64,000 bases of DNA from Octopus vulgaris (lineage: Eukaryota), in the NCBI GenBank assembly GCA_951406725.2, contig OX597815.1, positions 139,624,001 to 139,688,000 of the forward strand. Reading direction: 5' to 3'. The notes beneath the pieces were generated by a model. That model was given only the letters and a program-made list of their open reading frames with translations, was not told the DNA's origin and ran no database searches. Shown piece by piece: positions 1 through 64,000 of the stretch. Within the stretch, counting starts at the first letter, position 1; every line of letters begins with the position of its first letter. A program made the translations under genes and the position numbers.

Positions 1-863
1 TGTGATAAAACCTAATTAATCATGTTAGCTTTCTTCGATATTTATTCCATTTATCGCAAATACAGAGTACCTATCAACAGGAGTTAGTAAGTACTTATTA
101 ACATGAGTTTATATTATAATCGCTTTCTCTTTTTTCTTCTCTCCCTCTTTCTCTCCTTCACTCTTTCTCTCTGCTAGATAAGTTATTCATATCTTCATGT
201 TAAACCACCCAACAATTTCTCCTCTCTGTGCTGACTTCTAAGAGTTTTATGTAGAATGAAATGCTCTTGTTAATTCGTACTCCAAAACTCAGTTTCCATT
301 CCTTCTTAAATTACTTCAAAGAAATACTAATCAATCTTCCTAACTTATTTTCTTCATTCTCTGTTATTCCTGATATTAAATCCAACGTGGACTGGTGAGA
401 GGAAAATATTCTGGTGTATTCTCAAAGAGAAGCAGTGACAGTATAAGGATGAGCTGTAGCTAGTAGAGGTTACGTATTTTCAGATGAATAGTATAAATGA
501 GTCTAGGAAGATCAATAAGATCAAGGAAAGATAGAAAGATACGATGGACCAGTGTTTTGTCCATAAGGGGAATATATGAGCCATGGAAACCGGGAAACCG
601 GCCCTTTGAGTCGATGACTCGAGAAGGAACATTACTACTTTACTAAAAACACACGCTGTTAAGTTTACCTTATATCTTTATTTAGTCTAAAGGTGTGAAC
701 ATATTTTATATACATGGTATAATACGCACAAACATGTACAAAGCCACCAGACAACCGGAAACAAAAGACAATGAGAAAGACAGATACCGTCCTAAATCCC
801 ATTTCAGCCACGGAAGCAAATGCAAACCCGGATCAGGTAACCTCCACACCTAAACATTGGATC

Positions 864-1348
864 CAACAAGTCCTTGGTACTGTGGAGTCACTGGAAGTTC
901 CTCTCTCCGATGATACCCCAGAGATAACAGTCAAGGATGATTGCGTCAGGACCGCTAGGACCAACATGATGCTGCGGCCACATGATCACAAGAGATTTCT
1001 GGATCTTGTAGGCCAGGAACTATCCGCTCCTCACCAAGGAGAACTTGTACCTAATGTGTTTGTGTAGCAGTCTTCACCCTTTTGAGCTGTTCTGTGATGA
1101 CCCCCGTCGATACGTTGCAGTTGTCATTGATGTTCTGGACCTGCTAGGCGGTCCAGAACATCAACGTCTGACTTTTGAAAATGTTCCATGCTCTTGGCCA
1201 CGGATAATACATCTTTTACAGAAGATTCCAGCTCTTTCCCAATCCGGAACACAAAGGGCCGGGCCCCTTTCGAGAAGCTGACAAAATTTAAGTCACTTAG
1301 GTGAGCAGCTAGAGAGACACAAAAAATGGCGTGCGAGTTCATTTCCGG
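864..1348 (-). mobile_element. Internally deleted Tc1/mariner (DD37D/maT-like) remnant
   Basis: Minus-strand translation with stops gives QVQNINDN, HIRYKFSLVRSG*FL and SGPDAIILDCYLWGIIGERNFQ*LHSTKDLL, resembling the DIRYKSY and SPDLNPLDYYVWG motifs of this transposase family. A possible degenerate TIR lies near 1322-1348. Confidence 0.6.
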
Positions 1349-1565
1349 TAGAAAATTGGAATTTTTTACGTTGATGTCTGTCGGTAAGCTTAAAAGACTA
1401 ATGACAAAGTTAAAATTTGGTGGATGATACGTAAGTTAGGCACTTTTCCATTTATGACCTGCTGAATCTTGCTCACAAATACTTAGCGCATTCTTTCTAG
1501 CCCCATCTCTCTGTCTCTTTCTATTTCTGTCTCTCTCTCTCTGTTTCTCTCTGTCTGTCTGTCTG

Positions 1566-1602
<37 letters not shown>

Positions 1603-1624
1603 ATATATATATATATATATATAT

Positions 1625-2436
1625 GTATAAGGGTGAAAAGGAACACACGAGTTGATATATATGAAAAAACAAGTAAAAAATAGAAAATGCTAAAATAATT
1701 TTATAGTGAACATTTCAGTACCGGTTTCGGTCATTTTGAGACCTTTTCAACTGTAACGATTAAATAATTAAATTTAGAAAAATTAGAAGAAAAGTTTTTT
1801 AAAACAATATTTCTATAGTAGTGTTCAGATTTAAGTGGCATTCTGCCTTTCTCTGACTCCCTTGTTTGCACTTGTGTGTTCGAGGTAGTTGTGAGTTCTT
1901 GGTAGGGTAGTAGAGGGAAGGCTGGTGAGGAAAGGGGGGTGGGAGAATCTGGGAGTGCCCAGTGGCGGCTGGCAGTCTCAGTTCAATTCAGGAGAATATT
2001 TATATCGACAGGCTTGTTTATAGAATTAGCGTAGGTGTTATACTAAAAAACATTAGTGACAAACTTAAGGGGTAGGGGGTGGAGAAGAAGAAGAAGAAGA
2101 AGAAGAAGAAGAAGAAGAAGAAGAAGGAGAAGGAGAAGGAGAAGATGATGGTGATGGTGGTGATGATTATGACGACGATGATGATGATAACGATGATGAT
2201 GAAGAAGAAGAAGAAGAAGAAGGAGGAGAAGGAGAAGAGAAAGGCAGAATGCCACTTAAATCTGAACACTACTATAGAAATATTGTTTTAAAAAAACTTT
2301 TCTTCTAATTTTTCTAAATTTAATTATTTAATCGTTACAGTTGAAAAGGTCTCAAAATGACCGAAACCGGTACTGAAATGTTCACTATAAAATTATTTTA
2401 GCATTTTCTATTTTTTACTTGTTTTTTCATATATAT
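1625..2436 (-). mobile_element. Truncated Penelope-like element with inverted pseudo-LTR pair
   Basis: 1655-1854 is the reverse complement of 2236-2436 apart from one homopolymer indel. The spacer reads KYSPELN* on the minus strand, like a PLE GIY-YIG C-terminus. Each arm carries an HHR-like motif and the element is flanked by (TA)n. Confidence 0.75.
2335..2378 (+). ncRNA. Minimal type I hammerhead ribozyme, U3-A8 variant (mirror copy 1713-1756 on minus)
   Basis: CAG-TTGAAAA-GGTC-tcaaaat-GACC-GAAA-CCGG-TA-CTG: stem I CAG/CTG, stem II GGTC/GACC, palindromic stem III ACCGGT, GUA cleavage triplet. Confidence 0.7.
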
Positions 2437-2457
2437 ATATATATATACATACATACA

Positions 2458-2489
<32 letters not shown>

Positions 2490-3611
2490 AAATGAGAACG
2501 AGAGACACTCACACACATACATATATACTATATCCAAAGAGAGGGCGAGGAAGAGAGGGAGGGAGAGAAAATGGGAAAGAGAGACAAATAGACATAGAGA
2601 AGAAACTTTATCAATTGATAGTGAATTCATTTGAGAACAACGTATTTTCTTTTGCTTCTGGTGTATTTATATTAACATTATTTAGAAAACAATTCATCAT
2701 CATCATCATCATCATCTTCTTCTTCCTCTTCATCTTCTTCCTCCTATTCTTCTTCTTCTTCTTCTTCTACTTCATTTTCTTTTTCGTCTACTTCTTTTTC
2801 TTCTATATCTACTTCTTCCTATTATTTTTGATGTTGCTTGCGATAGACATGTCTTTTAGGAGCTGCGTGCGATTTGAAAAAATTATCGGATTACTTTTAG
2901 AAATGTTGTTTTTTGTTTCTGTGTATTGTGAACCTGTTATGGAGAGGGGGGAGAAGTTTCTTTCGTGGTTTCTATCAGTTTTTTTAAGTCAGACTATTTG
3001 AAAAAAAAAAAAAAATGTAAGCATGGCATCCACTGTGGCAGCGGTGGGATACGCCACTGTAAGTTTAACACACATCAAAAAATAAGATAAGTAGAAGACA
3101 ATTAAGCATGCTAACACAGTCATTTATACTTTGAAGAAAAGTACACAGAAAAAACACAATTCCACAAACGAATACATTTGTAAACACAGATGTTGGTAAT
3201 AGCTAAAATTTTCACAACGCAAACAGTATCAAGGCAAGCTTTCTATTGTTACTAACCAGAGAATGGCATTAAGCAAGAGCTGTACCTCCAAAAGTTAAGA
3301 ATCTGGGAAAGGTGGATGATACTACCAAAGGAAAGTTAAGAGAGAAATGATGACGGATGATGCATAAATCATTAAGTAAGGCAGTTTTCCCTTTATGACT
3401 CGCTGAACCTTGCTCACTAATAAACACTTAGCGCATCCGTTTGCGTCTCGAAAATTGGGAGGTCTTTCGATATGCTCTTAAGGAAGCAATAAAAGGAAGC
3501 TGACAGATGTGATTTCCATTGACCGCAGCTGGTTTTCAAAACTGGGAATGGGAAAGAAAGCAGGCAGAGTTGTTGATGCGTCGTATGTCTCCCCAGACTA
3601 GATTTACAATA

Positions 3612-4012
3612 ATGGTTTCAAATGTTGGCACAAGGCCAGTAATTTTAGGGGAAGGAGTTCAGTCGATTACATCAACTCCAGTGCACGACTGATACTTATT
3701 TTATCGACCTCGAAATGATGAAGGGCAAAGTCGACCACGGCAGAAATTGAACTCAGAACGTAACGTGAGAAGAAATGCCACTATGCATTTTCTCCGGTCA
3801 GTTTGCCTCCAGTTGTATAATAATCATTTCTACTAAAGGCACAAGGCCTGAATTTTTGGGAAAGGTGTCTAGTCGATAACATCAACCCCAGTGTTTCTCT
3901 GGTACTTAATTTGACCCCGAAAGGATGAAAGGCAAGGTCGACCATGGTAGAACTTGAATTGAGAACGTAGCAACGGACGAAATGTCGCTAAGTATTTTGT
4001 CTGGCGTGCTGA
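3612..4012 (-). mobile_element. Two adjacent family B tRNA-derived SINE copies (Meta-domain-like core)
   Basis: Each carries the reverse complement of the GGTCGACTTTGCCTTTCATC...TAAGTACCAG core shared with 22409, 38243, 46174, 57668, 60185 and 61406. Confidence 0.75.
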
Positions 4013-4017
4013 CGACC

Positions 4018-4084
4018 AATAGCCTTGCCTCGACCAAAGCTTTGTGGGTTGATTTCGTAGACGAAAACTGAAAGAAGCCCATCG

Positions 4085-4116
<32 letters not shown>

Positions 4117-4123
4117 CACACAC

Positions 4124-4177
<54 letters not shown>

Positions 4178-4365
4178 CTGTGTTTGTGCCCCCCACCACC
4201 ACCACCACCATCGCGTTGTGTTTACATCCCCGTAACTTAGCGGTTCGGCAAAATAGACCTTAGCATAAGTACTAAACTTACGACGAATAAATCCTGGGGT
4301 CAATTTCGTTCGACTAAAGGCGGTGCTCCAACATAGCCGCAGTCAAATGACTGAAACAAGTAAGA
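4018..4365 (+). mobile_element. Family A SINE, 5'-truncated, with internal (TA)n(TG)n
   Basis: GAAACTGAAAGAAGCCC, then microsatellite, then CCCCGTAACTTAGCGGTTCGGC...GCCGCAGTCAAATGACTGAAACAAG, as in the other family A copies. Confidence 0.85.
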
Positions 4366-4384
4366 GCGGTCTCTTCTTGTGAAA

Positions 4385-4643
4385 CCAGTAACTTACGGGG
4401 ATGTAAATAAACCAACAGCAGTTATCAAGCTGTGATAAAACACAAAACACACACATACACTTACATATATACATATATATATACGGTTGACTTCTTTCAG
4501 TTTCTGTCTACCAAATCTACTCACAAGGCTGTGGCTGGTCTGAAGCTACAGAAAAAAGACACATGTCAAATTACACAGTTGGACTGAACCCAGGACCATG
4601 TGCTTTGGAGTTAAGTTTCTTTCCATGCAGCCACATCTGCACC
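4385..4643 (-). mobile_element. Family A SINE, diverged, inverted relative to the preceding copy
   Basis: Reverse complement of the family A head and body (CTTTCAGTTTCTGTCTACCAAATC, GTAACTTACGGGGATGTAAA). Confidence 0.75.
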
Positions 4644-4709
<66 letters not shown>

Positions 4710-4950
4710 TGTGTATGTATGTCTATGTATATATGTATGTATATGTCTATTCATATGTATATGTATAAATATATGTATGCATGTTTATATTTATATAGAG
4801 AGAGGTTGTATATATATATATATATATATACATCTATATATATACATATATTTACAAGCATATTACACTTATATATACACATATACATGTATAGATATAT
4901 TTATATATACATATATACATGTATAAACATATAAATATATATATATATAC

Positions 4951-5032
<82 letters not shown>

Positions 5033-5098
5033 ATATATATACACATATAAATATACATCTCTACATATACATGTATACTATACATCTATACATATACA

Positions 5099-5143
<45 letters not shown>

Positions 5144-5199
5144 TTCTGCAGATGTATATATATATATATATACATTATATATGTATGTATGTATGTGAG

Positions 5200-5420
5200 A
5201 TAGTAGTTTCACTTTAATAGTTTCAGTATTAATAGTGAAACTGTTAAACTGAATGTATTTCACATTACAATAGAGAAATGTTATTGTTTCACTTTTGACA
5301 CGTAATACTGAAATAGGGAAGAGATTGCTTTGGGCTCGTATTAGGCAAAAAGTTGAAAATTTGAATGCAGTCGGTTGTGTAGTTCAGACAGACACACATT
5401 CTCATCTTTATATATATAGA
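5200..5420 (-). mobile_element. Non-autonomous Helitron-like 5' fragment
   Basis: Reverse complement begins TCTATATATATAAAGATGAGAATGTGTGTCTGTCTG, matching 52173 and resembling the TC-start of 61910. Confidence 0.5.
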
Positions 5421-5426
5421 TATATA

Positions 5427-8023
5427 CAGAGTGTCGTGAATAAATAGTCGTCTAAATTACACAAAAACGAAAATAACACCGACATCTCATATTAACATAT
5501 ATTTACCAAAATTACATAAAAGTATCTTGAAATACTAAAGAGTGAATATATTCAATAAAATCGCCATTGGCTTCAACCACGGCCTCCAGACGACTTCGGA
5601 ATCTGTTGCAACTCTTCTGGACGGTCTCTTTGCTTAACAACCAGATTGCAACGTTGGTAGACTCAGCAGGCGTATCGATTGAGGACCCTTATCAACAGAG
5701 TCAATTATTTGCCGAGACTTTTTCAACTATTTTCAAACAAGATGATGGTCGTGAACCCCCTCCATTTGATAGATCGGTACCTCCAATGCTTCGATTGGTC
5801 ATCACGCGGGACGAAGTCAAACGTGTTATTCAAGGCCTCGATGTCAACAAGGGTCACGGCCCTGACGGTATACACCCACGGGTTATCAAAGCGTTGGCTC
5901 CGGTCATCTGCGAGCCCTTAACACGTCTATTCAATATGTCATTGGCGACGGGTGTTATACCTGCAGACTGGAGAACAGCGATAATCTGCCCAATTTTCAA
6001 GAAAGGGAGCCGCGAAGACCCGCTTAACTACTGACCGGTTTCCCTTACATCAATAATCAGCAAGATGTTCGAAACCATCCTTAAGAAAAGTATGATGCTC
6101 CACCTCCAAAACACAGCCTCTATCTCTGATTCCCAACACGGCTCCGTGCTGAAGAGATCATGCTTGACCAACTTACTGGTAATGGAAGAATTGGTGACGC
6201 GCATCCTCGATGATAGTGATGCTGTTGACATCGTTTTATTGGACTTTGCCAAAGCTTTTGACTCGGTAAACCACCGCCTATTACTTGTCAAGCTTCAAGC
6301 ATATAGTTTCCATCCGGATATTGTACAATGGGTTGGTGCCTTCCTCTCAGATCGCTCCTTCCAAATCCAAGTTAATGGTTCGCGGTCCGACGTCTCCAGT
6401 GCGAGCAGTGGCGTGCCTCAAGGTTCAGTGCTTGGGCCCTTATTGTTCTTAGTCTTCATAAATGACTTGCCCGACGACCTCACGCAACACACCCTTCTAT
6501 TTGCCGACGATGTCAAACTGGTCGCTCCTCGCGGTGATATAGAGGATCTTCGTCGATGCTTCCACCAAATTTGGAAGTGGTCTAACGATTGGGACCTGTG
6601 TCTGAACGTGTCAAAGTGCTGTCATCTGCCTGTCGGCTCTACTCCTGCAACTCAACTTGATTTCGAGCCGGGTCGTCTGCTGCTGGAGAGGACCGATCAG
6701 GTAAAGGACCTGGGTATCTTGGTGGGTTGCTCCTTTTCGCCTTCGGCCCAGTGCCTTCCATGCTGCCAACAAAGCACGCGGAATTCTGTTCTTGATTCGA
6801 CGGTCATTCGGAATGCTCGCAGCAGCCATATTCCTACCACTCTATGTCACGCTGGTGAGACCCATATTGGAGTACGGGATTCAAGCCTCTTCTCCTTATC
6901 TCCTCAAAGACATACAGCATATCGAAAGAGTCCAGAAGCTGGCTACCCGCATGGTTCATGGTCTCAAAAATTTGTCCTATGAAGAAAGGCTGAGGACGCT
7001 CGACCTTTATTCTCTAGAAAAACGCCGCCGCCGTGGTGATCTCATTCTCGCCCACAACATCATAAGCGGAAAGTGTAACCTCTCAAAAGAGCTGTTCTTC
7101 ACTCCTGCTCCAGAGCGTCGGCTGCGGGGTCATTCCGAAAAGCTCTACCTGCGACGATTTCATCTCAATCGAAGGAGAGGAGCTTTCTCCGTCCGGGTTG
7201 CGGATCCGTGGAACAAGCTGCCAGACGAGATGGTGAAGATGCCGACGACCGCTTTGTTCAAAGCCTCCCTTGACCTCAAGTGGCCTGAACTCTTTACATG
7301 AACACCACCCTGTACTTAACTCCATGTCCCCCTACATGGCCTTGCCATTTGCTTTTGAGCCAAATTAACTAACTAACTAACTAAGTTAGTGAATGCTGCC
7401 ATAATCCTTACCCTCAGTTCATTTTTGGTGTTACAAGGAGTTTTGTTGGTCTGTCACTAGCTGCACCCCAAACATAATAATCAAGGGGATTGCAGTCTAT
7501 GGAGTTCGGTGGCCAGATTATAGGGATGAAGTGGTCGCAGAAATTGTCTGACAGCCATCACAGGGTTCTCCTGCTTGTGTGGCATGTTGCAGAGTTAAGT
7601 CCTGTTGCCAGACATAGGATCTTCCTGCAGCCACCCTCTTGAACCAGGACAGCACTACTTCCTTCAGGCACTTGATGTAGGCTTCCGTGTTGAGTCTGAG
7701 GCATAACGTCACCATTACTAGTGATCACACCAGACACCATGATGTTGACTGGATGTTTGATTGTCATCACTCTCAGTACATGTCCTCAGATTGCACTGTT
7801 CTCAGATTGACTCTCAAACACTGAAACACTGAGCTTCCAGAGCGAATGTCAGGCAGTACAGCATGTCGTTTCCAAATTTCTGGCAGATTGAATTGCATCA
7901 TGGTGCTTTTCTTCTCACGGACGGTGCCCAACTGACCCTACTATACTATGCTATCAAAAAGAAACAATGCACATGTGCGAAATTAACATTATAAAATGGC
8001 GACAATTTACCCATCGCATCCTG
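5427..8023 (-). mobile_element. Tc1/mariner DD37D/maT-like transposon, decayed, interrupted by a LINE at 5638-7384
   Basis: Degenerate TIRs (CAGAGTGTCGTGAATAAATAGTCG and CGACAATTTACCCATCGCATCCTG), TA on the left flank. Minus-strand peptides KHPVNIMVSGVITSNGDVM, RSYVWQQD and WPPNSIDCNPLDYYVWG. The C-terminus resumes left of the LINE. Confidence 0.85.
5638..7384 (+). mobile_element. 5'-truncated CR1-group LINE; ORF2 reverse transcriptase pseudogene (one stop at 6032-6034, one frameshift near 6755)
   Basis: GPDGIHPRVIK, NY*PVSLTS, DFAKAFDSVNH, GVPQGSVLGPLLF, LLFADDVKL, LVRPILEY and WNKLP motifs; stop at 7301; short 3' UTR; (AACT)n tail. Confidence 0.95.
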
Positions 8024-8036
8024 TGTATACATACAC

Positions 8037-8114
<78 letters not shown>

Positions 8115-8435
8115 TCACATATATGACGGTCTTTTCCTCTCTCCGTCTAAAAAATTCGCTCACAAGGCATTAGTGAATCGAGGCTATAGTTGCAGAAACT
8201 TGCCCAACTATACACTGAACACGGAACTATGTGGTTGAGACGGAAACTTCTTGAAGGAGTTGGGTTCCGATTAGAGGCATGCGAAACTCGAAGTAGTACG
8301 GAACCAAATCAAACTGTTTTAATTAATGGTGCATGCACCTCCTACAAAACGTGTTGAGTACCCTTTTCTTTCGTTTGTCCATTCACTCGTACATACACAC
8401 ACACACATACACATACATACATATATATATATATT

Positions 8436-8590
8436 TAAAAAAGGAGATGTGGAACACGAGTTGTGATATATAAAAAAGGGAATGAAGAAAATGCTGACAA
8501 AATAATTTAAGTAATTTAAGTAATTTAATTAGGTGAAAGTTCTTTTTACCGGTTGCGCATTTGTTATGCTTATCAAAAGTTTTATCCTCT
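8436..8590 (-). mobile_element. PLE pseudo-LTR fragment related to 1625-1760, with degenerate U3-A8 HHR (8542-8579)
   Basis: Shares GGAACAC..GAGTTG..ATATAT with 1640-1660. Minus strand reads TTGATAA-GCAT-aacaa-ATGC-GCAA-CCGGTA. Flanked by (TA)n. Confidence 0.55.
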
Positions 8591-9301
8591 TATATATATA
8601 TATATATATATGCATGTGTTTATACATCCGTACATACATGCATATATACATACACACACACCCATAACGTATGTACATGTGTCCATAGTATATGTATGTA
8701 CGTGTATTGTGCGTATGCTGTGTGAGTATGTGAGTGTGTGTGTATGTGTGTATGTGTGTGCATGTGTGCGTAAGTGTGTGTGTGTATCTGTCTGTCTGCC
8801 TGTCTGTTTGAGCCGCTGTGTCCGTGCGTTGTACCTTGAAAGGATCATTTTGCAAGACAAAAGCATTGTTTATGTTTCACTAACAGTAATATCAGTCAGC
8901 TAATTAATTAATTGAATAATTAAGGGCTTGATCAATCGTTTGACTAATCAATCGGTTGACTCGTCTAAAGAAAAATTTAGAAAGGTCATTTTGTGGCAGA
9001 ACTAGAGCAGATGAGGGCACGACAGTGATAAAGTCACAGGTTGCGACGAAAGCACTTTCGCAAACCAACCGAATGATAAGATCAAACAATTGATAAAACT
9101 ATTGATTAGTTAATTAGTTAGCTATTTCACTGAAGATGCTAAAAAGAAATCAAATATTACCAGCTCATCTGCTTTATTTGTTTTATTTTATTTCGCAAAA
9201 TGACCCATGACCACCATAAGGTACAACAACATCATGCTTCAACATCCAATTTCTTGAATCTTGTAAAACATACACATGTATATACATATGTGCTTGTGTA
9301 C

Positions 9302-9339
<38 letters not shown>

Positions 9340-9510
9340 GTGTATATATTGTAATGGTTATTACAATATATAAAACAGGTATATATAAAACAGTTTACCG
9401 TTAAACTGAACGATATATATATACACATATATAGGTGTATATATTTATATGCTGGAGAGACTATAAGTATATTTACATATTTATTGTATGTAAGTTTATA
9501 TGCGCTTACA

Positions 9511-9550
<40 letters not shown>

Positions 9551-9667
9551 TCTACGTTTGTGTGTGTGTCTTTACATGTGCTTACGTGCGTGTACGTGTC
9601 AATGTGTGTTCATGTGCGACTGTGTGCGCATTGTCGCGTGAGTATATATTTGCGCGCGCGATATGTG

Positions 9668-10095
9668 CATACATGGCTGTGTAAGAAGCCTGCTTCCTAA
9701 CCACATTGTTCCGGTTTCAGTCCTACTATGTGGCACCTTATGCAACTGTCTTTCACTATAGCCTCGGGCCGACCAAAGCCTTGTGAGTGGATTTGAGAAC
9801 CGGAAATTTAATGAAGCTTGTCGTATATATTAGTGTGTGTCCGTGTGTGTGTGTATGTGTGTATGTATGTGTGTCTTAGTGTCTGTGTTTATCTACCAAC
9901 ACTTCTTGACAACAGGTGTTGGTGTGTTTACGTCCCCGTAATCAAGTGGTTCAGCAAAAGAAACCGATAGAATAAGTATTAGGTTTTAAAAAATAAGTCC
10001 TGAGGTCGATTTGTTGGGCTAACACCTATCAAAGCAGTGCCCCAGCATGGCCGCAGTCAAACGACTGAAACAAGTGTATAAAAGATAAAAGATAA
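9668..10095 (+). mobile_element. Family A tRNA-derived SINE
   Basis: tRNA-like head, CORE-like block, internal (TG)n, tail CCCCAGCATGGCCGCAGTCAAACGACTGAAAC followed by AAAGAT repeats. Confidence 0.85.
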
Positions 10096-11399
10096 TAGAT
10101 GGTATTGCCTATGTAATATATATGCACGTGTGTGTGCGTGTGTGTGTGTGTGCGTGTGTGTGTATGTGTGTGTGTATGTGTGTGTGTGTGTGTGCTGTAT
10201 ACAAAACAGTTAAAGCTAAATCGGTGGAACATCTTCGAGCTACACATCACTAAGCTGACAGTTGTTGAAATAAAGACTCCAGGCGACATTTGTGTGACCG
10301 AAAGTGAAGTTTACATCCCAAACGACCGATTTCTAATAATAAAACTTTCAATAAAACTGTTGTCTGCAAACTAAAAGGCCAACATTGATTTCTTTTATAG
10401 ATCTGGTCGTTTTGGTGATTTTATATCTTTGTTTTAATGCTACGATTGTTGTTATAGCTTAGTTGAGAATGTTGCAAACTGAAAGAAATGTAGAATAAAT
10501 GAGATAGGCAGTTACGATGAAAGAAACTACGTGTGTGGATTTAGACAGACAGACATTATAAATTATTGTTTTCACAAGCCTCTCATGACTGAATACACAA
10601 GTGAAGACCTGCAGGCTTTTTGAGGTAAATATAGAGGAATTTCAGCTGTTTTTGATGGATTTGGGGATATAATTCTAGCATCAAATTCATTTCACGTCTG
10701 CTTGTTCCTATATTGTTCGTACAAGAAACGTTAGACGTCTTCTTACCTACGATTTCAACATAATAAAATGTCTACCACAATAAAAATGCATGTGTATATA
10801 CGAATACAAACCCTCCTTCCCTTCTTTCCTGAGCGTCAAATAATACTTTAATTGTTCCACGTCCTCGCGTTGCTGTGTTTTTTTTCTGTTTTTTTTCTGT
10901 GTTTTCTTGTTTTGGATTAACCCTATATATATATACATGCATACACATACACATATGTTTTCATATATGTATTCGTATATACACACACACGCACACACAC
11001 ATACTATTAGTATGATTGCTATTTTTTATATTTATAGTTATTATATTTGGTGCCCAGTCGGTTACGACCAACGGAACAGCTTTATCATGAAATTAACGTG
11101 CTGGTGGTTTAGCACTCCACAGACACATGTACTCTTAACGTAGTTCTTAAGGAAATTCAGTATAACACAGATATTACTCATTTTTACCAGGTGAGTGGAC
11201 TGGAGCAACAATCCGCCGGCAATCAAACTCACAACCTAAGGATCGTGATCCGAATACACTAGCTATTAAACTACGCGCCTATATTTGCATATATATATTC
11301 TCTCCTGATGGCCCCCATAAATATGCTAGCATCCAATATGCAGAACTTTCAATAGCTAACACTTGCATCTACAAGTAGTTCGCAAAAACTCTATATATC

Positions 11400-11962
11400 T
11401 GGAGTGGCTGTGTGGTAAGAAGCTTGCATACCAGCCACATGGTTCCGGTTTCAGTCCCACAGCGTGGCACGTTGGTCATGTGTCTTTTACTATAGCCTCG
11501 GGCCGACCAAAGCCTTGTGAGTGGATTTGGTAGACGGAAACTGAAAGAAGCCTGTCGTATATGTGTGTGTGTGTGTGTTTGTGTGTATGTGTTTGTCCCC
11601 CCACCCAACATCGCTTGACAACCGATTCTGGTGTGCTTACGTCCCTGTAACTTAGCGGTTCGGCAAAATAGAGCGATAGGATAAGTACTAGGCTTACAGA
11701 GAATAAGTCCTGGGATCGATTTTCTCGATTTCCAGCAAGGTCGCAGTGAAATGACTGAAACAAATAAATGAATAAAAGAAAATATATATAAAGGTGCAGT
11801 TGTCGCTTTGTGGTAAGAAGCTTGCTTCCCAACCACATGGTTTGGTTCCGGGTTCAGTCCCACTGCGTAGCACCTTGGCAAGTGTCTTCTGCTATAGCCT
11901 CGGGCCGACCACAGCCTTTTGAGTGGATTTGGCAGACGGAAACTGCAAAGAAGCCCGTCGTG

Positions 11963-12027
<65 letters not shown>

Positions 12028-12225
12028 TTTTGTGTCTTTGTTTGTCCCCCACCATCGTTTGACAACCGATTTTGGTGTGTTTACTTCCCCGTAACATAGC
12101 GGTTCACCAATAAGAGACCAATAGAATAAGTACTAGGCTTACAAAGAATAAGTCCCGGAGTCGAATTGGTCGACTAAAGGTGTTGTTCCAACATGACCGC
12201 AGTCAAATGACTGAAACAAGTAAAT
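11400..12225 (+). mobile_element. Two tandem family A SINEs (11400-11780 and 11792-12225)
   Basis: Two complete head-core-microsatellite-tail units. Confidence 0.88.
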
Positions 12226-12276
12226 GATTATGTATGTGTATGTTTGTGTGTGTGTGTATAAAATACATTATACATA

Positions 12277-13495
12277 TTGGGTCATCTCATTAATAATGTG
12301 TTGTTTTCAATTGCATGAACTAAAAGTCTGAGGGAGACAGGATAAACTACCTGCATTAACTTGCTATAAAAGCAGGTAGTAATTTAACCTTGTACTTATT
12401 CTTAGTGCAAGTTTTGAAGAATGCAATTCGATTTTAACAGTTATTTTCTCAAAGCTATAATAGCGGTGACAAAGGAGCGTATTCGGCATATTTTGCATTA
12501 TGAGTTCAATAAAGATAAAAGCGCAACGGAAAGCGCGAGGAATGTTAATGCAGTATATGGGGATCGGGCAAATAAGCGTCAGCCAGTGTCAACGCTGCTT
12601 CCAGAATTTCCGACCCGTAAACTACAGCCTAGAAGACGAGCCTCGTCCTGGAAGATCTGTAGAGCTCGACGAGGATGTCCTGCAAACTCTGGTAGAACAA
12701 AATCCCATCGTAACTGTTGAGGAACTAGTAGAAAAACTTGGATTTGGTCATTCAACCATTCATCGACACCTGTGTGTTATCGAAAAAGTCAGCAAATTGG
12801 GTTAGTGGGTTCCTCACAAACTTTCCGAGTCTAATCGCGCGCAGAGTGAATGTGTGCTCTTCTTTGCTATCACGTCTCGCTGTCAAGTGCCGAAGATAGT
12901 GGGTAGGGAAAGGAGAAACACCGGCACCCCAGGCTAAAGGTCTTCGCCCACCAAGATGTTGATATCTGTTTGGTGGGATATGAAACGTTTAGTCCACTTT
13001 GAACTTTTAAACCGAAACCAAACAATAACAAAAGAAATCCACTGCGAGTAGCTTGAGCGGCTTAAGTCAGTGCTAGAACAAAAACGACCATCTTTGGTTT
13101 CAAGACGAAAGGTGTTCTTCCATCAGGATAATGCTCGGCCACATACAGCGAGGATGACATTCCAAAAGCTGGAGCAGTTTGAATGGGAAACGATACCCCA
13201 CCCACCATATTCGCCGGACATTGCTCCATCTGGTTATCATTTATTCCCCAGTCTTCAAATTCATTTGAACTGAAAAAATATGAATTCTGTAGACGAGGTC
13301 AGAACAGTACCGGAGGAGTATTTTTCGTCACGGAACAAGAGAATTTTGAAAGAGGGGCCTTGCAAGTCTACCAGATAGGATGGAAACACATTGCAGAAAA
13401 TGGAGAGTATACTTTAGATTAAAACAGAACCTTGTTTATCTTAATTTTGAAAAATAAAAGTACTAAAAAACCGCCTTATTTATAGGATGGCCCAA
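12277..13495 (+). mobile_element. Mariner (DD34D) transposon, near full length, transposase pseudogene
   Basis: TA-flanked TIRs (TTGGGTCATCTCATTAATAA and TTATTTATAGGATGGCCCAA); LEDEPRPGR, WVPHKLSE, HQDNARPH and HPPYSPDIAPSGYHLF motifs. Stops and frameshifts are present, and the TGDEKW block is deleted near 12880. Confidence 0.95.
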
Positions 13496-13518
13496 TATAT
13501 ACATGAGTGTGTGTTTGT

Positions 13519-13616
<98 letters not shown>

Positions 13617-14013
13617 ACGCGCAGTTAATAATTTTTTTATAAACATAATACAAAACTATAACTAGGTTCGGACACTCACCCCGTATTTTATGGCAAACAA
13701 TAAATAATTACTCTTATCCACAAAAGAAGAGTAAATCGTTCCACGAGATGAAATCAGCAAGAACACGATATCTCGAGTGTTAGAAAAATTAATTTGTTAA
13801 TGACACAAAAAAGGCAAACCTTATTCAGAATCAGGAATCAAAAAAAATCCGTTCATCGGTATTTCTGACAATAAACACTTTTTGACTATTGCTCGGATTT
13901 GTAACCTACCCACTTGGTATAACAATTCCACTGAACAACTGATAGGTTTCATCCTCATTCATTTGTATGAAGTTGCACAGTACAAAACATTTAAACGTTA
14001 TTCTGCGGCGAAG

Positions 14014-14211
14014 ATCTTTATCTTTATCTTTATCTAGTTTCAGCTCACGAGCTGTGGCCATGCTGGGGCACCGCCATTTAAATAATGTGCTATGCTTACT
14101 GCACCTAGGTTTCCCAAGCGGTCACCCATCTAAGTACTGACTAGGCTCAACGTTACTTAACTTCGGTGATCAGACGAGAACCGGTGCTTTCAACGTGATA
14201 TGGCCGTAAGA
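14014..14211 (-). mobile_element. Candidate 5S-derived SINE (SINE3-type) with family A 3' tail
   Basis: 5S head, about 17 nt linker, then GGCGGTGCCCCAGCATGGCCACAG-hairpin-AAACTAG and (ATAAAG)3. Confidence 0.7.
14093..14211 (-). rRNA. Full-length 5S rRNA-derived sequence (about 119 nt), probably the head of a retroposed SINE-like element rather than a functional 5S gene
   Basis: Minus strand CTTACGGCCATATCACGTTGAAAGCACCGGTTCTCGTCTGATCACCGAAGTTAAG...GTACTTAGATGGGTGACCGCTTGGGAAACCTAGGTGCAGTAAGC. Box A and box C are recognisable; there is no oligo-T terminator. Confidence 0.92.
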
Positions 14212-14996
14212 TATCTATCTCTCGTGTGCTTTCGTCTATTTTATTGCACTTCATATACATGTGCATCTGTTATTTATGCATAACTTTGAAAGACTTAACA
14301 CAAACTTTAGTCTATTAATAATATATTGCCCATAAGTTGTGCTGAAGGAATATAAAGATATTAAAACGGGTATTTGCCAGTCATAGAGAAGATAAAATGA
14401 ATTTTTGGTAAGTGCAGGTAAAGCCATTTGCTTAAAATGTTCAATTCATAGCCATATAGTTTTGGGTCTCATTTTACTGTGCGATACCTTGGGCAAGTGT
14501 ATTCAACTACTGTGCCGAGTTGACCAATCCCTTGTAAGAAGAACTGGTAGACGGAAACTTCATGGAGACCCCTCGCATATGTTTGTGTTGTGTGCGAGTG
14601 TTTAACCTTCTGTAACGTCTTCGCACGAAATCGGTCGACTAAATCGGTGACAAGACGCTGACAAAACTCACTGTAGCTCAGCACTTTCGGAGACAACTGA
14701 GGGAAAATGTCCCGTATGTGAAAAACGGTTACGGGTTAACGACAGAAAAAGCATCCGGCAATTTGTCAATACCTCAACAATATGCTTTTCGTCAAACACA
14801 TGTTTGTAAGAAAACACGAACGTTAAACAAATAAACGAACTTAACTTGAACCAGATTTGAATCTTCACTCTTTATTTAACCTGGAGAATAATGATCTTTA
14901 TAAAACAGTACAAAATAATAAACTTTAACTGTCTTTTCGATATATATACACACACAGACACACAGACAGACACACACACACACACACACACGCACG

Positions 14997-15061
<65 letters not shown>

Positions 15062-16229
15062 TTATATATACACACCAGACACACATGGGGGATAGACATG
15101 TGCGTGCTTAAGTGTCTATCTATGTACCCATGTATGTTTATAGGTGAATGTTCTCGTATGTGTACTTGAGTTAGTCTGTTCTGGTGGATTTGTTATTGTT
15201 ACTGGTATCACATATAGATATATAAAAAGTTTGTTTACTTTATTCTTGTACTTGTACAGATTCGGTTATGTCTGGTTCTTTTATACAAACCTTACAATGT
15301 CTGATTCTTCTTTATGCATCAATCATTTTATCTTTCAATAAAATATTTTGTCCAAGAATTCCATGTTTCTACTTCCCCTTACAACAGTTCATCTACTTCC
15401 CGTTCTCTTCGTCAAAACTAGTTTCCGACGAATATGTTATTCAGTTACTCTGGAATTATTTCCTTTTCGGTTTCTCTATAATTTTTCCTTCTCATGCGTA
15501 GGCATGGCTGTGTGGTTAAGAAACTCGCTTCACAGCTACGTGATTTCGAGTTCAGACCCACAGCATAGCACCTTAGACACGGGACAACTGATACCTAATG
15601 AGTGAATTTGGTAAATTGAAACCGCCAGAATAAGTACCGAACTTAAAAAATAAACCCTGGAGTCGGTTTGTTCGACTAAACCCTTCAGAGTAATGCCCCA
15701 GCATGGCCGCTGACTGAAAGAAGTAAGAGTTACAAAATAAAAGATAATCACATTGTAATTGTAAACCTCCCATAACTCGGTTTCAACGTACTTTTTATTA
15801 TCATTTGATATTTCAATTCTCTTCCACTTCCCCATTTTTAATTGATTATTAGACCACACACTTCTTTGATCGTTTAAAATATTCAATCATATTTTTACCC
15901 ACAGTCTTTTCGGAGATGTACTGATACATTTAACGGGTCGATCCGCTTCTATATTCGGCATTGTAATTTTCCTCAAATTTTAAACCACATGCAAAATACA
16001 TAATGATCGTATTTTCTCCTAAATATGGACTTAAACAGCCATAATTTAAAATTCAACCACTACCACAACCAAATTTAGCATTGCCACTTCATCCACGTCT
16101 TCCTTTCCAGCTTAGCTTTTTCTTTCCTTCCTATTTTATCAAGCTACGTTCTGATCAATATAACTGAAACACTTTTATAAACCAGTAAGCCAATATATAA
16201 AGTGACATAGGTACAGACACGCATACATG

Positions 16230-16279
<50 letters not shown>

Positions 16280-17161
16280 TACATACACACACAGAGACAC
16301 ACACATGCATACATACATTCACACACACACACAAACACATATACGTACACACAAATGTGTGCGAGTATGTGTGTGCAGATACACTATGTTAATAAAATGT
16401 CAAGCCAAGGAGTCCTACTTCTGAAGTCTGAGACTATAATATATCTCCAGTGTATCGCACTATGTTTAAATTAGTTAAAATATTAAAACAAGCCTCCTCT
16501 TTCTCTTTCTCTTTCTCTTTCTCTTTCTCTATGTGCAAATACTTACGATAAAATATATTTCTGGAAAGAAAAACTCATCTTATTTTATCTGGAAGCAAAT
16601 AGTATTATTAGATCATTTTAATTAATAATTTAATTAGGTTTTACTATAGAAAATGATCTGGGAACGGCCGTCAGTTAATTAAATTAGAGAAGTCTTTCAT
16701 TAATTGTGGAAAAGAAGAGAAATTCTCATAGATGTATCTTAACACTATCCAATTGTACAACCGAAGTGTGAGATAAAAATTAAATAAGTGAGATCAGTTA
16801 TAATCAATTTTCTAAATTAGCTTTTAAACAGAATAGACAAGAACGTGTGAGAGTTGTGTAGCAATGAAGAATGACTGTGACAAGTTGTTTAGAAATGTCT
16901 TCTAAATTGAACTACATTTCAGTAGAGTTGCACATATCTTTACTAACAGAGCTGCCTTTTATTAAATGTTTGCATATGGTGTGTAAAATTATAACATAAA
17001 ATGTATGCATAAAGATAAGAGGTTCGTATGTAAAAGTGTATTGACAGGCACTTTATGTGTATGTATCCAAGATGTATTAAAGATATTACTATTGAAGTGG
17101 AGATAAATTATATTTTGTGCACGTACTGACGCACTTATGCCGTGAGTAGCTATCAGTGATA

Positions 17162-17201
<40 letters not shown>

Positions 17202-17545
17202 GTATATGCATACATAGTACGTATATTACATATACGTACACATATATACATATGTATATAGGAAAAAAGAGGGTGGTTGATAGATAGAGAGATAGAGAAA
17301 TAGAGAGAGAGAAAAACATACATTCATACATAGAGATATACATATACACAAGGACGGATTTCAATCAGGTGATTGTAATAATTCATATTAAGAAACAACT
17401 CCATCCAACATAGCAATGATACAGGATATTTATTGTTTTCTTGCAACAGGACCAAATGTTGTCATTCTCATTTCCTCACATAAGAGAGGTTATACGGCCA
17501 CATAGATTTGTGTGTGTGTGCGCGCGCGCGTACGTATATATATAT

Positions 17546-17986
17546 TCAGATGAATATGGTACTTAAGTTAAAGGCACCAGAATTTAGTATGGTATTATCC
17601 ATATAACTCAAAATGGGGTGATTATAATCAAAATAAGCAACAAGGATATCCAGAGGTAATGCAGTACGATCGTTTCATGCGACTCCATTTAATTGAAAGA
17701 TGCAAACATTTAACTCAATTTAAAATGTAGAGCAATCTTCAGCTGCATAAAAATATAGAATTTAGTTAAATTCGAAGGATTCATTTGTATAGTTTTCTTT
17801 TTGTGGTTTTGGATAAAAAGAAAACTATACAAATGAATCCTTCGAATTTAACTAAATTCTATATTTCTATGCAGTTGAAGATTGCTCTACAGTTTAAATT
17901 GATGTAATGTTTGCATTGTTCAATTAAATAGAGTCGCATGAAACGATCGTACTGCATTACCTCTGGATATCCTTGTTGCTTATTTT
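17546..17986. mobile_element. PLE-derived fold-back: inverted arms 17630-17802 and 17815-17986, each with an HHR
   Basis: About 172 bp imperfect inverted repeat with a 12 bp spacer, flanked by (TA)/(TG) microsatellite. Confidence 0.75.
17659..17748 (-). ncRNA. Type I hammerhead ribozyme with long stem II (mirror copy 17869-17957 on plus)
   Basis: ATGCAG-CTGAAGA-[about 58 nt imperfect hairpin]-GAAA-CGATCG-TA-CTGCAT: 6 bp stem I, palindromic ACGATCGT stem III, GUA triplet. Confidence 0.72.
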
Positions 17987-18196
17987 AATATGTGTGTGTG
18001 TGTGTGTGTGTAGACACATATATGTGTATGTATATATGTATGTATTATGTATGTGTGTATACGTACGTATGTATGTATGTACGTTGGTATGTATATTTGC
18101 ATGTGTGTGTGTGTTCGCAACTAACGACGAGATGAGAAAGCGAAGCATAATGTGTTTATTCATTTGATTCTCTAGAACGCAAGAAATTAAAGGTAT

Positions 18197-18232
18197 CTAT
18201 GACGTTTCGAACTTTAGTTCTTCTTCGAAAAG
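18197..18232 (-). ncRNA. Degenerate minimal HHR in a PLE pseudo-LTR fragment
   Basis: TCGAAGA-A-GAAC-taaa-GTTC-GAAA-CG-TC; core damaged (TCGAAGA instead of CTGAAGA). Confidence 0.45.
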
Positions 18233-18736
18233 TTTGATAATTAGAAAAAGGGAAAAATTTGAAACGAAAGAAGAATCGGAAGCAACTTAGACAGATGGAT
18301 GTGAGTCCGTGGTAGGTTTTATTTGAAACGGTAGAAAATGAATGGATGAATGACCAGGAGTGACAGAAAGTTCATACGTATAAGAGCAACAAAGGAAGAA
18401 CTGAGAGTAAATTATGAATTTGTGTGTGTGTGTGTCATTAAGATGTATGTGTGCCCAAAAAAAGAAAGCATCAAGTGTGAAGATTATGGATGTAAATTAT
18501 GCATGTGCTTGTGTGCGTGCATGTATGTATGTATGTATGTATGTATGTATGTATGTATGTATGTATGTATGTATGTATGTATGTATGTATGTATGTATGT
18601 ATGTATGCATGTATGTGTTTGTGAACCATCAAAGCATGTGTGCGTGTTTCTTACCATGTTAGTGTGTGCAATGTAAGCACTCGTACATACTGATGTGAGT
18701 TTATAGCTATGGGGTGTATACCTACGTGTGTACATT

Positions 18737-18776
<40 letters not shown>

Positions 18777-19403
18777 GTGTGCATGTATGTATATGTGTTT
18801 TTTAGCGTTACAGGAATTGTGAACCAAGTGTGTATGTGTGTGTGTGTTGTATGTATATTAGAGAGGGAGAGAGAGGGAGCTAATATGCACGAGCTTCGAA
18901 ATTTGCGTGCAAGCGTGTGCATGTATGCGCGTGAGTGTATGCGTGCGTGTGTTATTTTTTAGTGTCAGCGTATATAATGTGAGCCCAGTGTGTGTGAGCT
19001 TTACGTGAATAGATGTATTGTTGTGAACTATGTCTATGTCTGTGTGTGAGTATGTATTTATGCACGTTAATATGTGTGAGCGTCTGAGTGTTGCCATGTT
19101 GTTTTACTGAACCACGTATGCATAGATGTATGATTGTATGTGTGCGTTTAATTTGTGTGCGAGTCGTTTAAGTGTGTGTGTGCGTAATTGGTTTGTAGCT
19201 GTGTGGGCATCATGATTAGTGTGCTTATAAAGAAGTGATATAATTTGTAGAAGTGATATTGGTGATATGTTTGTGTCCCTGTTTTTATTTATGCTGTGTG
19301 TATGTGTGTGGGCAGAAAAGTGGTGCTTTTGAGTGAGCTTGCATTTTATGTGTATCTGGATGCATGTGGGTATGAATGTTTATGTATTTGTGTGCCGTGT
19401 GTG

Positions 19404-19522
<119 letters not shown>

Positions 19523-19799
19523 AGTGTTGATATACAAGAAAAAAGAGTAATGGTTTAGCCCGTAAGGAGTAGGTACTTAAAAATTGAAAATGAGTCCTTG
19601 TTCGTGTCGAAGATGAGAGCCTGGGGAATCGTTGGAAGGGTTACGCTAAACACGGGGAGATGCCGAGTGAAGTAATCTACAGAGCGGAAGTGGCATGCAA
19701 CCAAAAGTCATTACCTGGATGGCTGTCCTGAAGATGTTCTGTAAATCGATAAAATAAGCGTTGCCCCGTCTATCTGAATTGTAGAGGGAGAGCCTTATG

Positions 19800-20390
19800 C
19801 ATTAAATAAGATTGGTAGAGGTAAAGCTGGAGAAGTTAGTTGTATGGAAAAGTTGTGGTTGAATTCGGTAAGGAAGGTGGTGTCGGAGAGAAAATGTAAA
19901 TGAGGCTGAGGGGAGCAAGAAGTTGCCCAGGGTGCATGCTTGGGTAGAAAAGGAGCTATGCGCGTGAATATTACGCACTCAAAGAGGAGGAGTGATGAGT
20001 TGGGAAGATGTGGAAAGTGCTGAAGTCAGATAGAAGATTCGGAATGCACAGAGAACAGTGCACTGGAGAGCTAGTATTGAAAGATAGTAGGTAAAAGGGA
20101 AAGGAAGGAGGTTGAAGAAGAGGTGGACGAGAGCGGAAATGCAGTCGATGTCACAAGCGTACGTGAGGACGAATTTGACATGGCAAGGTTTCCGCATCAA
20201 GTGAAGAGTTCAGCTATGTATTAAGATTGTATCACAAAACCATGGTCACCGCTACATAGACGATGGAAGTGGAGGAATTCAGCGTAGGAGAAGTGAAGTT
20301 AAAGTAGAAATGAGTATCCGTGGGTCTGTAAAAAATTATGATAGTGAGGATTAAGGAGGGGTTATGTGTGAGCAGCTAGGATACAAATTG
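19800..20390 (-). mobile_element. Highly decayed LINE 3' region (CR1/Jockey group)
   Basis: Purine-rich plus strand. Minus peptide LSILALQCTVLCAFRIFY...SSQLITPPL loosely resembles LINE ORF2 C-termini. Confidence 0.35.
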
Positions 20391-20838
20391 CAGCAAAAAT
20401 ACTTAACACTTTGAAGAAATGAATTGTTTTCAAATGGTTAAATGGCTTTTCCACGATGTGATTGCTTCGCTTTCAACATTCAGCTGCATATCAAACCATC
20501 TGCTAAACACATACATACGTACATACATACGTACGTACATACATACATACATACATACATACATACATACATACATACATACATACATACATACATACAA
20601 AAAGAAACCAGCCTACTAGCTCGCATATAAATACAATCTGTAAGTGGAACAGTAAAACTATGAAAGACTTTTCATGGTTTAAAATCTGACGTTGTTTCCG
20701 TTATCTACATTCCAAAGATGGAGCTTTATATCTTTGTTAGAAACCATCTCCTTCCTCGGGAGGAGGATTTAAATGATTAAAAACAGAAAAGAACATACAC
20801 GCACGCACACATACATACATACATACATACATACATAC

Positions 20839-20869
<31 letters not shown>

Positions 20870-21129
20870 CATACATACATACATACATACACACACACAC
20901 ATACATACATACATACATACATACATACATACACACACATACATACATACATACATACATACATACATACATACATACATACATACATACATACATACAT
21001 ACATACATACATACATACATACATACATACATTTATACACTATCATCATCATCTCATCTTTTAAAATCCATTTTCCAATCTAGAATAGACATGTGTGTGA
21101 GTGTATGTGCGTGTGCGTATGTGTGTGTA

Positions 21130-21193
<64 letters not shown>

Positions 21194-21868
21194 CAGGTGT
21201 ATTGTCTTATGTGTTGTACAAAATGTAGTTATCCAAAGATAATCTTTAGCGAAGTAGCTGATGCGGACTAAGTTTTTTTTTGTGTTTTTACCGTGTGTGC
21301 ATATATTTTTCTCCTATGCAGTGTTTGGTTTATTTTATGGCTAAAATATATACGCCCCTAATCATATAAGGTTATATGGTTAAAGAAATTAGATAGTGTA
21401 ACTATAAGATAAAGCTACAGTATCTAAAAGAGGGCATCAAGTAATTATTATTGTAACACGATTCAACAGTTTACCAAGAGGACTGAAACCTTGCGCAGTA
21501 GGTGACCTTAGTTGAAATTGGATTCAAGCTACTTGAAGCCGATATCAATAATTCTCGTAGTGCAATACAGTATTCACCCCATATATGCATTTGATCGATA
21601 TTCAATATAGCATGTCTTAGTTATTGATTGGTCGTGATATAAGTGATGTTCTTTAGAAAATATCGTGATTTACTATAAAACAAGATATTAACAAAGTGAC
21701 CTTCTATAAACACAAGTTCAAACCACTACAGTAGCGATAATATGTTTGCTTCCAATATCTGTGGAAACATTCACTTAGCCATTTTCTCAGTTGAACAGTC
21801 ATGTTTTTATATATAATTATATGGTACCTGTATCAATAATCATATATAGAATTCCGTAGGTAACTTAC

Positions 21869-21964
21869 CTGTAAGGTTATAATAAATGAGAAGGTCGCCA
21901 TCGTTGTCCTGTTCACAGACACACTACTTTGGTTACACTGAGGCCCGAACTCTTCAAACCGACA
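21869..21964 (-). CDS. Candidate 96-nt exon of an unidentified host gene
   Basis: Acceptor ctttatatcttttattacag, donor CAG|gtaagt. Only phase 0 is open: CRFEEFGPQCNQSSVSVNRTTMATFSFIITLQ. Internal ATG at 21901 in ACGATGG context. Non-repetitive surroundings. Confidence 0.55.
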
Positions 21965-22290
21965 CTGTAATAAAAGATATAAAGTATATATCTAACTGCT
22001 ATAATATTAAAACACGGGAATATTAGGATAATGGTTGTTAGAATAGTGAAGTATTGAGAAAGAAAAAGTAGTCCTTACTTAAAGGACAAAATCTCTGGTA
22101 AGGCTTAAACACCCTTAGACTCTTGTTATCTCTAGAAGACAATGAACAAAAGATATCTAAAATACGATATCCACACAAACACAAAAACTACTATCATATA
22201 GGTGTTATAACGATTCGTAGTTGTTGCATTACATGATGAATTCAGAACCATATAAAGTACACCAGATGCTTATCGAAGTAATATAGCATA

Positions 22291-22406
22291 ACAGGTGTCA
22301 TCACAATTTGTCATACATGACTGATATCACCTCAATGTCTTATATGTGACAGTTGTCATCTTAAGATGTTATATACAACTGATGTCACCTCAATATATTT
22401 AGTATA
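22291..22406. repeat. Degenerate 29-bp minisatellite, four units in ABAB pattern
   Basis: Units start at 22291, 22320, 22349 and 22378 (ACAG.TGTCATC and ACTGAT.TCACCTCAAT); a further partial unit lies near 22672. Confidence 0.7.
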
Positions 22407-22408
22407 AA

Positions 22409-22620
22409 AAGGCAGTGAGCAGGTAGAATCGTTAGCACGCCAAGCAAAATGCTTAGCGGTATTTCGTCCCTCTTTGCATTCTGAGTTCAAATTCCTCCGA
22501 GGTCCACTCTGCCTTTCATCCTTTCGGAGTCGAGAAAAATAAGCACCAGTTGAGTACTTGAGTTGATGTAATTGATTTACTTCTCCCTCGAAATTGCTGG
22601 CCTTGTGCTAAAATTTGAAA
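22409..22620 (+). mobile_element. Family B SINE
   Basis: tRNA-like head (GAGTTCAAATTCC box B), Meta-like core, tail AAATTGCTGGCCTTGTGCTAAAATTTGAAA. Confidence 0.8.
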
Positions 22621-23253
22621 TCTATATATATAGTATAACATATATAGTATATATAGTGTATATAGTATATAGTCACCTCAGCATGTTATATAGTATTATA
22701 TCTGTGAATGTAAGCATTATCATCGTTTAACGTCCACTTTTCCATGCATGCATGGATCATATGGAATTTGTTGAGGCGCATTTTTTTCTACTGTTGGATG
22801 CCCTTCCTGTTGTCAAAACAAAGTTCTTCAAATGACAAACTGCCATTTTGAAAAAAGACACGCTGGATAATGAAATCTTAAGGGTGATCATCAAGTGAAT
22901 CTTAGATGATGGGCTTCTTGAATAAGAGCTAACTTGGAGTGAAACAACAACAGTCAGAAACTCAAGAATATAACAGCCCAGTTTTCGGTTTCAAATTGAT
23001 TCCAATTCAAACAGCAAAACTTTATGGATCTAAAGAGACGAAGTAACTTCTCGTTTATTGTCTCATAATAGAGAAGTGTCTTTAGAATTGGTTGCCAACA
23101 ATTTCCTCCTTTCCAACAACGGTAAATCGATGAACATAAAGAAATATGTGTGAATATATATGTGTTTACATACATACGTATGTACAAGGGTGTGCACGTG
23201 CAGGTACGCCAATGTATATGTGGATATATACACATATATATGCACACACAACA

Positions 23254-23305
<52 letters not shown>

Positions 23306-23370
23306 CACACACATACTCCATCCTGATTGTAGTTCAATGACTGGAACTATCAAAGATTGTGTCTATATAC

Positions 23371-23406
<36 letters not shown>

Positions 23407-23420
23407 GATGTATCTATCTA

Positions 23421-23470
<50 letters not shown>

Positions 23471-24102
23471 TATATATATATAAATAGATAGATAGGTAGA
23501 TATACATACATACATACATACATACATACATACATACATACACAGAGACAAGCACACATATACATACACACGCACACAGAAAAAATACACGCACCCACCC
23601 ACATATATATATATTGTATCATATCCCTATCATATTTATATATTCATACACACACATACAAACATAATAAACGTGTGTATGAGTGTATAAATGAGAAAGA
23701 GATATTGATACAATTATAGATATATTTAGATAGACTATATATAAATATCGACGCATATAATAAATACGTTTGTCAGCATGTAAGCGTGTATGTGAGTGTG
23801 TGAGTGTGTATGTATGTATATATATGTATATATGTATATATATATATATACTATCTTGTTTATGTATTATGTTGTGTCTGAAGGGTGGCTAGTATGCGGG
23901 TTAAGTTGAAAGCAGATATTAAGAAAATCTAAAGAGATAGATAGAATGATCAAAGACTGAAAATAGAAGAGAGAAAGTAGAAACAAGACAGAAGGAAAAA
24001 AAAAGAAAAGAAAAAAAAAGCTGTGGGGTGGGTTTTTCTATAAGTCTTCGTTTTTACGAAATTAATATATTAATGGAAAATGGGCGGCCAAAACCGATTA
24101 TG

Positions 24103-24134
24103 TACAACAACAACGACGACGACGACGACTACTG

Positions 24135-24170
<36 letters not shown>

Positions 24171-24228
24171 TTACTACTACTAACCCCACCACCACAACCA
24201 CCACAACCGCTGCCGCCACCACCACCAT

Positions 24229-24302
<74 letters not shown>

Positions 24303-24386
24303 ATACTACAACTATTACTACTACTAACCCCACCACCACAACCACCACAACCGCTGCCGCCACCACCACCATTACTACTACTACTG

Positions 24387-24425
<39 letters not shown>

Positions 24426-24447
24426 ATGCTACTGCTGCTGCTGCTGC
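24103..24447. repeat. (ACT)n/(ACC)n trinucleotide array with a 144-bp internal duplication
   Basis: AACCCCACCACCACAACCACCACAACCGCTGCCGCC occurs at 24182 and 24326. Confidence 0.9.
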
Positions 24448-24834
24448 ATCCATAGCGATAGCTACAGCAAACGAGAAACGGAAAGCAGCCATAACGAAAG
24501 GAATGGTAACAACAGAAACAACTACAAAGACCAGCAACTACAACAATAACAACATCAACAACAATAACAGCCAGAATGACTACGGCATCAACAAACAACA
24601 AGTGAAAAAAACGAGAATTTGAATAATTCGGAAGAATTTTTGTGCGCACGTATATGTAAGCGTGTATGTATGTGAGCATGTTTGTGAGTGTGAGTGTACG
24701 CGTTTGTATGTGTGGGGGGAGGGGAGATTATGTGCGCCTGTGTGTCATATCTATGTGTGTGTGTGTGTGTGTGTGTAGATATACATGTGTATGTATGTAT
24801 TGTTAGACAGACAGACGGACGACCGGACATGTGT

Positions 24835-25210
<376 letters not shown>

Positions 25211-25389
25211 GCAGACAGCTGACGGGTAGATACATCTGTTAATTGTAATCGAACGGTCCAGCATTCGAGGTATAGCATTTATTCAAAGCTAATGTCTATC
25301 TATATAAGTCGTTTACTCGGAGTTTTGTTGTTTCCAGGTGAGGAGCCAAAGAAAGTCTAACAAAGGAAGGTATGGCTTTTGTATAAAAG

Positions 25390-25790
25390 GTAAGGTTGTG
25401 TGCTAAGAAGCTTGCTTCCCACCCCCATGTTTCCGGGTTCAGTCCCACTGCATGGTACCTTGGGCAAATGTCTCCTACTATAGACTCGGGTCGACCAAAG
25501 CCTTGTGAGTAGATTTGGTAGACGGAAACTGAAAGAAGCCCGTCGTATGTGTGTGTGTATCTTTGTGTGCGTGTGTCTTTGTGTTTGTCCTTCACCACCG
25601 CTTGACAACCAGTGTTGATGTATTTACGTCCACGTAACTTAGCGGTACGGCAAAAGACACCAATAGAACAAGTGCTAGGCTTCAAAAAGAATAAGTTCTA
25701 AGGTTCGACTATAAATCCTTCAAGGTGGTGCCCTAGCATGGCCGCAGTCAAATGATTGAAACAAGTAAAAGATGAAAGATAAAAGATATA
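25390..25790 (+). mobile_element. Family A SINE
   Basis: Complete head, core, internal TG tract and tail. Confidence 0.85.
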
Positions 25791-25832
25791 CATAATATCG
25801 TCTGCTCGTACACATGTATACATATATGTATG

Positions 25833-25866
<34 letters not shown>

Positions 25867-25926
25867 TGTATGTATGTATGTATGTATGAATGTATGTATG
25901 TCCGTATGCGTGTATGCATGTATGTA

Positions 25927-25962
<36 letters not shown>

Positions 25963-25996
25963 TGGATGGATGGATGGATGGATGGATGGATGGATG

Positions 25997-26084
<88 letters not shown>

Positions 26085-26982
26085 CAAACTGAGAACACGC
26101 GATATCCATGGAGACATGCATGTTTTGTATCCATGTAGAGCTTTATATGCACGTTGTGTGTGTATATGAATTTATATACATACATAGACCTGTATACATA
26201 GACACATGTTATATTATGTATGTATTTCTACAATTCTATATATTCTTATACAAATCGCAGCAATCTTTATATGTATGTACCTTATTAAAAAACGCTTTGT
26301 TGCAACAGCTGGTCGACTATATTGATTTTGTTAGTGAACCACATATTTCTTATCGATCACTGATAAGCTTCTCAATATTTTCTTTCAGTTCCCTTCGATT
26401 ATATTTGCTCCGTCGAGCTACCGTTAAATATTTATATACATAAAACGGCTTAAATATCTACACATATACGTCGTCCACATTGTTGAAAATGCAGACGAAT
26501 ACAGTTAATATACACTCGCACACAAACACCCTCAAATAGACATCGGCGTATATACATTCTCATAAATAAGAATGTCAAAGTACTCACACAAGTACATCCT
26601 CTCACATCTATACACACAAAGCATACATTATATGCATACATGCACATATTCAAACGTGCATGCATACATGTATATATATATATATATATATGCATATATA
26701 CATGTATACATAAATGCATACATATACGCATGCATAAATACATATATACATACACGCATCATCATCGTTTAACGTCCGTTTTCCATGCTAGCATGGGTTG
26801 GACGAGTACATACCTACATACATACACACTACTGCAATCTGTAAGAAGAACAGTAAAATATGCAAGATTTTTCTTAGGTTCAACGTGCGACACTTATTGT
26901 TGTATTTATTCAAATTTCAGCGATGGAGTTTTGATTCGTTGTTAGAGTACAGTTCTTTTACTTGAAGAACTTAAATAACGAA

Positions 26983-27025
<43 letters not shown>

Positions 27026-27136
27026 AGAGAAAGAAAGAAAGAAAGAAGTAAATAAATAGCTACACATGCATACTAACAAAGAAATGAATGAGTGCGCATG
27101 CATGTATATATACATATGCATAGAGATAGATAGATT

Positions 27137-27222
<86 letters not shown>

Positions 27223-27602
27223 GATTGGAGAAGGTTACATTTGTAGCAGTGGGTACTGCAGATATCATTTGCACATATACTTGCATCTCTATATGAAGTA
27301 GTATTAAGAGGTGGAGAGGGCAACAACCCTGACCTTTCCAGTACCCCTTCCAATGCATACACACACACACATACTCACACACAAATGCAGTTATAATGGT
27401 TTGGCTAAGATGATTGATGTTCGGTTCATGTATGTGTAGATCGATATGCGCAAGAGGAAAAGAAGGACATGAAGTGAAGGTAAGATTAATTGGGCTAAGT
27501 GTGAGGTGAGATGCGGAAGGAATGAAATAAGAAGGAGAGATATGTGTTTTGTCAGAATTATACGGCTAACTTGTTCAGAGGATTAAAGGCCCTTGTCAGT
27601 GT

Positions 27603-27743
<141 letters not shown>

Positions 27744-27963
27744 GGATAGATAGATAGATATACGTGCACACATACACACACAGTTTCACCACCAAGAATG
27801 TGGTCATGCTAGAGCATCCTCTATACAATGAGAACTGATTCAATTTTGGTGAATAGGAGAGCCTAATGGCGTCATTCTTAGTGACGTTTCCTATCAAAAA
27901 TTGACTAATTCTTTTGGAATCGCAAGCAGTAGATTATCTAAGTACTTCTTGAATACATGTACA

Positions 27964-28055
<92 letters not shown>

Positions 28056-28581
28056 CGCGCGTAAAAATTACTGTAAGATCATTAGAAATAGTCACCTACC
28101 ATTTATAGCAATTTTCAGGGTTTTAACTGTTATTCATTTGTAGAGTGGGTTACGGACATATTAAATCTGCTTCTTTGATATGCATTGTAGCTGTGTATTT
28201 GTGCAGTTGAGAACAATTAGATTGTCATATTCCTATAGAACTATGGTCATGAGGTTTGTTGTTCCTGAAGGTATTTCGATCACGTCTGTCGAGGTGTCTA
28301 AATTGAAGTGTGAATGACGTCTGTCTATGAACAGTTGAGAAGCGAAGAGTTAGTATTATATGTGTGTGGTGTTAGAGGTTACAGCAAGTGGTTTAGTTAA
28401 TGCAAAAGAGAAGCATAACTAGATTCTGACATATACTAGAGCTTGATATGAATACTGATCGGAGTCAGCCACCATTGTCACACGGTGGCTATGTTGTAGT
28501 CTGAACAGAATGATTGTCATACCAAAAATAAAAGAAGGTATAGAATGTAGAAAAAAAATTTCAGTATGATGTTTTCATATA

Positions 28582-28738
28582 GGCGCAGGAGTGGCTGTGT
28601 GGTAAGTAGCTTGCTTACCAACCACATGGTTCCGAGTTCAGTTCCACTGCGTGGCACCTTGGGCAAGTGTCTTCTACTATAGCCTCGAGCCGACCAAAGC
28701 CTTGTGAGTGGATTTGGTAGATGGAAACTGAAAGAAGC

Positions 28739-28781
<43 letters not shown>

Positions 28782-28984
28782 TCTGTTTGTCCCCACCAAC
28801 ATCGTTTGACAACCGATGCTGGTGTTTTTACGTCCCCGTAACTTAGCGGTTCGTCAAAACAGACCGGTAGAATAAGTATTAGGCTTACAAAGAATAAGTC
28901 CTGGGGGGGGGGCGGTCGATTTTCTCGACTAAGGGCGGTGCTCCAGCATGGCCACAGTCAAATGATTGAAACAAATAAAAAAGA
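28582..28984 (+). mobile_element. Family A tRNA-derived CORE-like SINE, near-consensus copy
   Basis: GGCGCAGGAGTGGCTGTGTGGTAAG (box A), GAGTTCAGTTCC (box B), CCTTGGGCAAGT core, (TG)n, tail. Very similar to 52851-53250. Confidence 0.9.
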
Positions 28985-29675
28985 ATATAATATATATATA
29001 GTGATTTTTCAGGAGTGACGACAACAGAACCAAACAAAATCAAACGAATCGCTTATTTACTGTTTAATTCTAGTTTACCAATTTTACACACATAAACAAA
29101 TACATAGATTATAATACACCCTCATTGTCTACATTTGAAGGTGTGAGGCCTAAAACGGAGAATCAAACTGCTTGCGGTGAGTGATTATTGGAGAGAAGAG
29201 ACAGCTAAATGGTTCAGGGCTGATATATCTACGAAATATCTCTTTGTTCTCGAGAATAAACAACATTAAATATCCTTAATACGGTTTTGATGAAAGTAAG
29301 AGCCTGAGGTTTGCAAGATAACTTAGACAGATGTGTAATGAGGTGTAGACGTGTAAACGTGTGTGGGAAAAAACGTGTCTGTTGAAGTTGTAAGTTATCA
29401 ATTTGAAGTTGCTCTTTTGTAAAAATAAAGTTACGATAATGGTTTTAAGGGTACAAAAAAAAAAGAAGAGAAAAAGACCGCAGTAAAATATTGAAATCTG
29501 AGATACGTATGTGTATGCGTGTGTGTTTGTGCGTGTGTGTGTGTGTGTGTGTATGTGTGTGTGTGTGTGCGTGCGTGCGTGTATGTATGAATGCATATAT
29601 ACATGTGTGTATGTATATATATACATGTATACAGAAAGAAAGAGAGAAAGAGAAAGACTATTCATTTATAACTAT

Positions 29676-29731
<56 letters not shown>

Positions 29732-29792
29732 GTAAATATATGCGTATATGTGAAGATATAAATATATTTACGCACACTCACATATATATATA

Positions 29793-30436
29793 TTGTGGTT
29801 AGTGGTTAGGGTGTTGCACCCATGTTCGTAACAATGCGGTTTCGATATCTGGACAGAGTAATGCGTTGTGCTCTTTTGCAAAAACACTTCATTTCCCGTT
29901 TCTCCAGTCCGCTCAGCTGGCAAATATGAGTAATCCTGTGGCGGACCGGCGTCCCATCCAGGTGAGAAATATATACGCCAAGACTTATGAGCACGGGAAG
30001 GACCTTTGATTTTTTTCATCATGTATATTGATCCCCCTTGGTGTGTGTGTGGGGGGGAAAAGATCACTGGGGCGCTGCAGTCATGCTGTATATCTAGGGC
30101 GAGGAAGCCTGGCGAAGCCCATCCCTTTTCCAGGCTAAATTCATTTCTACAGCTGAGTGGACTGGAACAATGTGAAATGAAGTGTTTTACTCAAGAGCAC
30201 AACGGATAACCCGGTCCAGGGATCGAAACCACAATCTTACAATTGTGAATCCAACACTCTAACCACCAAACGACGCACCTCCTCTAGTGGTACTCATTTC
30301 TACAGCTGAGTAGACTGGAGCAACATGAAGTGAAGTGTTTTGCTCAAGAACACGACGCATCGCCCGGTCTAGAAATCGAAACCGCAATCTTACGATCGTG
30401 AGTCCAACACCCTAACCACTAAGCCACACGCCTCCA
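29793..30436. mobile_element. Cluster of three family C tRNA-SINEs (29793-30000 plus; 30140-30283 and 30290-30436 minus)
   Basis: Shared block CAGCTGAGTGGACTGGAGCAAC.TGAA.TGAAGTGTTTTGCTCAAGAACAC and head GTGGCTTAGTGGTTAGGGTGTTG. Other copies at about 11050, 33497, 40431, 47400, 48688, 50243 and 52530. Confidence 0.85.
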
Positions 30437-30457
30437 CATATGTACGTATGTATGTAC

Positions 30458-30548
<91 letters not shown>

Positions 30549-30996
30549 CTATCTCTTCCTATAGCATGTGGTCGACGCAATACTTGCAAGTGAAACAAAG
30601 TAGGCAGAAACCGTATCGAAACCCATATCATGGACTCTACCTGAAATTCAAAGGTCAATCTTTGTGACACTCTGTCAAGGGGATATTTTTACTTGAGAAT
30701 TACATAAAAGATACACATGCCTGTGGAATACCCAGTCACTTATACGTTATTTTAGAGAAGAAGCTGTTCAGTCGATCGAACAACTGATTCGACATCGTCG
30801 AAACCGACGGAGATCCATTTAACTGCATCGGATGGATTGGCTGCACTAAAAGTATGTACATACTAAAATTAAATATTTAGAGTAATGTGTAGGTGAATAT
30901 GTGTGTAAGCGAAGGCGACAAGCTGGCAGAACCGTTACCACGCCAGGTGAAATGCCTAGCAGCATTTCGTCCTCCTTTAAAGTCTGGACTCAAATT

Positions 30997-31033
<37 letters not shown>

Positions 31034-31044
31034 AACACACACAA

Positions 31045-31108
<64 letters not shown>

Positions 31109-31569
31109 GTATGTATATATATGTTTGTGTGTGTTTGTCTATGTGTGTGTGTTCAGGAAATGGCTCTCCTATATGGCTCTCCTGTATTGACACATTTTTG
31201 ACGAAAGATAGTATCATATATACCAGTCTTTTAGTAATATATGTAAATTTGTGTACATAGAACATTGCTGCAACTAATGCCCATCAGAAGTTCAAGCTGA
31301 ACTTTCAATTGTATCGATCAATTTTCTAAACAATGCTAAATCATGGTCAGACATTGTTACAGAATTATCCGATTCATTTCGGTGTAAGAAGCAGGCATTA
31401 GTCTTCTGCCTTATATCATTCATTAAGTCTCTTTTCTTAACTAAAGCCTATTTTCTTCAGAACCAATTTGATTGTGAAGACCTATGACTGCTGGGTGAGC
31501 GCCATACCTTTAAGCTAGAATTATTTTGAAACCTGAGATCATTTGAAGGATCTTTCTGATCAGTTGTTG

Positions 31570-32130
31570 CCATTTCGGATTTGTATCGACACTGCCTTTG
31601 GGTGTGAAGCAGTTGTGTATACTGTCCGCCATTACTTCTACGGTGAACACAGTTAAAGTTATCACCGCATTACCGAAGATCTACATTCAAGAGAATTCTA
31701 CCATAACATGAAATACTATAACGCGAAACGTATTCACCGACGACTTCCAAGTAACATCGAAAATAGGTTTAACGTTACAGATATTCACTTTGCGGTACGA
31801 TTTTCTAGAGCGCAACTCTTCTGTGATGCGGAGGATAGCATCAAAATTAAATTTGTTCTCAAGCCCGACATTTCAATCACTTTTAATTCGGCCCTTTATC
31901 TGGAATTCATCTCACTTCTTTCTGGTTGAATCGGATATCTTCCGCGTTAGAAATTCGGCTGAGATATTTGTTACGTCCCACACTCATCGGTTTATCGATT
32001 CATGACGCTGATAGAAGTGTATCGTCTGAGTTGAGCTTTTGGCTCTTTGGTGATGCTTGTATTGGTAGTGAAACAGTTCAGTTATTCAACACTACTGAAC
32101 TGCATATGAAGGAACTACAATAATCTCAGA
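31570..32130 (+). mobile_element. Decayed CRE-clade-like non-LTR reverse transcriptase fragment
   Basis: GCEAVVYTVRHYF resembles GCEAAVHAxRxF, and SSELSFWLFGDACIG resembles SEFNVWYLDDGTIG, in the expected order with stops. Confidence 0.45.
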
Positions 32131-32657
32131 ATAAAGATGAAGGATGTAAAATTTCAGCTTTTCATATTGACCGCAATCTAGATCAACACAAAACGTACTA
32201 AAAATATTCAGGCGTCAAGTTCTATGGGCTGCCGTCCCTCAACAACAATACCAGTTGTTAATTGGTTTTAGCATTCCAAGGATCTCGGCAAAGATACAAA
32301 ATCTGCGTACCCTTAATACTTGTAGAATAAAGCTACATCAAACTTTTCCATTCTTAGGAACTGCCGGATGCCAAAATTGACATATCTTGTAAGTATTCCC
32401 TCTATTATGCTTGTTTGTAGTTTAACTGATTTTTGGCCTATTTACGAAAAAAAAAAACCTAGGGAAAATACGTAATGTCGGTTTGTTAAATGTTCTTATC
32501 TGAACACAAACATCTTTTTTATCATTGTGTAATGGCAGTTTGGGATTTTGTATCACTCGAGACCTTCCATTGTCTTGCTTGTTGGCATCCTCCTATTCTG
32601 GTTAATTGAAGTTGGAAGGAAAAGGAATATAGTTAAGGTGGCAAGGATGCACCAGTA

Positions 32658-32690
<33 letters not shown>

Positions 32691-32784
32691 CAATTTTTAG
32701 CACACGTATACACACACAGCACACACACATATCTATACACACACATACACACAGACTCACATACATACACACAAACATACATAG

Positions 32785-33476
32785 AGTTCTATATTTAAGA
32801 GATGAGGAATTATGTACATTATTAACATTTGACGGATATTTGTCCTCATCTTGTTTGTTCTTAACACGTTTCGGTTAATATACCTTCCAGCCTTCATCGG
32901 GTGTCTTGGGAAAATTTCTAACCCGGTTTCTCGTTCCTAAGTTATTTTTCGATGTTATATTAATAATAATAATAATTATCATCATCATCATCATCATTAT
33001 TATTATTATTATTCAAAATCACTGCCTCGAACTCAGAATCTTGGGGTTAGTAGCCCGCGCTCTTAACCACTACGCCATATGCCCGTGGGCAATTATAGAG
33101 TGAATTTTAGGGCTTATAAATCTAATATTTTCCTATCCTTCCTTAATACCGGTTCCCATATGCTGCTCATATCTACACTCGGTCTGCTTAGGAGGTTGTT
33201 GTGTCCTAACATATGTGCTGTTTCTTTTAGTTTTCTTATTTTCCAGTAGTGTTCTCTGTCTATTATTTTAACTTCATCCCACAGGGGGAGGTGGTCTCTA
33301 TTTTTCCCTACATGAACAGCTATACCCGATTTATCAATATCTCCTCGTGTCACAGTTTTGCGATGTTTGTCTACCCTTATTTTGAGGGGCGGCACATTTC
33401 ACCTTTGTATAGCCTACCACAGCTGCACGGGATGGAGTACACGCAGTCTTTGGTCAAATTCTTTTCTGTTGGTTGC
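32785..33476 (-). mobile_element. Penelope element 3' fragment: GIY-YIG endonuclease, tRNA-like cassette, pseudo-LTR with degenerate HHR
   Basis: TKDCVYSIPCSCGRLYKGE...KIRVDKHRK...SGIAVHV...RKLKETAHM...NLLSR; HHR remnant at 32863-32905; same family as 42249-43887. Confidence 0.9.
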
Positions 33477-34029
33477 AATATGAACTTAATTTGTACTGGC
33501 ACTCCGTCGGTTACGACGTCAAGGGTTCGAGTTGATCCGATCAACGGAACAGCCTGCTCGTGAAATTAACGTGCAAGTGGCTAAGCAATCCACAAGCACG
33601 CATACCCTTAACGTATTTCTCAGGGTTGACTTAGCGTGACGCAGAATGTGACAAGGCTGACCCTTTAAATTACAGATATAACATATTCTTGCCAGCTCAC
33701 GATCGTGAGCCGAATACCCTAAACACTAAGCTAAACATCCTTCACAACCTATTTTACCTGCAATATATTAACGACTACTTAAATATAGTCTGAAAACAGG
33801 TGAAAAATAACAAAACGCAACTCCATTGAATAAACTTTTCCTACATCTCCATACATTTTGCAGAATTATTCACCTATAAGGTACGTGTAAACTCTAGATT
33901 TTGTTCATTGTTTCATTCAGCCTTGAGACAAATGAATCTTGAAAGTCAAGGACAACATATATCCGTGAGTACCTGCGTGAGTATATAATTATCACAGTCA
34001 ACCTATATATACACACACACATACTCACA

Positions 34030-34114
<85 letters not shown>

Positions 34115-34353
34115 GAGAAAAGGTTGAGTTCTATTTCAACCTTTACTTTGGAGGGTTCCAAAGGTCGATTTCTAATAATGACTCTTCATATTTCATTGGT
34201 AGGTTACAGTTGTAAGAATTTTGCGAATATGGAAATGCTACAAGTATAAGGTGTGTTATGAGAATTTATAGAACAAGTACCCTACAGAAACTGAACAAAT
34301 TTTTAAAGATGGGTAAGAGAATATGTTAAAAATTTGAAAAGAATTTAATCCAT

Positions 34354-34463
34354 GCATACGATCGTTTCAAACGGCAATATTAATATGTAAATAACATGGT
34401 CGAAAAATTACAATTAATTTAATTTAAATTAAATTAATTACGTATTACTGTTCTCCTCAGTGC
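34354..34463 (-). ncRNA. Type I HHR with very long AT-rich stem II
   Basis: GCA-CTGAGGA-GAAC...[about 85 nt]...GTTT-GAAA-CGATCG-TA-TGC; canonical core and the same stem III as 17659-17748. Confidence 0.6.
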
Positions 34464-35071
34464 GAAAATAGAATACATCAAAACTAATATTATTATTATT
34501 ATTACAGAATACTTGATAGAGTATCACATAACACATTCGGATATACATATCATCCTCATGAAAGATTAAGAGCATGCTAAGATTTTGTAAGCAGAGTTAG
34601 CCGTTGGAATAACCGTCTTAGGGATAAGAATATCCGTTCTTACTACTGGTATCATTTACCTATATTATCTCTGGGCATGGGTATGCAAGCACACTGTGCT
34701 TATAGGGTACGGGTAATAAATTTAAATAAGCAGAAAATGGGGGAAACATTTGATCAACAAAAGGAAAATTAGTCAATTATTTTTTAATACAAAACATAAC
34801 ATGACATAACATTTCTCACGGCCGCTTCGGCTGCCGATGTCAATCGGTGCTTACAAAGAAAATTCCGAAAATCATATTCGCCATCTTTATAGCACATTCG
34901 ATCTAGTACATGGTGCTTCATCAGAGTAAATACAAATACCCAAAATAAAATAAACGAAGGGAAGAGGAAAGAACAGAGCCTCGAGATGAGGCCAGAAGGC
35001 TCAATATATTAGAATCCTTATTTGCAATATTTACATTTGACGGGTATTTGTCCTCATCTTGTTTGTTGTTA

Positions 35072-35115
35072 ACACAACGTTTCGGCTGATATACCTTCCA
35101 GCCTTCCTCAGGTGT
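35072..35115 (-). ncRNA. Intact-looking minimal Penelope HHR in a solo pseudo-LTR (about 35020-35140)
   Basis: ACAC-CTGAGGA-A-GGCTG-gaaggtatat-CAGCC-GAAA-CG-TT-GTGT. Confidence 0.8.
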
Positions 35116-35227
35116 CCTGGGGAAATTTCGAAACTGGGTCATGTTGTGTTATGTTTTGTATTAAAAAATAAGTAACCGATTTTGGTCGGTTTGTTTGTTG
35201 ATCAAAGGTTTTCTCCATTTTCTGCTT

Positions 35228-35285
<58 letters not shown>

Positions 35286-35595
35286 TCTCAGTTGTAACTG
35301 CCCGAAATGGTCATGACTTCTGGGACTTGACTGATGAAAGAAAACCAACCATGACCCGTCTTTTCTTGCCTGTCCTTCTAATTGTTGTTTCCCTTGTCCG
35401 CCTTTGTATTGTCTATCTGAACATTTTAATTCCCTCTATTGCGTTCTTTTCCATTTATATGTGTGTATATATATATCTATATACTGTGACTTGCTCACTT
35501 CTTATTTCTAACATTATAAAAACTCTACGGATACCTCTGTGTGTGTGTCTGTGTTTCAGACATTAGTATACCCCAATAAAGAGATAATAATGAAG

Positions 35596-35647
<52 letters not shown>

Positions 35648-35700
35648 GTAGAAGAAGAAGAAGGAGTAGAATATACATGTGTGTGTGCGTATGTATAGGC

Positions 35701-35741
<41 letters not shown>

Positions 35742-35907
35742 CATATATATATAAATATACACGGATAAGTAGAACGTTGGAATTATTTGTGAATTAAGCC
35801 TACCATTAATTTCATGTTAAGAAGAGTAGGAAAATATTCAAGTATCTTAACAATTCTTCAAGCCGATCACATGGAGAAAGGTGTTCGCCACCTTCCACAA
35901 ATAAATA

Positions 35908-36003
<96 letters not shown>

Positions 36004-36038
36004 CAAGAAATGGAAAGCAATGTGTGTGTGTGTGTGTG

Positions 36039-36099
<61 letters not shown>

Positions 36100-36812
36100 G
36101 CAAGAAATGGAAAGCAAAAAAGATCTTTGAAATACTACATAATGTGCTCAAGTTTTTCACTTGCCCCCTACTTCTTAGCCTATTCAGCCGAGTAAACACA
36201 CAGTGAAATCACTAAAAGCTCTCTCTAACCGACACCATGTACTATTACTAAAACATTATCTCTGTCTCCCCTCTCTCTTTCTATCTCTTCCTTTTTTTTC
36301 TCCTTCTCTCTCTCTCACACACACACATTGTCTCTGTCTCTCTTTATCTCCCAGCCACTACGCACCATCAGAAAATCCAGCCTGTTTCTATAGCATCAAA
36401 CAACCAGGTATGTCCTCCACCACTTCCACCACTTCCACCACTTCCAACACAACCACCACCACAACCACCACCACAACCACCGCATCAATCCTCTCTGCCT
36501 ACACGAAACGATGCAAATCACACACCTGCTAACGACATTTACATTAGGACCACAACTCCACCGATCACACATTAGCTTTCATCAGTACAGTTGGGCATTA
36601 TCTGCACATTAACTCAACATTAGTTGCATATTAAGTGCACATTAGCTGCACACTGCAACAATATATTTCATACATGTATCACAGACACATTAATCGATCT
36701 GTGAACCATCCATGTCTCAGGAGCGATTGATTTATCGTTTTCACTACTTTCTTCCAATTCTACAGTTTAACTTTTCTTTAACTACATACTTTGCTGTTCT
36801 CCTACAACACTG

Positions 36813-36844
<32 letters not shown>

Positions 36845-37057
36845 CCTCTCTTTCTATCTCTCTATCTATCTATCTGTCTCATTTAACATTCTACCTATCC
36901 AACAACCTATCTATTTACCTACTTACCTACCTGTCATCTAACTGTCTATTTATCTATTTTCTCATACATTTATTACATATCTGTCTGTGTCAAACCCTGT
37001 ATCTACTTAACCACCTACCTACATGCTTACCTATTTACACACACATACATACATACA

Positions 37058-37091
<34 letters not shown>

Positions 37092-37136
37092 CATACATAC
37101 ATAAATATATACATATATATATGCATATATATGTGC

Positions 37137-37171
<35 letters not shown>

Positions 37172-37207
37172 ATTAATTTTACCCTCAATTGTTGATATAT
37201 ATATATA

Positions 37208-37246
<39 letters not shown>

Positions 37247-37489
37247 CACGATTGTTTGATGATCGGCATTGGGAAACTCTGAGTATCAGGGTTTTTTTTT
37301 TTTTTGCTTTTTCTTTTGGTTTGTTTTGTTTTTTTCAGCTTCAATAAATTGCGATTTTACTTTCTGTTCGGTATTCGAGTGTTATTTTGTACATCTTGTT
37401 TTGTACCAATGCGGTCGCACGTGTACATGTATGTGCCTAAATATATACATATACATATATATATATATATACACCTATATACATACATT

Positions 37490-37537
<48 letters not shown>

Positions 37538-37597
37538 TGTATATATATATATGTATCTATATATATACATGTATATGTAGACATACAAACATACATC

Positions 37598-37645
<48 letters not shown>

Positions 37646-38589
37646 GTATATCGATTGATCGATCTGTTTAATGTCTGCCTTTCTATAAAGCTATCTATAT
37701 ATTCATGTCTATGCATTTCTTTCTCTTCTTCTTCCACTATCTTCTTCCTTCTTCCAGTCTTCCCCTCCACCTCATGCTATCCCCCTACCATCCCTCCCCC
37801 CTGCTGTCTCTCAAAATAGGTAAATAGAGGAATATCACTTTCCACCCTCTGAAACATATACGCACATTCACTCAGACAAAAGCGTGCACACACACACAAG
37901 CACACAGAGGCACACTCATACAAGTTCTATATTCTATTCCTCGTCGTATATTTACTCATGTAATAGTGTGTATGTATGAGTATGTGTGTATATGTGTGTG
38001 TGTGTCAGTGAGTTTTAGTCTATGCATGAGTAAGTGTATAAGAATATGTCTGTCTGCGTGCCTGAACATATGAATATGTATGAATGTGAACTGGAGTGCA
38101 TGCTGGTTTTTGAAATTTTTCTCTAAAAATACTGATTTATTTCTGTTTTACATAGGTTCTACTCAGTCTATGTTGAAAATTTTCCGTGTTGTCTGGTAGT
38201 TGGTGCTTCAAACAAAATACCTTGCAATATTTTGTTAGGGTAGGGTGGTGAGCTGGCCGAACGTTTGTACGCCGGACAAAATGCTTAGCGGCATTTCGTC
38301 CGACTTTACGTCCTGAGTCCAAATTCCGCCGAGGTCGATTTCGCCTATCATCCTTTTGAGGTTGATAAATTGAGTACCAGTCTAATACTGGGTTGAATAT
38401 AATCGCTTTAACCCTCTGCTGAACTTGCTGGCCTTGTGCTAAAATGCGAAACCAATATTTTGTTAGGACTTTATATTCTAAGTTCAAAATATGCCGAGTT
38501 CATTTGATTAAACTGACCTCAGTGCTCGGCTGGTACTTTATGGACACCAGAAGGAGAAAAGACTTCAACGAAATACTTCTACAAATCGG

Positions 38590-39190
38590 GCACAGGTATT
38601 GGTTCACGTTCCACTCTAGCCGTGTGTATACGGTTAGCGGTGGGGAAGAGCGACAAAGTTCACGAGGGAGCTATGACCATTGACGAAGACGAACAGGTTT
38701 CGGGAGACTTTCTCATCGGGAAATTCTATGGGCAACTTCCAAAAATCCTTGTCCTCACAGTGCTGCCAGAGAGCGCTAGTGATTCGGCATAAACTCTACA
38801 GGCACGGAAGTGCAATCAGACGGACCTTCACAGTCCCCCACCAGAAAGGAAATGCAGCCGGTGGTACGTCAACCTCTGAGTGGTGGATACCAGGAATGTC
38901 GTTTTATGAAACTCTGAGCATCGATGAAGATCGACTGAGCAGCTTCCTCTGCAGGACTTCCAGCTGGGCCGCTATAGATAATATCTGAAAATAAGTAACT
39001 TGTAGTGCAATAGGATAGTGGGGTGGGATTAGAGATTGTCGGCTCGAGATAAATTCAAAGTACGCAAGTACCGTCAGCCCGGTCTGCCAGACGTGCCAAC
39101 TTATGAAACCGTTTTGCACATACTCGTTCAGTGTTTGCGCGTGGCTGATTTGTGGAGGTATGGCGAATAGATGCTAACAGCAATTGCTAA
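38590..39190 (+). mobile_element. Decayed L1/Tx1-like ORF2 C-terminal region
   Basis: SPVCQTCQL/ETVLHILVQCLRVADLW zinc knuckle (CX2C...HX4C) across a frameshift near 39100. Confidence 0.65.
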
Positions 39191-39678
39191 GTTTGACGAG
39201 TAAATTGATATAACAAAAAAGATATATTAATAACCAACCGTTGTGATGACATTGTATCCCATGGGCTTTATAGAACAGGCCAAATGTACAACATATTTCC
39301 CCCGTCATAAATACATTTATACCTTTTTTTAAAAGTAGTAACATGTAAATGTTATAAACATCAGGTAATCTTCATTTGTGAAATGCACGAGGTAAATACT
39401 TCAGATTCACGCGTTGGTTCGCTATGAGTATTTAGTTACCCACTGAAAACGAAACTGTCTTGGTTACGAAAACTGCTAGATACAGTAAAGAGACCATTTG
39501 TACAAATTTAACTCGTGTTTAAAATCTGCACCACCCACCAGCATGGAATGACTTTGAACTTGATACAACGTCTGAATTGAAAATTGCAGCGTGTGTAAAT
39601 GTATATGCGTATGTGTGTATGGGTGGTGGAAGATACAGAAAGAGAGAGAAAAAAAGAGAGTAAGAAAGAAAAAGAGAG

Positions 39679-39802
<124 letters not shown>

Positions 39803-41399
39803 GCAAGATAAGGTAAGTTAAATGTCAAACTCTCCTCCACCTGCTGTCTCACTTAACTTAATGGCTGCACTAATTACCATCTCAGACACTCATCTCCTTG
39901 AAAGAGAAAGCAGTTTAATTTATTGCTGAGATAAACCAGAAGCATTTACCATACAACCAACCTCTGTTTTACCACTTCCATATCGTTATCACTTCTATTT
40001 GTCACAAATATATAAAACAATAAAAGAAACTCCACATCTATTTTTCTCCTCTTTCTCATTAAACTACTGATTGCTTACAATTTACTAACCTTCCAATGTA
40101 TATTTTAGAGAGTTTAGAGAAGAGTATATATATTTTTACGACCGTTTTACTAAATAGGTCTTTCCACCTTAAACTTGCTTTTTTTCCTCGTTTTCTTTCT
40201 TTAAAATAGTAACATACATCAACAAATTTATATACTAACAGACATATCACTCTCTGGGAAGTTTCTGTGCGTGTGTGTGTGGACAAACGAAAGAAAAGGG
40301 TACTTAACATATTTGGTAGAAAGTACATAAATTAATAATTTCAAATTTTGGCTCAAGGCCTGCAGTTACGGGTGAGGGGGTAATCCCAATGCTCAACTGG
40401 TACTTATTTTATCAACCTCAAGTTATGCTTTCGAGTCATACCGACTTATAAGAGCCAGTTTCCCGGTTTCGTGGCTGTCCGTTGCAAAATTTTTCATTTT
40501 GCCAGCTGAGTGGACTGGAGCAACGTGAAATGAAGTGTTTTGCTCAAGAACACAACGCATCGCCCAGTTCAGGAATCAAAATCACAATCGTACGATCATG
40601 CGTCCAGCACCCTAACCACCAAGCCACGCTCCTCCATTTTATCGACCCCGAAAAGATGAAAAGCAAAGACGGTCTCGATGGAATTTGAGAAGTTACATAC
40701 ATTGTTAGTTAAAACAGCTTGATTCGGCTCTATACGACTTCATGTTCCGCAGATTTTTAACAGAATCCCGGCTCGTTCAGGCTCAGATTATCGTTTGGAG
40801 GAATCACAGTGGTATTTGCGTTTGAGGGGATACTTAGGGAATTATGATAGGAGGTGGAAGGAAGGACTGGAGATGATCAATACGTACTGAACATCATTCG
40901 CTCTCTGAGGAGCACAAGGCTGCCACTGAACCGTATTTGTTGCAATTTTTATGGCAAGCTGATATTTTACGGGACGCAGTAAATAGCTAGCTAAACACTA
41001 ATCTGGAGAGCAAGTGGCTGCTTTTCGTCTCGCCTCTTCACTGAACCTTGACAAGCTTGTTGCACCTAGTTTGTGCATAGTTCACTTCGCCACTAGGATC
41101 CCCCTTTATCATACTTTCTTCCTGTCATCAAACTCTATGGCTAGAAAACTATAACTATATATAAATGTGTTGATCTCGTTAATGTCTAAGTCACAAGTTA
41201 ACTGAAGATCATGTGTATTTGCAGGTGAAACTCGGAGTAGTAAGAGACTGACATGACCAAATTGAAATAGCATTAATATCTACCATGGTGCTGAGTACTC
41301 TTTTTTGCGACAATTGAGATACATACATACATACATACATACATACATACATACATACATACATACATACATACATACATAAATGATGTAGAGGCTCGA

Positions 41400-42248
41400 G
41401 ATCAGTGCAAACAGCCTTCGAATGTCGTATAGCACTTGTTAAACAACAGCAGCAAAAATGAATACACTAACTTAGTAATGAAAAGCGAAGTGAACAATAG
41501 CTGTCATGTCAGCAGCGGGCTTATCGGGAAGCACTCTCTTCCTGATGACGTTCCACACAATCCCAAAACAACCGGAGTAACACACCTCAAAGAGAACCTG
41601 GATGTGAAACGCTCAGCACACCACCAAAAAAAAAGAACATGCATGGGTACGTTTCCGAAGACTTGGAGACAGTAATATTGACGTGATTCGTAACCGCTAC
41701 ATCACATTACACTTCAAAGGCTATGCATTTGCAATCGAAAAACAAGAGATTGCTACTAAATACCTAACAGACAAAAGAGACAGTTAAGTTATTAGAGTTC
41801 CATGATGCAATCGAAAGTGTAGATTATGTCATATTTCTGTGCGAAACATCATATATGTGATTAACAGCTGCCCAAAGATGTCTTCCCTATGCGACATAAC
41901 GTTGTCGCAAAAATAATATTCAATGTCATTCGGAAAAAAAGACTGCTCTGTAATATATATATAGAGAGAATATCCTAGTTATTGAATATGTGCACAAAGA
42001 TCAACACAAGGAATGCCAGTGGAACATTCCTGTCAAAACATCTGTCAAGTGTAAACGTAAAATGCCGGGTATTGATATTTGGGTCAGACAATAAAAGTGT
42101 GTACCACCATAGAGGTCAGCGGTCCTGCTGACGTGAATATCTCTGAAAGTCAAAGAGAAAGAGGGTAAATATCGACAACTGATTCGAAACTTCCAGCTTC
42201 TATACCCGGATTACAAGTTTACGTTTATACGAACAATAATTAGAGTAC
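41400..42248 (+). mobile_element. Decayed R4/Dong-like non-LTR element, C-terminal zinc knuckle and restriction-like endonuclease
   Basis: GYAFAIEKQEIATKYL, KCRLCH...SCPKM, MRHNVVAK, IEVSGPAD and KEKEGKYRQL; cut at 42249 by the Penelope insertion. Confidence 0.75.
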
Positions 42249-43887
42249 AGTTCTATATTTAAGAGATGAGGAATTATGTACATTATTTACATTGTTTACA
42301 TTCGGCGGATATTTGTCCAGCGACAAGGGAAATGCTATAGTGGTGATGAACAAGTCTGACTACTCTGAAAAATTGGCAAGTCTTATAAGTGATGGTAGCT
42401 ACAGCAAAGAAAAGAAAGACCCAACTCTGAAAACAGAAAGGAAGTTGTCACAGATCTTGATCAAGAACAAGGATCACTTTACACCAATGAAGTACAGACA
42501 ACTGACTCAACACCACAGTAAACTACCAAACATATACGGCCTCCCTAAGATTCACAAGGATGGTATTCCATTAAGACATATAGTGAGCTGTAGAGGTTCA
42601 GTATATCATCCACTGAGCTGCTTCCTTGTGGATATTATCAGTCCATTGGCAGGGAAGTCAACATTGTACGTGAAGAATTCCACCCACTTCCCACAATTGA
42701 TTCCAACAAAATGGTGAGTGTAGATGTGATAAGTTTGTTCACCAAAGTCCCAACTGGTGAAGCACTATTGGTGAAACAAGAAAAACTAGTGACAGACACC
42801 CATCTAAAAGAACACACTAGTTTGCCAATAAGAAACTTGATGGAAATGTTGACCTTCTGTGTAAAAACTACCTACTTCAGTATGGACACTGATATATATC
42901 GACAAGAGGAGGGTTTTATCTATGGGTTCACCATTATCACCGGTAATATCCAATATATACATGGAATACTTTGAGAATTTGGCTTTAGGATCAACACCAC
43001 AATCTGTTTAAGCAACAACTACCCCAAAATTATGAAGAAGAGAGAGAATGAGGCCAATAAACTGTCCATAGTATGTCTACCCTATGTGGAAGGCCTCTCT
43101 GAAAAAATATAAAGCATATGCGGCCCATATGACATCAGGACAGTATTCAAGAGTAATACAACACTTCGCAAATATCTCTTTCGAGTAAAACCACCAATAG
43201 AAGAGAATATAACCAAAGACTGCGTGTACTCCATCCCGTGCAGCTGTGGTAAGTTATACAAAGGCGAAACATGTCGCCCCTCAAAATAAGGGTAGAGGAA
43301 CATCGCAAAACTGTGAAACAATGAGATATTGATAAATCGGGTATTGCTGATCATGTATGGAAAAATGGAGACCACCTCCCCCTGTGGGATGAAGTTAAAA
43401 TAATAGACAGAGAACACCACTGGAAAATAAGATGACTAAAAGAAGCAGCACATATGCTAGGACGAAACAACCTCCTAAGCAGACCGAGTGCAGATATGAG
43501 CAGCATATGGGAACCGGTATTAAAGAAGGATAGAAAAATATTAGATTTATAAGCCTTAAAATTTACTCCTTAATTGCCCATGGGCAAATGGCGTAGTGGT
43601 TAAGAGCGCGGGCTACTAACCCCAAGATTCTGAGTCCGATTTCTGAACAACAACAATAATAACAACAACAACAACAACAACATCTGTTGAAGAAGGCTGG
43701 AGTGGATAATATACTTTTGGGGTAGTTGTTGCTTAACAGATCGTTATTGAGTGTTATCATTTCTTCGTGGTGTGTATCACGATCGCTACTTATATTCATC
43801 CTGAAGAAGGCTGGAGGCTATATCAGCCGAAATGTTGTGTTAACAACAAACAAGTTGAGGACAAATATCCTTCGAATGTAAATAATT
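42249..43887 (+). mobile_element. Penelope/Poseidon-type retroelement, rearranged RT plus GIY-YIG pseudogene
   Basis: SDKGNAIVVM, YGLPKIHKDGIPLRHIVS, MVSVDVISLFTKVP, MGSPLSPVISNIYMEYFE and CVYSIPCSCGKLYKGET motifs. Inverted partial pLTR at 42249-42318; 3' pLTR with HHR at 43797-43841; YVDD region deleted. Confidence 0.93.
43582..43645 (+). promoter_or_regulatory. tRNA-like Pol III cassette inside the Penelope 3' region (second copy 33020-33084 minus)
   Basis: TGGCGTAGTGG box A, GGG-CTACTAA-CCC anticodon-like arm, GAGTCCGAT/GAGTTCGAG box B-like sequence. Confidence 0.65.
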
Positions 43888-45266
43888 GGAGTATTTGTTT
43901 TCTGAATAAATGCCTAACAGTCTGGATGAGCTTGGATTTTCAGAAAAAAAATCAACCAACTGACACCTACATAACATATACAATCTGTAAGTGAAACAGT
44001 AAAAATATGCAAGACTTTTCTCAAGTTTAATATGCATCATTGTTCTCGTTATCGTCATTCCGACGATGGTGTTTTATATCTTTTCTTACCAACAAGCTCC
44101 TTTCTCGGAGGAAGAATTTAAATACTAATAATGATTATAATAATAATCCAAAGGAGAAGAAAACACACACACACACACACACGTATGTATGTATTATGTT
44201 ATGAAGAATCGAAGTAGTTATTTTATAATTATAACTCTTCGAATGATGAGTGAGTGAAGCATGCCACCTCAATAACATTGAAGTCGACCAGTTAAAGCAG
44301 AGCACGGGGCGGACTTATATCATTAATTTATGCACTGTAAGCAACAGCATACTACTGTGCCTAGAGTTCCCATGCCTAAAAACGATACTGACTGTCACAA
44401 AACAAACAAACAACGTAGAATTCGTGTTAAAGATCTAGGATAAAAGCTCTATGTATATAAATATATATTTAACACGAAGGCGAGTGCGTGTTGTTTTAAT
44501 TTATATTCCATTGAAGCATATCTGTCTTGAAGTGTTCCATGAAATTGCTAAATACAATTTCAAAGCCCTGACACTCATCTAGAAATGAAACGGAATTGAC
44601 GACAGGAGCTATTCCGCACGAAGCACTTGTGAGAAAAGCTCTTGTTAATATCGGAAACATGCAGTGTTTCAACAAGTTGTTCTCTTCTCTCATTACTCGG
44701 ACTTCTAAGAGTAGGATAGGTCAGATAGCTTCATGTTATGTAACGTGAACATAACTAGCAGTTTTCGTGTGACCTTCAACCAAATCAGAAGAGAGAACAA
44801 AACAGACGCTTAGAGACCGGCTTGAAAATATTATCCCTTTGCAGACTAATTTGAGGCCTCTAAATTGCTCAATTTGTTTAATAAGTTTATAAATTATATT
44901 ACAAATAAACAATTGAGTGGAATATAACGTTTGTGCACAGAGTCGTATTAGTCGTGAACAAACATCTTAATTCATAAAACAAAATACAAAATACACAAAT
45001 GTATATGTATATTTGTATGTATTTATAAAGTGTGTTTAGTTTTTTGTGAGAAAGAAGACAAGGCCAATTTTTCTGGTAGTGGGTGGCTCGGAGCTTTTCT
45101 CCGATAAAACATCCTGCTCAAAGCATCAGATCATTATTTTTTTCTCACAGCAAACTGAACTGGTTGAACTTATTCCACTTTGTGAACTTTACGTAAATAT
45201 GATGTAATTACACACATACACACGCCCAAGCGCACACAGGCGCATACAGATGCACACGCATACACA

Positions 45267-45324
<58 letters not shown>

Positions 45325-46088
45325 ACACATAATGGTATAATAATTGCATAACATAACACACTGAATCGTTTAGCATCAAATTTACGTAAGTTTGATTGGT
45401 TAACTGCATAAGAATTTTTTATTATTTTTTTTCAATTTTCATTTTTGAACAAACAAAAAAACTGGCGAAATGTGACGCAGAACTAAACATTGATTTGATT
45501 TGATATGAATAAAGAGAAACTGGAAGCTTCAGTTTCCATGCTGAGTTAAATGACAGTAGACAATATTATATGTTTGTTTACAAACAGTCAATGCCAAACC
45601 AGTCAAATACATTCACGTTATTGTCGCCATTTCAATGTATTAAAGACTATTAAAGTTCAGATTCGGGCATAATTTTATCTTGTTTTTAATTTTATAATAA
45701 ACTTTTTTCAGTATGTAGGTAAAAATTTGTAAACAACGTTGAATCAAGCAGAGAATGGATGCCATTTTGTTGTTTTCTTCATGAACTATATTAACATTTA
45801 AATATTTATCCGCACGATCCTAGTTCTTTTTATTACGCCATTTGGATGGTGTGAAAGCCATTGCTAGTACGTATAAAATTCACTAACCTTAAGTAATTGA
45901 AGAATATCAAATATGATAGAAAGAAAAAAACAATAGCTCTATGTCAACGACGATACCATTAAATAAAAAAGAAAGGATAACTTAGGTACGGTGGAACATA
46001 AAGAGCGCGTATACGAAACACTGTAAATTTTAAAATAATCACATCTCAGTCTTCTTTTATCATACATATGTGTGCGTATGTATATATA

Positions 46089-46119
<31 letters not shown>

Positions 46120-46173
46120 GTGCATGGGTGCATGTGTGTGCATGCGTGTATGTGTATATGTATGTGTATATGT

Positions 46174-46402
46174 AGGCGGCGAGCTGGCAGAAACGTTAGC
46201 ACGCCGGGTGAAATGCTTAGCAGTATTTCGTCTGCCGTTACGTTCTGAGTTCAAATTGCGCCGAGGTCGACTTTGCCTTTCATCCTTTCGGGGTCGATTA
46301 AATAAGTACCAGTTACGGACTGGGGTCGATATAATAGACTTAATCCGTTTGTCTGTCCCTGTTTGTCCTCTCTGCGTTTAGCCCCTTGTGGGTAGTAAAG
46401 AA

Positions 46403-46403
<1 letters not shown>
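46174..46403 (+). mobile_element. Family B SINE, alternative-tail subfamily (near-identical copy 60185-60419 minus)
   Basis: Same head and core as 22409, but tail TTAATCCGTTTGTCTGTCC...CCTTGTGGGTAGTAAAGAAA. Confidence 0.88.
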
Positions 46404-46445
<42 letters not shown>

Positions 46446-46642
46446 TGTGTACAACCTGAACATTGCATGAAGGCACCAGACGTGTAATAAAATGGTGTCT
46501 GTGTCGTTTTCATTGCATGAAATTATTAGTTGCTTATAAAAATATATACTGTGTTGATTAAAAAATATTTATCTCTCACCAGATAGAGTGCTTTTTTTGA
46601 GCTTACCGTGACAGAACAATATACCAAGCATGTATGTATGTC

Positions 46643-46707
<65 letters not shown>

Positions 46708-47586
46708 ACATACATACATACATACATACATACATACATACATACATACATACATACATACATACATACATACATACGTATGTATGTATGTATGGATGTG
46801 TAACATAGTTACATTACGTTACTACAAATAACTTTTTATCGCCTACTCTGCGAATTCGGTCAATTGCACACTCCAGTTCAAAGAAAAGGAGGATCAAAGC
46901 TCCTTCCCGCGGCATAGATTCATGAACCCAGTTTTTCCCGTATTCTGTGGCGTATGTATTCCCCACTGGACTAGACGCGACATTTCTTTCCTACGAGAGT
47001 TCCGGACCCCAGTTATGAATGCATTTGCATACAACCAATCAGCGCTCAACTATCAAACTAATTTATGAGCACATAACAAGTGATGGGCGATGAAGTAATG
47101 TCACTTGGGTAAGGAATGACCATGCTTCTTTTCTCTTTTAAGGATACTTGTCTTGTTTCAACCGTGGCTGCCTCTGCGTAGTTATTTGTGTTGTTTACTG
47201 AGTAAAACAGTAAGAGGAGAGGTTTGCTAGCACTTCACCCTCTACCCACATTTTTCCCATCCATATCTTTAGTATATGGGGCCCTAACAAGATCCGATGA
47301 TAGGTATAGGTGCAAAGCTATCTAATTACTTCTCTCTTTCTAAAATCAGGCATAACTTGGCGATCTGTTGTGGAGCGTGTTTGCTGACAAGGTCAGGGTG
47401 AGCTTTGATTGAATGGACTGGAAAAAACGTGAAATAAAGTGTTTTGCTTAGGAATACAGCACATCGCCTGGCCCAAGAATCGAAACCACAATCTTACGAT
47501 CATATGTACAACTCAACCACTAGATCAACCGCCTCCGCGCATATTCCAGTTCCGAGACTGTACATGTGTGTATACATCTATGTATA

Positions 47587-47622
<36 letters not shown>

Positions 47623-47778
47623 TAAATTAGAGATAAATCAAACAATGAAAAACATAAGCCAATACATAAAATTAATTAATCTCTAATTTAATATAATATA
47701 ATATTTTACTATAAAATTGGATTTAATCCTAAATCTGATTTTTCCCTGTAAGTTTGGATTTATTCCCTAATATTTTAT

Positions 47779-47834
<56 letters not shown>

Positions 47835-47850
47835 CACATAAACACACACA

Positions 47851-48231
47851 CAATAGAACTACGTTGTACGATCGCCCCATTGTACGATTAATTTACTGTA
47901 CGAGCCGAGGTCGTGCGAATTTTTGTCTTGACGTACGAGCGGAAATCCGCAGTGCTGGCTCACATATCGTCCCATTCTTAAGGTAATTCAGTTAATAAAA
48001 CCAGTTTACATAATTCTTTTGCATTCCCTCTTTTCATAATTGTCATTTTACTTGTAACCACACCTTTTCTGTTATAAAACCCATATAAAAAATTATTTTT
48101 GAGTGGTTTCAGTGGGCTGGAACGGATTAATTATATTTTTTAGTTAATTTCAATGGGGAAAATTGATTTATAAAACGAGTAAATCGTGAGACGTGCTCGG
48201 TCATGGAATGAATTAAACTCGTACTGCAAGG

Positions 48232-48237
<6 letters not shown>
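47851..48237. mobile_element. Tigger/pogo-like MITE, degenerate
   Basis: Ends CAATAGAACTACGTTGTACGA and CTCGTACTGCAAGGTATAC; subterminal GTACGA repeats. Confidence 0.5.
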
Positions 48238-48269
<32 letters not shown>

Positions 48270-48331
48270 TATATATATATTATAAATACATAATATATAT
48301 GTGTGTATGTGTGTTTGTGTGTATGTGTAGA

Positions 48332-48369
<38 letters not shown>

Positions 48370-48489
48370 CACACAAACACACATACACAAGGATTTTTGT
48401 CTTATTATTTGGATTATAAATATATAATATATATATATATATGTGTGTATGTCTGTATGTGTATATATATATATATGTAAACACATACA

Positions 48490-48536
<47 letters not shown>

Positions 48537-48628
48537 ACACATACAGACACACATATATATATATATTATATATTTATAATCCAAATAATAAGACAAAAAT
48601 CCTTGATCACATCTTTAATGATCTTTAT

Positions 48629-48686
<58 letters not shown>

Positions 48687-50579
48687 TACCCACCTTCGAT
48701 CATGAATATTCAAGGGATTGCACCTAAAAAGTTACCCTCCGAGGCACATATCCGAGCAAGATTGTTTGTAGAAGACCAGCAGTCGGCCATGCATACTAGT
48801 CTCCCCCTCTCCACGCCACCGATATTACCCAAGGGAAAGGAAAATACTTGGTACCAGTGACGTCACCACTCGTTTCTATAACTGGGTGAACTGGACCAAC
48901 GTGAAACAAAGTATCTTACTCGCACAACACACAGCCCGGTCTGAGAATCGAACTCACAACCTCATGAATGTGAGCCCCACGCTCTAACCATATATGAACA
49001 TATGCATGTATATATATAGTAATATAAAGTTGTAAAGTATATTTGTTTCAAATTTTGACGCTAAACCTAAAAATTGTAAACTGCATTAAAGAAATATATT
49101 TAACTTGGTGCAAACACAATCTGATATATAACTCAATATTTGATCGGAGCGGTTAGATCTGCTATAATAATACTCCTGTGTTTTTCTCCGTCACATCATA
49201 TGAATGAGAACGGAAAGGGTGATAAATGAGGAAGGAAGGAAGGAAGGAAGGAAGGAAGGAAGGAAGGAAGAAAGGAAGGAAGGAAGGGGTGATGGCACAC
49301 TGGTAGTGGGAAGATGGAAATTCTACGGTGAAAATATCAGCGTTTTGACTCTGTGTGAATATATGTGTTTGTGTATGTAAAAGGGAGGTATGTGAATGTT
49401 TGTGTGTGTGTATGTGTGTGTGTGCAATGGAAGTGAGATGATGAACATTGAAAATAAAAATCAAACCGCGTTTCAACTCTGTGTGAGTATATGTGTGAAT
49501 GAGTGTGCGTGTACAAGGGAAAGTGTGTGAACGTTTATCAGTGCGAACCAGCATCCTTTCAGTAACAAACGATGATCGATGACACATCTCAAAATACAAC
49601 CACGAGATAACATTCAGAAGTGTATAAATTTGAAGTACCATCCATATTCTATCTTTTGAGCTTATTTATATATAAAATACTACAATTAGCCGTCATTTTT
49701 TGACGGCACAGGACCAGCTAGTATATTTCTAATAACAAAAGCTGACCATTTACTTTGAGTTTCACTGGGTTGTTTGCAACTTTGGGGTAGACAAAACGTT
49801 TGCAGTTCGTATAAGTATGGGTTGACTTTAGATGTGTCTACAAAGGTAAGGGGATAAATGTCATTTAATACTAAGAATTGTATATGTAAGTTATTGTTAA
49901 GGTGTGTGTACGTATGGACAGATGGAGACACACGTGTTTCTCTTCTATTTGTACAGCACTATCTTGTGTCATATTTGAAATTTTTTAGAGGAGGCTAAAC
50001 TTTGAGGAATGTTGCTTGTTCTTGTTCAAAGGGCGTATTTCTGTTATTATTGTGCTCTGATGTATATATTTAAGGTGACAGTGTTGCAGTGTTCCATTGA
50101 ATCTTATGTCTATAGTTAAGGTGACAGTGTGTCCTGAAAGATGAACTGAGAAAGAAAAAATAATAAAGAAATAGAAAATGAAAATGTAAGATCTAATTTT
50201 TGTAAATGTGTAAATATGTGGATATATAAATAAATACCATAATGAAGGTGCATGGCTCAGTGGTTAGAGAGTTCGATTCCTGGACTGGTCTTTGTGTTGC
50301 ACCATCACTGCTGCCAAGCTATATTGACCTTTGCCTTTCTCTTGGATAACATCGGTGGCTTGGAGAGGGGAGGCTGGTATGCATGGTTGACTGCTGGTCT
50401 TCCGCAAACTCGGATTTGTGCCTCGGAGGGTATCTTTTTAGGTGCAATCCCATGGTCATTCATGACCGAAAGGGGGTCTTTACCATTATTAATTGCATAA
50501 ATATAATTATCCATCCTCTGTACAGATGATAATTTATAAATATGAAACGTGTGTATAGATGATAATTAAAAAAAGAATA

Positions 50580-50820
50580 TAAACACTTCGCCCAGGTACA
50601 GTATCAGATGCATAACTTGAAATGGATTTGAACCGATATACTATGCTTTGCTTTGAACATTGAAGAACTTCCTCTTTCGTTAGAGGAAAAAAATCTGAGC
50701 AACTTTTCCAGCAGACGGAAAGGAAAGGGAAAGAAGAATAACATAACCGAGTGAATGGTACCAAGTACAGGTAAATCGCTGGATTTCCAGGAACCCGACC
50801 CAACTCAACCCCTCTTCATT
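50580..50820 (-). mobile_element. Possible decayed PLE GIY-YIG fragment
   Basis: Minus peptide KEEVLQCSKQSIVYRFKS resembles the SNxVYKFxC start of PLE endonucleases. Confidence 0.4.
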
Positions 50821-51711
50821 ACTAAAGATGTAAGTATTAAGACTGACACATACATACATACATACATACATACATACATACATACATACATACGTACATA
50901 CATACATACATACATACATACATACATACATACATACGTGTGTAACTATTATCATCGTCTTCCTCTTCATCATCATTATCATCATCATCATCATAATCAT
51001 CATCGCCATCATTAAACAAATACAGACGTTGTTCAAGAGCGTATAGAGTTTCGTTCTAAAGCACTTATCAAACTCCTCCAATATTCTTAACTAATAAAAG
51101 ATTACATGCACACTGCTTTGCGTATTAAATTCTCTTTCTCCTGTTTGTAAAAACCAAGCGTATGTGTATGTGTGTATCAAATGATATATAAGTGCAGTTA
51201 ATACGAAGCGACACTTGAAAATAAAGCCAGGCTACATAAAAAAGTACATATATAATATTCTTTCTCTGAACACAATCCTCTTTCTAACTGCCAGACATTC
51301 ATAAAAGTGTATGAACGAGATGCTTTCGTCAGTAGACTACAAAGTGAAATGTATGAATGTGATTATTGCCACACTTTATATAAACATTCTCATATACTCT
51401 CTTCTTTGAACGTCTGACTGCTAGAAAATGTGTCCGGCGATAGTCTATGTATATATTTCAATAAATAGCCTCACTTTATTTCTAAGTATCTCATCATTAT
51501 GGCTACACTTATATACATATGCATATAATGACATATGTATGTATATATATATATATATATATATATACTGTTGTGTCTGGGGAGAGTCATTTTCTTTATG
51601 TGCCTTATAATGTAATACACTCACCGGTAAAATTTCCACTTATTTCTTATTTTTATTTTCCTTAAATTTTCGTTGCGTCTTGCAACCTTTTCAATAGTCT
51701 TGACTCAATAC

Positions 51712-51764
<53 letters not shown>

Positions 51765-51769
51765 ATATA

Positions 51770-52088
51770 TTGATAGAAATGGCAAGGCGACAAAAGAATG
51801 AAAGAGACCTGGATATTATGTAAATAGAGGAATTTATCTGTAAATATAATATGTGACAATTATTCGGTAGCCATGATAAAACTCCGAGTTTCGGATGTCG
51901 GGGCGGAAACCCACAGCGGCATCTCTTCATTTATCCGGCCATCGTAAGAACAAAAAAACGTTGTTCAAGAATGTATAGAGTTTCGTTTATTTTTCGATGG
52001 CCCGATAACTGAAGAGATCCCGGCGTGGGTTACCGCCCCGGCATCCAAAGCTCGGAGTTTTATCATGGCTACCGAATAATTGTCACAT
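51770..52088. mobile_element. PLE-derived inverted pLTR pair (51851-51944 and 51995-52088) with HHRs
   Basis: About 94 bp imperfect inverted repeat. The consensus of the arms is a complete HHR. Flanked by (TA)n. Confidence 0.72.
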
Positions 52089-52105
52089 CAGATATATATA
52101 TATAC

Positions 52106-52153
<48 letters not shown>

Positions 52154-52172
52154 GTATGTCTGTACGTATATA

Positions 52173-52445
52173 TCTATATATATAAAACTGAGAATGTGTG
52201 TCTGTCTGTCTGTGTGAACCCCTAAAACTTGAGAACTACACAACCAATTTCATTCAAATTTTACACATGCCTTACTTAGGGTCCATGTAGTGTCATGGGC
52301 AAAAAGTGTGACGCCCCACACGGGACAGTGCTATTCGCGTTTATAGCCCCAGGAAGAAAAGGAAGATATGTATTTCTGGGGCTATAAACGCCAGTAGCAC
52401 TGCCCCATATACGACGCCACACTTTGTTGGCAATTATGCAATGAA
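52173..52445 (+). mobile_element. Helitron-like 5' fragment containing a palindromic insert
   Basis: TCTATATATATAAAACTGAGAATGTGTGTCTGTCTG start; hairpin at 52303-52425. Confidence 0.5.
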
Positions 52446-52446
52446 T

Positions 52447-52529
<83 letters not shown>

Positions 52530-52530
<1 letters not shown>

Positions 52531-52835
52531 GACCCCCCTTCGGTCACGACACAGACCATTGGATTGCACCTAGAAAGTTACCCTCCCAGGCACAAGTCCG
52601 GGCAAGACTATGCATACCGACCTCCCCTCTCCAAGCCACCAGTGTTATCCAAGGGAAAGGCAAAGGCCGATACAGCTTGGTACCTGTGACGTCGCAACTC
52701 ATTTCTACAGCTGAGTGAACTGAGTGAAATAAAGTGTCTTGCTCAAGAACACAACACGCAGCCCGGTCCGGGATTCGAGCTCACAACCTCACGATCGTAA
52801 GCTCGACGCTGTAACCACTGAGCCATGCGCCTTCA
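52530..52835 (-). mobile_element. Family C SINE, full length with long tail
   Basis: Head GAAGGCGCATGGCTCAGTGGTTACAGCG...GAGCTCGAATCCCG; tail shared with 48688-48990 and 50243-50481. Confidence 0.85.
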
Positions 52836-52850
52836 CTATATATATATATA

Positions 52851-53012
52851 GGCGCAGGAGTGGCTGTGTGGTAAGTAGCTTGTTTACCAACCACATGGTT
52901 CCGGGTTCAGTCCCACTGCGTGGCACCTTGGGCAAGTGTCTTCTACTATAGCTTCGGGCTGACCAAAGCCTTGTGAGTGGATTTGGTAGACGGAAACTGA
53001 AAGAAGCTCGTC

Positions 53013-53061
<49 letters not shown>

Positions 53062-53250
53062 TGTGTGTGTTTGTGTGTCTGTATTTGTCCCCCTAGCATT
53101 GCTTGACAACCGATGCTGGTGTGTTTACGTCCCCGTTACTTAGCGGTTCGGCAAAAGAGACCGATAGAATAAGTACTGGGCTTACAAAAGAATAAGTCCC
53201 GGGGTCAAGTTGCTCGATTAAAGGCGGTGCTCCAGCATGGCCGCAGTCAA
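52851..53250 (+). mobile_element. Family A SINE, near-consensus
   Basis: As 28582-28984, with internal (TA)n(TG)n. Confidence 0.9.
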
Positions 53251-53259
53251 AAAAAATAT

Positions 53260-53326
<67 letters not shown>

Positions 53327-53620
53327 TAACATGGATGTATTCTGTTCGCCATAGCATACCCCATCAGGTAATCTAAGGAAATATCTTTTGTTCTCTCTGC
53401 ACGTGATATGTTGATTCTAAAAAGAGCTCACCATTGTATTAAGATGGGGATATATTTGAAACATGCGTTCACGGTTTTCCCTGTCATTGTGCTTCGTGAA
53501 TGCGGATACGTGTCTCTGTGCTTGTTTAAAGTGTCTAAAGTCCATGTGCATGTGCGTGTGCTTATAAAAACGTATTCATTACGTTAGTCCACTTCTTTGG
53601 GACCATCTGAGACTTATACA

Positions 53621-53838
53621 CGAGTGGGTGTTGAAAGGTTCCTGAGTTTAAGGGTATCGCGAAAGGCCTAGTTGTAGGCCCAAGCTTCCGAGTTCTTTCA
53701 CTTGGCTTAGAAAAACTAAAGGACCGCTACAATTAAGGGTGTGAATTTGAGCGGGGAATATATTGTATAAAATCATGATTAACTGATCCTTCTGTATTTT
53801 CTTTTACTCAGAGCCAGGAACTTTTCAGTACGCCCTCG
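53621..53838 (+). mobile_element. Mariner-derived MITE
   Basis: TIRs CGAGTGGGTGTTGAAAGGTTCCTG and CAGGAACTTTTCAGTACGCCCTCG followed by TA; retains the transposase tail GLEKLKDR. Confidence 0.8.
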
Positions 53839-56047
53839 TATATCTGAAGGTGTGTGTTTGTAAAGACGTATGTATATTTGTGTAACAGTAGAAATAGTGT
53901 GGTGGTGGGGATTATGAGGGCTTATTAAAAAGAAAGGAAAAGAAAAATATTTCCTTGCTGGTTTTTGATACTGAGCTATTGTGGGAGAATTACTGCACGT
54001 TCATGTAGTTTGGACACAATTGATTGCTCTTAAGTTGTCATTAGCTATGTTGCTAATTATTATTTGAAAAGTGAAAGCAAGCGTTTTGTTCTATTTGAAT
54101 CTCTTGACACCGCTGTTTGAATGTCATCATGGTATTTAAGGAGATACCCGTGCATGGGAGGATATAAAGAGATTAATTCTGCGAGCTTACTCAACGTTTG
54201 GGATTTGTGTTTCAGGATTGAAAATATTTTCCCAGTACAAACAATACAGGAAGGTTTTGTTTTATAGGTAACTTTTATAGGGTGTATAGTGTTATATTTT
54301 TAAGAAAAGAAATGAGGTTGTTAGGGTCCTGATTTTTTTAAAAGCTTTTTTGTTTTGTTTACCTACAGGTTTCTGAATGTATAACTATGTTGTTGGAATA
54401 TGTTCTTAAATTGGTTAACAGTCATTTCTGTGTAATCAGTGCCACTTCGGTAATGTTAGATGTGACAGAGGCAACATATATAAGTAATGAACGACGAAAA
54501 CGACTGCACACGTATGCATAACACACGCATACACGTATACATATATGATGAGCTTCTACAGTTTCCTTTCATCAAATTCGCTCACACAGCATCAGTCGTC
54601 CTCGGTGTATGCTAAAAAGCATTTGTCCACGGTGCCGTGTAGTGAGACTGAAACCGAAACCACATAATTTCAAACCAGACTTCATAAAGCCATAGCTGTA
54701 TCTGCACCTATGTACGTATTTGTCTGTATTTCGTTTTCTATTAAGCTTACCCGCTGTTTAATGGGAAGATTTTTTTTAAGTTTCTCATTAGCACATAACT
54801 CTCCAATGTTAATTGTACACGGAACTAACCCTCAGGTTATAAATCAGTTTCATGAGTGCATTAGACGAATTCGCCGTCCTTGAGTCACTTTTCATGCATT
54901 CTGCTGACTAAAAATTTTAATATATTCTCATATACCGAGTTCTACGAAACCTATATATATAAATATATGTATGTGCGTATATAAGAACACATATATTTAT
55001 ACGTGTCTGTGTGTGCATACATATGGATATATGTATGTGTTTGTGTGTAAATATATATATACATATATAATGTATGTATGTATGAACCAAATATTACCAA
55101 TAAGAAATATTAAAAGCCACGCTAAAGCGCAAGATGGAAAAACATCAGCCATTTTCATATAGGTGATTTATTCTTTACAAGAGCTTCACATTTATTACTT
55201 TAAAGATAGAAAAATTACTAAAATCCTTTATGGAATATTTATTGAGTTGAGTTCTATTGTAGGTTGTGCAATATCTAGACAAAATATATTATATATTAAG
55301 TAGTGTTTTACGTGGGAGATACGCGGAAAGAGAAAATAACTTATAAAACATTTTCACCAAAATATACAATGGATTAGACAAAAATTACGTTATGAATTTA
55401 TACACAACCTTTTAGAAGATACACAACTAAAATATTAAGCAAGTTATATCATATATTAGGAAAGATACATGGATAAAACTTAATAAATATACGCTACTGG
55501 CGCGTAGAACTTTGTCTACCATCTTTATATCTTATATCTTGATGGAAAATAATAAGAAAATGGAATCAAGTCTTAGACAGAACGTCAAGAATCAATGGAC
55601 AGCTCGCTTTCGTATTTCTTTGTTATTTCTTTTATGTTGTTGGTTCAATAGCTTATTTCTTTCATTTGTCTTTTTCTTTGTTTCATTCTAAGAATATTCT
55701 GGAAGGCAGCTGAATCATAAGAACGTTGCATTCATTTCCATTCTATTTTATTTTTTTTTAAATGTCTGACTAATTGATTCAACTCAGAATTTAGGAATTA
55801 ATGTTTTGTCCAGGTTTTGTTTTTGTCTTCTTAATCAATTGTGTATTAAGGTATCTACAATTTGTATCACAAAGCTATTATTATAAATTATCATTTTGTG
55901 ATCTATTATCTTTAGCAATAATGTGAAGTCATACAAAGTTTGTGAATGTACAGCGACAATGAATAGCAAACAATGATCACTAATGTAGATTATTAAATAT
56001 GGTTACATGAACTTCTTGACCATATAATACAGTTACAAAAGTATTAT

Positions 56048-56082
<35 letters not shown>

Positions 56083-56084
56083 TA

Positions 56085-56261
56085 CGAAGCGAAGTCAAAA
56101 GTTATCCACACTTACGTCAGAGCATATCTTTATTATTGTCACACTGCCTTTTGCGCATGCCTGCATATAGTTGGTACTATTGTGGTCCCGTGATCGAAGT
56201 TTGAGCCTGACCGCGCCATTTTCTTTCTGACTTTACAGTGTAAACATGGCCGCTCCACTCG
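56085..56261 (+). mobile_element. Probable mariner 5' end fragment
   Basis: TA-CGAAGCGAAGTCAAAA TIR-like start and ATGGCCGCTCCACTC truncated by (TA)n. Confidence 0.45.
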
Positions 56262-56293
<32 letters not shown>

Positions 56294-56979
56294 TAATATA
56301 AGATAAAATTTTTCCAAAAAAATTCTATCAATGGCCAGCATATTATAAAATACCTTTAAAGGTTAAATTTATAAACAATTTTTTCTTTTTTTTTCTTTTG
56401 CCTTTGTTTATAAGTTATATATATATATAATACGAGTGACTACGTGGCACGGAGTTTCCTTCCCAACTGCATAATTCCAGGTTGTGAGTAAAAGAAGCCC
56501 ATTGTATGTGTGCCCGTATGAGTGTTTGTCCCCCACTACCGCTTGACAACCGGTATCGGTGTTTACGTCCCCATAAAATAGCGGTTCGACAAAGGGAACC
56601 GATAGAATAAGTACAAGGTATAAAAAAACAAACATAACTACTTGAATCGATTCATTCGACTAAAATTCTTGAAGGGTGTGCCCCAGCATGGCCGCATTAT
56701 CTAACGACTGCAACAAATAAAAGATAAAAGACATACATTTAAAGCGTGTGAATGTGTGTGCGTGTGTGTGTGTGTTGGTCTAATGGTTATGGTTTTGACT
56801 TATGGTCATATGAGGTTGCTGGTTCAATTCTTGAACCGAGCAGCGCGGCGGTCTACTCAGCTGAGTCAAAGGCTGGGAATGTGAGTGAACGTCCATCTTT
56901 GGCATCTAAGAGAATTAGCGAAAGTATGATACATGCCACCATGCCATACTTGCTTGGGCAGCGGTGATGTATACACATA

Positions 56980-57010
<31 letters not shown>

Positions 57011-57028
57011 TCGTGCGTATGCATGCGT

Positions 57029-57065
<37 letters not shown>

Positions 57066-58270
57066 CGTACACATGCATGTATGTGCATGTGTGTTTATGG
57101 TTAGATGGAATTGATCAATGTTTGACTTTGCAAACGATGGAAAGAAATGTGCTCAATACGAGAATAGAGTACCACTTGGTATGCAGCTTCCGAATCAAAG
57201 GTAAACATGCAGTTAATGTTTGCACATTGAAGTATTTTTTATGAATGATGTGTGCGTGTGTGTGCGCGAGCGCGTGTGAAGCCAAGAAGCCGAGTAGTAA
57301 GGGTGATCAGCTCATGATCATAAAGCCATGATTTCAGTTCCTGGATCGAGTCGTGTGCACTTCATTAAACATTGTTCCAGTCTGTTTGGCTGTAATAACT
57401 ACCTTTCGGGTAACTGCACAGCCATCTCTTCACCCAGCTATTACATACTGGATGCTCCGCTAAGTCAAAGGTATGAGTGCCGAGTGATGTCTGTCTGGCG
57501 GTGACTACATCGACTTGGCCCCTTCCTTGAAATTACTGGCCTCGTACTTGTACTGTGTGCAAGCCTAGTGATTAGGCTATTTGTACTTACGATCGCGCGA
57601 CCGTGGTTTCAATTCCTCGGCCGGGTAGTGCGTTGTGCTCTTGTGCCATCCTTTCAGCACTTGAATCGTTAAATCGTTAGCGCGGTGAGCAAAATACTTA
57701 GCGGCATTTCGTCCGTCTTTATGTTCTGAGTTCAGACTCCGCCGGGTTCGATTTTGCCTTTTTTTTTTGTTTTTTTTTTTTGAAGGTCTATAAAATAAGT
57801 ACCACTGGGGTCGATGTAATTGACATGCTCCTCCCTCAAAATAGCTGACCTCGTGCCAAAATTTGAAACCATTATTATGCCTCACTGCATTTGGTTCTGT
57901 TCTGAGTTCAAAATCCACCCGAAGTCAAGTTTGCCTAACATACAAATCCAGTCCAGGAGTTGATATAATTGACTAATACCCACCCCTCAAAATTGCTGGT
58001 TTCATACCTTAATCAGAGACCATTGTTGGTCCTTTGGCTATATGTAGTGAGCGTGTGTCTTTGAGCTATCGAAGGATACAAGACTGGTATGAAGGTCTTT
58101 ACGAGGTTTCTGATTGCGGACTCAGTGCAAGTCTGTTGTATCAGTTATTTTTTTTTATCATTGATCTTCTGTGCAAATGAAGCTATATCCTTTAATTTGT
58201 TGCTTTCCTTTACACGCACCGAGGAGATACCTTACGGATCAATTGTTATTTTAAGGTGTTATATCAAATT

Positions 58271-58376
58271 ATCACCCGAATAGACTCATCTACACCGACT
58301 GATGGCCCTAAACCAGTTGTTAAGTATCCCAGCCGTGAGGGATCGATACTAGATGAGTCGAAACAATTGTTGTGAT
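58271..58376 (+). ncRNA. Type I HHR fold with extended stem II and damaged core
   Basis: ATCAC-CCGAATA-GACTCATCTA...TAGATGAGTC-GAAA-CAATTG-TT-GTGAT: 5 bp stem I, perfect 10 bp stem II base, palindromic ACAATTGT. Confidence 0.65.
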
Positions 58377-58437
58377 TCATAAAAATTCTTGTCCCTTCCG
58401 TCTTCCGTGTCTCATTAACCATATGTGTATGTATGTG

Positions 58438-58482
<45 letters not shown>

Positions 58483-58551
58483 AGAGTAAACACATAAATG
58501 TGAAACAAGGTGGAAAAAAGAGTACTCAAATACCAGTGGTAGAGTAATATG

Positions 58552-58636
58552 CTTTATTTAAAGCAGCAGAAAATTCAACAAAATCTGTTACTCTGAGTAA
58601 CAGATTTTGTTGAATTTTCTGCTGCTTTAAATAAAG
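58552..58636. repeat. Perfect palindrome, 42-bp arms with a 1-nt spacer
   Basis: 58552-58593 is the exact reverse complement of 58595-58636. Confidence 0.95.
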
Positions 58637-58736
58637 TATATATATATATATATATACATACATATACATATATTTCATATACATACATATATACACACAT
58701 ATGGCGATACAGATGATATGCATCTCTCTCTCTCTC

Positions 58737-58811
<75 letters not shown>

Positions 58812-58879
58812 TGGTAAAAGGGGTTACGCATAAATACGTACACCTGATATAAAAAATAGCCAATAACAGATAACCGCTT

Positions 58880-58947
<68 letters not shown>

Positions 58948-61909
58948 GCATATCAAATGTACCTTCTGTGACACATATTTATATGAAACGATTAAGTTTA
59001 ATACAGCGATCTGACAGATTTCTCCACTTTCATATGATGCCCCTGTAAAAATGAGTGATTAATCTTTCATAGCACATTTCATCGTATTGTCTTTTTGTTT
59101 TCTAATCATTAATTATTACATCGATTAAGAGAGAACGACAGCATCGCCGTTTGTGTTTCAGAGTTCTATGAGAGTTCGTATGGAGCCGTCTTGACGCATT
59201 ACTTTTGTGGTGTCTATTAACGGAACTGTGTTGATTTATAGAGATATGTCAATGTGTGTCTTGTTAATACTTAATCACCAGTTATTTCTACCACGAGCAG
59301 CAGCAGCAACTAACCATGACTGCTACAACTAACATTACTATATGATGCATATATAGCTACTGTAGCTATTATACCTGTCTGTCAGTGTATGCATGCAGAT
59401 GTGTGTGTGTGTGTGTGTGCGTGCGTGCGTGTGTGTGTGTGTGTGAAAAATGGCAGTCGTTGCTAAACACTGAAGAATTTATTATTGTGTCCAACGAGAC
59501 AAAGAAGTTGAATGATAACATTTTGACAATGTTAAGGAAATGGTATTTCGCGAATAGTCACAGAAGCTAAGTTTAACGTATAAAATTCTTCAGTTTAGAA
59601 GCTGTTCCACTGAGAGGTAGCTTCGATATCTTTATAGATGCAAAGGTGCAGTTCTTTGGAATTTTTCACGTTTGTATTTCAAGTAAATATACTATCATTG
59701 TGTACCAGAGAAGACAATGTGATGTCTGAGTTAACAACAACAACGACGACAACAACAATATACACCGATACTTGTTCCATTCATCAACATCGTAACACAA
59801 TCATTTGCCAAGGAAACAAAGAGTATCACACATTATGGACGGTACAACTAAACGTTCGCACTCCTTTACAAACACATAGTCTTGCTCTCTAACCGCTCAT
59901 GGCAACCACACGTTTATTATGTAAGGCTGGTTTTCTGGACTTGAACAGGAAATAACACTCTTTAAGATTTCTCAGAAATTTTTTAGTTACAGTAATGTCA
60001 ATGGTTCCTATTCTACAAGCCCCCACTAATACTCTCTATCTTCTCCTTGTCCTCCAACAGCTGCAAGAATAACGAACCCCTACGTTGTTCATTCCTTTCC
60101 ACAAAAACAAAAAACTACTCAATTCAAACATCATTCTCGGTAACTGTAACTGTATTTCATTAAATTCCGTATTAAACACTTCATTTCTATTTCTTTACTA
60201 CCCACAAGGAGCTAAACACAGAGAGGACAAACAAGGACAGACAAACGGATTAAGTCGATTACATCGACCCCAGTGCGTAACTGATACTTATTTTATCGAC
60301 CCTGAAAGGATGAAAGGCAAAGTCGACCACGGTAGAATTTGAACTCAGAACGTAACGGCAGACGAAATACTGCTAAGCATTTCGCCCGGCGTGCTAACGT
60401 TTCTGTCAGCTCGCCGCCTTGAGCACTTCATTTCACCTCCTTAAAGTACTCCACCAGTGATTTTCTACTCATCCATTTATAAAACAAGTCCAGCAAAGCA
60501 GGAGAGGAATGACACTTTCTCCTGGAACTAATTCATAAAACTTTTTGAGATGTAAAGTGAGAATATAAAATCAATGGAACTTCAGTGACTGCATAACAGT
60601 AGTAATGTATGGAGAAAGAATATAATAAGAAGCAAAGTTTTATGTCGATAAAATTTATCACTTACACTAAATATAAAGTTATACAGTTCAGATATGTGAC
60701 AAGCAATCATTAAGTGTAGTTGTTTAGTACCGGTCAACACTGACAGCGAAGAAATGAGAATAACTCTGATCTTAAGCAGGGTGTCCAGACGTCTTGGTTT
60801 TCCGGTATTCGTTCCGATTTAGTTCCAATGTTCCGAGAAAAGGCTTCTGGATAGTGATTTGTCTCACTTTCTGTTTTTGTTTTCATTTTTACGTGTGGAG
60901 CTAGGGGTTGTTTCAAAATATATCTTAATTCCAAGAATAAGTTTTTGTAAATATTTTTCGGTATATTTTTCGGTATATTTTTCAAAATGTTTGCGCTTTG
61001 CAAATCTTTTAGTAAGTACAAGTTCGCTTTAAAATTTGTTTATGCAATTTCCCCTTGAGGTATATATAAACCTACGACTAACGAACAATGCCAGTGACGT
61101 AGCCGCGTATTTTAATCTTTTTCAGGGCCATCGGAGCGCGAAGCCCTCCTCACGAACGCAAGTTCATGAGGTGGTTGTGATATGTAAACAGTTTTGTGTA
61201 GGAGCCGGAAAGAGACGTATAAACACGCACTGCGCATGTCAAAATAAAATAGAAGAGAAGAGTAAAACAAATTATATGATGGTCTGCATGCCACGTCTGA
61301 CACCACTATCACGCATCTTTGCTGCGATTTTCTTGTTTTCGTTTTTGCTTTTGTTTTTATACCACGCGATTTCAACTACTTTAATTCTTAGAATTTTCTA
61401 AACACAAGGTGATGAGCAGGCAGCATCATTAGCATGCCGGCTAAAATGCTTAGCGGCATTTCCACTGAGGTCGACTTAGCTTTTCATCTTTTCGGGGTTG
61501 ATAAAATAAGTAAAAGTTGAGCACTGGGTCGATGTAATCGACTTACCCGCTCCCCCCGGACTTGCTGGGCTTCTGCCAAAAGTTGAAACCAATGTTTTCT
61601 ATAAATGATTTAACAAAGTGTACTGGCAGTAATTCTTATTTCCATGCATAAAATACATATGGTGCTTTATGTGTATGTGTGTGTGCGCGCGTGACAGAGC
61701 AAACTGAGATCCTATCCTATTATGCATATTTAAAAAAAAAGGATGCTCACCCTAATCGTTAAGTAACTTTGAATCCCAAAGGACAAGATAATTGAAGAAA
61801 ATATATTCGGGAGACGAAAAAGGTATCAGACACAGAAATTGAATAATGTAGGGAGAGATTATATAATGAAACATAAATGATGGGCAAAAATCAAATAAGC
61901 AAGAATATA

Positions 61910-62322
61910 TCTCTCTATATATAAACGGCAGTTTGTCTGTCTGTGTGTCTGTCAGGTTGTACCCTCACCCTGACCACGGCTTTCAACCGATTCTGATGAA
62001 ACTTGACACACACATAGCCCAATGTCATAATTCAAAACTAACGCAGCGAAAATTTTGAAAATTTCCCCCAGTTCTGAAAAATATCGACATGGGGTCGAGA
62101 ATCTAAGCTTTTTATATGCAACACATTTTCTGTCTAGGGGACACAACTCGACCTTTTTATCGCCCAAAGCGACAGCTAGGAACATCGTGTACACAGAAGT
62201 ATTCGAGTGAAGAGAAGATATTGCAACCTACACATGCGCCTTCGTTCCCTAGAGGGAAAGGACTAGATTGGGATTAGTCGTTGCCTACTAGGGGCTCTTA
62301 CATACCCGGGCAATGCTGCTAG
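61910..62322 (+). mobile_element. Non-autonomous Helitron
   Basis: Starts TC(TCTC)TATATATAAA after A and ends CTAG before T, with a partial subterminal hairpin ACCCGGGCAATGC and no TSD. Confidence 0.7.
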
Positions 62323-62844
62323 TATATATATAAAAAGAGCGTTAAAATTAATGTGAACGTAAACATAGAAGATTGAGGTAAGACAAGTGAAACAAACAAA
62401 CATGAGCAAAACCAGCAAAGTGAAAAATCGTAGAACAACAGTAAAATATTGAACAAGAAAACATAAATCCGGAATAGCATAGAAAGAAAATCATGAATAA
62501 AAAGGAACTGGAGTATTATGTTGAGAAGAATGGAAAATCTGAAAGATGGACTCTTTAAATACGACAATAGTGTAGAGGTAGATAGAGAATTATATTACAG
62601 TAGATAAGAACCTCCGAGATGTTATGCCGTCTCAAAGATGAAACTCACAGTTGAAACAACCACTACATATATGTGTCTGTGTAAATTATGTATAATATAT
62701 GTATATATATCTATGTATGTATGTATATATATATATATATATAACACACGCGCGCACACACACACATATATATATATATGTGTATGTATGTATGTATATA
62801 TTTGGTTTGACTTCATTATTACAGCTTATATACATATTTCGTTT

Positions 62845-63120
62845 TTCCTTTACATGTTAGTCATTTGACTGCGGCCATGCTGGAGCACCACCTTAAGGGG
62901 TTTTAGTCGAAGAAATCGACCCCAGGACTTATTCTGTGTACACCTAGTACTTATTCTATCGATATCTTTAGCCGAACCGCTAAGTTACGGAGATATAAAC
63001 ACACCAACATAGGTTATTAGGCAATGGCAGGGGAGAAACAAGGACACACGTATATATATATATATATATATACATGACGGGCTTCTTTCAGTTTCCGTCT
63101 ACCAAATCCACTTACAAGGC
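62845..63120 (-). mobile_element. Family A SINE, 5'-truncated
   Basis: Reverse complement of the tail (GTCATTTGACTGCGGCCATGCTGGAGCACC) and body. Confidence 0.85.
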
Positions 63121-63144
63121 TTTATATACATATATATGTAAATA

Positions 63145-63183
<39 letters not shown>

Positions 63184-64000
63184 AAATACTAAGATGGAAG
63201 AATATTATCTAGAAATATCCGTACATCCATATGATAAAAGTAACAAATAATATTCACAGAAACCTGTTGTAAAAAATCTGCCGTCATGAAAAGCAAAACA
63301 ACTCTTTGAGCCCAAAAGAACAAACAGAGTTCAAAGTAAAACCATTTTTCCTAAGAACTAAGTTAGACAAAACAAGTCGCTAACAGGAAAAGACGTGAAG
63401 AATTCTATGGAGGAGAATATGTTGTCTGATAAATTCCTCACGCGTAATTACATCAGTAAATTCATAGCTATACCAAATAAATCGCCATGCTTTTTATCAG
63501 CGGAGTAAATACATCACTTAATTGTTGTTCAAAGCTTCTATTCGCACAGGAATTGTCGTATTTTTTAGGAATTAAATAGACGTTCAAAGACGAAGGATAA
63601 AATATCAATATCAAATTTACACATCTTATATATGGAAATGGAAAACAAAAGCAAAACAAATCAAAGTTGCTTTTAAACATAAAATCACAATTTTTTTTAA
63701 AAATCCACGTTGGCGATAACACTATTATAAATTGGATAAAGAAAAAGAAACTCTAAAATTATGAACAATGTCTCGTAAATAATCCAGAATTTTACAATTT
63801 TTATATTCATTAAAGACGCTTTTATATATTCATTTGGGTGGTGGATGTAGAGTTTCCACACCGATGATATACATGGTATACTGTTTGACTATTGCGTCGT
63901 TGCTTGATTGACCCTTTTTCAAGATTTCTAGATCATATGGAGGAAATATTTTGTTTTTGAATTTCTTTAAAATTGATAATGAAATGTGACCTATTTACTC

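What the first reader, a model, noticed from the sequence alone, without database searches (positions are those of the whole stretch)
2335..2378. Recurrent U3-A8 hammerhead core variant
Seen: the core is TTGAAAA instead of CTGANGA, with stem II, GAAA, palindromic stem III and GUA intact. The same double change occurs at 1713-1756, 8542-8579 (TTGATAA, different stem II) and 51661-51697 (TTGAAAA, stem II GTTGC/GCAAC). Established: positions 3 and 8 form a tertiary Watson-Crick pair, so U3-A8 is compensatory. Inference: at least one PLE lineage here uses a covariant core that CUGANGA-based searches would miss, and the different stem II sequences argue for selection on the fold.
Basis: partly seen in the sequence, partly recalled or inferred. 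Interest (0 to 1): 0.78.

Follow-up and report, generated by a model that had tools for sequence, protein, structure and literature searches.

The report
Known U3-A8 hammerhead in Penelope-like repeat
A small hammerhead-shaped RNA motif with a U-A instead of a C-G core pair is the standard form in a very abundant repeat that is likely the end piece of a Penelope-like jumping gene and would likely cut RNA only as a pair; the same core swap has been in print since 2011 and 2014, so this is an ordinary new example.

Summary
The motif at 2341-2372 (+) is real: a type I minimal hammerhead with core UUGAAAA, 4-bp stem II, GAAA, palindrome ACCGGU, GUA site and 3-bp stem I. U3-A8 is the family consensus, not decay: thousands of contigs from 4 runs (4 organism labels) show no core variant at 2% or more. 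The recurrence is overstated. 1719-1750 is the same insertion's 99.5% identical inverted arm. The 8547-8576 copy is a true homologue with a changed but still paired stem II, but has GCAA, not GAAA. The 51665-51694 motif lacks ACCGGU, GUA and stem I. An inverted arm, a 30-bp tail at one end and a (TA)n target fit a truncated Penelope-like insertion; no ORF was found. The variant is published: Perreault 2011 (natural U3-A8) and Cervera and De la Pena 2014 (Schistosoma Cercyon elements, about 1,300 hits, same UUGAAAA and UUGAUAA heptamers, same remark that standard descriptors miss it). This scan has also noted it in several other genomes. Cleavage is untested. One open point: U3 can pair with A17, which may damp cleavage. 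Verdict: new member of a known kind, low interest.

The parts
2338..2375 (+). Type I minimal hammerhead motif with U3-A8 core, in the inverted arm; predicted cleavage between 2372 and 2373
   Evidence: best Rfam match in 2250-2430 is Hammerhead_HH9, 19.7 bits, E 0.011, below the gathering score of 52
1716..1753 (-). Identical hammerhead motif in the main copy of the element (U3 = 1750, A8 = 1745, A17 = 1719)
   Evidence: family-wide constancy
2236..2436 (+). Inverted 201-bp arm, 99.5% identical to 1655-1854; likely the inverted 5'-truncated copy typical of PLE insertions
   Evidence: structure described in PMC8557442
1655..2082 (-). Main copy of a high-copy repeat, likely a PLE end repeat; no ORF recognised; lacks 23 bp that other family members carry at 1959
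1625..1654 (-). About 30-bp tail present at only this end of the insertion; its first 10 bases are shared with the 8576 copy
   Evidence: 30-40 bp one-ended tail described for PLEs in PMC8557442 and PMC11167929
1601..1629 (.). (TA)n run flanking the 3' end, likely the insertion target
2083..2238 (.). (GAA)n/(GAT)n microsatellite between the main copy and the inverted arm
8432..8591 (-). Diverged, truncated homologue between (TA)n runs; motif 8547-8576 with TTGATAA, stem II GCAT/ATGC, GCAA (A13 changed, likely inactive), ACCGGT-A
51570..51713 (-). 144-bp segment between (TA)n runs with a partial U3-A8 motif at 51665-51694; possibly a remnant of another family; homology not shown
35076..35111 (-). 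Comparison only: canonical C3-G8 minimal hammerhead of a different family (relatives at 43801 + and about 32900 -, both downstream of a decayed PLE-like ORF end)

Best explanation
The motif is a hammerhead-shaped sequence with a U3-A8 core that is the standard form in a high-copy repeat family, likely the end repeat of a Penelope-like retrotransposon, and it is predicted to cut the element's RNA after GUA only when two copies pair through the ACCGGU palindrome. Steps. (1) Shown: the anatomy of the motif and its constancy in the family. (2) Shown: the insertion has an inverted arm, a 30-bp tail at one end only and a (TA)n flank; inferred: these mark a 5'-truncated PLE insertion. (3) Predicted: a monomer has no stable stem III, while two copies form a 6-bp stem III, so tandem-copy transcripts would fold the active dimer. 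(4) From the literature: U3-A8 replaces the tertiary C3-G8 pair; inferred: cleavage is slow and may need the element's protein. (5) Inferred: this locus is inert, because its two motifs lie on opposite strands and a read-through RNA would pair them into a 200-bp hairpin.
For: Anatomy and chance level. Family consensus: laid 12, 2386, 2502 and 1571 contigs from 4 runs at 80% likeness or more; none of the 29 substitution rows falls on 1744-1750 or 1719-1728. The only two rows inside stem II are 1743 and 1729, the two sides of pair 10.1-11.1 (G-C to A-U or G-U). Loose ends at 1735 in X2 (22 contigs) and X13 (18 contigs) show a subfamily with A10.1 and a different 5' flank that keeps the same core. 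The 8576 homologue changes 3 of 4 stem II pairs on both sides and keeps U3, A8 and the palindrome. Dimer: palindrome duplex -8.3 kcal/mol; monomer with a 1-bp stem III -0.2 against -5.4 without it; intermolecular palindrome pairs have probability 0.92 and 0.99. PLE hallmarks: against PMC8557442. Precedent: PMC4209133, PMC3088659.
Against: No reverse transcriptase or GIY-YIG frame was found in the 330 bp upstream of the motif, so PLE membership rests on insertion structure. Core invariance is not significant by itself: P(0 of 11 core positions hit) is 0.47 over the element and 0.22 locally. RNAfold pairs U3 with A17 (probability 0.67 in the monomer, 0.82 in the dimer), which is not the active state. 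In one type III hammerhead all core double mutants but G3-C8 had low activity (PMC9901934). The motif lacks the extra base after A9 that most PLE minimal hammerheads have. The Rfam score is far below threshold.
Confidence: 0.75

Rival explanations
1. The motif is a genuine PLE hammerhead descendant but no longer cleaves to a useful degree. It is inherited with an active element, or kept as a structure that the element's protein binds.
For: U3-A17 pairing is predicted and costs about 2.2 kcal/mol to open in the dimer (-27.1 against -24.9). U3-A8 was not a rescue in PMC9901934. Hammerhead mutants did not affect insertion by an Anolis PLE in vitro (PMC11167929). Core invariance is not significant.
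Against: The 8576 homologue keeps U3, U4, G5, A6, A8, A9 and the palindrome while stem II is rewritten. Perreault 2011 states that U3-A8 ribozymes had been shown active in vitro (the primary paper was not seen).
Confidence: 0.25
2. The repeat is a non-coding, non-autonomous hammerhead element (retrozyme-like or SINE-like) that borrows PLE proteins, not the end of a coding PLE.
For: No ORF found. The 4-bp stem II without a bulged base and the short palindromic stem III resemble canonical metazoan type I motifs as described in PMC4209133. The best Rfam match is HH9. A 2026 preprint derives animal retrozymes from PLE end repeats (passages).
Against: The copy is not in a head-to-tail array; it has an inverted arm and a one-ended tail. 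Stem I has 3 contiguous pairs, not 6. Only about 330 bp upstream are present, so a missing ORF is expected from truncation.
Confidence: 0.15
3. The family consensus is C3-G8 and these copies are random decay products, or the motif is a chance match in A-rich DNA.
For: TTGAAAA is a common word in a 36% GC window; the loose pattern reached 2 hits in some shuffles. Chance remains possible for the 51694 site.
Against: No C at position 3 or G at position 8 at 2% or more in 4 of 4 runs. The full descriptor gives 0.05 U3-A8 hits per shuffled window. The C3-G8 motifs in the window belong to an unrelated family.
Confidence: 0.02

Closest known systems
U3-A8 minimal hammerheads of Cercyon Penelope-like elements, Schistosoma mansoni (Cervera and De la Pena 2014, PMC4209133)
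   Same: Same covariation, in PLE end repeats, about 1,300 hits with a new descriptor; Fig. S3 shows the heptamers UUGAAAA (S. mansoni 4, Cercyon) and UUGAUAA (S. mansoni 3); type I, short stem I, palindromic stem III; pairs of motifs on opposite strands 100-700 bp apart are also described (here 591 bp between the U3 positions).
   Different: Here no extra base after A9, stem II of 4 bp (6 bp in S. mansoni 4), a 6-nt palindrome instead of 4, and A17 (U17 and G17 in the two Schistosoma rows). Different host; cephalopod-like by my recollection of such sequence, not tested.
Natural U3-A8 hammerheads (Perreault et al. 2011, PMC3088659)
   Same: C3-G8 covarying to U3-A8 in several natural ribozymes.
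   Different: The passages seen do not tie them to PLEs or give rates for them.
PLE hammerhead of the shrimp Marsupenaeus japonicus (Fig. S3 of PMC4209133)
   Same: 4-bp stem II, 6-nt palindrome from 15.1 to 16.1, A17, core of seven bases with no extra base as laid out in the figure text.
   Different: It has the canonical C3-G8 core and a 5-bp stem I.
Rfam Hammerhead_HH9 (RF02275)
   Same: Best match over 2327-2391, 19.7 bits, E 0.011 for a 181-base search; similar loop II and GAAACC..GGU.
   Different: Far below the gathering score of 52; short stem I and stem III; U3-A8 core.

Membership tests
Hammerhead ribozyme, type I | Core (C/U)UGAN(G/A)A, GAAA, UH with a Watson-Crick 3-8 combination | tested here: met
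   UUGAAAA, GAAA, UA at 2341-2372 and 1719-1750. Not met by the 8576 copy (GCAA).
Hammerhead ribozyme, type I | Stems I and II around the core, stem I open | tested here: met
   3-bp stem I and 4-bp stem II, both in the minimum-energy fold, though that fold is not more stable than shuffles (z -0.4 and -1.2).
Hammerhead ribozyme, type I | Site-specific self-cleavage after N16.2-U16.1-H17 | not testable with these tools
   Needs an in vitro assay or raw RNA reads; only contigs were available.
Hammerhead ribozyme, type I | Reaches the gathering score of an Rfam hammerhead model | tested here: not met
   HH9 19.7 bits against 52; no hammerhead among the 150 best of 314 matches shown in the whole-window scan. 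Lowers membership in those Rfam families, not the hammerhead reading.
Minimal hammerheads of metazoan PLEs (Cervera and De la Pena 2014) | Palindromic stem III that allows a dimer | tested here: met
   ACCGGU; predicted intermolecular 6-bp helix.
Minimal hammerheads of metazoan PLEs (Cervera and De la Pena 2014) | G10.1-C11.1 pair | tested here: met
   G2348-C2362; a minority subfamily has A or U at these places.
Minimal hammerheads of metazoan PLEs (Cervera and De la Pena 2014) | Extra base between positions 9 and 10.1 (usual, not universal in Fig. S3) | tested here: not met
   Absent at 2341, 1750 and 8576; present at 51694 and in the C3-G8 family.
Penelope-like elements | RT plus GIY-YIG frame joined to the end repeat | tested here: inconclusive
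   None in 1855-2082, but the copy stops there; no genome held.
Penelope-like elements | Inverted 5'-truncated copy next to the insertion | tested here: met
   2236-2436 against 1655-1854.
Penelope-like elements | 30-40 bp tail at one end only | tested here: met
   1625-1654 is absent from the inverted arm.
Penelope-like elements | Insertion in microsatellites such as (TA)n (some clades) | tested here: met
   weak, since such runs are common in this window.
Non-LTR retrozymes | Head-to-tail tandem array of short hammerhead units | tested here: not met
   No direct repeat of the unit in the window; arrays elsewhere in the genome not testable.

The most novel reading that the evidence does not exclude
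This lineage combines U3-A8 with A17, so U3 can pair either with A8 (active core) or with A17 (stem I extended, site locked). The family-fixed combination is a built-in off state that keeps the element's RNA intact until dimer formation or the element's own protein opens it. None of the 3 U3 rows in Fig. S3 of PMC4209133 has A17, though one has G17, which could wobble-pair in the same way.
Probability: 0.12. Interest if true: 0.45.

Novelty: new member of a known kind. Interest (0 to 1): 0.15.

Why it matters
Little new biology. It adds one abundant family, held by runs under 5 organism labels, to the U3-A8 subtype that was described in 2011 and 2014, and it repeats the practical lesson that hammerhead searches must allow U3-A8. 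The same window carries a canonical C3-G8 family, so the two cores coexist in one genome, as in Schistosoma. The family would be a convenient substrate for measuring a natural U3-A8 PLE hammerhead, for which I saw no rate in the passages read.

Tried and rejected
No whole genome is held, so a genome-wide descriptor search and covariance model could not be run; I did not build a model from 2-3 distinct copies. A generic U3-A8/ACCGGT pattern in metagenome contigs gave 120 stretches from 16 of 64 parts: 0 of 120 had both a stem II of 4 bp or more and a stem I of 3 bp or more, and none matched the element by blastn; treated as chance. A family-specific pattern found 0 matches in viral contigs and 0 in prokaryote genomes. 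The whole-window Rfam scan was dominated by microsatellite matches to miRNA models. The 83-residue frame at 1734-1982 (-) has only a sub-threshold Pfam match (DUF463, E 0.14) and spans a place where this copy lacks 23 bp found in other family members; rejected as a gene. MAFFT misaligned the core of the 8576 copy, so the stem comparison rests on the descriptor and the downstream alignment. The RT frame at 6035-6979 (PF00078) is 3.6 kb away and shows no link to the element. Literature searches: 'hammerhead' with 'U3-A8' gave 1 paper; whole-word U3A8/C3U/G8A gave 3 unrelated papers; hammerhead + octopus + Penelope listed 4 papers, none on this by title or abstract. Przybilski and Hammann 2007 and Lunse et al. 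2016 are not held; they may bear on activity and on A17 variants.

Full report
Observation. The window is AT-rich, microsatellite-rich eukaryotic DNA; it looks cephalopod-like to me, which is recollection and was not tested. At 2338-2375 (+) the sequence reads stem I CAG, core TTGAAAA, stem II GGTC/GACC around a 7-nt loop, GAA, the palindrome ACCGGT, A, then CTG. In the standard hammerhead numbering (recalled; also used in PMC4209133) this is U3, U4, G5, A6, A7, A8, A9, G12, A13, A14, A15.1, U16.1, A17, with a GUA cleavage triplet. A descriptor with positions 3 and 8 left free, stem II of 4 bp or more and stem I of 3 bp or more found 3 motifs on both strands: 2341 (+), 1750 (-) and a C3-G8 motif at 35111 (-). 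In 20 block-wise dinucleotide shuffles the U3-A8 type averaged 0.05 per window. Rfam's best match in 2250-2430 is Hammerhead_HH9 at 19.7 bits, E 0.011, below its threshold of 52.

The four sites are not equal. 1655-1854 and 2236-2436 are one inverted duplication with a single-base difference in 201 bp, so 1719-1750 repeats the same event. The 8547-8576 motif has TTGATAA, stem II GCAT/ATGC and ACCGGT-A, but GCAA in place of GAAA and 2 bp of stem I; A13 is part of the conserved core, so it is likely dead. It is a real homologue: the stretch downstream of the cleavage site, without the core, aligns with score 56, which 0 of 2000 shuffles reached. Three of its four stem II pairs differ on both sides and still pair, which is the best evidence here for selection on the fold, from one comparison. 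The 51665-51694 motif has the core, an extra base, a 5-bp stem II and GAAA, but then AATT-T, no GUA and 0 to 2 bp of stem I, and no downstream similarity (1751 and 892 of 2000 shuffles scored as well against the two other copies). In its favour, it lies in a 144-bp segment between (TA)n runs with the core 125 bases from the downstream run, against 126 for the 1750 copy and 127 for the 8576 copy once two extra 9-bp repeat units are set aside (counted). It may be a remnant of another family; I leave it as doubtful.

Family consensus. No genome is held, so I used public runs. 20 of 24 listed runs, from 11 studies and 5 organism labels, hold 0.69-0.83 of the words of 1630-2070. I laid 4 of these 20, one each from labels A, B, C and E, at 80% likeness with a 2% listing threshold: 12, 2386, 2502 and 1571 contigs. 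The element is a high-copy repeat. The substitution table has 29 rows; none is at 1744-1750 (positions 9 to 3) or 1719-1728 (17 to 12). The two rows in stem II are 1743 (G10.1 to A, 1-11% by depth) and 1729 (C11.1 to U, 6-32%), the two sides of one pair; matching depth values suggest that one X1 contig of depth 4 carries both, which is inference from a low-depth record. Loose ends at 1735 in X2 (22 contigs) and X13 (18) show a subfamily with A10.1 and a different 5' flank but the same core; 326 further loose-end rows were not shown.

What the element is. The main copy runs on the minus strand from about 2082 to 1625 and ends in (TA)n. The last 30 bp (1625-1654) are missing from the arm, and their first 10 bases recur at the end of the 8576 copy. 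An inverted 5'-truncated copy, a 30-40 bp tail at one end only and a bias for microsatellites are described for PLE insertions (PMC8557442, passages; tail also in PMC11167929, passages). No coding frame was recognised upstream, so PLE membership is inferred from structure. For comparison, the window's C3-G8 motifs at 43801 and about 32900 follow a decayed coding tail; a 45-residue piece of it gave 66 of 66 candidates at E 0.001 or better, 3 of them with the RT family PF00078; reading that tail as a PLE GIY-YIG end is from my own knowledge.

Mechanism. A monomer cannot close stem III: adding the single A15.1-U16.1 pair raises the energy from -5.4 to -0.2 kcal/mol, whereas two palindromes form a 6-bp duplex of -8.3, with pair probabilities of 0.92 and 0.99 in two-strand folding. 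This matches the dimer model for PLE hammerheads, whose in vitro activity is low (PMC4209133; review PMC6765202, passages) and in one element needs the element's protein (PMC11167929). The likely role is to cut tandem-copy transcripts. At this locus the two motifs are on opposite strands and would pair with each other in a read-through RNA, so it is likely inert. Two results count against full activity. Folding pairs U3 with A17 (0.67 monomer, 0.82 dimer; 2.2 kcal/mol to open), though these models ignore tertiary contacts. And in a pairwise mutagenesis of one type III hammerhead only the G3-C8 swap rescued the core (PMC9901934, passages). Perreault 2011 says U3-A8 ribozymes had been shown active in vitro, citing a paper I could not see.

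Comparison with what is known. Cervera and De la Pena 2014 (PMC4209133; I read main text parts 1-2 of 4 and supplement parts 1-2 of 3) found, by homology to the Cercyon PLE of Schistosoma mansoni, a variant not considered in their descriptor with U3-A8 instead of C3-G8, and retrieved about 1,300 hits. Their Fig. S3 shows UUGAAAA and UUGAUAA cores, and they describe motif pairs on opposite strands 100-700 bp apart. Perreault 2011 (PMC3088659, passages) first reported the natural covariation. What differs here is detail: no extra base after A9, a 4-bp stem II, a 6-nt palindrome, A17, and probably a new host group. Searches showed no paper on this family, judged from listings. Lunse 2016 and Przybilski 2007 were not available, and the supplements of the 2026 preprint (passages) were not seen; they may bear on activity and host range. 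Earlier notes of this scan report U3-A8 PLE hammerheads in other genomes (7 shown); a search by sequence and one by place found nothing for this DNA. These notes are leads only and came after I had read the 2014 paper.

Verdict. Real motif, real family trait, known variant. New member of a known kind; interest 0.15.

Noticed in passing
window 43150-43880 (+), 32750-33500 (-), 35000-35135 (-): A second family with a canonical C3-G8 minimal hammerhead downstream of a decayed PLE-like coding tail and a short microsatellite; the 32900 copy has a changed core base and the 43801 copy a changed palindrome.
   Followed up: partly
window 51835-52104: An 80% identical inverted pair with CTGAAGAG-like and CGAAAC motifs around a long GC-rich stem; possibly a third hammerhead family in inverted arrangement, not recovered by my descriptors.
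   Followed up: no
window 8577-8591 and 51695-51713 (-): Both short copies begin only 14 and 17 bases upstream of the core, directly after (TA)n; may reflect truncation near the folded motif, or chance.
   Followed up: no
window 2357-2359 (+) and the matching place in 8547-8576 (-): An ATG lies at the loop II/stem II junction in both the main family and the diverged homologue; the frames close after 14 and 4 codons. In an Anolis PLE the ORF starts in stem II (PMC11167929).
   Followed up: no
window 14093-14211 (-): A full-length 5S rRNA match, 104 bits, apparently solitary in this window.
   Followed up: no
window 5546-7301 (+): A decayed non-LTR retrotransposon reverse transcriptase region in three frame pieces (PF00078, E 1.8e-27 for 6035-6979).
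   Followed up: partly
window 17627-17989, 23454-23867, 58547-58641: Further self-complementary stretches (92%, 67% and 97% identity) in the self-comparison.
   Followed up: no

Follow-up and report, generated by a model that had tools for sequence, protein, structure and literature searches.

A 198-nt unit in which a complete 5S rRNA sequence runs into a retroelement tail raises the question of whether this locus of the Octopus vulgaris genome belongs to a 5S-derived SINE family, as the initial annotation proposed, or was left behind by an event of another kind. We addressed this question within the window, i.e. the whole stretch of 64,000 nucleotides analyzed here, and with contigs assembled from public sequencing runs.

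Anatomy of the 198-nt unit

The element lies on the minus strand and reads from 14211 to 14014 as 5S, spacer and tail (Table 1). The 5S part aligned to positions 1-120 of 120 of the Rfam model RF00001 with 104 bits (gathering score 38, E 1.1e-21), in agreement with the annotated complete 5S, and was the only match of the Rfam scan in the 64-kb window. Of the internal promoter of 5S genes, it has box A (+50-64), box C (+80-97) and, between them, the intermediate element (+67-72). When the 5S part was folded freely, the outcome was uninformative (z -0.28), and the ARAGORN scan of the 64-kb window found no tRNA. Counted up to the tail motif, which begins at 14075, the spacer is 17 nt long (14076-14092), and the tail folds into hairpin 1 (14076-14055) and hairpin 2 (14054-14041), with a terminal (ATAAAG)3 plus AT at 14033-14014; the annotated order of a gap of about 17 nt, the tail motif and (ATAAAG)n ending at 14014 was therefore recovered. 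The annotated lack of a T-run terminator also held: the sense strand of the element has no run of four or more T, and the first T4 lies 27 nt past the end of the element and 106 nt past the end of the 5S.

Table 1. Features of the 5S-tail element and its borders (window coordinates)
Feature	Position	Strand	Basis or remark
Full-length 5S rRNA copy	14093..14211	-	Rfam RF00001 match, variant comparison with contigs
Spacer, likely 3' trailer of a minor 5S gene class (13 nt)	14080..14092	-	In-register likeness to a loose-end consensus
Retroelement 3' tail	14014..14079	-	Folds, alignment, contig depth
First T4 downstream, predicted Pol III stop if the copy is transcribed (RNA of about 225 nt)	13984..13987	-	Sequence only
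Candidate target-site duplication, left copy, overlapping the first 4 nt of the 5S	14208..14220	-	Weak 13-nt imperfect repeat
Candidate target-site duplication, right copy, overlapping the terminal tail repeat	14011..14023	-	Same 13-nt imperfect repeat

The copy is solitary, and it shows neither the tandem arrangement nor the T-run terminator right after the gene that mark functional 5S rDNA. A tandem 5S rDNA array, which the initial annotation had set beforehand as a reason to give up the SINE reading, is refuted here by the single 5S in 64 kb and the single-copy flanks; in BLAST, both flanks were unique within the window except for a worn fragment of the tRNA-SINE family A at 14485-14601. 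With regard to the SINE3 definition of SINEBase, the full-length Rfam match of the head lies above the required 60% identity to 5S across 60 nt, and the element is short (198 nt, limit <1 kb), interspersed and not tandem (one 5S in the window, single-copy flanks). The arrangement is also that of a small-RNA/LINE chimera, in which a full-length small RNA in sense orientation is followed immediately by the truncated 3' end of a retroelement.

The window contains further repeats. An inverted repeat with 150-nt arms at 1655-1804 and 2287-2436, which are separated by 482 nt and complementary at 99%, is a possible young MITE-like element, and two inverted dispersed repeat pairs were found at 33027-33473/43193-43639 (447 nt, 92%) and 46174-46403/60190-60419 (230 nt, 93%). 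On the plus strand, 42244-42974 carries a pair of overlapping frames, protein-like on visual inspection and perhaps from a worn retroelement, with no Pfam match.

Sources of the tail, the spacer and the 5S part

The initial annotation had assigned the tail to family A. Further tail copies are indeed numerous in the window, with eight found by motif scan and two degenerate family A copies (11401-12228) added by BLAST; the latter two stand head to tail, a few bases apart, at 11400-12228 on the plus strand. BLAST of the element against three family A copies matched the tail only, confirming the annotated absence of the family A core and internal microsatellite and adding that of the head. The tail is homologous to that of family A (79% identity over 61 nt to the best copy), but it is not family A's own variant: two paired positions and the loop of hairpin 2 differ, those of the other tail copies that keep hairpin 2 have one common version, and the version of the element occurs once in the window even when four mismatches are allowed. 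The element thus lacks the head, core, microsatellite and tail variant of family A. The two compensatory pairs in the hairpins, both resting on the element alone, were not significant as covariation (59/500 shuffles). Family A itself probably corresponds to the octopus tRNA-CORE SINEs OR1/OR2, reportedly described by Ohshima and Okada in 1994.

To place the parts of the element in the wider genome, contigs of 4 of 24 public runs (X3, X4, X6 and X12; X4 read to about 76%) were placed on 13855-14364, and the summed depth of overlapping contigs, which is not a copy number, was expressed in units of the flank depth. Central bins of the tail reached a summed depth of 0.9-3.7 million compared with 7-36 in the flanks, and no tail variant of at least 5% was listed in 14014-14078 in the contigs of the four runs; therefore, the tail version of the element is the one that prevails in another abundant repeat class. 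Loose contig ends pile up at 14078/14079, where the abundant tail classes diverge upstream. The class with a tail identical to that of the element, which is absent elsewhere in the window, has at least two upstream types, one of which sits behind (TA)n and joins at 14084; it ends in A-rich or short (4-nt) repeats, with loose ends also at 14029-14036.

From its structure and its sharing among repeats, we infer that the tail is a LINE-type 3' end. That the element and family A depend on the same partner LINE, as proposed, is suggested by the shared hairpins only; the tail is that of another abundant class, and no LINE bearing this 3' end was found in the window, the searched contig collections or the searched papers and supplements. 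The only Pfam-confirmed reverse transcriptase fragment of the window (6035-6979) was rejected as the partner since its end differs; it overlaps a broken LINE fragment at 5546-7385 on the plus strand (RVT_1 E 1.8e-27) with interrupted frames and a short 4-nt tandem repeat at its end. Pattern scans for the junction and the tail in metagenome contigs and for the tail in viral and prokaryote contigs, collections that are not expected to contain the host, gave no match. In papers and their supplements, a search to which Repbase and Dfam were external, the tail motif was not found as a retroelement sequence, and the matches were unrelated (one in a mouse paper).

Pol III precursor RNAs end in a short U run, and 5S precursors carry a 3' trailer. 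In run X6, 35 contigs stop matching at 14092 and continue with a shared consensus (agreement 0.44), which by eye resembles the spacer in register at 8/10 positions of 14089-14080, with 14090 and 14091 both unlike. The binomial probability of this match is 0.0004-0.005, for a window picked after looking and a single low-agreement consensus. The consensus has a run of five T at 14084-14080 (sense), which an A at 14083 breaks in the element, and alternative letters of the consensus also occur in the variant table at 14091, 14085 and 14083. This T-run ends at 14080, and the tail class starts at 14079. The spacer is therefore probably the 3' trailer of a 5S gene with a broken T-run rather than a SINE body; as the trailer matches in register and the T-run ends exactly at the start of the tail, the element would have no independent body. 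The unit would then read 5S, trailer, three T and tail, probably as left by a primary Pol III transcript joined via its U-rich end.

Compared with the majority 5S letter of the contigs, the 5S copy has six differences (+40, +57, +61, +63, +73 and +112), three of which (+57, +61 and +63) are inside box A. Several of the six are common to 3-36% of the 5S depth and the tail has no private change, so that most of the 5S differences would already have been present in the template, which was probably a minor 5S class carrying most of them. Over 14093-14211, 5S-like depth is about 10^4 flank units, and many of the copies are diverged (85-88% alike), lie within long contigs of unique sequence and have mixed 5' flanks. 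Such dispersed copies are common, as 54 and 38 contigs have loose ends at 14210 (agreement 0.40-0.45). At least 98% of the 5S-like depth stops before the spacer (in X3, about 123,000 at 14120 compared with 1,945 at 14093), and a 5S-derived family with another body could hide there. Damaged 5S copies were also present, one with a 49-nt internal gap (X4, X6 and X12) and one with a short insertion (all four runs), and X4 and X6 each gave one contig with two 5S pieces.

Copy number of the junction and age of the insertion

Depth in the middle of the spacer (14086) was 237 (X3), 1,139 (X4), 1,718 (X6) and 118 (X12), and the junction reached 14-20, 32-35, 51-82 and 17 flank units in the same runs. 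On this scale, where the 5S stands at about 10^4 and the tail at about 10^5, the depth of the junction falls short of that of the 5S part by a factor of 274-660 and of that of the tail by a factor of 2,172-9,300. The depth matching the window was flat over 14083-14086 in all four runs (11-120 flank units), and the depth at the rare 5S variant +57 (420, 1,136, 1,872 and 149) was near that of the spacer at 14085 (231, 1,284, 1,587 and 120).

These values were read against plain unitigs simulated, with two seeds for each setting, on a background of 800 5S copies and 1,500 tails, a rough model without bubble removal whose background is probably smaller than that of the real genome. The simulation gave 5-8 flank units for 1 copy, 13-14 for 3, 13-22 for 5, 37-49 for 10, 47-100 for 20, 384-396 for 50 and 1,038-1,067 for 100 copies, while one chimera with 5-20 tail-less trailer copies gave 19-54. 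Under this model, the observed depth corresponds to roughly 1-20 copies of the junction: it could come from about 3-20 true junctions, from a single chimera together with 5S copies that bear the trailer, or from a single chimera and chance extension out of a background larger than the simulated one. A number of 100 copies would not fit, unless over nine tenths of the depth were concealed by assembly. The anatomical side of the annotated 5S-derived SINE stands (a 5S head that passes without a terminator into a LINE-type tail with a short repeat at its end, probably as one unit), but its copy number does not follow, and a single-copy junction, which the initial annotation had named as evidence against itself, may also fit the depth data. 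The element probably falls below the 100 copies that SINEBase asks of a SINE.

Among 32 pieces listed, with 18,247 further pieces beyond those, none crossed from the 5S into the tail, and in simulation 20 copies diverged by 6% yielded 1-7 pieces at least 120 nt long; this lack excludes little for a young family and argues against an older one. The contigs of the four runs had no joint row linking the tail to 5S via a different spacer, and the 64-kb window has no second copy of the junction. The fusion of 5S and tail is likely to occur in one or a few copies.

No empty site was found among the contigs of the four runs, and flank contigs ran into the element from both sides in X3, X4 and X6 and from the 5' flank in X12. 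Over 369 positions of the flank pieces, X4 and X6 diverge from the window at 8/369 and X3 at 1. As the element is present in runs differing at 8/369 positions, the insertion would predate a split of about 2%. A 13-nt direct repeat, 11/13 alike, brackets the whole unit (Table 1) and is suggestive of a target-site duplication around both parts; random sites equaled or beat it in 2,347/20,000 trials and in 332/12,063 outside microsatellites (2.8-11.7%). An exact duplication of 5 nt was put down to chance (17,924/200,000 random sites). RTE elements are described as leaving a duplication of 7-15 bp that starts with T about 10 nt behind a T-stretch (accessible part of PMC6007223), and visual inspection of the sense strand at this one site did not reveal this signature. 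Of the words of 13640-14390, a fraction of 0.17-0.36 occurs in six runs that are presumably RNA, which is near the share of the element (about 0.23) and no evidence of expression; in three other runs under the same species label the fraction is 0.00.

Origin of the element and comparison with known systems

The element is probably a chimeric retrocopy of a pre-5S RNA and a LINE/SINE 3' end, similar to U6/L1 chimeras, that became fixed in two lineages about 2% apart. In the event that we envisage, the LINE enzyme would prime on the terminal repeat of the tail at a target resembling that repeat and copy the two-hairpin tail, the last 66 bases of the LINE/SINE RNA. It would then switch to an untrimmed 5S transcript at its U-rich 3' end, or continue onto such a transcript if the two RNAs were pre-ligated, and copy to the 5' end. 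Because only three T of the terminator would be carried over, no Pol III stop would stand before the tail, and without a terminator the product would have the layout of a minimal SINE at birth. A chimeric origin accounts for a full-length sense 5S directly 5' of a tail that is cut where the tail classes diverge (14078/14079), for a spacer that matches the 5S trailer in register with a T-run ending where the tail begins, and for an imperfect 13-nt repeat that encloses the whole unit. It also agrees with a junction depth (14-82 flank units) near the low-copy simulations and with the lack of crossing pieces among the 32 listed and of joint rows with another spacer. Since dispersed 5S copies with mixed flanks are common, by-product chimeras are to be expected.

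Several observations sit less easily with a chimeric retrocopy. First, the flat spacer depth (11-120 flank units) exceeds that of one locus and also fits 3-20 true junctions. Second, the depth at +57 tracks the spacer depth across runs as it would in a subfamily, although background mutation could have the same effect. Third, six changes in the 5S against no private change in the tail suggest a variant source locus. At last, the duplication is weak (p about 0.03-0.12), and the trailer comparison uses one low-agreement consensus and a window chosen post hoc. In a second reading, possible though rather unlikely, the element, or a master locus like it, is a low-copy 5S proto-SINE that lost its terminator, is read through the tail by Pol III and has about 5-50 dispersed copies made via the LINE partner of its tail. 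Stated as a lineage, the corresponding claim of a body-less 5S SINE near its birth, whose read-through master gave rise to tens of copies across a few related lineages, is held just as tentatively. The flat spacer depth in all four runs, which fits 3-20 copies, the similar depth at +57, the broken T-run and the intact tail hairpins would all suit it, but in simulation tail-less 5S-trailer copies or chance extension give the same plateau, three of the changes fall in box A, and none of the 32 listed pieces (18,247 more lie beyond those) crosses the junction, where 20 copies at 6% gave 1-7 pieces. In the accessible part of PMC3272025, HaSE3 is a low-abundance 5S SINE with a tail in common with a tRNA SINE, and type-1 promoters are said to need upstream signals.

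That two events produced the unit, a dispersed 5S pseudogene being hit later by a 5'-truncated LINE/SINE in its T-rich terminator, appears improbable. The 5S and the tail are each abundant alone, the join lies at a T/A-rich stretch, the six differences in the 5S against none in the tail would make the 5S look older, and the bracketing repeat is statistically weak. Against this, the trailer is not duplicated behind the tail, and 5S and tail lie together inside the only boundary repeat. By eye, the 3' flank is unlike the sequence behind other 5S trailers, and the runs covering the flanks all show both ends in place. A full SINE3 family with at least 100 copies of this structure, the original proposal, is very improbable, for although the anatomy fits and contig assembly, which collapses young repeats, may hide depth, the observed 14-82 flank units fall short of what the simulation gave for 100 copies (about 1,050) and for 50 (384-396), at least 98% of the X3 5S depth ends before the spacer, and the window has no second copy.

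Taken as a chimeric retrocopy, the element is most likely an inert chimeric pseudogene. A lone chimera matters little in itself; it would extend a known LINE by-product to an invertebrate LINE/SINE tail and exemplify how the SINE3 layout can arise in one step. If siblings exist, they would allow a test, within one genome, of why 5S-headed SINEs rarely spread compared with the successful tRNA head on homologous tails, and a young family, if real, would be the first cephalopod SINE3 in the searched literature and the simplest possible one, consisting of gene, trailer and tail. The locus may also hint at what underlies the high numbers of 5S loci counted in assemblies of cephalopods.

U6/LINE-1 and 5S/LINE-1 chimeric retrogenes were reportedly described by Buzdin et al. 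Like the U6/LINE-1 chimeras, the octopus element joins a full-length sense Pol III RNA to the 3' end of a 5'-truncated retroelement, probably as a single insertion; unlike both kinds, it has an invertebrate host and a two-hairpin tail with a short tandem repeat instead of an L1 poly(A). In the accessible part of 10.1101/2025.02.02.635956, U6/L1 chimeras of like geometry, full-length and sense, are attributed to template switch or RNA ligation and do not propagate, and human 5S/L1 chimeras are mostly antisense and truncated, which counts against the parallel, the octopus 5S being sense, full-length and seemingly accompanied by its trailer.

Octopus SINEs have been described as tRNA-Core and tRNA-Deu (PMC8967140, in part). 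By way of the family A copies of the window, and not of the published consensus, the tRNA-CORE SINEs share a homologous two-hairpin tail with the element, differ in the hairpin 2 variant, and have the tRNA head, core and microsatellite that it lacks. The accessible parts of PMC4824008, PMC4758252, PMC6472339 and PMC12988792 make no mention of a 5S SINE of octopus, and the literature searched, to which most subscription papers, Repbase and Dfam were external, contained no cephalopod SINE3 in the parts accessible. In giant squid, about 24,000 5S-derived loci were left as 'likely SINEs' (PMC6962438, in part).

Reports of SINE3 families concern vertebrates and some insects (accessible parts of PMC7245038, PMC5786205, PMC3747384 and PMC10886601). 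Zebrafish SINE3/AmnSINE1, OS-SINE1, Ped-1, CoeSINE5, SINE-1_Pmo and SINE3-1_TC resemble the element in their 5S head with type-1 boxes, lack of a terminator and LINE-type 3' end; unlike it, they are multi-copy, and several have Deu or RTE 5'-UTR bodies (PMC7245038, PMC3747384 and PMC5786205, in part). The SINE definition of SINEBase, as far as the accessible text of PMC3531059 gives it, includes the 100-copy threshold, so that the element is built like a SINE3 in head and interspersion and probably not in copy number. A SINE3 would further have a body, or diagnostic changes common to its copies and foreign to the cellular gene, where the element offers a trailer-like spacer and six differences from the majority 5S. 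Among the SINE3 families compared, HaSE3 of Helicoverpa is the nearest in origin (PMC3272025, in part): it likewise combines a 5S head with the 3' end of the dominant tRNA SINE, has a proposed template-switch origin and is of low abundance, whereas its 349 nt include a body and an RTE-derived part, and its 16 cloned copies have relatives in several moths (accessible parts of PMC3272025 and PMC5786205).
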